From a virus (taxonomy: Duplodnaviria > Caudoviricetes): 39,470 bases of DNA. This document shows positions 1-39,470 of the stretch, in pieces. A model generated the notes under the pieces. It searched no databases and had not been told where the DNA came from. It saw nothing but the letters and a program-made list of their open reading frames with translations. How positions within the stretch are numbered: the first letter of the stretch is position 1; every line of letters starts with the position of its first letter. Both the position numbers and the translations under genes were made by a program. The stretch covers positions 1 through 39,470 of the IMG/VR virus record IMGVR_UViG_3300032286_000399. One strand, written 5' to 3'.

Positions 1-1362
1 ACCAGTTTACGTATACAACTTATTGGCACAGGCGATCAATCTGGCGTCTGGGGTACAAGCACAAATACAAACTTAGGCACCTTAATAGAACAAGCTATTA
101 CGGGTGTTCAAACTATTACTCTTTCTGGATCTACTTATACCTTAACAAGCTTTAATGGTATTGTAGATGAAGCCAGAAATGCAGTGTTATCATTTACTGG
201 ATCTTTATCAGCAAACTGTACTGTAATTGCACCAGCAGCTAATAAAGTATATATTGTTAGAAATAATACATCTGGTGGACAAACAGTTACTATGTCAGTA
301 GGAGCTGGTTCTACAGTGGTTGTTCCTAACGGACAAACATATATTGTATATACTGATGGATCAAACTTCTACTCAGCATCAAACTACACATCATCTAATG
401 TGGCTATTACTGGTGGTACAATTGATGGAACTGTCATTGGTGGAACTACCCCATCTAACGGATCATTCTATGATTTAACAACTTATAATACAGCAACGCT
501 TGGTGTATCTCCAGCAGCAAGATCTGTATCATTTACAAACGCCTCTCCTACTGTTGTAACTATGGCAGTTGGCACAAGACCAGTAACAAATGCACAAGTT
601 ACATTTACAGCAACATCATTACCTTCTGGCATTACAGCGGGTACAATATATTATGTAGTGCCATTAAGCTCAACCACATTTAATCTATCTACAATATCTG
701 GTGGAGCAGCCAATGTAAATACAACAAGCACTGGTTCTGTTGTTTCAATGGTAACAAATTCAAGTGTTACATTTAATACTTCAACTGCTAATGTGCCTAA
801 TAACTTAATATTTACTGGTACTGGAGCTGTTGGAATGCCTGCTGGCACAACTGCACAACAGCCAGGATCATCTGTAAATGGTATGATTCGTTACAACAGT
901 GATAACTTAGGCCTTGAAGGATATTCAAATGGTGTGTGGACTGCACTTGGTGCATCCAATGTAACAACCCTAGGTTTTTGGCAAAATAAACAACTTATTT
1001 CAGTAACTCAAACCATTGCGTCTGGATATAGTGCAATGAGTTCTGGACCAATTACACTGTCTCCTCCTATTGCAGCTCAAACAGTGACTATCTCAATTGC
1101 ATCTCCTGGCGTATTTACAGTTCCTACAACAGCGCTTCCATCTGGAACATCTTTAGTACTAACAACTACTGGTGCATTGCCTACAGGATTAACGGCTGGC
1201 GTAACTTATTACGTACTTAATCCTTCTGGATTAACATTCCAACTTTCAACATCACCTACTGGATCTCCCATTACAACAAGCGGAACGCAATCAGGCACTC
1301 ATACAGCAACGCCAACTGTATTTATTACAGTGCCTAGTGGTTCACGTTGGGTAATATTATAA
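1..1362 (+). CDS. tail fibre-like virion protein (5' truncated by window)
   Basis: The frame is open from base 1 (TSLRIQLIGTGDQSGVWGTSTNTNLGTLIEQAITG...), so the 184 start is internal. Thr/Ser/Gly-rich, ends ITVPSGSRWVIL, and has two copies of a ~75-aa domain (LPxGxTAGxxYYV...TFxLST). Confidence 0.75.
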   Translation, partial: TSLRIQLIGTGDQSGVWGTSTNTNLGTLIEQAITGVQTITLSGSTYTLTSFNGIVDEARNAVLSFTGSLSANCTVIAPAANKVYIVRNNTSGGQTVTMSVGAGSTVVVPNGQTYIVYTDGSNFYSASNYTSSNVAITGGTIDGTVIGGTTPSNGSFYDLTTYNTATLGVSPAARSVSFTNASPTVVTMAVGTRPVTNAQVTFTATSLPSGITAGTIYYVVPLSSTTFNLSTISGGAANVNTTSTGSVVSMVTNSSVTFNTSTANVPNNLIFTGTGAVGMPAGTTAQQPGSSVNGMIRYNSDNLGLEGYSNGVWTALGASNVTTLGFWQNKQLISVTQTIASGYSAMSSGPITLSPPIAAQTVTISIASPGVFTVPTTALPSGTSLVLTTTGALPTGLTAGVTYYVLNPSGLTFQLSTSPTGSPITTSGTQSGTHTATPTVFITVPSGSRWVIL

Positions 1363-1371
1363 GGATAAAAA

Positions 1372-2121
1372 ATGCCATCAACCATTAACGCATCAACCAC
1401 AAGTGGAATTATACAAACAGCAGATACTTCTGGTATTTTAAATTTACAAGCTGGTAATACAACCATGTTGTCTCTTACATCAACAGGGCCAATGCTTCCA
1501 GCTGGTACAACGACTATTGCGCCTTTAGATTTTGTATCGGGTTCATTGCTTACAACAGCAATTGCAGGCGGAGTAGAATTTGATGGTACAGCACTTTACT
1601 TTTCTCCAGCAGCATCTAGTAGAGCTGTATTAAATTCAACATACTATACTGTTTTATCTTCAGCCTATACTTTAACATCACAAACTGCCGCTCAAAAATT
1701 ATTTAATGCATCTACAAACGGTGCATTAACTTTACCTGTAGGCACTTATGAATTTGAATGCGGATATTCTCTTTCATCAATGTCTTCTTCTTCAGGTTCT
1801 TTTGGTTTTGCATTGGGTGGTACAGCAACATTTACACAGGGTTGGTATTCAATTGCTCAAAAAGGAACAGCCACTCTTGCAACTGCAACAGCAACGCAAT
1901 CTACTTATAGTACTACAGCAAATACTTCCATTGCAACAGCCTCTACTAATACAGTAGGTTATGCATTCATTAAAGGTATTATCCGTGTAACAGTAACTGG
2001 TACAGTAATTCCTCAAGTTTCACTAGGTGTTGCAGCCGCAGCTATCGTAGGTGTAAACAGTTATTTTAAAGCAACCCCAATTGGATCAGCCACAGTAACA
2101 ACTGTTGGTAACTGGTCATAA
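1372..2121 (+). CDS. tail fibre / tail-associated protein
   Basis: RBS AAGGA; Thr/Ser/Ala/Gly-rich beta-type sequence within the tail cluster. Confidence 0.65.
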   Translation: MPSTINASTTSGIIQTADTSGILNLQAGNTTMLSLTSTGPMLPAGTTTIAPLDFVSGSLLTTAIAGGVEFDGTALYFSPAASSRAVLNSTYYTVLSSAYTLTSQTAAQKLFNASTNGALTLPVGTYEFECGYSLSSMSSSSGSFGFALGGTATFTQGWYSIAQKGTATLATATATQSTYSTTANTSIATASTNTVGYAFIKGIIRVTVTGTVIPQVSLGVAAAAIVGVNSYFKATPIGSATVTTVGNWS

Positions 2122-2130
2122 GGAGATAAT

Positions 2131-2781
2131 ATGGCATCAGTAGTCATTTCAGGCGATACCTCAGGTACCGCAACACTTCAAGCGCAAGGAATTGCTGGGA
2201 ATACCACACTTACATTGCCTACCACTAGTGGTACATTAATTACTACAGCATCTGGACAAACACTTACTAGCCCAACAATTACAGGCGCTGTAGTTAGCTC
2301 TATGGCATCTAGTGTTCTTACAGTAGGAACAGCTCAAGCAACAACATCTGGAACATCTAAATCTTTTTTAAGTATCCCATCATGGGTTAAAAGAATCACT
2401 GTGATTGGAAGTGGTGTTAATACAAATGGTAGCTCTCCTGTTTTAGTGCAGCTTGGATCAGGATCAATTCAAACAACTGGCTATAATTCATCTTTTGGTT
2501 ATTTAACTGCTGGCTCTGTAACATCTGGTGGCAGCACTTCAGGATTTGGTCTTTGGCGTGGTGGCGCAACTGACATACTTTATTTTAATATGATTATTAC
2601 CAATATATCTGGAAACACTTGGGTGCAATCTCACTCTGGTGCATTCTTAACTCCTGGCAATTATTGTATATCAGGTGGTGGTAATGTTACAATATCTGCT
2701 GGTGTAGTGGATAGACTTGCCCTTGTCACAACAAGCACTGATAACTTTAATGCTGGCTCAGTTAACATTATTTACGAATAG
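2131..2781 (+). CDS. tail fibre / tail-associated protein
   Basis: RBS AGGAG; N-terminus ISGDTSG..TL.A...AG..TLTLP is typical of small phage fibre proteins. Confidence 0.65.
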   Translation: MASVVISGDTSGTATLQAQGIAGNTTLTLPTTSGTLITTASGQTLTSPTITGAVVSSMASSVLTVGTAQATTSGTSKSFLSIPSWVKRITVIGSGVNTNGSSPVLVQLGSGSIQTTGYNSSFGYLTAGSVTSGGSTSGFGLWRGGATDILYFNMIITNISGNTWVQSHSGAFLTPGNYCISGGGNVTISAGVVDRLALVTTSTDNFNAGSVNIIYE

Positions 2782-2789
2782 GATTATAT

Positions 2790-3308
2790 ATGCCTATTGT
2801 AGTTAATTCTAATCTTGCAAATATAATGCCATCATGGACTACGGCAACTAGACCTACAAATCCAACAAAAGGTCAACTTGGTTATAATACAACTACAAAT
2901 TCATTAGAAAATTACAATGGTGCTTCGTGGAGTGTTGGCACAACACCAGAACCAGGTGCTTCTGGAAATGTTCTAACATCTGATGGATCTATATGGGCTA
3001 GTGCATTGCAAGATGGTCTTGGATATAACCAAACATGGTCTTTGCCAACAAGGACATCTGGTACAACATATACCAATAGCACATCAAAACCAATATATGT
3101 AATGATTGCCATTGGTGGATCTTTAAGTGGTAGCGGAACATTTACTATTGTTGTAGGTGGCACAACTATTTTGAGCGCATCTTATAGTTCAAATGCAAGT
3201 GGAGGCGGTCAACCATATTCAGCATCTTTTATAGTTCCTGCTGGAGCTACATATGTTGCAACTGTTACTGGCAACTTTGGAATTGCCTCATGGTCAGAAT
3301 TAAGTTAA
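2790..3308 (+). CDS. tail fibre-like protein, paralog 1
   Basis: 172 aa; PSWTTATRP..P..GQLGYN...LE.YNG.SW module; colinear with the next gene. Confidence 0.65.
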   Translation: MPIVVNSNLANIMPSWTTATRPTNPTKGQLGYNTTTNSLENYNGASWSVGTTPEPGASGNVLTSDGSIWASALQDGLGYNQTWSLPTRTSGTTYTNSTSKPIYVMIAIGGSLSGSGTFTIVVGGTTILSASYSSNASGGGQPYSASFIVPAGATYVATVTGNFGIASWSELS

Positions 3309-3324
3309 TTAAAAAAGGAATATT

Positions 3325-3843
3325 ATGCCATTAGTATTAGATGGATTAAACGGAGAATCTTTCCCTACATGGACTACGGCAACCAGACCATCATCCCCCG
3401 TAGCTGGTCAGCTTGGATACAATTCAACATTAAATGTATTGGAATGTTATAACGGATCTTCTTGGGTAACTGGAGGTTTAATTTCCCCAGGTACATCTGG
3501 AAATGTTTTAACGTCTAACGGAACAGACTGGACAAGCGCTGCACCAGGTGGGCTTGGGGTAGGTCAAACATGGACACTACCTACAAGAGCAGCTGGCACA
3601 ACATATACAAACTCTACTTCTAAACCTATATTTGTTATGATTAATATTAATCAGCCCTTATCTGGAGGTGGAAGTATTACTATATTAGTGGGTGCAGTTA
3701 CTATTTTTAGTTCTAGTTACAGTAGCAATGCAAGCGGAGGTAATCAACCAAACTCAGCAATGTTTATTGTGCCTGCTGGATCTACATATCTTATTACTGT
3801 AAGTGGTAGCACAAGTGTAGGCACTTGGGCTGAATTGAGTTAA
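3325..3843 (+). CDS. tail fibre-like protein, paralog 2
   Basis: 172 aa; shares WTTATRP, GQLGYN, SGNVLTS, QTW.LPTR, GTTYTNSTSKPI, SYSSNASGG and WxELS with 2790-3308. Confidence 0.65.
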   Translation: MPLVLDGLNGESFPTWTTATRPSSPVAGQLGYNSTLNVLECYNGSSWVTGGLISPGTSGNVLTSNGTDWTSAAPGGLGVGQTWTLPTRAAGTTYTNSTSKPIFVMININQPLSGGGSITILVGAVTIFSSSYSSNASGGNQPNSAMFIVPAGSTYLITVSGSTSVGTWAELS

Positions 3844-3852
3844 GGAAAAATT

Positions 3853-4218
3853 ATGGATCCAATAACAATACTATCAGCATTTGCCCCAGTTGTCATGGAC
3901 TTAGGCAAATCACTTATTAATAAGTTTATAGCGCCAGATCAATTTAAGCCAGCTACAATTGAACAATACACTGCAATGAAAAGCATTGACTTAGAATTTT
4001 TTAAGACAATGAATGAAGTGGGTTCTGGTAATCCAAGTTACCCATGGGTAGAAGCTATCGTACGCCTTATGAGACCTATTATAGGTATCATGGTATTAGG
4101 CATATGGTGTTATACAGTAGCGGTAGGTCAGATGTCTGGTGAAGTTAATAATTTTGCATCAGCTGTAGGATTCTACTTATTCGGGGAACGTAGTTTATTT
4201 CACATTAAAAACAAATGA
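3853..4218 (+). CDS. putative holin
   Basis: Hydrophobic C-terminal segments (MRPIIGIMVLGIWCYTVAV; AVGFYLFGERS); overlaps the endolysin start (ATGA). Confidence 0.6.
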   Translation: MDPITILSAFAPVVMDLGKSLINKFIAPDQFKPATIEQYTAMKSIDLEFFKTMNEVGSGNPSYPWVEAIVRLMRPIIGIMVLGIWCYTVAVGQMSGEVNNFASAVGFYLFGERSLFHIKNK

Positions 4219-4646
4219 ACTTAAGCCCTAATTTTACATTAGAGGAGTTAACATATAGTGAAACTGCACAACGCAAAGGATTGGACAATACGCCAACTGA
4301 AGAAGTTAAAGCAAACCTTGTTAGGCTGGCTCGCTTTCTTGAAGAAGTAAGAAGAGTGCTTGGTAGGCCAATTATGATTAATTCGGCCTACAGAAGCGTC
4401 AAGGTTAATGAAGCTATAGGATCTAAAGCAACATCACAACATTGCTCTGGATGCGCAGCTGACATAAGAGTTCCTGGATTAACACCAGATAATATTGTTA
4501 AGCTCATATTAAAAAGTAACATTGAATATGATCAAGTTATCCGTGAATTTGATTCATGGGTGCATATATCAATACCAAATAAATTTGCCGATAAGCCAAG
4601 AAAAATGGCTTTAATTATAGATAAAAATGGAACAAGGCCTTATTAA
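4215..4646 (+). CDS. endolysin, peptidase M15A-like
   Basis: LSPNFTLEEL start, INSAYRS..VN.AIG, SQHxxGxAAD zinc motif and WVHIS. Confidence 0.88.
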   Translation: MNLSPNFTLEELTYSETAQRKGLDNTPTEEVKANLVRLARFLEEVRRVLGRPIMINSAYRSVKVNEAIGSKATSQHCSGCAADIRVPGLTPDNIVKLILKSNIEYDQVIREFDSWVHISIPNKFADKPRKMALIIDKNGTRPY

Positions 4647-7216
4647 TGGCATTACAAAAACTTACATACAGACCAGGGCTTAACCGTGAAGGAACCAACT
4701 ATTCTAACGAAGGTGGATTCTTTGATGGCGATAAAGTTCGCTTTAGATCTGGTCAAGCTGAAAAGATTGGTGGATGGATTCAAGTAGATCAAGACCAGTT
4801 TTTAGGTTTAGCAAAGTCATTGTGGACATGGACTGACACAGACGGACTTTCTAGCTATCTTTCATTGGGTACTAATGTTAAGTACTATATATTCTTTGGT
4901 GGTGCTTATTATGATATTACACCAATTTATAGAACAGACGGTACAGCATTATCTGCGCCAAACAATCTTCCAGCAAGTCCAATAGCAACCACAAATGGAT
5001 CTAATATAGTCACTATTACAGACAATAACTACAATCCATCTGTAGGTGATTATGTAATTATTACAACTACAGCAGCTGTAGGTGGTTTAACTATATCTGG
5101 TGAATATGTGGTGACTGGCGTTCCTACCACAACTAAATTTGAAATTACCGCAGCAAGCAATGCATCCTCTACAGCTACTGGCGGTGGCACAGTAGTTATT
5201 CAATATGAATACCCTACAGGCGCATCTGCTGCCGTTCCTGGTCTTGGCTGGGGTGCTGGTCCATGGTCACCCACAGTACCATTTAATTTAATTACAAATC
5301 CATTTGCAGTCACATCTGGTAGCTCCACTGTGACAGTTACTCAAGCAGCCCATGGATTAAGTGTTGGAAATTATGTAGCATATGTAGGCCCAGCTCCTAC
5401 GGAATCAATACCAGCATTTGGTGGATTACCAGTTAATGCATTAAAGGGTACATTCATAGTTAGAACAGTCGCTACAAATACATACACAATTGATCTTCCA
5501 GAAGAGCCTGCAACTGCATTACGCCAAGGATCTACTTATACCATTGCCGTAACTGGCACTACTAATTGGGTAGCTATTGGAGCAGCAAGTACAGCGGTAG
5601 GTACTGTATTTACAAAGAACGCTACTGTTGCTACAGGAGATGGTACAGCATACATTACAGCTACATCTACAGTATCTGGTGGTGGTGCTAACGTTATTGC
5701 ATATCCACAGTATGGTTCTCGTGGCTGGGGTACAGCAGCAGCAACAGGCACTGGAGTATCTGGAACTATTAGGCTTTGGTCTAATGACAACTATGGTTCA
5801 GATCTAGTCATAGCCCCACGTGAAGGACCTATTTACTATTGGCAAGACTCTTCTGGTGTATCTGTGAGAGCTAAAAGTTTAGCAGTTTTAGCTAACGATA
5901 CTACATTAGCATCTACAACAGCTACATTTGCATCTGGTGTTTCAACTATTACTGTAGCAAATGCAACAAATATATTACCTCGTGCAAGAATTTCTGGCAC
6001 TGGTATTGCAACTGGAACATATGTCACATCAGCTTATGTTATAGGATCAACTTCAGTTCCTATATCAGCAAACACTACAGCTATTAATGATGCCAACCCA
6101 TATACATTTTCATATGCTGGTGACTACGTACCAAACGCTACCAACCAAGTTATGTCAGCATCTATTGAGCAATTTATTATAGCTCTTGGTGCAAACTCAT
6201 ATGTACAAGCAACACCTAATTCAACATTTAATCCTATGTTAGTGAGATGGTCAGATCAAGCTAATCCTTTACAATGGGTGCCACAAGTTACAAATCAATC
6301 TGGTGAGTTTACACTTTCTAATGGTTCATTCATTATGTGTGGACAAACAACACGACAAGAAACATTGATATGGACTAACTCATGCCTATACTCAATGCAG
6401 TATGTAGGATTCCCTTATGTATGGAGCTTCCAAGTATTGATGGATAACATATCTATTATGTCACCTAACGTTCCAGTTACAGTTAATAACGTGACTTACT
6501 GGATGGGTAAAGATAAGTTCTATATGTACACTGGTGTGGTTCAGACCTTACCATGTTCATTAAGACAGTTCATATTTGACAATATTAATAGAGACCAAGC
6601 CTTCCAAGTATTTGGTGGATCTAATGAAGCTTACAATGAAGTATGGTGGTTCTATTGCTCACAAAACTCAACAGTCATAGATAAATATGTCATATACAAT
6701 TATTTAGATAAAGTATGGTCATATGGCACTATGGGAAGAACAGCATGGCTACAATATGGTATCAACCCATATCCAGTAGCAGCGGATTATAATTCAAGAC
6801 TTTTATACCATGAGGTAGGATGCGATGATGTTGCTACAGCAAGCCCACAACCAATTACGGCTTATATACAATCTTCTGACTTCGGCATTGAAGCTGGCGA
6901 GCATCTTGGCTTTGTATGGCGTATGTTGCCTGACGTCAATTTTACTGGCTCAACCGTTAATAATCCTAGCGTTACAATGACTTTATTCGGTAAGGCTAAC
7001 TCTGGATCTTATCCAGTATCAAGTGATGTTGATACAGTTACAAGCGGACAAAACTATACCTCAGTAGCTGAATACACCATTCAAACTTATGATGGTCAAG
7101 TCTATACTAGACTTCGTGGCAGACAGTTAAGTTTTAAAATAGAATCTACTGGTATGGGTGTAGCATGGCAATTAGGTGTTCCTCGTATTGATGTTAAACC
7201 AGCTGGGCGTAGATAA
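4646..7216 (+). CDS. tail hub / DNA-stabilisation protein (P22 gp10-like) with Thr-rich insertions
   Basis: 856 aa; VRWSDQ, EVWWFY, YVIYNY...WSYG and TRLRGRQ..FKIES motifs; lies before the ejection genes. Confidence 0.6.
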   Translation: MALQKLTYRPGLNREGTNYSNEGGFFDGDKVRFRSGQAEKIGGWIQVDQDQFLGLAKSLWTWTDTDGLSSYLSLGTNVKYYIFFGGAYYDITPIYRTDGTALSAPNNLPASPIATTNGSNIVTITDNNYNPSVGDYVIITTTAAVGGLTISGEYVVTGVPTTTKFEITAASNASSTATGGGTVVIQYEYPTGASAAVPGLGWGAGPWSPTVPFNLITNPFAVTSGSSTVTVTQAAHGLSVGNYVAYVGPAPTESIPAFGGLPVNALKGTFIVRTVATNTYTIDLPEEPATALRQGSTYTIAVTGTTNWVAIGAASTAVGTVFTKNATVATGDGTAYITATSTVSGGGANVIAYPQYGSRGWGTAAATGTGVSGTIRLWSNDNYGSDLVIAPREGPIYYWQDSSGVSVRAKSLAVLANDTTLASTTATFASGVSTITVANATNILPRARISGTGIATGTYVTSAYVIGSTSVPISANTTAINDANPYTFSYAGDYVPNATNQVMSASIEQFIIALGANSYVQATPNSTFNPMLVRWSDQANPLQWVPQVTNQSGEFTLSNGSFIMCGQTTRQETLIWTNSCLYSMQYVGFPYVWSFQVLMDNISIMSPNVPVTVNNVTYWMGKDKFYMYTGVVQTLPCSLRQFIFDNINRDQAFQVFGGSNEAYNEVWWFYCSQNSTVIDKYVIYNYLDKVWSYGTMGRTAWLQYGINPYPVAADYNSRLLYHEVGCDDVATASPQPITAYIQSSDFGIEAGEHLGFVWRMLPDVNFTGSTVNNPSVTMTLFGKANSGSYPVSSDVDTVTSGQNYTSVAEYTIQTYDGQVYTRLRGRQLSFKIESTGMGVAWQLGVPRIDVKPAGRR

Positions 7217-8079
7217 TGGCTAACATAAATCAACTAAGAAATGTAGTTGCTCCAAACTTACCTATAGCTTCAGCTACCTATAGCCAACAATATACAGATG
7301 AATACTCTAATGTATTAAGACTTTATTTTAACCAGTTAAGTAATTTTACTCAGTCATTATCTGGCTCTTCTGGTGGTGTGTCAATTAGATTTCCTAATGG
7401 TGCTTTTCATCAAGATGGATATACAACTTTAACTAACGCTATACCAAACTCAGGTTCAACAGCAACTATTGTTGTAGCTTCTACCGCTATGTTTGCATCT
7501 GCTGGTACGATTCTGATTGAGAAGGAATTAATTAGTTATACGGGCAAAACAGCAACCACATTTACTGGAATTACTCGCTCTCAATATGGTTCTTCAGGGG
7601 CTTCTCATGCAGCTGGAGTTTATGTAACAGAAGCGCAAGCAGCGCCTTCTTCAACAACGGCATTGGCTGTTCCATTTGATTCAACAGATATTAGCAATCA
7701 AGTAAGTATAGATACAGCAGACAACAGTAAGGTTGTTTTTACAGCTTCAGGATACTATAACATACAGTTTAGCGCTCAACTTCTAAATCCAAGAAGTTCA
7801 ATAGATAATGTGGTTTTTTGGTTTAGGCAGAATGGTAATGATATTTCATATAGCACTGGGGTTGTTACGGTTCCAATAGGACCTGGTACTAATCTAGGCG
7901 CTATAATAGTTGCTTGGAATATAGTGCTTCCTATAAATGCTGGAGACGACATTCAATTAATGTATCATACAAATTCTGGAGATACAGTTCTTGGCACATA
8001 TCCACCAGGTACGGCTCCAGTACACCCTGCGGCACCGTCTGTTATTTTGACTGCAACGTTTGTATCAGCAATAGACTAA
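7216..8079 (+). CDS. tail-associated virion protein
   Basis: APNLP.A..EY....LRLYFN-type N-terminus; C1q/TNF-like C-terminus (GYYNIQFSAQL...FWFRQNG). Confidence 0.55.
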   Translation: MANINQLRNVVAPNLPIASATYSQQYTDEYSNVLRLYFNQLSNFTQSLSGSSGGVSIRFPNGAFHQDGYTTLTNAIPNSGSTATIVVASTAMFASAGTILIEKELISYTGKTATTFTGITRSQYGSSGASHAAGVYVTEAQAAPSSTTALAVPFDSTDISNQVSIDTADNSKVVFTASGYYNIQFSAQLLNPRSSIDNVVFWFRQNGNDISYSTGVVTVPIGPGTNLGAIIVAWNIVLPINAGDDIQLMYHTNSGDTVLGTYPPGTAPVHPAAPSVILTATFVSAID

Positions 8080-8136
8080 AGGCCCTTATTATATGGTAAA
8101 ATACATGAAAATATCTCTAATTCAAGCGAGTCAATT

Positions 8137-9741
8137 ATGAGCTTAGTCCTTGCAGCCAAACACCTAGAATCCCAAGGTCGTGGAAACGATTCTCACCTAG
8201 TCCATATGACTACTGGTGAGTTACAATCACTTCGTGGTTTAGCTAAAGCCCATGGTGGCGAAATTACAATCAACCCTAAAACAGGACTCCCAGAGGCTGG
8301 CTTCTTAAGCTCTATTTTACCTACCGTATTAGGTGTTGCTGGCGCAGCTATGGGCATACCTACACCACTACTCATTGGTGGTATTGGACTTGCAACCGCA
8401 GCAATTACTGGAGATCTTGGTAAAGGTCTTATGGCTGGTTTAGGTGCATGGTCTGGTGCTGGATTAGCTGGAGAAATTTCTAAAGTAGGTGCAGCACAAA
8501 CTGCATTAGATGCAAGTAAAACAGGTGCAGCCGTTGGAGATGTCGTTGCACAAGCTCCATTACAAGCAACAAACGCAGCAATCAATACAAATGTTGGAAG
8601 TTCTTTAATGGGCGCAAATGCTCTTAATACAGCAAATACTACGACTGGTCTTGCTAATATTGGCTCAGCTGGAACAAGCACTGGAGGCCTTTCAGGATTC
8701 TTTGGCTCAACAAATCCAGCAGTTTCCGTAGGCACAGATGTTTTACAGGGTAGAACAGCAGCAGAGGCAGCACAAATTGCAGGCAAAGCATCTCCTAGCT
8801 TTTTAGATCCAAATGCTCCAGCAAACTTTAAGGCTGGCTTTGGTAAGATTACATCATCACCTGGTGAAGCATGGCAATTTACAAAAGACAATCCATTTAC
8901 TGTTGCAGGCGCTGCTTACCCATTTATAAATGAATTATTAAAACCTCCTACATATAAACCAAAAGAAAAAGAAAAGAATCCATTTGGCCTTAAATATCTT
9001 TCTGAAGATTTCCAAGGCAGCTTCCCAGCACAACCAAGCCCAGCATATCAAGCTCAATACCGTGACTATGTAGCTAATCCATACGTGCCAGGTGCAGCTG
9101 GCGGTGGATTACAAACAGCAAATTATGCTCGTGGTGATTTAGTTAAGTATGGCTTAGGTTTATTAAATCAAAAACAAGAGCAAGCACCTATTACAGCAAC
9201 TGATCCAGGAACTGGTTATAGCCCAGCATATAACTCTCTTGGTATAATGCCATATGAAAAAGATACTGAAGGCATGTCTTCAGATCAGATGGCAAAATCA
9301 ATATTAAAACAAGCAAAAACTTTAGGTAAATTAGCATCTAAAGCAAGCGTCATGATGCCTGATCCAGCAGAGACAGCAATCTCATCTATTCAAAGAGATC
9401 CTGCTGCAACCTCAGCAAAAGAAGGTGGGCTACAAGGTTATGCTTTAGGTGGTTTAAGCATGGGACATTTAGGAGGATATTCAGATGGTGGTAGATTACT
9501 TAAGGGACCTGGCGATGGCGTTTCTGACTCTATACCCGCTTCTATCGGTGCTAAGCAGCCAGCAAGATTGGCTGAAGGCGAGTTTGTTATCCCAGCTAGA
9601 ATTGTTTCGGAATTAGGTAATGGTTCTACAGATGCTGGAGCCAAACGTTTATATGCAATGATGGATCGTGTTAAAGCTAAACGTGCAAAGACAAAGAATA
9701 TAGCAGCAGATTCTAAGGCTTATAAATACTTGCCAGCGTAA
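8137..9741 (+). CDS. putative DNA ejection / internal virion protein
   Basis: GRGNDS.LVHM...TINPKTGLPEA N-terminus, Gly/Ala-rich hydrophobic stretch, GPGDGVSDSIPA...LAEGEFVIPA C-terminal motif. Confidence 0.6.
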   Translation: MSLVLAAKHLESQGRGNDSHLVHMTTGELQSLRGLAKAHGGEITINPKTGLPEAGFLSSILPTVLGVAGAAMGIPTPLLIGGIGLATAAITGDLGKGLMAGLGAWSGAGLAGEISKVGAAQTALDASKTGAAVGDVVAQAPLQATNAAINTNVGSSLMGANALNTANTTTGLANIGSAGTSTGGLSGFFGSTNPAVSVGTDVLQGRTAAEAAQIAGKASPSFLDPNAPANFKAGFGKITSSPGEAWQFTKDNPFTVAGAAYPFINELLKPPTYKPKEKEKNPFGLKYLSEDFQGSFPAQPSPAYQAQYRDYVANPYVPGAAGGGLQTANYARGDLVKYGLGLLNQKQEQAPITATDPGTGYSPAYNSLGIMPYEKDTEGMSSDQMAKSILKQAKTLGKLASKASVMMPDPAETAISSIQRDPAATSAKEGGLQGYALGGLSMGHLGGYSDGGRLLKGPGDGVSDSIPASIGAKQPARLAEGEFVIPARIVSELGNGSTDAGAKRLYAMMDRVKAKRAKTKNIAADSKAYKYLPA

Positions 9742-10163
9742 TGGAAGTATCTTTAATACCAAAAGAATACATCAACAATGTATGGCCTCAAATTGAGGAA
9801 TACATGGATGGCGCAGCCAAATATACATTTGGTAGATTTACAGCACAAGACATCTATGATGGATTGATGAGTAAACCGCAACAGTTATGGATTGCTTTTG
9901 ATAAAGAAGATAATCAAATATATGGTGCAGTAGTCACGCAAGTGCATCCATACCCAAGACTAACTGGTCTTGTTATGCATTTTACTGGTGGAAAAGAAAT
10001 ACAGAAATGGAAAGATCCCATGTTGGCATTGTTAAGAAAATTTGCCAAAGATAACGGATGTACGATTATTGAATCATATGGTCGTCCTGGTTGGGAAAGA
10101 ATATTTAAAGATGATGGATTTCAACAACGATTTATGTTTTACGAATTACCCGTGGAGAATTAA
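9741..10163 (+). CDS. GNAT-fold virion-associated protein (putative)
   Basis: QLWIA..IYGAVVT...FAKDNGC..IESYGRPGWER pattern; sits between ejection genes. Confidence 0.5.
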   Translation: MEVSLIPKEYINNVWPQIEEYMDGAAKYTFGRFTAQDIYDGLMSKPQQLWIAFDKEDNQIYGAVVTQVHPYPRLTGLVMHFTGGKEIQKWKDPMLALLRKFAKDNGCTIIESYGRPGWERIFKDDGFQQRFMFYELPVEN

Positions 10164-10165
10164 GA

Positions 10166-12343
10166 ATGTTCAATAGTAGATTTGGTATAGGTGTTTTAAA
10201 GCATCCTGGCTATAACGGCAAGGGAGATCCTCCTGCTCCAGCACCTACAACAAGCACAAGTTACTCTACAAACGTTCCTGAGTACGCTGAACCGTATGTA
10301 ATGAACATGCTTAATGCTGCGCAAGCGCAGATATACAACCCATCAATGTCTGGGTTTAATCCATATACACCTTACAGTAATAATCCTCAAGACTTTGTTG
10401 CAGGCGCTTCTCCAATGCAACAACAAGCTTACTCCACAGCAGCAAATATGAGAGTGCCTGGTCAGTATGGACTAGCTACAGGTGCTACTATGGGCGCTAT
10501 GGGTGGCTTAGGTGACGTAGGTTATCAAATGGGTAATGCTGGCATGAACTATGCTAACCAAGCTATTAATCCATATGCTACACAAGCATACATGAATCCT
10601 TACCTACAAGCTTCATTAGCTCCACAACTTCAATTAGCTAACCAACAATACGACATTGCTGGACAACAACAACAAAGTAAAGCAGCTCAATCTGGTGCCT
10701 TTGGTGGTAGCCGTGAAGCGCTTATGTCAGGACTTAATAGACAAAATCAAATGTTAGCTCAAAACCAAATCATTGGTCAAGGTTACAACAGAGCTTTTGA
10801 TGCAGCACAACAAGCACAACAATTTGGTGCCAACCTAGGACTACAAGGGCAACAAGGTCAAATGCAGGCATTGCAAGGGATCATGGGCGGTGCTAATCAA
10901 CTAGGTGGTTTAGGTGGTGCGCAACTTGCAGCACAACAAGGTATTGCTAACTTACAAAATCAATATGGTCAGCAACAACAAGGTCAACAACAAAACATCA
11001 TTAACCAAGCAGTTCAGAACTACGCTACTGCACAACAATATCCATTCATGCAATTGGGTCTACTTAACTCCATGTTACGTGGCTTACCAATGCAACAAAG
11101 CTCTACACAAATGTATCAAGCACCTCCAAATCCATTGTCTCAAATTGCAGGTCTTGGTGCAGCTGCTTATGGACAATTTGGTGGTGGTAAAAAAGCAGGC
11201 GGTGTAATTAAAGCTGCTGGTGGCATTCCTATGTCTAGATTTAACCAAGAACAATTAAACAAAGTTCAAAGTAGCCCATACTCAACACCATTAGCTAAAG
11301 TAGTAGCAACAGGTGAATTGGGTTTACAAAACTATATTAAAGCAAATCCAGAATCTAAGAATGTATTTGCACAATTGCCACCTCCACAACAAGCAACACA
11401 ACAAATGCCATCACCTGAGCAAATGGCTATGATGCCACAAAACAGAGCTGGCCTAGATGCTATTGGCACTGGTGAAATGGTTCCAACTGTAAGCGCTGCT
11501 GGCGGTGGTTTACTAGCGTTCGTAGGTGGTGGTGATACATCTTATGATGGAGCCAATCTACCCACTCCAGGACCACAAGGATTAGATGGCATTGATCCAA
11601 TGAAAGTAGATCCAGGCACTTTAATTAGACAAGCTCTATTAAGCTCAAGACCAGAAAGTGAAGCTGCTAAGGCACAAAGAGAAGCTTTAGAAGCTGGCAT
11701 TAAAGAGCGTGAAGCTGACATGGGTAAAGATAAATGGACTATGCTGGGCCTTAATTTAATGGCTCAAACGGGACCATTTGCACTTACTAATTTGGGTAAC
11801 GCTGGTAAAGATACGCTTAACTGGATGGCTACTCAAAAAGATCTTACTGACAAGGATCGTAAAGAACTTCTTAAACTTGCAGTTGAACAAGATAAGAATA
11901 AGCTTACACGTGATGATCTCTTGCTTACAAATCTTAATACAGTTGAAGCTAATAAAGCTACTAAGATGTATCAAATTGAATCACTCAAGATTCAAAGACA
12001 AGCACAAGAAGATGCTAAAAAAGTTACAAATGAAGCAGCGGCCTCTAAATTATGGGCAGATACTTTATCTAAAAACTTACTAAATGCAAGAACAAACGCA
12101 GCTAGAACAAATACAGATATAAGTGAAGCAGAAGCCTATAGACAAGCGCATGAAGAAACGTATAATACTCTTAAAGCTACACCTATGTTTAAGTTATTGA
12201 AAGATGTAGAAGCTCCAGTACCAGCAGCACCACCACCTCCACCTGCTCCAAAAGAGCCTGGATTCTTAGATAAGCTAGGTAATATATTTGGTAGCGATAA
12301 AAAAGTAATTAATTTTGATGCACAAGGTAAACGAATACCATAA
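10166..12343 (+). CDS. putative DNA ejection protein
   Basis: Gln/Gly/Ala-rich; YMNPY and GAFGGSR motifs; helical C-terminus. Confidence 0.6.
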   Translation: MFNSRFGIGVLKHPGYNGKGDPPAPAPTTSTSYSTNVPEYAEPYVMNMLNAAQAQIYNPSMSGFNPYTPYSNNPQDFVAGASPMQQQAYSTAANMRVPGQYGLATGATMGAMGGLGDVGYQMGNAGMNYANQAINPYATQAYMNPYLQASLAPQLQLANQQYDIAGQQQQSKAAQSGAFGGSREALMSGLNRQNQMLAQNQIIGQGYNRAFDAAQQAQQFGANLGLQGQQGQMQALQGIMGGANQLGGLGGAQLAAQQGIANLQNQYGQQQQGQQQNIINQAVQNYATAQQYPFMQLGLLNSMLRGLPMQQSSTQMYQAPPNPLSQIAGLGAAAYGQFGGGKKAGGVIKAAGGIPMSRFNQEQLNKVQSSPYSTPLAKVVATGELGLQNYIKANPESKNVFAQLPPPQQATQQMPSPEQMAMMPQNRAGLDAIGTGEMVPTVSAAGGGLLAFVGGGDTSYDGANLPTPGPQGLDGIDPMKVDPGTLIRQALLSSRPESEAAKAQREALEAGIKEREADMGKDKWTMLGLNLMAQTGPFALTNLGNAGKDTLNWMATQKDLTDKDRKELLKLAVEQDKNKLTRDDLLLTNLNTVEANKATKMYQIESLKIQRQAQEDAKKVTNEAAASKLWADTLSKNLLNARTNAARTNTDISEAEAYRQAHEETYNTLKATPMFKLLKDVEAPVPAAPPPPPAPKEPGFLDKLGNIFGSDKKVINFDAQGKRIP

Positions 12344-15300
12344 TGTCTGATATAGTCGCTAAATTAGCGGACGGTACAGAACTTAGATTTCCAGCAGGTA
12401 CGGCAGATAGCGTAGTAGATTCTACGGTACAAAATTATCTAGCAGACCCAGCCAATCAAGTTGCTGCATCTCCAAAATCACAGGCTCCTGTAGCTCCTAC
12501 AGGCCCTGAAGGCGCACCCATACCTTCCGTTCTACAAACACAGCCCCAAGTTTCAGAAGATAGACCAATTGTTGGATCTGCTAAAAAAGGCATAGTTAAT
12601 CTACAGCAAACTGGTGAGAACTTACGTCTTGCTAATCTTATGGAATTACAAGATGCATACAAACAACAGTATGGTCAAGAATATGAAAACGCTCCACAAG
12701 AAAAGATTGCAGATCTACAAAAGCTAGAAGATGACATTAATACTTCTAAACGTGTATCTACATCTTACGATTTAAAACGTCAAACACTCAGTAAGCAATA
12801 TGGTATTACGCCATTATCTCAAAAGCTAGATGAAGTTCAATCTACCCCAGAATATCAAAATGCAAGTGGCATTCAAAAGTTTCAAACTATTGGTGAAACA
12901 TTACTTAAAAATCCAGGAGACATTCCTTCTTATATTGGTAATATTGGATTAGAAAGTTTACCTAATTCAATGGCCATGATGGCTTCTGCTGTTGTTGCTA
13001 GGTACATGACTGGTAGTCCATCTTCTACAGCTGTAGCAGGCGGTGCTACATCTTCGTTCATGGAGTTTGGTAATCAGTATGTGAACAATAGAGAGCAAGG
13101 TAAATCTCATAAAGACGCCATGGCGGAAGCATCTGTTAAATCTGGCATCATTGGTTATTTTGATGCTGTATCATTTGGATCTGCTGGTAAAGCATTAGAA
13201 GAAATTATTAAAGAATTTAGCAAAGGTGCTATTAAAGCCACTGCAAAAGAAGTTGGAAAAGAAACTTTTAAACAAGCAGGTTATGGCGCTGCTGGGGAAG
13301 CTGTAGGATCAGTTGCTACTGGACAGCCTATTGACCCACGTGCCGTAGTAGAAGAAGCTTTAGGTGAAATTGCTGGCGCACCTATGGAAGCTGTTACAAC
13401 TTACAGATCCAATAAAGCTCTTGCTACACCTAAACCACCTCCAGTATCTGAAAGAATAGAACCAGAAGTCACACCTAGAGAACCAGTAGTAGAAGTTGGT
13501 CAACCTACTATCGTTCCATCTCCAGAGATTGAAGCATACGATAAAGAGATTGCTAAAGCTAAACCTACAGAACCTACACAAGCAGCGCCTGAGTCACTCT
13601 CACATGATGCTCAAGCTATGATGGATGAGCTATCTGGTAAAGATGTTGAATATATACCAGAAGAAGAAGATAAGGTTGTTACCAAGGCTGTTGAAGCACC
13701 TAAAGAAGAGGCTAAACCAGCAGAAGAACAACAAGCCGTATTAGATGAAGCTAATAAAATTCTTACGGTGTTTGAAGCTAACAAAACTAAAGTCCCAGTT
13801 CAATATGTTCAACTTACTGAAGATCTTAAGAATGGCGACATCACATCAATGCGTGATCTCAGGGATTATAAAAAACTTTATGATATTCTCTCTAAACCAA
13901 AAGAAGAACCTACAGGTATTATTACTGAAGAAGAAAAAGAATTTACACCTGTAGGTGGAAGACTTATCAACAAAGCTGATGTTGAAAAAATTGGCACAGA
14001 ATCCAAACGTGCATTAGAACAAAACTTAGAGACTCAAGAAGCTGAAAAAGAAGCTACACTTAAACGTGAAATTCGTGAAGAAAAGTTTAGAGAGCCTGTA
14101 ACACAAACTCTATCTGCAAGACTAGTTCAAGAAGGTGGTATTGCCAGAAGTCAAAAGCGAGATATGCTTGGAGAGACTGGTAAGATCTCAGGCTACGACC
14201 ATGTGTTTAGAGAAAATGGCGGTGATCTTTTAACTATGGTTAAAGATGGTTTGCTTGATGATTACTTGCCACCAAATATTAGGTCTACAGCTACACCACC
14301 AGATGGATTGTTTGATGCACGCCCAGGATATAACTACATATCTGATCTCATTGGTACTGGTGAAAAGGTTCATCACTATGATTATGAGATGGCTAAGCTT
14401 CAACATGAAAACATTGTGGCTGAAAAGAACTTAGCTAAACAATACATGGAGCCTAATGAATCTGCTCGTGCTGCAGCCGCTGAAGAGCAAGAAAAAGAAT
14501 ACATGAATGTAGCTCCTACTGAAAAAGTTATCCCTACTCCATCAGAAGCTAAGTTTCATGAAGAAGCTAAAAATTATGTAAGCGAAGCTCCAGCATACAA
14601 GTTTGATAGTGAAGCACCTTCATTTAAGATTGAAATGAATAAGCTTAGACGTAGAATTAAACAAGGTAGCGTGACTCAAGAAGAAGTCATTCCAGCTATT
14701 GAAGAGATTTATCAATCTACTAAAAAAGAAAAGCCTATTCTTGATCGTCAACGTGGCGCTGCAATTATCAAAGAAAAACTATTAGCAGCTAAGCGAAGAA
14801 AAGAACTATCACCAGAGATGGTTGATATGGCCGAATGGTTTATCAATCAGAATCCAGACTTAGTTAAAGACTTAGCTGTATCAATTAGAGCCAACAATCG
14901 TGATGGCGTAGCTGGTGGTTACTTACCATTAAGTAAACTAGCTAAGATATTTAAATACTCCCCAAACGATACAACTGCAGTTCATGAAATCTTACATCAT
15001 ACAGAACGCATGATGCCTAAAGATATTCAAGAGGCAATTAGAAATGCATGGTCTAAGAGCTTACAACGTGATGCTGAAAAAGCATTTGGCGGCAAGAACG
15101 AAGCTCTAAAACAATATTATAGAGACGTAATTGACTTTCATTACGAAGGTAAAATGGAATCTGAAGCTAGAGCTATGCAATTGCTTGCTGATAATGTGAT
15201 AGGAAATATACATTACAAAAACTTTAATCCATCTGAGTTTTGGGCTGTTAAAGGTTCAGATATTGTTCAAGGTAGATACAAAGCTAATATAAGCGATTCA

Positions 15301-18300
15301 GTCGTAGCCAAGATCAAGAACTGGCTCAAAGAGTTTATTGAAACAGTTAAAGGTATATTTAATATTAGTGATGATGCAGCAGTCATTAAAGCTTTAAATA
15401 GCTTAGCTAAATCTGATGGTAAGTTTGTTACCGATATGATTCATGAAGGTGAAGAGGCTTTTGATGTTAAAGATAAAGCAGACATCAATACTCCAGAGTT
15501 TAAAAAATGGTTTGCTGGATCAGAAGTTGTAGATAAAAAAGGTAAGCCTCTAGAAGTTTATCATGGCACTTTAGAGCCAGACATTCAAGAATTTAAACCA
15601 GAGTTTGTAGGTAGAACTGGATTCCCTGATACTCAGGTTGGTGAAGCATACTTCTTCTCCAATCAACCACTAACTGCATCTATGGTTGCTGAGACAATTG
15701 GCCATGATAAAAATGGTCGTCCAATATACTCAGAGCAAAGATCTACTGTAATGCCTGTATATCTATCCATGGAAAATCCATTAGTATTTAAGGCTCAAAA
15801 ATATTCAGCAGAAGATACTATAGATTCATATCGCATGGCTGAAATGATTACACGAGCAAAGGCATTAAAACGAGATGGTGTAATATATAAAACTCCTTCC
15901 ATGGGAGATACCTATGTTGTATTCAAACCAGAGCAAATTAAATCTGTATATAACAAAGGTGCATTTGAAAGAACAAATAAAAATATATACGCAAATATTG
16001 GCGGCAAACCTAAAGAAAATATTCCTAAAGGATTACATCCTTATGTGTGGGATAAATTTAAAAAGATGTTGGCCGCTGAAGAAAAGGCAAGCAAGTACAA
16101 TTACAGATCAGTAAAACGTGAAGCTACAATGTCTGCTAGAAGATATTTAAAATCACTAGAAAAATATCATCCAAATGAAGATCCATTAAAAATAGATCGG
16201 AAATATCAATATGAATATGGAAAGCTTACTGATCCAGAATATATAGAAAAGTATGGCCAATATGCATTCCCAGATTTGTATGCAGCCGACCAAGCTAAAC
16301 AAAAAGAATACCTAAGTATTGGCAAACCACCTAAAAACTTTAAAGGCCAAGATGTTATTCCAAAATGGAATGCTCCTGAAGAATCTAAAGTAGATGACTG
16401 GCTTTATATTCTTCAAGACAAAAACATTGACTCCAAACGTGTTCAGCAGATTATTGAAAAAGCTGGCAAAAAAATTGAAGATGACTGGAACTTCTATGAA
16501 AAAGAACAGTTATTTCACGGCAGAACTGCATCTGGTATTCGTAAATTCCTATTACAAGAAGTATTACCTGCAGCTAAAGAAATGCAAAGGCTAAAAGTTA
16601 CACCTGAAGAAATTCATAATTATCTATTGAATCGCCATGCGGAAGAACGCAACATTCAAATGAATAAGATTAATCCAGCTATCTACGATGCTAAAACAAA
16701 CACTACAAAACCAAACCCATTAAAAGATCAAGGATCTGGTGTCCATACGGATAAGGCAAAAGAGTATTTAAATAACTTAGATCCAGCTAAAAAGAAAGAT
16801 TTAGAAGCTGTGGCAAAGTACTTTGATAAGATGATTAAAGGCACACAAGGCGTTTTAATGAATTCTGGCGCTGAAACAGGTGCTACCATTAGAAAATGGA
16901 ATCAAACATATAAACAATATGTTCCATTAATGCGTAAAGAAGATCCGTCATCTAAGACGCAAGGTGTCATAGGCACTGGACAAGGCTATGCAAGTCGTGG
17001 GGATGTGAGTAAGCGTGCTTTAGGTTCATTAAAAGAGCATGAAGATATCCTTGGAAACATTATTGCTCAACGTGAACGTGCTATTATTCGTGCTGAAAAA
17101 ATCAGAGTAGGCCGTGCATTATATGGTCTAGCTATTCAAAACCCTAACCCAGAATTCTGGTTGCCTGTTAACCCAGATGCAATTAGAAATAAAAAACAAG
17201 CTGTTGTAGAATTAACACGTCTTGGTATTACTAACGCTAAACTTGTCGTAGATAATTTAATGGCAGAGCCTAAAGAGCGCTACCTTAAAAAAGTTAAAGA
17301 AGCTGAAGGCACAGAGCCAGAAGAAGATTTTGATTTTGATTCAGGACTTCCAGTCAATCAAAGCAAAGAAGTGGTTGACTCTAAAGTTAATGTGATGGCA
17401 CGTTATAAAGATAATGTGTTTCCAGTTCGTATCGATGGTAAAGATAGATTCATATTCTTTAATATGAACGATCCAAGAGCTATGCGCATGGTCATGGCAA
17501 TAAAGAACTTAGATGTAGAAGAGCTAGGTATGGTTGAAAGCATAGCAGGTCGTTACACATTATGGTTTAAGAACGTTAATACTCAATACAATCCAGTATT
17601 TGGTTTAAAAAACTTTATACGTGACTATTCAGCGGGCAATCTAAATCTAACAAGCACGCCTATTAATGGAATGCAAGCTCAAATTACTGCGGATATGATG
17701 CCAGCCATGAGAGGCATTATGGAAGTTATTCGTAACGAACGCAAGGGCATAGCAACTGCAAATACTAAATGGGGTAAGTTTTTTAAACTAATGCGTGATC
17801 AAGGCTTTCAAACTGGCTATCGTGATTCATTGGTGCGAAACCAAGAAGAAATGCAAATTGTTAATAATATCTTAGAAAAGCTAAGCGAAAAGGGCATAAA
17901 AGCCAATGTTAAAAAAGCTTTTAGTTATATCGCTGGGGGTTTAACAGACTTTAATGATGTCATGGAAAATTCTATCCGCCTTGCTACCGCTAAAGCCGCT
18001 CTTGATAGAGGATTGTCTCCACAACAAGCTGCAATCATTGCTAAAAATATTACAGTGAACTTTGATAAAAAAGGTGCTAAGACTCGTTCAATTGGTGCGT
18101 TATATGCTTTCTTTAATCCTGCCGTACAAGGTACTGAACGTATATATCAAACACTTAAAGGTCCTGCTAAAAATTATATTATTGGTGGCGGCATCTTAGC
18201 TGGTATGATACAAGCGGTAATGATGGCTATGGCTGGGTATGATGATGAAGATCCTCCAGAATTTACTAGACAAAAAGCATTTGTAATTCCAATGCCTGAC

Positions 18301-19149
18301 GGTCATTACCTACCTATACCATATCCACAAGGCTATAATATCTTACCTAACGTAGGAAGACACGTTATGGACTTTATTATTAATGGCGGTAAAAACCCTG
18401 GTAAGCACGTAGCTGATCTTACAGGGGCTATTATGGACTCATTAAGTCCGTTAGGTACTATAGGTTGGACTATGCAATCTATTGCTCCTACTGCGCTTGA
18501 CCCAGCAGCTGCTATATTTGAAAACAAAGATGCATTTGGTAGGCCTATAGCACGTAAGGATCGTGAAACATCTCCTACACCAGGCTATTCTAGATCAAGA
18601 GATACTGCTTCTACATTAAGTAAAGGTATTGCTGAGTTCTTAAACTCTGCTTCTTTTGGAGATAAGTATGTCAAAGGAAGTATCAGCCCTACTGGAGATC
18701 AATTAGATTTCCTTGCTGGTCAAGTTGGTGGTGGATTATACCGTGAAGCGTCTAAAGCAGCTGAGTATGTTAAATCTAAGTTTACTGGTGAAGAAGTGCC
18801 AGCATACAGAGTTCCTATTGTAGGCCAGTTCCATGGCGAAGTGGGTCAGCCCGCTGCGATTGCAAATAAATTTTATCAAAACGTTACTCGCATGACGGAT
18901 CATGAGAATACAATTAAGGGATTGAGAGAAGATAAATTACCTAAAGATCAGTATATGGCCAAGTATCCTGAGGCTAAACTTTGGCATAAAGCTAACACGA
19001 CAGAAAATAGAATTAATCAAATAAACAAACAGAAGCGTGAAGATATTAAGAAGAATAAACCAAAAGAAGTTATTCAAAGACATGATGAGAAAAAGACTCG
19101 TATTATGAAAGAGTTTAACGATGAGGTTAAGCGATTGACTCCTGATTAA
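12343..19149 (+). CDS. large polyvalent ejection protein (HExxH peptidase-like, ART-PolyVal-like, LPD38-like domains)
   Basis: 2268 aa; TAVHEILHH; TPEFKKWF...VYHGT...FFS...PVYLS..NP...DGVI...YVVFKPEQIKS; C-terminal NFIRD / TVNFDKKG / LYAFFN / PYPQG region. Confidence 0.75.
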   Translation: MSDIVAKLADGTELRFPAGTADSVVDSTVQNYLADPANQVAASPKSQAPVAPTGPEGAPIPSVLQTQPQVSEDRPIVGSAKKGIVNLQQTGENLRLANLMELQDAYKQQYGQEYENAPQEKIADLQKLEDDINTSKRVSTSYDLKRQTLSKQYGITPLSQKLDEVQSTPEYQNASGIQKFQTIGETLLKNPGDIPSYIGNIGLESLPNSMAMMASAVVARYMTGSPSSTAVAGGATSSFMEFGNQYVNNREQGKSHKDAMAEASVKSGIIGYFDAVSFGSAGKALEEIIKEFSKGAIKATAKEVGKETFKQAGYGAAGEAVGSVATGQPIDPRAVVEEALGEIAGAPMEAVTTYRSNKALATPKPPPVSERIEPEVTPREPVVEVGQPTIVPSPEIEAYDKEIAKAKPTEPTQAAPESLSHDAQAMMDELSGKDVEYIPEEEDKVVTKAVEAPKEEAKPAEEQQAVLDEANKILTVFEANKTKVPVQYVQLTEDLKNGDITSMRDLRDYKKLYDILSKPKEEPTGIITEEEKEFTPVGGRLINKADVEKIGTESKRALEQNLETQEAEKEATLKREIREEKFREPVTQTLSARLVQEGGIARSQKRDMLGETGKISGYDHVFRENGGDLLTMVKDGLLDDYLPPNIRSTATPPDGLFDARPGYNYISDLIGTGEKVHHYDYEMAKLQHENIVAEKNLAKQYMEPNESARAAAAEEQEKEYMNVAPTEKVIPTPSEAKFHEEAKNYVSEAPAYKFDSEAPSFKIEMNKLRRRIKQGSVTQEEVIPAIEEIYQSTKKEKPILDRQRGAAIIKEKLLAAKRRKELSPEMVDMAEWFINQNPDLVKDLAVSIRANNRDGVAGGYLPLSKLAKIFKYSPNDTTAVHEILHHTERMMPKDIQEAIRNAWSKSLQRDAEKAFGGKNEALKQYYRDVIDFHYEGKMESEARAMQLLADNVIGNIHYKNFNPSEFWAVKGSDIVQGRYKANISDSVVAKIKNWLKEFIETVKGIFNISDDAAVIKALNSLAKSDGKFVTDMIHEGEEAFDVKDKADINTPEFKKWFAGSEVVDKKGKPLEVYHGTLEPDIQEFKPEFVGRTGFPDTQVGEAYFFSNQPLTASMVAETIGHDKNGRPIYSEQRSTVMPVYLSMENPLVFKAQKYSAEDTIDSYRMAEMITRAKALKRDGVIYKTPSMGDTYVVFKPEQIKSVYNKGAFERTNKNIYANIGGKPKENIPKGLHPYVWDKFKKMLAAEEKASKYNYRSVKREATMSARRYLKSLEKYHPNEDPLKIDRKYQYEYGKLTDPEYIEKYGQYAFPDLYAADQAKQKEYLSIGKPPKNFKGQDVIPKWNAPEESKVDDWLYILQDKNIDSKRVQQIIEKAGKKIEDDWNFYEKEQLFHGRTASGIRKFLLQEVLPAAKEMQRLKVTPEEIHNYLLNRHAEERNIQMNKINPAIYDAKTNTTKPNPLKDQGSGVHTDKAKEYLNNLDPAKKKDLEAVAKYFDKMIKGTQGVLMNSGAETGATIRKWNQTYKQYVPLMRKEDPSSKTQGVIGTGQGYASRGDVSKRALGSLKEHEDILGNIIAQRERAIIRAEKIRVGRALYGLAIQNPNPEFWLPVNPDAIRNKKQAVVELTRLGITNAKLVVDNLMAEPKERYLKKVKEAEGTEPEEDFDFDSGLPVNQSKEVVDSKVNVMARYKDNVFPVRIDGKDRFIFFNMNDPRAMRMVMAIKNLDVEELGMVESIAGRYTLWFKNVNTQYNPVFGLKNFIRDYSAGNLNLTSTPINGMQAQITADMMPAMRGIMEVIRNERKGIATANTKWGKFFKLMRDQGFQTGYRDSLVRNQEEMQIVNNILEKLSEKGIKANVKKAFSYIAGGLTDFNDVMENSIRLATAKAALDRGLSPQQAAIIAKNITVNFDKKGAKTRSIGALYAFFNPAVQGTERIYQTLKGPAKNYIIGGGILAGMIQAVMMAMAGYDDEDPPEFTRQKAFVIPMPDGHYLPIPYPQGYNILPNVGRHVMDFIINGGKNPGKHVADLTGAIMDSLSPLGTIGWTMQSIAPTALDPAAAIFENKDAFGRPIARKDRETSPTPGYSRSRDTASTLSKGIAEFLNSASFGDKYVKGSISPTGDQLDFLAGQVGGGLYREASKAAEYVKSKFTGEEVPAYRVPIVGQFHGEVGQPAAIANKFYQNVTRMTDHENTIKGLREDKLPKDQYMAKYPEAKLWHKANTTENRINQINKQKREDIKKNKPKEVIQRHDEKKTRIMKEFNDEVKRLTPD

Positions 19150-19495
19150 TCTCAGTAATTACCACGTCACACATCCCGCCCTTAGTTACATCCATCCTAG
19201 TAATACATAGCTTGTCTATTTGAGAATCATTCTCATATGTCCCAGCATGCTCTAAAGCATCCAATAAGGGCTTTAAAACATTATCAACGTCACGCTTCCT
19301 GTTATCAGGAGGGTATAGGTATACCTCCATATGCAAACGTGCGTTTAAAGTGCCTTGCTGTGCGGAATAGACACATAAAAACACGGCTTCTCTGAACTCT
19401 TTTCCCTTCTTTCCTAAAAACTTCTTGGTTCCGACTTGGCCCCAATAATGATTAACGGTTGGAGGGTATGGTAATTTTAGTTTAATTGTTTTCAT
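19127..19495 (-). CDS. rusA: RusA-family Holliday junction resolvase
   Basis: LPYPPTVNHYW, PPDNRKRDVDN..K...DAL..AG..ENDSQI. The likely start is MKTIKL at 19495. Confidence 0.9.
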   Translation of the reverse strand: MKTIKLKLPYPPTVNHYWGQVGTKKFLGKKGKEFREAVFLCVYSAQQGTLNARLHMEVYLYPPDNRKRDVDNVLKPLLDALEHAGTYENDSQIDKLCITRMDVTKGGMCDVVITEINQESIA

Positions 19496-19502
19496 ATGTG
19501 GT

Positions 19503-19532
19503 ATTATAGCAGATGAATTAATATAGGTACAA
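19503..19532 (-). promoter_or_regulatory. sigma70-type promoter for rusA
   Basis: Minus strand TTGTAC-N18-TATAAT with extended -10 (TGc); the -10 ends 7 nt before the ATG. Confidence 0.55.
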
Positions 19533-19536
19533 CCTA

Positions 19537-19565
19537 TTGACATGTATTTTATTATATGCCAATAT
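19537..19565 (+). promoter_or_regulatory. sigma70-type promoter for the recombination operon
   Basis: TTGACA-N17-CAATAT with TGn extension; back-to-back with the rusA promoter. Confidence 0.55.
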
Positions 19566-19595
19566 GTTGTTTCATTATATACGAGGATTTGTGTA

Positions 19596-19733
19596 ATGGA
19601 ACCATTGACAGCGTTAGTTCAAGTAGTATGTTTATTATTTGGTTATATGGATAAACAAGATAAGTTTATGGATGAGTGTTTAAAAACAAAGACTAAAGTT
19701 GAATGTCAACAATTATGGAGGGAAAAGAAATGA
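19596..19733 (+). CDS. hypothetical small protein
   Basis: RBS GAGGA before the ATG at 19596; MEPLTALVQVVCLLFG... Confidence 0.55.
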   Translation: MEPLTALVQVVCLLFGYMDKQDKFMDECLKTKTKVECQQLWREKK

Positions 19734-20014
19734 AAAGATTTATATCAATTACAGAACACTTAATGACAGATCAAAAGTATAACGATCTTATTAAGGATGG
19801 CTTTGAGCCTACAGAGTTTATTACATCTATTACAGCCGACCATGCAAGAGATCGTGGGTTGGAAACTAAAGTTAGATGTATAGAAGTAGATTACGACATA
19901 TTACATGACGTGTATAAGTCAGTAGATACGATTGCTACCAATAAGGCATTTGATGAATTAGGTGAAGTGGTATTAAATAATGCTATGTGTGTAGGTGGAA
20001 ACTGCGAGGCGTAA
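19730..20014 (+). CDS. hypothetical protein ending CVGGNCEA
   Basis: RBS GGAGG; ATGA overlap with the previous gene. Confidence 0.65.
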   Translation: MKRFISITEHLMTDQKYNDLIKDGFEPTEFITSITADHARDRGLETKVRCIEVDYDILHDVYKSVDTIATNKAFDELGEVVLNNAMCVGGNCEA

Positions 20015-20893
20015 ATGAAGATAACTAATAATTTTAAGTTACCTCAACCATTTCTAAACATAGCTAAGAACCCTAGTTACTCAAAAGGTAAGGCTCATAT
20101 ATCAGCTACAAGTTTACTTAATAGCCCTAAGATTGTGACCTTATTAAAGAAACATGATGATGAGTTAGAGCAAGACGTTGCAGATATGATATGGTCCATC
20201 TTTGGATCAGCAGTTCATAACGTGCTTGAAAAAGGTGCAGATGAACATAACTTGGTTGAACAACGTTTCTTTGCTGAAGTAGATGGTTGGAAAGTATCAG
20301 GTGCTATTGATCTTCAAGTGGTTGATCCTGACGGTATCCATATTAAAGACTATAAGACAACATCTGTTTGGGCTGTGATGAATGATAAGCCTGAATGGGA
20401 ACAGCAACTTAACATCTATGCGTGGTTAGTGCAAAAAAATAAGCAAGTGCCTATTAAGTCATTGCAGATTGTAGGTATCCTTAAAGATTGGTCTAAGCGT
20501 GAAGCTGATCGCAAGCCTGAGTATCCACAAAAAAATGTAGCTATAGTAGATATTGCACTATGGACATTTGAAGAGCAAGAAGCTTTTATCAAAGGCCGTA
20601 TTGCTAAACATAGTGCTGCTGAGTTTGCTTTAGAGACTAATGTTGATCTTCCTGATTGCACGCCACAAGAGATGTGGGAAAAACCTCCTGTATGGGCAGT
20701 GATTAAAGTAGGTGGCACAAGAGCCAAATCACTTCATGACACATCAGACATGGCAGCAATTGCCTTGGAAGAAGCTGGTCAAGGATATGAAATACAAGAG
20801 CGCAAAGGCGATAGAACTAGATGTAAAGATTATTGCATAGTTAATAGATGGTGCAAACAATACAAGGATTATCAAAATGCAAGATCTGATTGA
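20015..20893 (+). CDS. PD-(D/E)XK (Cas4/RecB-like) exonuclease
   Basis: GSAVH, VEQR, SGAIDL, DYKTT, QQLNIY and terminal RC..YC.....C.QY. Confidence 0.85.
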   Translation: MKITNNFKLPQPFLNIAKNPSYSKGKAHISATSLLNSPKIVTLLKKHDDELEQDVADMIWSIFGSAVHNVLEKGADEHNLVEQRFFAEVDGWKVSGAIDLQVVDPDGIHIKDYKTTSVWAVMNDKPEWEQQLNIYAWLVQKNKQVPIKSLQIVGILKDWSKREADRKPEYPQKNVAIVDIALWTFEEQEAFIKGRIAKHSAAEFALETNVDLPDCTPQEMWEKPPVWAVIKVGGTRAKSLHDTSDMAAIALEEAGQGYEIQERKGDRTRCKDYCIVNRWCKQYKDYQNARSD

Positions 20894-21368
20894 ACTTAGG
20901 AATCATTTATTAAATGACTGTAGCTATATAGACGGAAAATTGTTTTGGAAAAAAAATAAACAAGGTCGAATAGAAGGAAGAGAAATTGGTCGTGTCAGTC
21001 ATAGAGGATATAGACATGTAAACTATAGAAGCAAAACATACTTTGTACATAGGCTTATATTTTTGTTTCATCATGGTTATTTGCCACCAGTTTTGGATCA
21101 TATTGATGGAGATCCATTAAATAATAAAATTGAAAACTTAAGAGAAGCAACACGAAGTCAAAACAATATGAATAGCAAAATAACACATAGAAATAAAACT
21201 GGTTACAAAGGCATAAGTTGGGTTGAAAAAGAGAAAAGGTATGTATGTACAATCCAAGTTCCAAAAAATAAAAAGATTGTTAAAAGATGTAAAACTCTTG
21301 ATGAGGCAATAGTGGTTATAAAAGATTTAAGAGTCAAATATCATGGTGAGTTTGCTAGACATGAATAA
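20877..21368 (+). CDS. HNH homing endonuclease with AP2-like domain
   Basis: VHRLIF, LDHIDGDPLNNKIENLR..T..QN..N, NKTGYKGISW, YHGEFA. Confidence 0.9.
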   Translation: MQDLIELRNHLLNDCSYIDGKLFWKKNKQGRIEGREIGRVSHRGYRHVNYRSKTYFVHRLIFLFHHGYLPPVLDHIDGDPLNNKIENLREATRSQNNMNSKITHRNKTGYKGISWVEKEKRYVCTIQVPKNKKIVKRCKTLDEAIVVIKDLRVKYHGEFARHE

Positions 21369-21603
21369 TAAAATACAATCAGACGGATCTACGGCAAGTT
21401 ATTATGAGCTTCCTAAAGATGCAACTGAGCTACAACATCTTATCAGTGCAAAGAATATGAATGCACAGATTGGTGAAATCTTTAGAGCGTGTTATCGTTA
21501 TGGACAAGTATTACATAGTCCTGAACTAAGAGACGCTAAGAAGATTAAGTTTTACATAGATGCAGAAATAGAAAGATTAACTAAACTAGAAGAGGGGAAA
21601 TAA
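21361..21603 (+). CDS. conserved phage protein (DUF3310/SaV-like, tentative)
   Basis: ASYY...IGEIFRACYRYG...DAKKIKFY...EI pattern. Confidence 0.45.
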   Translation: MNNKIQSDGSTASYYELPKDATELQHLISAKNMNAQIGEIFRACYRYGQVLHSPELRDAKKIKFYIDAEIERLTKLEEGK

Positions 21604-22323
21604 ATGAACGTGTATAAAAAGCTACAACAAGCGAGGCTTAAGTTACAACAAGCACCGCTAAAGAAATCTGGCAGAAATAAATTTGCTGGATATGAGTATT
21701 TTGAATTAGCAGACTTCTTGCCATCGATCCAAACAATCTTTGCAGAAGTAGGCTTATGTGGGACTGTATCATTTGGTACAGAATTGGCAACGTTAACCAT
21801 CGTAGACACAGATGCAACTACTGATACACAACCAAACTTTGTGATATTTAGTTCACCTATGTCTACGGCTGAGTTAAAGGGTTGTCATGCAATTCAGAAC
21901 CTTGGAGCAGTGCAGACTTATTTGAGACGCTATCTTTGGGTGGCAGCTATGGAGATCGTTGAACACGACTCTCTTGACGCTACTACAGGAAAAGATGACT
22001 CAAAAAAAGCTGAGCCTACAGAATCAAGTCCACGCATTGTAGGCGTAGCAACACCGTGGCGAAAGGGCGAAGATCCTAAAGCTTGGGTTATAGATGCACC
22101 AGCTTATACGGAATCAGACGCAATTTCATGGCTGAATCTTATTCAAGATAGCACAACAATGTTCTTAGGAATGTGTACCAAAACAGAAGATATTATGGAT
22201 ATATTCAAAAAGAACAAAGTGTTATTTGATAAGTTAAAAGAGGTAGATCCTGAGACCTTCAGCAAAACGATGGAGCAATTTACATTAACTAAAAATAAAC
22301 TAGAGGAGAAAGAAAATGGCTGA
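21604..22323 (+). CDS. erf: ERF-family single-strand annealing protein
   Basis: KSGRNKFAGYEYFELADF and IQNLGAVQTYLRRYL...I.E.D..D. Confidence 0.88.
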   Translation: MNVYKKLQQARLKLQQAPLKKSGRNKFAGYEYFELADFLPSIQTIFAEVGLCGTVSFGTELATLTIVDTDATTDTQPNFVIFSSPMSTAELKGCHAIQNLGAVQTYLRRYLWVAAMEIVEHDSLDATTGKDDSKKAEPTESSPRIVGVATPWRKGEDPKAWVIDAPAYTESDAISWLNLIQDSTTMFLGMCTKTEDIMDIFKKNKVLFDKLKEVDPETFSKTMEQFTLTKNKLEEKENG

Positions 22324-22585
22324 ACAACGCCCAAATAGCGGTACATTAGGTAAAAACAGATATAAAGAGAAAGATAATCAACCAGATCTTACAGGCAATA
22401 TCCATGTAGATCGTAACTTGCTTATTGATTTATTATCTAAGAATAAAGATAGTGCTTTAATTAACCTACGTGTATCTGCGTGGAATAAGCAAAACAACTC
22501 TACAGGCGAAGGCTTTTTAGGTTTAGCTGTATCAGAACCTTTACCTCCAAAGCAACAAGCTGGTAAGAATCCCTGGGAGGCTTAA
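22316..22585 (+). CDS. putative small ssDNA-binding protein (DUF736-like)
   Basis: SGTL.KN..K....QPD.TG, SAW...FL.L.VS; aromatic tail; follows ERF. Confidence 0.55.
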   Translation: MAEQRPNSGTLGKNRYKEKDNQPDLTGNIHVDRNLLIDLLSKNKDSALINLRVSAWNKQNNSTGEGFLGLAVSEPLPPKQQAGKNPWEA

Positions 22586-23007
22586 TGGAAACTATTCAGT
22601 TTGAAGGTATTAAGGTAGCCCTTAAACAAGACAAAACTGGATATGTTTTAACACTTTCTATGCATCCTGACGACATCCCTGAGAGTTTACTTAGGGATTT
22701 TGTCGGTGCTAGATACCAAGTTGTAATGGTGAGATTGGATACTAATGAAGCTCCAATCGACAGACAAGAAGAGTTTGCTGCCGATAGGTCTATCCGTATC
22801 TCAGGTATGTTAGGACGTGATCCAAAATTTTGGGACTATTTATTTTCATTGGGTGAAATATCCACAAAGGATTATGAAACCGCAAAACAATGGATGAGAT
22901 TTCATTTAGATATAGAGTCTTTGTCTTATCTCAAAACAAACGTACAAGCACAAGTAAGGCTTGATAAATTATATAAGGATTACACTTCATGGAAACAGGT
23001 AAACTAA
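22585..23007 (+). CDS. hypothetical protein
   Basis: 140-aa ORF with RBS GGAGG. Confidence 0.7.
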   Translation: METIQFEGIKVALKQDKTGYVLTLSMHPDDIPESLLRDFVGARYQVVMVRLDTNEAPIDRQEEFAADRSIRISGMLGRDPKFWDYLFSLGEISTKDYETAKQWMRFHLDIESLSYLKTNVQAQVRLDKLYKDYTSWKQVN

Positions 23008-23273
23008 TACCGTATTCAGTTTATCTTCCAAGCGAGCTACATAAGAAACTTAAAGCGCTTGCTAAAGATAGGAAAGCATCGGAACTTATCCGCAATGCTA
23101 TTCAAATGATTATTGACGGCAATACTGTATATAACAGTGGATACAATATGGCGTTAAAAGACACCATTGATATCGTTAATAGTAATGAAAGCGCTATCAC
23201 TGTATCAGTGCATGGCATATTGATTGCTGATAATATCATTTCAGATATTAAATCATTGGAGTTATCCAAATGA
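22989..23273 (+). CDS. ribbon-helix-helix DNA-binding protein
   Basis: YSVYLPSELHKKLKALA....SELIRNAI matches the CopG/MetJ/Arc pattern. Confidence 0.7.
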   Translation: METGKLIPYSVYLPSELHKKLKALAKDRKASELIRNAIQMIIDGNTVYNSGYNMALKDTIDIVNSNESAITVSVHGILIADNIISDIKSLELSK

Positions 23274-23452
23274 CAGATAATGAAAAAGAATACATGGAGT
23301 CATTGTATGCTGGACTTGCCATGATGGGATATCTCATTCGTGGCGCTCCTATCCATAAGATTCCAGGAGATGCTAAAGCTATGGCTAAGGCCATGATGGA
23401 AGAAGAGCCTACATTGGGTCTTCCAGCCATTAAAAGAAGAGCAAGAAAATGA
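23270..23452 (+). CDS. hypothetical protein
   Basis: Coupled ORF; YAGLAMMG...A..MA.AM motif common in phage small proteins. Confidence 0.65.
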   Translation: MTDNEKEYMESLYAGLAMMGYLIRGAPIHKIPGDAKAMAKAMMEEEPTLGLPAIKRRARK

Positions 23453-23673
23453 GTGAGTTATTAGCATTTTTCTTTATGTATCACTTTAATGCAGAATGGG
23501 GTTTCTGGGTAGCATTTGGCTTTGTATTAGTTATGGAAGGTTATTGCAAGGGTAAGGAGCGTGAAAAGATTGATGAATTCTTAGCCAATTCTAAAAAAGA
23601 ATTTAAGTTAAGAGAATTAGAGCGTGAAGCTGAAGAACCACATATCTACTTAGGTGATTTACATGACAGATAA
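23449..23673 (+). CDS. hypothetical membrane protein
   Basis: Coupled ORF with a hydrophobic N-terminus. Confidence 0.6.
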   Translation: MSELLAFFFMYHFNAEWGFWVAFGFVLVMEGYCKGKEREKIDEFLANSKKEFKLRELEREAEEPHIYLGDLHDR

Positions 23674-23836
23674 AAAGTATTGCTCATCATGCCTACAATT
23701 TAGGCCAGCAGATACTGGTAAGGTAGTTTCAACTGCTAACAAACACATCAAGCGTTTTAAGTGTTCAGTATGTTTAAGTAAAATGATTATTCCAAAAAAG
23801 GAGTTATATGTTAGACGAACTAGTCAAGCTAGCTGA
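23663..23836 (+). CDS. zinc-ribbon small protein
   Basis: CSSC...CSVC. Confidence 0.55.
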   Translation: MTDKKYCSSCLQFRPADTGKVVSTANKHIKRFKCSVCLSKMIIPKKELYVRRTSQAS

Positions 23837-24017
23837 AGAGCTATACAAAAAAGATAAAGACATGGGTAAGCGTATGGGTGATTTACTCATTGAGTTACAT
23901 GCAAAAATTACAGAACAACATAGAGTGATGAATCTCATGACTCAGGATATTCGTGATATGCTTGCTCATATTCAAAAACTAGAAGGCATTCAAGAGGTAG
24001 AAGATGGAAAACTATAA
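23808..24017 (+). CDS. hypothetical coiled-coil protein
   Basis: RBS AGGAG. Confidence 0.65.
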   Translation: MLDELVKLAEELYKKDKDMGKRMGDLLIELHAKITEQHRVMNLMTQDIRDMLAHIQKLEGIQEVEDGKL

Positions 24018-24195
24018 ACAATGGATGGAACAGAAACTTACTTCAGAAGATATGGACAAACTGCCTAAGGTTGTTAAGCCATTATCCAATGAAAAGATTA
24101 TAGATATTCTGAAAGAGAATAGCTGGAATGTAGATGAGCCAGATGATCTTATTCAGTTTGCTAGATTCATAGAAGAAGCGCATGGCATTGTATAG
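24004..24195 (+). CDS. hypothetical protein
   Basis: RBS GAGG; KPLS.E.I...FAR.IEEAHGI motif. Confidence 0.65.
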   Translation: MENYKQWMEQKLTSEDMDKLPKVVKPLSNEKIIDILKENSWNVDEPDDLIQFARFIEEAHGIV

Positions 24196-24475
24196 AAACA
24201 AAAAGTTACTAGAAATAGTAAGAGAATCTCCATGCCAAGTATGTGGCCTTGAAGATGGTACAGTTGTTGCAGCACATTCAAATCAATCAAGAGACGGCAA
24301 ATCAATTGCCATGAAAAGTTCTGATTACAGAATAGCCGCAATGTGTTATAAATGTCATTCTAATCTAGATCAAGGTAGCAAAATGACTAGAGAAGAACGA
24401 GTTGAAATGTGGGAAGAAGCGCATAGAGCCACCATAGGTTGGCTATTTGAAAAACAACATTTGGAGGTTAAATGA
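24182..24475 (+). CDS. HNH-like zinc-binding protein (DUF968/DUF1364-like)
   Basis: PCQVCG...VVAAHSN...K..D...AAMCYKCH...D. Confidence 0.65.
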   Translation: MALYRNKKLLEIVRESPCQVCGLEDGTVVAAHSNQSRDGKSIAMKSSDYRIAAMCYKCHSNLDQGSKMTREERVEMWEEAHRATIGWLFEKQHLEVK

Positions 24476-24690
24476 TTATCAGATTAACAAATGCATCAAA
24501 AGATTTTAAAGGCCAAGAAATCCTTATTAATACACGACACATTATTTCAGTATTTCAAGATAACTTAATATTAGATGACAAAACTGTAGAGATAGTTTCT
24601 AATATATATGCTGTGACTCAACAAAGCTGGGTAGTAAAAGAAACAGTAAATGAAATTTTTAAAATGATACAAGATAGGACTCTTATATGA
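24472..24690 (+). CDS. FlbD-like small protein
   Basis: MIIRLT....ILIN..HI.SV.....VKETV.EI matches the FlbD-family pattern. Confidence 0.5.
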   Translation: MIIRLTNASKDFKGQEILINTRHIISVFQDNLILDDKTVEIVSNIYAVTQQSWVVKETVNEIFKMIQDRTLI

Positions 24691-24821
24691 AAGAACAATT
24701 TGGATTGTTTATAGGAATATTAGGCATATGTATGATTCCTTTTGCCATTGTATTTGTAGCCTTTAGAGCCGCATGTAGTTTTGTAAGTAGAACAGCTATG
24801 GAAGGATTGCATGATGATTAA
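24687..24821 (+). CDS. small membrane protein (44 aa, not in ORF track)
   Basis: RBS AGGA, ATGA overlap; MKEQFGLFIGILGICMIPFAIVFVAFRAAC... Confidence 0.6.
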   Translation: MKEQFGLFIGILGICMIPFAIVFVAFRAACSFVSRTAMEGLHDD

Positions 24822-25053
24822 ACAAGAGCCATACGCCTGGATTTACGAAGAGTTTGATCACAACAACAAACTTGTCAATAGCTTTATCTCTCCATTTAAA
24901 CCATCTGAAATATCCTTCAAGAACGAATTAAAATCTAAGCTTCACAATATCACCCTTACACCTTTGTATAGATGTGATGATAAAGCTGAAAAGCATATTG
25001 CTATTAAACGTTATGACAGCAGGTTATTAACAGAAGCTAATCTAGGACATTAA
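24811..25053 (+). CDS. hypothetical protein
   Basis: QEPYAW...TPLY motif pair. Confidence 0.65.
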   Translation: MMIKQEPYAWIYEEFDHNNKLVNSFISPFKPSEISFKNELKSKLHNITLTPLYRCDDKAEKHIAIKRYDSRLLTEANLGH

Positions 25054-25054
25054 C

Positions 25055-25396
25055 ATGGAACTCATTGACGAATACACCGTAAAAGAAACATACAAATACT
25101 TGCGTAGCATGCCTCCAATGATGGACTGGAATCTTCCTCCAGCACATAAGATTATATTTCAAGTAGATGATGATCCAGAAGTTATGGGTTCTATGCATGT
25201 AGAGCCAATTAAAATTCACTTAAGCACGTACCACCAAGAAACATTTAATAATTTAGTAAGAACGCTTGCTCATGAGATGGTGCATTTAAAGCTTTACTTA
25301 GATGGAAAAAGCAATTATGATCACCACGATAAGACTTTTAGGAAATTCATGAGTAAATTCAATGCAGTAATGGGTTATGACAAAAGAGAAATGTAA
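25055..25396 (+). CDS. SprT-like zinc metalloprotease
   Basis: TLAHEMVH...HHDKTF. Confidence 0.75.
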   Translation: MELIDEYTVKETYKYLRSMPPMMDWNLPPAHKIIFQVDDDPEVMGSMHVEPIKIHLSTYHQETFNNLVRTLAHEMVHLKLYLDGKSNYDHHDKTFRKFMSKFNAVMGYDKREM

Positions 25397-25414
25397 ATTA
25401 ACGAAAGGGAAAAA

Positions 25415-26119
25415 ATGAAATACAAATCAGTATTAGTTATATCGGACTTACATATACCGTATCACCACCCAGACGCATTTAGATTCTTAACTGCACTGAA
25501 GAAGAAATATAAACCAGACTGCATCATTAATATTGGTGATGAGCTTGACATGCATGCTATGTCAATGCACGACTCTGATCCAGACCTATATTCTGCTGGC
25601 CACGAGCTTGCAGCCTCTATAGCATATATCCAAGAACTTGAAAAGATATTTCCTAAGATGACGATAGTTCACTCTAACCATTCATCTATGTTATTTAGAC
25701 GTGCATTAAAGCATGGAGTTCCCAAAGGTTACTTAAAGCATTATAATGACTATTTAGGCGTTGGTAATGGATGGCAATGGGTAGACGACCACACAATTAC
25801 ATTATCTGATGGAAGTCGTTGTTTTTTTACTCATGGATTATCTGCTGATGTTCTTAAAGTAGCCATGCAATATGGGATGCACACCGTACAGGGTCATTAC
25901 CATACCAAGTTCAGCATAGGTTACTACTCAAATCCAGACGCATTAGTTTGGGGCATGCAAGTTGGATGCTTAATCAATCAGAAATCAATGGCATTCCAAT
26001 ACGCTAAGAACTTTAAGACTAGGTTTATTGTAGGTTGTGGCATGATTATTGACGGCCAGCCGAAGCTAATGCCAATGGTGTTAAATGAAAATGGCAAGTG
26101 GACGGGTAAGTTAGTATAG
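25415..26119 (+). CDS. calcineurin-like metallophosphoesterase
   Basis: SDLHIP, GDELD, SNH, THG, GHYH. Confidence 0.88.
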   Translation: MKYKSVLVISDLHIPYHHPDAFRFLTALKKKYKPDCIINIGDELDMHAMSMHDSDPDLYSAGHELAASIAYIQELEKIFPKMTIVHSNHSSMLFRRALKHGVPKGYLKHYNDYLGVGNGWQWVDDHTITLSDGSRCFFTHGLSADVLKVAMQYGMHTVQGHYHTKFSIGYYSNPDALVWGMQVGCLINQKSMAFQYAKNFKTRFIVGCGMIIDGQPKLMPMVLNENGKWTGKLV

Positions 26120-26128
26120 GAGTTATAA

Positions 26129-26341
26129 ATGGCAAGTGAAGCAGGAAAAGGTAGTAAGCAAAGACCAACTGATAAAGAGGCCTACGATGAGGCCTACGAG
26201 CGAATATGGGGCAAGAAAAAGAATCAGCCCTACAAAGAGAAGCCTTATAAAGAAGGCGTCTATTATGATTCAGACTCAGACAACATCAATGACATTCGTT
26301 ATGATGTAAAATACATACCAGAAGACCGCTATGATGAATGA
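26129..26341 (+). CDS. hypothetical protein
   Basis: RBS AGGAG; GKGS..RP......Y.RIW motif. Confidence 0.65.
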   Translation: MASEAGKGSKQRPTDKEAYDEAYERIWGKKKNQPYKEKPYKEGVYYDSDSDNINDIRYDVKYIPEDRYDE

Positions 26342-26522
26342 CGTTCCTAGCCCTTGCATTAATATATGCAAGCTAGAAAATGGTGTTTGTAGTGGTTGCG
26401 GTAGATCTAAAAGAGATATAAAGAATTGGTCTCAGTATAACAACGAGACTAAGTATCAAATCGTTCACAAAATTAAGAAGAAAAAAGCATGGGAAAATTA
26501 CAAGCAGTCACAGATGGCATAG
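26331..26522 (+). CDS. DUF1289-like Cys-rich (predicted Fe-S) protein
   Basis: SPCINICKL...CSGCGR....I..W. Confidence 0.75.
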   Translation: MMNDVPSPCINICKLENGVCSGCGRSKRDIKNWSQYNNETKYQIVHKIKKKKAWENYKQSQMA

Positions 26523-26611
26523 TTGTATTAGCACTTGTCTATGCGCTTGGCAATCTAGGCCTTGGCGTGATTCTTGCTTATCAATGGATTCAATGTATCC
26601 CATACATGTAA
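26489..26611 (+). CDS. small hydrophobic protein (40 aa, not in ORF track)
   Basis: MGKLQAVTDGIVVLALVYALGNLGLGVILAYQWIQCIPYM; ends at the hairpin; RBS is weak. Confidence 0.4.
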   Translation: MGKLQAVTDGIVVLALVYALGNLGLGVILAYQWIQCIPYM

Positions 26612-26630
26612 AAGGGGCCGAAGCCCCTTG
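26610..26630 (-). terminator. intrinsic terminator downstream of pqqA
   Basis: Minus strand GGGGC-TTCG-GCCCC-TTTT (cUUCGg tetraloop); lies between convergent genes. Confidence 0.75.
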
Positions 26631-26658
26631 CACTAATAACAATCTGTAACAATAACCA

Positions 26659-26730
26659 TTATTTATTCATTACGTACATAGTTACTTCAAAGCCAAAACG
26701 CATTTCTGTTGCTGATGGAGTTGTCCACAT
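26659..26730 (-). CDS. pqqA: pyrroloquinoline quinone precursor peptide PqqA (23 aa, not in ORF track)
   Basis: Hand translation gives MWTTPSATEMRFGFEVTMYVMNK*. It has the MW.xP leader and the RFGFEVTMY core with ExxxY; RBS AAGGA lies 8 nt upstream. Confidence 0.97.
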   Translation of the reverse strand: MWTTPSATEMRFGFEVTMYVMNK

Positions 26731-26740
26731 AATATTTTCC

Positions 26741-26846
26741 TTTGTATATAAAAAAGATCTATTTTTGCTATACAAACACCTTTGTATGTAATTTACTCCA
26801 TACAAGCTAGTTTGTATGTATTATTATGCGCTTTTTGCTATACAAA
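26741..26846. promoter_or_regulatory. phased TTTGTAT/ATACAA repeat array upstream of pqqA
   Basis: TTTGTAT at 26741, 26781, 26811; TACAA at 26771, 26801, 26841; candidate -10 CATAAT on the minus strand at about 26823-26828. Confidence 0.6.
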
Positions 26847-26931
26847 ATACTCAGTAAAACCATGAATCAGGCCTAATTCTATATAACATTTAGTTATATA
26901 CAACTATTTCTATATAATTTTCATATATTAC

Positions 26932-26960
26932 TTGACACATATATATGGATTTGCTATATT
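26932..26960 (+). promoter_or_regulatory. sigma70-type promoter of the sRNA
   Basis: TTGACA-N17-TATATT with TGn extension. Confidence 0.75.
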
Positions 26961-26967
26961 TCTACTT

Positions 26968-27077
26968 GTGAGTCCCTTTCCTCACGCTCTTCCTTTATCT
27001 ACTCTCTCTGATAATGTGAAACCCTCGGTGTCCCTCGCACCTTAAAAACCCTTAGACTGATCATCTAGGGGTTTTTT
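26968..27077 (+). ncRNA. putative ~110-nt regulatory sRNA with C/U-rich loops
   Basis: Bounded by a promoter and a terminator, with no RBS-led ORF. Hairpins GTGAG-TCCCTTTC-CTCAC and GGTG-TCCCTCG-CACC. Confidence 0.65.
27044..27077 (+). terminator. intrinsic terminator of the sRNA
   Basis: AAAAACCCTTAGA-ctgatca-TCTAGGGGTTTTTT. Confidence 0.8.
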
Positions 27078-27088
27078 CTTTCTACCAC

Positions 27089-27117
27089 TTGCAAAAATTT
27101 CCAAACAGGCGTATATT
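27089..27117 (+). promoter_or_regulatory. sigma70-type promoter of the replication-module transcript
   Basis: TTGCAA-N17-TATATT directly after the sRNA terminator. Confidence 0.65.
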
Positions 27118-27146
27118 AATAAATGAGAGAAGTAAAAAGGAAGAGG

Positions 27147-27278
27147 ATGATGTATTTCTACGTCATTATCTTTTCCCTTTTATTTCATTCCGTACTCCAA
27201 ACGATATTAATGAGCCTACATGGGCTGCTTGGAAGAATACATAGTATCCTGTCTACACCCGCAGGCTCTACTGGATAG
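27147..27278 (+). CDS. possible 43-aa hydrophobic leader peptide
   Basis: AAGGAAGAGG then ATGATG; MMYFYVIIFSLLFHSVLQTILMSLHGLLG...; may instead be non-coding. Confidence 0.3.
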   Translation: MMYFYVIIFSLLFHSVLQTILMSLHGLLGRIHSILSTPAGSTG

Positions 27279-27457
27279 CGTTAAATGGCGACTATCATGT
27301 TAGCATAGGACTGGGGTGGTACTACCTACTATGCATGCTGAAGAACATTAACTCTGTGTAGGATTGGTATTGTGAGTGCTGGTATTCATGATATGGATCA
27401 AAGGTGGTTCCTACCACCCTAGGTATCCTATTGTCTAAAATTATAGAAAGGAAGCAT

Positions 27458-27631
27458 ATGGATTTTACCCACGCAGTAGTAGACGATGGCGATATCATCA
27501 GGAAATATCGTTGGTCTAAACGAGAGGCTAAGTGGTATAAAGATTCACATCCAAATATAGATGTGATAGAGTTACCTAAAGAACCAAAGAAAGAATTTAA
27601 TACTAACGACTACGAGGAGGCACCATATTAA
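27458..27631 (+). CDS. hypothetical protein
   Basis: RBS GAAAGGA before MDFTHAVVD. Confidence 0.7.
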   Translation: MDFTHAVVDDGDIIRKYRWSKREAKWYKDSHPNIDVIELPKEPKKEFNTNDYEEAPY

Positions 27632-27903
27632 TGGCAAAATATAAATTAGTAATGAAGGAACTAGACTTTAAGAACACGCTTGAATTTGAAGCTGATGGAT
27701 TAGAAGATGTGATAGCTAATATGGAAATCTTTTTAAAGGGTAATGGATTTTTCTTTGATGGAGCATTAGATATTCATGAGGGCGAAGTCCAAAAGAATGC
27801 TATGCACTATGTATGTAGACAAACAACCGATAGAGAATTTGATGATATCATTACTGATAGCGATCAACTAGACATGGAGTTTAAAGATGACTCAAGATTA
27901 TAA
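27631..27903 (+). CDS. hypothetical acidic protein
   Basis: RBS GAGGAGG; EFEA..L..V....E.FLKG.GF.F.G motif. Confidence 0.7.
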   Translation: MAKYKLVMKELDFKNTLEFEADGLEDVIANMEIFLKGNGFFFDGALDIHEGEVQKNAMHYVCRQTTDREFDDIITDSDQLDMEFKDDSRL

Positions 27904-28048
27904 AATAAGGAAACTATGGAGAGTTAAACTTCATGCTAAACGTTGTAACGATCAAGATCATTCAGACGCAAGGTATGAAAGAGACGCTCAAGTATTAAAC
28001 AGAGCAATGGCAATTTATAAAGTAGAAGGTAGGAAAGCAACATGGTAG
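27887..28048 (+). CDS. hypothetical protein (53 aa, not in ORF track)
   Basis: RBS GGAG; MTQDYKIRKLWRVKLH... Confidence 0.55.
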   Translation: MTQDYKIRKLWRVKLHAKRCNDQDHSDARYERDAQVLNRAMAIYKVEGRKATW

Positions 28049-28200
28049 ATACAAATAAAACAATAATAGTTGAAAATGTTTTAGTTAAGGGGTATATTAA
28101 GCACCCTAACGGAAAGAAGACGATGTTTGAATTTAACAAACAAGATTTCAAGCCGTCAGCATTCGAGAAAATATTTGAGGAAGTAGGGAGAAAGTTTTAA
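28042..28200 (+). CDS. hypothetical protein (52 aa, not in ORF track)
   Basis: RBS AGGA; MVDTNKTIIVENVLVKGY...; TAATG coupling to the next gene. Confidence 0.55.
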   Translation: MVDTNKTIIVENVLVKGYIKHPNGKKTMFEFNKQDFKPSAFEKIFEEVGRKF

Positions 28201-28427
28201 TGTATACAAAGTTAGATGATGAGAGACATGCTAAGTTGATTCAGAAATATATCAGTGAACATCCAGAAGATTGTGTTAAAGACATTGTACAAAATTGCAG
28301 AGTTACACGTAGACGTTTATTGCAATTAAAAACAGAAGGATTAGTTTCATTACCAGAACCAATGGCACTTGGTGTCAGAAATAAGAGATGGCGTGAAAAC
28401 AAAGCCGTTCAATCAGCAAGTTCATGA
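28200..28427 (+). CDS. putative winged-HTH-like protein
   Basis: IQKYISEHP...KDIVQ...VTR..L..L...GLV pattern. Confidence 0.45.
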   Translation: MYTKLDDERHAKLIQKYISEHPEDCVKDIVQNCRVTRRRLLQLKTEGLVSLPEPMALGVRNKRWRENKAVQSASS

Positions 28428-28815
28428 TGCATGTGATCCACCCGCAAGAGAAGCAGTAATTAAATATATTAAAGATACATGGGGTTTAAATGCTTGGCAT
28501 AACCCAAACAAGTATGCAGTAGATTTAATTATTGAGCGGGATAAAGAGGCGATTGGGTATGCAGAGATAGAGATGAGAGATTGGGATCATTGCCCGTTCA
28601 AAACAATCCATATACCTAAACGAAAAGATAAACTATTTGATAACGATAGGGATACAATTTATTTTGTTGTGTCAAGAGGTATAACTAAAGCTTGGTATGT
28701 TAATTCACAGGTGATTAAAACTTCATCAGTGCATGAGATACCTAACAAAGCAGTTAGTCAAGGGGAATATTTTTATGATGTGCCTCTATACCTATTCACT
28801 GAAGTGAATTTGTAG
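28393..28815 (+). CDS. putative PD-(D/E)XK-fold endonuclease
   Basis: YAVDLII...GYAEIEMR; the start is uncertain (28369 or GTG at 28393). Confidence 0.45.
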   Translation: MKTKPFNQQVHDACDPPAREAVIKYIKDTWGLNAWHNPNKYAVDLIIERDKEAIGYAEIEMRDWDHCPFKTIHIPKRKDKLFDNDRDTIYFVVSRGITKAWYVNSQVIKTSSVHEIPNKAVSQGEYFYDVPLYLFTEVNL

Positions 28816-28828
28816 CATAGAATTATAA

Positions 28829-29128
28829 ATGAGAGATACCAATCCCGAATACACAGATTTAGAACATAGGATATTAGAACTATCTGATGTGATAGATATG
28901 TTGAATGAAGAGAATACACGATATAAAGATATCATTGCCTCTCAGCAATGGAATGCAACCGAGTTTGAAAAAGACTATATATTAAATGAGATCACTCAAC
29001 TAAGAAAAGATGTGGCAGTATTAGAGAAGAGTGAGGAAAGTGCAATAGCTAGTCGTGATATGTTTCAAAATAGGAATGCTGAACTACTAAGACAATTAGC
29101 GTATTACAAGAAGCTTACCAAAGCTTAG
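28829..29128 (+). CDS. hypothetical coiled-coil protein
   Basis: Heptad-like helical ORF. Confidence 0.65.
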   Translation: MRDTNPEYTDLEHRILELSDVIDMLNEENTRYKDIIASQQWNATEFEKDYILNEITQLRKDVAVLEKSEESAIASRDMFQNRNAELLRQLAYYKKLTKA

Positions 29129-29166
29129 CCCACCCCAGAGGGTATCTGGAAGTTAAAAGGATAATT

Positions 29167-30654
29167 ATGTTAGAACTACGAGAACACCAAAAAGGTGTCA
29201 TTGATGCATTGCGTCAGGGATTTAAAGATGGCCACAGATCACAACTACTATACGCACCCACAGGATTTGGCAAGACAGAAGTAGCTATTTATTTAATGGA
29301 GGCTACACGCAAGAAGGATAACAGATCAGCTATGATCTTAGATCGTATCGTATTAGTAGATCAAACATCACAACGGCTAGACAAGTATTCAATTTTTCAT
29401 GGTGTGCATCAAGCTGACCATTGGAAATATAATACATCAGAACTCATTCAGATATGCTCATCACAAACACTAGAACGCAGGCAAGACTTTCCCAAGATGG
29501 ATGTATTGATCATTGATGAGTGCCATATTACTAGGAAACAGATTAGCGAATTGATTCAGAAGAATCCTAAACTTAAAGTGATAGGATTGACTGCCACTCC
29601 ATTCACTAAGGGATTGGGTAATTTATATACTAATGTTGTATGCGGTGCAACGACTCAATCATTAGTGGTTAATAAATGGTTAGCCCCACTCAGAGTTTAT
29701 ATTGCTAAAGAGATTGACATGAAGGGCGCTAAGAAGATAGCGGGTGAATGGTCGCCTGATGTAGTTACAGAACGAGGCATGAGAATTACAGGTGATATCG
29801 TTCAAGAATGGATTAAGAAAACTCATGAAGTATTCGGCAGACCACGCAAGACTATCGTCTTCTGTGCGGGAGTTGCTCATGGCCAAGACTTAGTTAAGCA
29901 GTTTGCCGAGAAAGGATATAACTTTGTATCTATATCTTATAAAGAGACAAGTGAATTTAAGAAGGAAGTCATTGAAGATTTCAGTAGGCCTGATACAGAA
30001 ATACACGGATTGATTGCAACAGACATCTTAACTCGTGGCTTTGATGTGCCTGATGTTATGATTGGAGTATCAGCTAGACCATTCAGCAAGTCATTAAGTT
30101 CCCATATTCAACAGATGGGTAGAGTCATGCGCCCATGTCAAGATAAAGAGTTTGCCTTGTGGTTAGATCATTCAGGTAATTACCTACGCTTCCGTAATGA
30201 TTGGGAAGATGTATATCAAAAAGGTGTTGAAGAGTTAGATGAAAGCAAGGTAGAACACGCTCATAAAGAACCCACAGAACGAGAAAAGAAGGAAGCTAAG
30301 TGTCCATCATGCGAAGCGTTATGGGAGCATGGGGCAGAGGAATGTTATGCTTGTGGTTATCTCAGGAAGAAAAAGCAATTTGGCTCATTAGCGGGTGAGA
30401 TGCATGAATTAGGTATGAATGGTCGTGATGATGTAAGAGTCCGCCAACAATTCTTCTCAGAGTTATTATATGTAGCTAAGAATAAGAAGTATAGTCCTAA
30501 TTGGGCAAGCCATAAGTATCGTGAGAAGTATGGTGTATGGCCTAGAGATTTAGTATTTAGAACCGAGACTCCATCCATTGCCACAATGAATTGGATTAAA
30601 TCAAGAATGATTGCTTATAGTAGAGCAAATAAAAAAGATAGGAAAGTAGCATGA
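29167..30654 (+). CDS. superfamily 2 DExH helicase with C-terminal zinc finger
   Basis: APTGFGKT, IIDECH, GLTATP, TRGFDVP, QQMGRVMR, CPSC...CYAC. Confidence 0.93.
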   Translation: MLELREHQKGVIDALRQGFKDGHRSQLLYAPTGFGKTEVAIYLMEATRKKDNRSAMILDRIVLVDQTSQRLDKYSIFHGVHQADHWKYNTSELIQICSSQTLERRQDFPKMDVLIIDECHITRKQISELIQKNPKLKVIGLTATPFTKGLGNLYTNVVCGATTQSLVVNKWLAPLRVYIAKEIDMKGAKKIAGEWSPDVVTERGMRITGDIVQEWIKKTHEVFGRPRKTIVFCAGVAHGQDLVKQFAEKGYNFVSISYKETSEFKKEVIEDFSRPDTEIHGLIATDILTRGFDVPDVMIGVSARPFSKSLSSHIQQMGRVMRPCQDKEFALWLDHSGNYLRFRNDWEDVYQKGVEELDESKVEHAHKEPTEREKKEAKCPSCEALWEHGAEECYACGYLRKKKQFGSLAGEMHELGMNGRDDVRVRQQFFSELLYVAKNKKYSPNWASHKYREKYGVWPRDLVFRTETPSIATMNWIKSRMIAYSRANKKDRKVA

Positions 30655-31484
30655 GATTTGAAGACTTTGCAAGGATACATGGTTTAATTATTGATAGTGT
30701 CATACCACATAGACAAGTAAGAACCCCGACAGAAGATCACCCAAGAAGTAATAACGGATCGTATAAGTTTCTAGGTGATGTAGGTTTTGTAATGAATTGG
30801 GCTACGATGGAAGAGCCAGCAGTATGGTTTCCCGATAAGAAAACCGCCTCAAGCGCAGTAATTAAAAAGAGTTCCGTAGATCACGCTAAAGAGCGTGAAC
30901 GCCTAGCTAAGAAGGCTAGTGATAAAGCGGGGTGGATAATGCACCAATGCAAACAAGAAACCCATCCATACTTAGCTTCTAAAGGCTTCCCAGATGAGCT
31001 AGGGAACGTCTGGACAAAGGATAATGAGCGCATCTTAGTTATACCCATGCGGATCGACAAACGACTTGCGGGGTGTCAACTCATCGATGACAAGGGGGTC
31101 AAGAAGTTCCTGTATGGACAAACGACTAAGGGGGCAAGTCTTACCATGAATGCAAAGGGACTCCCCATCTTTTGCGAAGGGTATGCGACTGCCCTTAGCG
31201 TCAGAGAAGCCATGATCTTCAATAACATCAAGTATTCTATTCACGTCTGTTTCAGCGCATCCAATATGAAGTTCGTAGCAGGGCAGTTCCCCTATGGACT
31301 CATCATTGCCGATAACGATAATTCCCATGTTGGTGAGATTTCCGCTAGGAAAACAGGCAAGCCTTACTGGCTCTCTCCCGCAGTCTCCGAAGATTTTAAT
31401 GATTTTCATAAACGAGTAGGCACATTTAAGGCCTCTCAATCCCTTAAAAAGAAGTTAATAGAGATAGGTAGCTTGGTGTTCTAA
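30651..31484 (+). CDS. Toprim-domain primase-like protein
   Basis: HPYL..KG, LVIPM, QLI...G.KKFL.G, CEGYATALS, IIADND, DFND. Confidence 0.85.
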   Translation: MRFEDFARIHGLIIDSVIPHRQVRTPTEDHPRSNNGSYKFLGDVGFVMNWATMEEPAVWFPDKKTASSAVIKKSSVDHAKERERLAKKASDKAGWIMHQCKQETHPYLASKGFPDELGNVWTKDNERILVIPMRIDKRLAGCQLIDDKGVKKFLYGQTTKGASLTMNAKGLPIFCEGYATALSVREAMIFNNIKYSIHVCFSASNMKFVAGQFPYGLIIADNDNSHVGEISARKTGKPYWLSPAVSEDFNDFHKRVGTFKASQSLKKKLIEIGSLVF

Positions 31485-31493
31485 ACTACCTAT
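31464..31493. terminator. hairpin between convergent primase and hydrolase genes
   Basis: ATAGGTAG...CTACCTAT inverted repeat; no clear U-tract. Confidence 0.35.
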
Positions 31494-31499
31494 TATAGA

Positions 31500-31880
31500 C
31501 TAATAAAAGTAAAGATTATTTACTTGGGCTAACAAAGGCTTCTTAAATACATTCTGCTTTGGGTGTATTCTGCTATCGTGAAAAAACTTAGAATGCCCAA
31601 CGGGATTATATGTATAGCCTTTTTGCTTCGTTAGAAATTTAACTGCTTGTAGCTTATAAGTTAGTAATTGAATATGGCTTGGTTCTTTTGCCCTACCATC
31701 TTGTATCATGGTTATATATTCAAATTGCTTAGGCTCATATACTACATTACAGACTTTGCTTATTGTCTTGGCTCGGTTCATAACTACATTATAAACTGCC
31801 TGTTGATTAGCAAAATCCCCACCCGCTTCACCGAATAATACAAGGGCTAGGCAAGTGCTTGCTAGTTCTAGTTCTACCAT
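31500..31880 (-). CDS. SleB-like cell wall hydrolase (Hydrolase_2)
   Basis: CLA...FGEAGG....QQAV..VVMNR...C.VVY...QF...FFH...LYFY; RBS GAGGA. Confidence 0.82.
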   Translation of the reverse strand: MVELELASTCLALVLFGEAGGDFANQQAVYNVVMNRAKTISKVCNVVYEPKQFEYITMIQDGRAKEPSHIQLLTYKLQAVKFLTKQKGYTYNPVGHSKFFHDSRIHPKQNVFKKPLLAQVNNLYFY

Positions 31881-31982
31881 AAATTTTCCTCTTTGTTATT
31901 ATGGAATGCACAGAGTATCAGTATTATCAAGGGTTTCAAAGCATACAGCGTCATAAATGTATGCTATAATTAGCCTTATGGC

Positions 31983-32171
31983 CTACCCTTTTTCCTTAAA
32001 ATCAGCAATTAAAACTACCAATTCATACTCTTTACTAAATTCTTTAATTGGGGCTTTAGTCCATAAGTAAGTTGTAGCGTATTTATAAATGCTTGTTCCG
32101 CTCTTCTTCTTCACCTTATAGGCTTGGCACTTAAAAAACTCCGCCCCCTTTAAAGCCTGTTGCTCAGTCAT
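31983..32171 (-). CDS. hypothetical early protein
   Basis: RBS GAGG; coupled to the upstream gene. Confidence 0.6.
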   Translation of the reverse strand: MTEQQALKGAEFFKCQAYKVKKKSGTSIYKYATTYLWTKAPIKEFSKEYELVVLIADFKEKG

Positions 32172-32391
32172 TTTTAACCTCTACAATGCGAAAATCTTCA
32201 CGATCAGGCACATCTGCCAAATAATTGTCATCAACGGCAGTTTGGCAGTCTTCTAAAAACATATCTAACTCTTCTTTTGCCACCTCATACTTTTCATATG
32301 TAGTAGATATGGTATTTCCGTCATCATCTTCATAAGACCATGTATTAGTCCAACCGCCACATAAACACCATTCTTGAATTTCGTAAGCCAT
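32164..32391 (-). CDS. hypothetical acidic early protein
   Basis: YEIQ....GGWTNTW motif; RBS AGGT. Confidence 0.65.
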   Translation of the reverse strand: MAYEIQEWCLCGGWTNTWSYEDDDGNTISTTYEKYEVAKEELDMFLEDCQTAVDDNYLADVPDREDFRIVEVKND

Positions 32392-32392
32392 T

Positions 32393-32578
32393 TTAAAACC
32401 TACCTTTCAATGAATATAATGCCGATAATCTTTCTTTAGAATTTAGGATAGGTATCTCATTATCCTTATCGTTTTCTGCGATCATTTCCTCTTGAAATCC
32501 CTTTTCAAAGTTTATTGCATCACTAATAGCTATGTATAATATCTTTTCTTCAAAGTCATTCAGTTCCAAGTTCATCAT
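32393..32578 (-). CDS. hypothetical early protein
   Basis: RBS GAGGAGG precedes MMNLEL. Confidence 0.6.
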   Translation of the reverse strand: MMNLELNDFEEKILYIAISDAINFEKGFQEEMIAENDKDNEIPILNSKERLSALYSLKGRF

Positions 32579-32690
32579 CTTCCTCCTCATCTACCATAAA
32601 ATTGATTGTTCTTAGGCCATCATATATTTCCATAACCTCAAATTTAACATCTAGCTTATTTAACTCTTCATATAGTTCCATTGGTGTCAT
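32556..32690 (-). CDS. hypothetical early protein (44 aa, not in ORF track)
   Basis: RBS GAGGGG; MTPMELYEELNKLDVKFEV... Confidence 0.6.
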   Translation of the reverse strand: MTPMELYEELNKLDVKFEVMEIYDGLRTINFMVDEEEDDELGTE

Positions 32691-32893
32691 ATATACCCCT
32701 CTTGTTTAGATTGTTTAAACATCATGGCTTGATATCTTGCCACGAATAATAAATAGTTCATTTCACTCTCTACCTTAAAAAAATTATTTGCATCTAATTT
32801 ATACCTAAACCAATGGTGTTTATCTTTATCATCTATTACTAACCAAGCATACCGCTTAAAAGGTGCATAGTATTTTATATATCGCATTATCAT
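32687..32893 (-). CDS. hypothetical early protein
   Basis: RBS AGGAGG. Confidence 0.55.
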   Translation of the reverse strand: MIMRYIKYYAPFKRYAWLVIDDKDKHHWFRYKLDANNFFKVESEMNYLLFVARYQAMMFKQSKQEGYI

Positions 32894-32904
32894 TACATTG
32901 CCTC

Positions 32905-33096
32905 CTAGTGTGAATTAGTATTGGCTTCTTGATCGGAAGCCCATTGATCTGTGCAATTATCAAACCTTCTCATGCACTCCTCTGCAATAGCAGTCATAAG
33001 TTTAAGATAGTCATCACCTTCAACTCCTTCAATCTCATCTGCATCTTGCATGGCCTCTAATACATTCTTATATATTGCTAATGCTCTGTTGTTCAT
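32905..33096 (-). CDS. hypothetical early protein
   Basis: RBS AAGGGG before MNNRALAI (start trimmed from the track). Confidence 0.6.
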   Translation of the reverse strand: MNNRALAIYKNVLEAMQDADEIEGVEGDDYLKLMTAIAEECMRRFDNCTDQWASDQEANTNSH

Positions 33097-33382
33097 TATT
33101 TTCCCCTTTAAAGTAAAATTCATATTCTTCCCAAAACTCTTCTGCACTATTGATCTGAATATAATCACTATGAGTTTCGTTGTAATTATCTTGCGTTGCC
33201 CATACAATTTTAAAGCCCAAGTCGAAAAAATCACCATCTTCCTCAGGATCATAATCGGTATCATAGTTCATATCCTCAACCTTGCCCCAACCATCACTTC
33301 TAAACCATTCGAAAGCATTTTGATCTGCCATAGCTTGTGCTAAAGCATAAGCATTGGCTTCTGTTATTTGCTTACTCATCAT
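33068..33382 (-). CDS. hypothetical acidic early protein
   Basis: RBS GAGGAGG before MMSKQ. Confidence 0.6.
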   Translation of the reverse strand: MMSKQITEANAYALAQAMADQNAFEWFRSDGWGKVEDMNYDTDYDPEEDGDFFDLGFKIVWATQDNYNETHSDYIQINSAEEFWEEYEFYFKGENNEQQSISNI

Positions 33383-33581
33383 CTTCCTCCTCATCTTGCA
33401 TTTTTAAATAATGCTCATACTCTTCTGTAAGTTCCTCATCAGTATAATTGTTGTATCCTTTTCTGCCATTAAGAAGCATATCTCTTATACAATCATCATT
33501 CTCTCCCATAGACATACTAGACACTCCATTCATATCATCTTCTAATAATTCAGATATTACTTGTTTTCTATTCATCACCAT
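33372..33581 (-). CDS. hypothetical acidic early protein
   Basis: RBS GAGGAG; G.KGYNNYTDEEL.EEY. Confidence 0.65.
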   Translation of the reverse strand: MVMNRKQVISELLEDDMNGVSSMSMGENDDCIRDMLLNGRKGYNNYTDEELTEEYEHYLKMQDEEEDDE

Positions 33582-33738
33582 ACTCCTCTATTTTATAAAC
33601 ATTAAAATGATCGCTATCACAAGGTTCTAATTGACTTGCTACATCATAAAACTTTTCCATAGCTTCATCTCTAGTTTCAGCTTCAATTTCTTCTTGGTAA
33701 TACACTTCCTCACTTGCTTTAATTATAAATCTAGGCAT
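33568..33738 (-). CDS. DpnD/PcfM-like small protein (56 aa, not in ORF track)
   Basis: MPRFIIKASEEVYYQEEIEAETRDEAMEKF; RBS GAGGAGG. Confidence 0.6.
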   Translation of the reverse strand: MPRFIIKASEEVYYQEEIEAETRDEAMEKFYDVASQLEPCDSDHFNVYKIEEYGDE

Positions 33739-33904
33739 TTTCTACCTCCTCAACTGATAATATTTCAAAGTTTACATCTTCAACTGCAACCCAATCGTTT
33801 AGATCAATACCATTAGATATGCTTTCTGCCTCTGCCTCGTTTTCTGCATCAACATCAATTTCATATAAAGTAGTGACCTCTGCGGTAATCGTATATTTTT
33901 TCAT
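33731..33904 (-). CDS. DpnD/PcfM-like small protein (57 aa, not in ORF track)
   Basis: MKKYTITAEVTTLYEIDVDAENEAEAES; RBS AGGGG. Confidence 0.6.
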   Translation of the reverse strand: MKKYTITAEVTTLYEIDVDAENEAEAESISNGIDLNDWVAVEDVNFEILSVEEVENA

Positions 33905-34068
33905 TGTTGGCTTTCCCCTATAAATGTTATATCTGCATCTCTGATATCAGAAGGTTCTAAATCGCTATATAACTCCCAAAACTTTTCACTAGCCTCATCA
34001 CGATCTTGAGCCTCCACCATTGTTTTATAAACATGGGTTTCCCTTGCTTCAATCAAAAACTTCTTCAT
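33901..34068 (-). CDS. DpnD/PcfM-like small protein (55 aa, not in ORF track)
   Basis: MKKFLIEARETHVYKTMVEAQDRDEASEKF; RBS GAAAGGG. Confidence 0.6.
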   Translation of the reverse strand: MKKFLIEARETHVYKTMVEAQDRDEASEKFWELYSDLEPSDIRDADITFIGESQQ

Positions 34069-34139
34069 AATTAACCCTTTCTAGTTAAGATTATCAAATG
34101 ATAATCAGATAGCACCCATAAGGCGCTATCGGGTATCAC
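34069..34139 (-). repeat. intergenic double-hairpin element, diverged copy
   Basis: GATAGCGCC-ttatg-GGTGCTATC followed by GATTATCA-T-TTGATAATC and RBS GAAAGGG. Confidence 0.55.
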
Positions 34140-34406
34140 TTAAATAACAGGAATAACATCTAAATCATCATCAGATGTAAATAAAGCGCCTCCGTCATTA
34201 CCTTCATCATCTTTTTGCGGTATTATGTATGAGCCATCAGTAAATTTAATAATGACAGGCTTTTTATACCACATAAAGTCCTCCATCTCTTCATGGGTCA
34301 TATATCTAACTGATTTAATAGTCTTGCCTACTAAGAAATCACTAACCTTTCTATTCCATACATCAGCGATCTCTAAATCATATTTTTTTCTCTCTTGCGG
34401 TGTCAT
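34140..34406 (-). CDS. hypothetical early protein
   Basis: LVGKTIKSVRYM...P..DDEGNDGGALF; RBS GAGGAGG. Confidence 0.7.
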   Translation of the reverse strand: MTPQERKKYDLEIADVWNRKVSDFLVGKTIKSVRYMTHEEMEDFMWYKKPVIIKFTDGSYIIPQKDDEGNDGGALFTSDDDLDVIPVI

Positions 34407-34582
34407 CTTACTTCCTCCTCGATATTGTCTTTATAAAATCTTTCTACTGCTTCAATGGATTGATTAGCCCAACCTACCCAACCATCTCTAATAATCCACT
34501 CCATATCATCACGCTCAGCACCACTTTGAAGCCAATCAGTTTCGAATTTAACACAAGCCTCTCTCTTTTCATCTATTGTCAT
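34403..34582 (-). CDS. hypothetical early protein (59 aa, not in ORF track)
   Basis: MTIDEKREAC...; RBS AGGAGG; weakly resembles 33372-33581. Confidence 0.6.
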   Translation of the reverse strand: MTIDEKREACVKFETDWLQSGAERDDMEWIIRDGWVGWANQSIEAVERFYKDNIEEEVR

Positions 34583-34755
34583 ATTGCCTCCTGTTCGTTT
34601 ATATAACTTTCCATATTCACAATAGTGACATTTTCTTTACCCTCTGCAAAAAGTTCACTAGCCATTTTGAAAGCCTTTTCTTGTGTTAAGTAATAGGCAT
34701 TGACTTCCATATCCGCCATTTCTTCTTCACAATAAACACTATATCTATCGCTCAT
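34579..34755 (-). CDS. hypothetical early protein (58 aa, not in ORF track)
   Basis: MSDRYSVYCEEE...; RBS AGGAGG. Confidence 0.6.
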   Translation of the reverse strand: MSDRYSVYCEEEMADMEVNAYYLTQEKAFKMASELFAEGKENVTIVNMESYINEQEAI

Positions 34756-34943
34756 ATTGCCTCCTGTTTATCAAGTTTAAATTTGTATGCAAAGTCATCA
34801 CTTGCAGAGTAGTTTTTAATCATACCATGACCTAAGTTTTGAATAATGCTTTCCAATGCCTCGCCTAATGAATTCCCATCATCACAAGTAATAACGATTT
34901 CACACTTCCAACCATCGCCCTTTACTAAATCTATATCTTTCAT
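34752..34943 (-). CDS. hypothetical early protein
   Basis: RBS GAGGGGG; coupled. Confidence 0.6.
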   Translation of the reverse strand: MKDIDLVKGDGWKCEIVITCDDGNSLGEALESIIQNLGHGMIKNYSASDDFAYKFKLDKQEAI

Positions 34944-35095
34944 ATTGCCCCCTCTGTTTGTTTAACATCACTATGTTGTTTGCGCCAAGCCTTAACCAAT
35001 GAATAACGCATGGCCTCTCTTAAAGTTCTTGGTGTCTGCCATTGATAATAATTGTATCTAAAGAAGTGCTTTGCTTTGTCTTGATCTGTTTTCAT
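34940..35095 (-). CDS. hypothetical early protein
   Basis: RBS GAGGGA before MKTDQDK; PRTLREA motif. Confidence 0.55.
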   Translation of the reverse strand: MKTDQDKAKHFFRYNYYQWQTPRTLREAMRYSLVKAWRKQHSDVKQTEGAI

Positions 35096-35103
35096 ATGTC
35101 CCT

Positions 35104-35544
35104 CTACCATGATGATTGATAATAAAAATCCCAATTACCTTTGATATCCTCATCAGAGATAAGCTTTTCTAAAGCGGGTATTGTTCGTTTAACTTGATCT
35201 AATTCCCATTCTATGCCATCAGCATCATCAGCTTGAAGCGGTAATATGTCCTCAGCTAATGACGGATTTTTATCTACCTTTTTTAAGGTGTCCAATAGAT
35301 TTCCTAATAAATCCCTCGAAACCCAATACTCCTTACAATTATCCTCGCCATCTTGAGCATTCATAACAAACCAATGATGAATAGCCCAAGCCTTGCGCCA
35401 ATAAAACGCTTCCTTTCTTACTTCATTGGTATTGCCCAATGACGCACCGCCTATCATTTCATCAATCTTATCGGCCAATGCCTTGTCATGCTCATTAAAA
35501 CTAAACAAATATCGTTTAGCTGATAAATACATATCTAAACCCAT
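35104..35544 (-). CDS. conserved phage protein of unknown function
   Basis: MGLDMYL...YWRKA.AIH.WFV...DNC...YYQSSW. Confidence 0.75.
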   Translation of the reverse strand: MGLDMYLSAKRYLFSFNEHDKALADKIDEMIGGASLGNTNEVRKEAFYWRKAWAIHHWFVMNAQDGEDNCKEYWVSRDLLGNLLDTLKKVDKNPSLAEDILPLQADDADGIEWELDQVKRTIPALEKLISDEDIKGNWDFYYQSSW

Positions 35545-35620
35545 GATGTTCCCCTTTTCTAGTTAATAAAACATAAAACCGCCTCATGCGCAGTAATGAC
35601 GCAAAATTTTATATGCGCCC

Positions 35621-35785
35621 CTACTTATCCCATAAAGCGATAATCTCACCTGATTTAATCAAATCAGCAATCCACAGGCCAAAATCTGTTGACTTATAAA
35701 AAGCATTAAAGCCCTTATCCTCATGCCTGTTTTTCTGAAAGCGATCAACCAAATCATAATAATACACTTGTTCTAATTTTTCCAT
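35621..35785 (-). CDS. hypothetical early protein (54 aa, not in ORF track)
   Basis: MEKLEQVYYY...; RBS GAGG. Confidence 0.55.
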   Translation of the reverse strand: MEKLEQVYYYDLVDRFQKNRHEDKGFNAFYKSTDFGLWIADLIKSGEIIALWDK

Positions 35786-35787
35786 AA

Positions 35788-35964
35788 TTAAGCCTCAGGG
35801 TGCTTATGTTCCCATGCACCTTTTCCCAAGTTAATTAATGTTTGCGCCTCTTGTGGATATAAGCCATGATGTTCTGCAAATTTATCAATAGTTAAATAGT
35901 CATTCCTATAATCTAAATATGCGTCAATCAGAATATCCCTTAATTCCCTATTCCATGTAATCAT
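35788..35964 (-). CDS. hypothetical early protein (58 aa, not in ORF track)
   Basis: YLDY.NDYLTIDKFAEHHGL; RBS GAAAGGGA. Confidence 0.65.
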   Translation of the reverse strand: MITWNRELRDILIDAYLDYRNDYLTIDKFAEHHGLYPQEAQTLINLGKGAWEHKHPEA

Positions 35965-36032
35965 ATTATCCCTTTCATATTGGCCAAAAATAGCCCCTTA
36001 AAGCCCCGTTAAAGAGGCTTTAAAAGATATTT
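35965..36032 (-). repeat. intergenic double-hairpin element
   Basis: AAATA-TCTTTTAAAGCC...GGCTTTAAGGGG-C-TATTT then RBS GAAAGGG. Confidence 0.7.
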
Positions 36033-36551
36033 CTAGTGATAGCTATCAATCATACTCATAGCGTCTTTAATTGCCTCATCTCTTTCACCTAAATAGCCCG
36101 ATTGGCTATCGACTACTTCGCCATCATTATCAATAATAACCGCCATGTAAGTATCGCCTCTTAGATAATAGTCATAAACTTTAACCTCATTTTCTAATAG
36201 TTCATAGGGTTTAGTTATGCCATTCTTTTCTGCGTCTTGTTTGGTGATATAAATAAAGCCTAATTGACCGCTATCCCAACGACATGAAAAAGCGCTTGTG
36301 GATATCGTGATATTGCCATGCTCATACATATAAACAGGCAAATAATAGATATCGTCTTTATTATCCTCAATCCATTCTAATAATGCCTCAGGGTCATCAA
36401 ATCTATGTTCATCACCTAAGTTATAGCGCTTGTGATAAAAAGCCATTGTGCCGAGATTATCCCATGCTTTTCTAGGGTCATCTGGATATGTGTCATAACA
36501 TAATTCAATGTTATAGTTTTTATATTCTATTGTTTCTATAATGTCATTCAT
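36033..36551 (-). CDS. conserved phage protein of unknown function
   Basis: PR..WDNLGTM...H.RY.LGD...LPVYMYEHG...CRWDSGQLGFIY. Confidence 0.75.
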   Translation of the reverse strand: MNDIIETIEYKNYNIELCYDTYPDDPRKAWDNLGTMAFYHKRYNLGDEHRFDDPEALLEWIEDNKDDIYYLPVYMYEHGNITISTSAFSCRWDSGQLGFIYITKQDAEKNGITKPYELLENEVKVYDYYLRGDTYMAVIIDNDGEVVDSQSGYLGERDEAIKDAMSMIDSYH

Positions 36552-36864
36552 GTAAAGCCCCTCTCATTATGGTTAATTGATCTGTGATATCTTGATACAT
36601 TCCCGTCATGTAATTACTTCCTAAATCTTTTAAATCCGCCTCAAGTTCTTTAATATACTCAGGAACAGGGATAATTTCAACATTCCATAAATCCTGAATA
36701 AATTCAAGCGTAAAATTTTCAAGCGGTATAGGCTCATCACCGCCTAAATCCTCATAGTCGCTAATTGTTTTAAAATGCTCTTTAATTTCCGCCTCATTCG
36801 GTGGATTATCAAAAGACCATTCGCAGAAATTCCCGCATTCATTGTCTTTTATAATATATTTCAT
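36544..36864 (-). CDS. hypothetical acidic early protein
   Basis: RBS AAGGG. Confidence 0.65.
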   Translation of the reverse strand: MKYIIKDNECGNFCEWSFDNPPNEAEIKEHFKTISDYEDLGGDEPIPLENFTLEFIQDLWNVEIIPVPEYIKELEADLKDLGSNYMTGMYQDITDQLTIMRGALHE

Positions 36865-36866
36865 CT

Positions 36867-37076
36867 TTAAACCCTTTCCCTTAGTTTTAAAATGATATCT
36901 CTTGTTATTTCTCTATCTGCGGTATCGCCTTGAAATTCAAAATCCTTTCTAGTTTCAAGCCTTAAGCGTATGCCTTGCTGAATTTCATCATCTGAGAAAT
37001 CATAGTCATAAATACCGCCTGAACCATAAAAAGATTTTATATAATCGTGAAAACCTTTGAATAGATTGTTAGTCAT
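36867..37076 (-). CDS. hypothetical early protein
   Basis: F.DY..SFYG.GGIY...F.GD..DRE..RD motif. Confidence 0.65.
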   Translation of the reverse strand: MTNNLFKGFHDYIKSFYGSGGIYDYDFSDDEIQQGIRLRLETRKDFEFQGDTADREITRDIILKLRERV

Positions 37077-37233
37077 CTGAATACCTCTCTTTTAAAATGT
37101 CTTTGATTAATTCCGCCTCATGCTCGGTAATGCTAAGCCAATTCGTGTGCGCCCCTTCGGCCTGAATTTTCAGGCTTATAGCCTCGCCTTTGGTTTCGAA
37201 TATCTTATTAAATTTTTGGTCGATATAATCCAT
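37069..37233 (-). CDS. hypothetical early protein (54 aa, not in ORF track)
   Basis: MDYIDQKF...TNWLSIT; RBS GAGAGGG. Confidence 0.6.
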   Translation of the reverse strand: MDYIDQKFNKIFETKGEAISLKIQAEGAHTNWLSITEHEAELIKDILKERYSDD

Positions 37234-37306
37234 TTTTAACCCTCTCAATTAAATAGGCCTAATTTAAGCCCCTAAGCGCCCTATAAAAAGGCGCTTAAAG
37301 ATTAAA
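37234..37306 (-). repeat. intergenic double-hairpin element
   Basis: TTTAA-TCTTTAAGCGCC...GGCGCTTAGGGG-C-TTAAA; close match to 38584-38655. Confidence 0.8.
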
Positions 37307-37765
37307 CTAAGCGTTTAATGGTTCTATTTGATTGTAAGCCTTCATTCTTTCGATATTCTCTAAATAATGCGCATAGTCTATCAGTAGAATATAGTCTAAA
37401 TCAGCTAATAATTGAAAATCGAAAATATGCCAAGCCTCAACAATGCGATGCTCATAATTTTCTACTAAGGCTTGAGCCTGAATACATGATTTTTTTATGT
37501 GTAGAGTATCTTTGATTGTGTATCGGTTCGGCTTAATGAGCGCCTCTGCGATATGTTTAACGACAAAAAGCCTAGCACAATCGGCCATTGGTGTTTCATA
37601 CTCTCGAACCTCGCCCCCGAAAGCCTTGCGGTGTTGCTTTTCGTCTTTTAAATTCATGTTGAAAAGTTCGTCCCTGTAGGCCGTCCAGTTAATGTTATTT
37701 AAAGTTTGTAATTTTATATAAGCGCTATTTACTAAATTAATCGTGTCTTTTTGGTGTTTATTCAT
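37307..37765 (-). CDS. hypothetical early protein
   Basis: 152 aa; RBS AAGGGG. Confidence 0.7.
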   Translation of the reverse strand: MNKHQKDTINLVNSAYIKLQTLNNINWTAYRDELFNMNLKDEKQHRKAFGGEVREYETPMADCARLFVVKHIAEALIKPNRYTIKDTLHIKKSCIQAQALVENYEHRIVEAWHIFDFQLLADLDYILLIDYAHYLENIERMKAYNQIEPLNA

Positions 37766-37941
37766 TTTGTAGCCCCTTTTTGTTGTTTTTTCATTTTTAA
37801 TACTATTTCACAAGCCTGAAGCCTCAAATTTTCATCATCTGAATTTAAGAAGCCACCTAAAATTTTTAATGCTTTTCTCATGTTTCTTAATTCCCAGTCA
37901 GGCCTACGGGATAGATTGGCAATATATTCTTGAAGCGTCAT
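37762..37941 (-). CDS. hypothetical early protein (59 aa, not in ORF track)
   Basis: WELRNMRKALKIL..LN...EN.RL.A; RBS GAGAGGG. Confidence 0.6.
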   Translation of the reverse strand: MTLQEYIANLSRRPDWELRNMRKALKILGGFLNSDDENLRLQACEIVLKMKKQQKGATK

Positions 37942-37943
37942 TT

Positions 37944-38114
37944 TTAAGCCCTCTCAACCGAAAAAACATCAAAGCCTTGAGGCTTGATGTCATGATCGAA
38001 AGGCCAAGCGCCCGCCTCGATACGCTTTAACGCTTCGGCTTCGGCTTCGGTCTTAGAATTTGCGAATAGATGAAACTCATCATTCAAAATTAAAGTTATT
38101 TTAAATCTAGTCAT
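37944..38114 (-). CDS. small early protein, weakly DpnD/PcfM-like (56 aa, not in ORF track)
   Basis: MTRFKITLIL....ANSKTEAEAEA; RBS AAAGGG. Confidence 0.5.
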   Translation of the reverse strand: MTRFKITLILNDEFHLFANSKTEAEAEALKRIEAGAWPFDHDIKPQGFDVFSVERA

Positions 38115-38319
38115 TATTAAGCCCTTTCGATGTTGAAGCCTCTGAGATTAAAGAGGCCATTCTATGACAAAACCAATTATCGATGATCTTTGAAGCGTCA
38201 TCTAATGGAATATTGAATTCTGAAACGATCATTTCAGGCGTCACTCTCAAGCCCTCATCTAGCGACCTATCAAGCGACCTCATTATCCAATCTTTTTTAA
38301 ATTCTGTCTGTTCATTCAT
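38107..38319 (-). CDS. hypothetical early protein
   Basis: RBS AAGGGG. Confidence 0.6.
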   Translation of the reverse strand: MNEQTEFKKDWIMRSLDRSLDEGLRVTPEMIVSEFNIPLDDASKIIDNWFCHRMASLISEASTSKGLNND

Positions 38320-38464
38320 AAGAAGCCCCTTTGATAGCTAAAAAAGCATAAGCCCCCGCCACAATAAAGCATAATAGCGAAGCGAAAAGGCCTATAAACT
38401 CTAAAGAATATAAGCCTAATATGGATAGAAGCGTAGATTGTAAAGCCCTTATTAATTCATACAT
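38312..38464 (-). CDS. small two-helix membrane protein
   Basis: RBS GAGGAGG before MYELIRAL; hydrophobic throughout. Confidence 0.6.
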   Translation of the reverse strand: MYELIRALQSTLLSILGLYSLEFIGLFASLLCFIVAGAYAFLAIKGASYE

Positions 38465-38466
38465 GG

Positions 38467-38583
38467 TTAAGCCTCCTCGATCTGAATGACCGCATGAATA
38501 ATGCGGGTAATTCTTGCTAGATAAGAGGCATAAGCACAAGCCTCGTTTAAACTCTCGAACCTGAAATTATTGCATTCATACAT
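38467..38583 (-). CDS. hypothetical early protein (38 aa, not in ORF track)
   Basis: MYECNNFRFESLNEACAYA; RBS GAAAGGG. Confidence 0.55.
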   Translation of the reverse strand: MYECNNFRFESLNEACAYASYLARITRIIHAVIQIEEA

Positions 38584-38655
38584 AATGAACCCTTTCATTA
38601 ATTAGGCTTAAATTAAGCCCCTGAGCGCCCTAAGATAAGGCGCTCAAAGATTAAT
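38584..38655 (-). repeat. intergenic double-hairpin element
   Basis: ATTAA-TCTTTGAGCGCC...GGCGCTCAGGGG-C-TTAAT then RBS GAAAGGG. Confidence 0.8.
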
Positions 38656-38832
38656 CTAATAACCCTCGCTATAATCCTCAAGGCTTGACACTAGCCCGTC
38701 AAAATCCTCAACGCTTCCAAGTAAAGAAGCAAGGGAAAAAACGATATCCTTTTCAATTCCCATATCAAGCGCCAAATTTTCCAAATAATCTCTTCTATTT
38801 TTATAACCATTCATAGCGTAAACATTATCCAT
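38656..38832 (-). CDS. first early gene, conserved small phage protein (58 aa, not in ORF track)
   Basis: NGY.NR.DYL..LA...G.....V..LA..LG..EDFDGLV..LED; RBS GAAGGG. Confidence 0.7.
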   Translation of the reverse strand: MDNVYAMNGYKNRRDYLENLALDMGIEKDIVFSLASLLGSVEDFDGLVSSLEDYSEGY

Positions 38833-38899
38833 TTTTTAACCCTTCCATATTGTTATTGATATAACAGGCCGAAACCCGTTAAAAAGTATTAGATCAAAG

Positions 38900-38929
38900 A
38901 TTATAAAAGAATGCAAGTTATTTATACAA
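38900..38929 (-). promoter_or_regulatory. putative early promoter
   Basis: Minus strand TTGTAT-N18-TATAAT upstream of the early operon. Confidence 0.5.
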
Positions 38930-39174
38930 TTATTTTCACTGACCCAATCCGCCCCAATAAAGCGCATGGATAGCGAAGCGAAAAAGCCCCGCATATGCTC
39001 AAATGTCAGTAGAGCGTATAGTAAAGCATATAGAAGCAATAGCATAATTGTCTAATAGGATAACATTAACCGATAAGAGATCGTGTCATATGATGCGATT
39101 GTGAAGGTCAATAATTAGCTATTATCTTAAATTTATCTTATAATAAGCATATTCTCATTAAATACCCATTCACT

Positions 39175-39470
39175 ATGAAGCTAACCCGTAAACAGATTAA
39201 AGAAGGCCTCGAAGCGAACCCGATTGACACTCTACTATTGGGAAGCCCTAAGACATTGACCCATAAACAAAAAGCCTTTGCGGAAGCATTAGCGCTCACA
39301 GGTAATAAGGCGGAAGCATACCGCCAAGCCTATGACACTCACTCAAGCCCTAACATTCAAAGCCTCGAAGGCCAACGCTTAGCAAAAAACCCTATTATCG
39401 CTCTACAGGTAGAGGCTATAAAACTATCATTAGAGGCGCAAAAATATCTTTTACCCGCTCATTTAAGGGC
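39175..39470 (+). CDS. terS: terminase small subunit (3' truncated, not in ORF track)
   Basis: MKLTRKQIKEGL...LTHKQKAFAEALALTGNKAEAYRQAY...LAKNP.I; open to the window end. Confidence 0.8.
   Translation, partial: MKLTRKQIKEGLEANPIDTLLLGSPKTLTHKQKAFAEALALTGNKAEAYRQAYDTHSSPNIQSLEGQRLAKNPIIALQVEAIKLSLEAQKYLLPAHLR

Follow-up and report, generated by a model that had tools for sequence, protein, structure and literature searches.

What would a predicted small RNA encoded ahead of the replication genes of a phage control? The window, a stretch of 39,470 nt, is the 39.5-kb record of an uncultured freshwater phage (63% complete), in which virion genes on the left are followed by exonuclease, Erf and HNH genes, then by a region holding a predicted small RNA (sRNA) and a large structured RNA, and finally by the helicase and primase genes. 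A first-pass annotation had proposed for this region either an antisense RNA switch gating the replication genes or a type I toxin-antitoxin module. The features that bear on the choice are the following.

26932-26960, plus strand: P1, sigma70-type promoter of the sRNA with an extended −10 (11 of 12 consensus matches plus TG; conserved in the alignment)
26966-27079, plus strand: predicted sRNA of ~113 nt (from sequence, alignment and fold)
26967-26986, plus strand: sRNA hairpin 1
26987-27008, plus strand: antisense linker of the sRNA, its hypervariable specificity seed (from pairing and covariation)
27027-27041, plus strand: sRNA hairpin 2
27044-27076, plus strand: sRNA terminator (13 pairs)
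27089-27117, plus strand: P2, promoter of the target transcript (9 of 12 consensus matches; conserved in the alignment)
27123-27190, plus strand: leader hairpin of the P2 transcript (z = −6.5), whose 5' arm, 27125-27145, is the sRNA target
27147-27278, plus strand: 43-codon open reading frame (ORF), judged incidental (not conserved)

The tandem sigma70-like promoters described in the first-pass annotation are both present, and an alignment of 11 sequences shows conservation of their −35 elements (TTGACA and TTG), of the −10 positions and likewise of the terminator; promoter-like matches by themselves occur at chance level in the window (11 found, 12.3 expected). Its RNA of ~110 nt with a strong terminator likewise held up, with a predicted length of ~113 nt, 13 terminator pairs and a fold z score of −5.6 relative to shuffles. 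A further candidate locus for such an sRNA, L491, was rejected as a chance match to hairpin 1.

The linker of the sRNA is complementary to the 5' end of the second transcript exactly as had been reported, with 10 + 3 + 6 bp and a duplex energy of −23.8 kcal/mol. Nowhere else in the window does the linker find as good a site, its own antisense strand aside, and the P2 5' end is its best partner among 112 promoter-like 5' ends. Compared with shuffled controls, as the annotation had suggested, the duplex goes beyond composition but just moderately so, as 1.0% of 5000 dinucleotide shuffles were as good. We call the pairing firm because linker and target covary across phages, and not on account of the window duplex alone.

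Relatives were gathered via the helicase (58 loci) and via two DNA patterns (119 and 103 loci). The two-promoter layout of the window was found at 37 loci, 28 by pattern and 9 set by hand. Loci with less than 330 nt upstream were left out of the pairing set, as was L018, where another kind of gate follows the second promoter, and removal of near-identical targets left 29 non-redundant loci, the window included. Across these, the mean duplex energy was −28.5 kcal/mol for cognate and −18.4 kcal/mol (sd 4.3) for non-cognate combinations, a comparison slightly biased toward the cognate since at pattern-found loci the best-pairing promoter pair was picked; with linkers cut at fixed offsets, the energies were −26.9 and −15.3 kcal/mol. 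The cognate duplex ranked best in 19 of 29 rows and 22 of 29 columns, and none of 100,000 permutations was as good. Even within the close clade, cognate pairing was stronger (−27.0 versus −21.0 kcal/mol; cognate best in 8 of 11), and between nearest neighbors the cognate sum won in all 14 pairs, once by just 0.1. The covariation between sRNA and leader that the annotation had named as a check is thus found.

This cognate preference is restricted to the first 35 nt of the leader; across the 29 loci it is absent for the leader's 3' arm, for the large RNA and for the downstream ribosome-binding site. A second linker target at the first downstream ribosome-binding site was rejected for want of covariation. 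The duplex begins 5 to 11 nt past the −10 box at all 29 loci. Linker and target are also the most variable parts of the locus, with identities among 10 close relatives of 0.59 and 0.49, compared with 1.0 for hairpin 1 and 0.77 for the large RNA. Two loci break the rule: at L236 the cognate ranks 17th of 29, and L207 has the target of L203, yet pairs at −22.7 versus −34.1. Recombination, escape or chimeric assembly may explain these mismatched leaders.

Could such a match have arisen without any function, simply from an inverted duplication of local sequence or from purine/pyrimidine bias? The pyrimidine-rich linker does pair with many purine-rich stretches, as the non-cognate mean above illustrates. 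However, the pairing is imperfect, differs from phage to phage and has been kept through independent changes, and the linker resembles the 3' arm of its own hairpin hardly more than foreign ones (23.1 versus 21.9). We find this explanation barely credible and consider, on the strength of the comparison across phages, that the trans-antisense pairing between sRNA and leader is very probably real.

The long leader hairpin holding the target as its 5' arm is present as described, and its stem ends directly before the large RNA (median gap 0 nt over 29 loci). A hydrophobic peptide of 43 amino acids had been read from this leader, and in a type I toxin-antitoxin module it would be the toxin silenced by the sRNA. 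The ORF exists, its product has a hydrophobic N terminus, and the duplex in the window covers a Shine-Dalgarno (SD)-like stretch before its ATGATG. It is not conserved, however: an SD-led start occurs in only 15 of 29 leaders, distributed over the three frames as 9/3/3 and opening 2 to 55 codons, and frameshifts separate close relatives (in L086 and L006 the frame differs from that of the window). Neither Pfam nor PHROG matched the peptide, and its hydrophobic codons are probably a by-product of the U-rich 3' arm. Of the earlier claim, the ORF itself stands, while the toxin-antitoxin module does not, and we regard the latter as extremely improbable. As an aside, the leader of L238 keeps an SD and a six-codon ORF whose first residues are those of the ParB-like gene of its relatives, suggesting that this leader may have arisen from a duplicated 5' end of that gene.

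The second transcript had been described as leading into the helicase/primase genes. It first passes a structured RNA of ~245 nt, and a separate promoter-like site, P3, precedes the helicase and primase.

27191-27432, plus strand: ~245-nt structured RNA, candidate replication-origin RNA (covariation, several pseudoknots)
27196-99/27230-33, 27218-22/27240-42 and 27282-86/27347-50, plus strand: crossing helices of the large RNA
27315-19/27414-18, plus strand: long-range helix of the large RNA
28795-28823, plus strand: P3, promoter-like site directly before the helicase/primase genes (conserved in close relatives)
28829-29128, plus strand: gene for a 99-aa protein, the first gene of the predicted P3 transcript, leaderless at its AUG
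29167-30654, plus strand: DNA helicase gene
30651-31484, plus strand: DNA primase (Toprim) gene

The large RNA was found by profile in 242 of 281 loci, which exposes an uncatalogued, highly covarying RNA at 178 distinct phage loci. Mutual information recovered both nested and crossing helices (56 sequences, under ~90% identity). Two-sided changes were seen at 38 of 53 pairs, and 96.5% of cells were paired versus 32-41% in slid controls, which flatter the structure somewhat, as it was drawn from the same alignment on which it was scored. Near-invariant U-G pairs on the plus strand favor an element acting as RNA rather than as single-stranded DNA. No Rfam family reached its gathering score in the window, only chance hits appeared in 26500-27700 at E up to 10, and nothing was found in 20 related loci at E 0.05; no covariance model of any family matched the large RNA. 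Our literature search, outside which lay the supplement of PMC5737381 and the alignment archives of PMC10690425, found no description of the module, and four supplementary files of PMC10690425 gave no motif hits; the large RNA may be among the candidates of that study. Both the trans-antisense gate and the large RNA are previously uncatalogued.

Since the helicase and primase have a predicted promoter of their own, the large RNA is more likely the gated object than the helicase/primase mRNA. The proposed RNA-RNA switch on the replication genes therefore survives as a covarying switch, with its likelier object shifted to the large RNA. Nevertheless, the sRNA could possibly co-repress the replication proteins as well, through the P3 end: the first 8-9 bases of the predicted P3 and P2 transcripts are identical, at L132 the corresponding end is all that a similar sRNA evidently has for a partner, and in one clade (L020-22, L046, L048 and L051) duplexes of the P3 5' end with the linker reach −19 to −28 kcal/mol. 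This pairing is weak in the window (−11.8 kcal/mol) and absent in L011 and L012. It might even be argued that the sRNA is mainly a general anti-SD regulator of phage or host mRNAs acting through its C/U-rich loops. Besides the P3 pairing, such a role could draw on the loops of both hairpins, which are C-rich in most of the 29 loci and do not vary among members of the close clade. Against it, these loops have no cognate preference for sequences in cis (p = 0.61 and 0.31), the linker covaries with the first 35 nt of the leader only, and the P3 pairing is weak in the window and lacking in L011 and L012. We consider a general anti-SD role highly unlikely.

How, then, might pairing act on the large RNA? 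From sequence and comparison we infer that both predicted RNAs are expressed, and we see an even chance that the sRNA inhibits a large RNA that would start phage DNA replication. The first step of this mechanism is seen in the comparison, where linker and target change together, phage by phage. The second is computed: the sRNA is predicted to bind the nascent 5' arm strongly and the closed hairpin weakly, with net energies of −20.9 and −4.1 kcal/mol in the window and of −19.8 and −4.8 kcal/mol on average over 29 loci; the decision would therefore fall during transcription. Third, when the sRNA is absent the hairpin would close and insulate the large RNA, which would fold, whereas a bound sRNA would free the pyrimidine-rich 3' arm, so that the large RNA would misfold, terminate or decay. 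In predicted folds of the large RNA, which ignore pseudoknots, blocking the target made the freed arm pair more into the large RNA at 28 of 29 loci and lowered the agreement with the free fold at 21 of 29 (0.87 with the hairpin closed versus 0.66 with the sRNA bound). A fixed site within the large RNA that the freed arm would invade was looked for and rejected, as no conserved partner appeared at the 29 loci. In the window, binding leaves the large RNA with the same minimum-energy fold, which counts against this mechanism. Because there is no conserved invasion site and the window fold is unchanged, misfolding, Rho-type termination and decay are all possible.

Alternatively, the sRNA might be an activator, opening a hairpin that must be opened for the active large RNA to be processed or released. 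The pairing data carry no sign of the effect, and IsrK activates in trans according to the available part of one account (PMC4825925). On the other hand, the predicted fold of the large RNA is intact under the closed hairpin and disturbed in the bound state, most loci would make the large RNA without such an sRNA, and a private, fast-changing seed would fit a brake better; activation thus appears quite unlikely.

In the inhibitory mechanism, the fourth step is suggested by gene order: the large RNA would replace an initiator gene and origin, much like ColE1 RNA II, and the phage helicase and primase expressed from P3 would take over. Fifth, the hypervariable seed would make the brake specific to the phage that produces it, limiting copy number and excluding identical superinfecting phages but not relatives.

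The gates found upstream of the large RNA in other phages speak to a different possibility. By a crude pattern, 142 large-RNA loci with enough flank divide into 37 with the trans gate, 93 with a terminator-like T run and 12 with neither. In attenuation resembling P4 CI or P1 c4, the sRNA would end the P2 transcript early and thereby control the early genes behind it, and the large RNA would be an antiterminator or an mRNA leader, comparable to put of HK022. The T run lying right before the large RNA at those 93 loci fits this idea, as does the freed leader arm, which like Rho sites is rich in C and U and poor in G. Similar terminator gates also precede protein genes. At L132, a ParB-like gene preceded by a third promoter has a ribosome-binding site and start that match the linker of a similar sRNA. 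Attenuation is less easily reconciled with genes behind the large RNA that vary freely, with a helicase and primase that are preceded by their own conserved promoter-like site, and with the mutual exclusion of the large RNA and DUF1376 genes described below, which an antiterminator role would leave unexplained. We judge it unlikely, though far from negligible.

The terminator-type leaders deserve attention in their own right. At L211, L250, L120, L199 and ~90 other loci, the 150 nt upstream of the large RNA hold a single-promoter leader with a 5' hairpin and a variable segment complementary to the loops of a terminator-bearing cloverleaf. Their anatomy is c4/CI-like without an Rfam match, and their loops appear by eye to covary. 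Similar sRNAs also occur beside terminator-type gates at L018 (3690-3790), with no partner seen, and at L132 (911-1480).

Does the large RNA stand in for an initiator? The commonest protein behind it in terminator-gate phages has 115-127 residues and matches only the C-terminal part of replication-initiator families; its 80 nearest relatives are all short. Among 70 loci of this short protein with more than 1 kb upstream, 30 have the large RNA, 27 the Rfam motif Betaproteobacteria-1, none both and 13 neither. One of these 13 is record G016, in which L395 carries cro, a terminator gate and, behind it, a DUF1376 gene; the promoter sequence there is that found before the large RNA in several other phages. 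The DUF1376 gene of this record has iteron-like repeats and is accompanied by a loader-like gene; DUF1376 proteins, listed as unknown in Pfam, we take to be lambda-O-like initiators. Neither RNA was present at any of 80 DUF1376 loci within up to 3 kb, and a DUF1376 gene occurred in 1 of 50 records (G016) and in none of 32 picked for the large RNA or its pattern. Upstream DNA is common to DUF1376 and large-RNA loci in 11 of 75 cases, three of them by 22 nt only. The large RNA, the Betaproteobacteria-1 RNA and the DUF1376 gene thus occupy the same slot, and never co-occurred in the loci examined.

It is tempting to speculate that in non-integrating freshwater phages a multi-pseudoknot RNA as large as a ribozyme has replaced initiator and iteron origin, that it opens the origin or primes it and is licensed by a separate antisense RNA with a hypervariable seed as its private address, which would amount to RNA-only copy control and to self/non-self exclusion when phages co-infect, and that the large RNA is one of several interchangeable origin RNAs, Betaproteobacteria-1 among them. 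We hold this fuller reading tentatively, at somewhat below an even chance. No initiator of the families tested was found in the window, itself 63% complete, nor among 69 of the 79 ORFs of a complete relative, the ten presumed counterparts of window genes having been left out. Several observations count against an origin. Slot exchange was observed in phages of ~35 kb with terminator gates, another group than the window's own clade, whose genomes span 63-66 kb and in which the only sign is the missing initiator in the complete relative. In L317 (G016) the short initiator-like protein occurs together with the DUF1376 gene and is thus not simply the partner of the large RNA. None of three RNA types was seen at 15 of the 46 helicase loci that offered 2.6 kb or more upstream, and codon skew gave no origin signal. 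A repeated tag, a possible R-loop anchor, covaries in about two events and has three counter-examples.

Other RNAs occur in this slot. The Betaproteobacteria-1 RNA was found there at L030 (4614-4734) and at L316, L323, L324, L326, L330, L337, L341, L346, L355, L362 and L372, and its conserved sequence extends ~70 nt past the 3' end of the Rfam model. Unrelated long non-coding stretches behind terminator gates, which are candidate additional RNA families, were seen at L025 (4637-4900) and L029 (4702-4962), at L351 and L383, at L358 and L373, and at L396.

How does the module relate to known systems? In c4/CI systems a small ORF of the icd/kil type lies behind the target, and unlike there, no conserved icd/kil-like ORF follows the phage target. 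P4 CI and P1/P7 c4 are phage RNAs that control replication or lytic genes and in which small differences bring about heteroimmunity, as the available parts of the sources describe (PMC4825925, PMC8198154, PMC6906374). The predicted phage sRNA resembles them in its partial complementarity in trans and its cognate-specific pairing, here computed. In contrast to CI, which by these partial accounts is released by processing of the very transcript under its control and has targets upstream as well as downstream, the phage sRNA has its own promoter and terminator and one covarying target (leader nt 1-35), with the P3 site in some clades. Rfam C4-type and isrK models did not match the sRNA locus, and by eye it is the terminator-type gates of the other large-RNA phages that look closer to CI/c4. 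The earlier analogy to c4/CI is apt for the mode of action but not as a family assignment.

ColE1 provides a close parallel for an RNA-started origin: RNA I, an inhibitor of ~110 nt, binds the 5' end of RNA II during synthesis and alters its fold, according to the available text of PMC5043065. The predicted sRNA likewise would pair with a longer non-coding transcript at its 5' end, and no initiator protein was found among the families tested. Unlike RNA I, which the same text describes as a fully complementary opposite-strand transcript of RNA II, the phage sRNA has a gene of its own, located upstream on the same strand, and its imperfect pairing covers ~20 nt; seed and target must therefore co-evolve. 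The phage further differs in having its own helicase and primase and no plasmid sequence match, and its primer role is putative. The MRB plasmid origin, too, has two RNAs and no Rep gene, its small RNA setting specificity among close relatives; in the available part of that account, its RNAs overlap on opposite strands and interact by loop kissing (PMC3035462), whereas the phage has tandem genes and a single-stranded linker. Related extrachromosomal mycobacterial prophages are described, in the text available, as having an initiator protein in some cases and a non-coding RNA in others at one and the same position (PMC7157519), much as the phages related to the window have protein or RNA in one slot. 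However, those prophages are temperate and carry parABS, with no paired antisense gene described in the text available, whereas ParA was absent here from 27 records. Finally, ARRPOF, GEBRO and PAGEV are structured RNAs tied to replication regions in the part of the source available (PMC5737381); together with Betaproteobacteria-1 (RF02932) they span 223-349 nt, comparable to the ~245 nt of the large RNA, which differs in matching no Rfam covariance model. The module belongs to none of the c4/CI, ColE1/MRB and type I toxin-antitoxin families.

If the large RNA is an origin, the range of RNA-started replication under trans-antisense control would grow beyond plasmids and a few mycobacterial prophages and take in a widespread group of phages from the environment. 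Such control would also account for how phages that lack a repressor and an integrase might hold back their own replication or keep out kin. Replication initiation would be a testable function for both the large RNA and the orphan motif Betaproteobacteria-1. The at least 29 matched seeds of sRNA and target form a natural library in which specificity can be tested by swaps and which could be reused as orthogonal RNA switches. As for the biological purpose of the brake, integrase and S24 repressor were absent from 15 records examined and ParA and resolvase from 27, and phages of this group look non-integrating. Because of this, the brake may serve to set the timing or the upper limit of replication, to maintain a carrier state or to keep kin out; the same absences give no sign of a resident state in which immunity matters.

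Searches for the host and for further relatives gave the following picture. A scan of GTDB with the pattern returned 29 matches, none with the full large RNA and one with part of it (L305), and no host prophage was found. No plasmid sequence gave a match, and GenBank phages matched nothing beyond the pqqA stretch and, in an uncultured record, one part of the large RNA. In public reads, seven runs with small shares, all contigs and mostly probable DNA, cover pqqA or large-RNA parts in relatives. One feature just upstream of the sRNA region points to a host:

26659-26730, minus strand: pqqA, gene for the 23-residue PqqA precursor peptide (Pfam PF08042, E 1e-10)

Because of this gene and the match of its stretch to Methylophilales phages in the GenBank phage search, the host is likely a methylotroph, and pqqA itself is likely an auxiliary metabolic gene. 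Upstream of pqqA, an imperfect 30-nt repeat with TATACAAA/TTTGTAT half-sites in inverted orientation occurs three times in 26741-26860, and two 25-nt repeats lie before P1 at 26873-26928; both sets are possible regulator binding sites. At the other end of the window, the minus strand of 31900-39470 has few recognizable genes and long gaps, with a PHROG match for one of nine ORFs scanned. Another observation was that L044, a helicase-related phage locus, carries two tRNA genes at 1105-1288.
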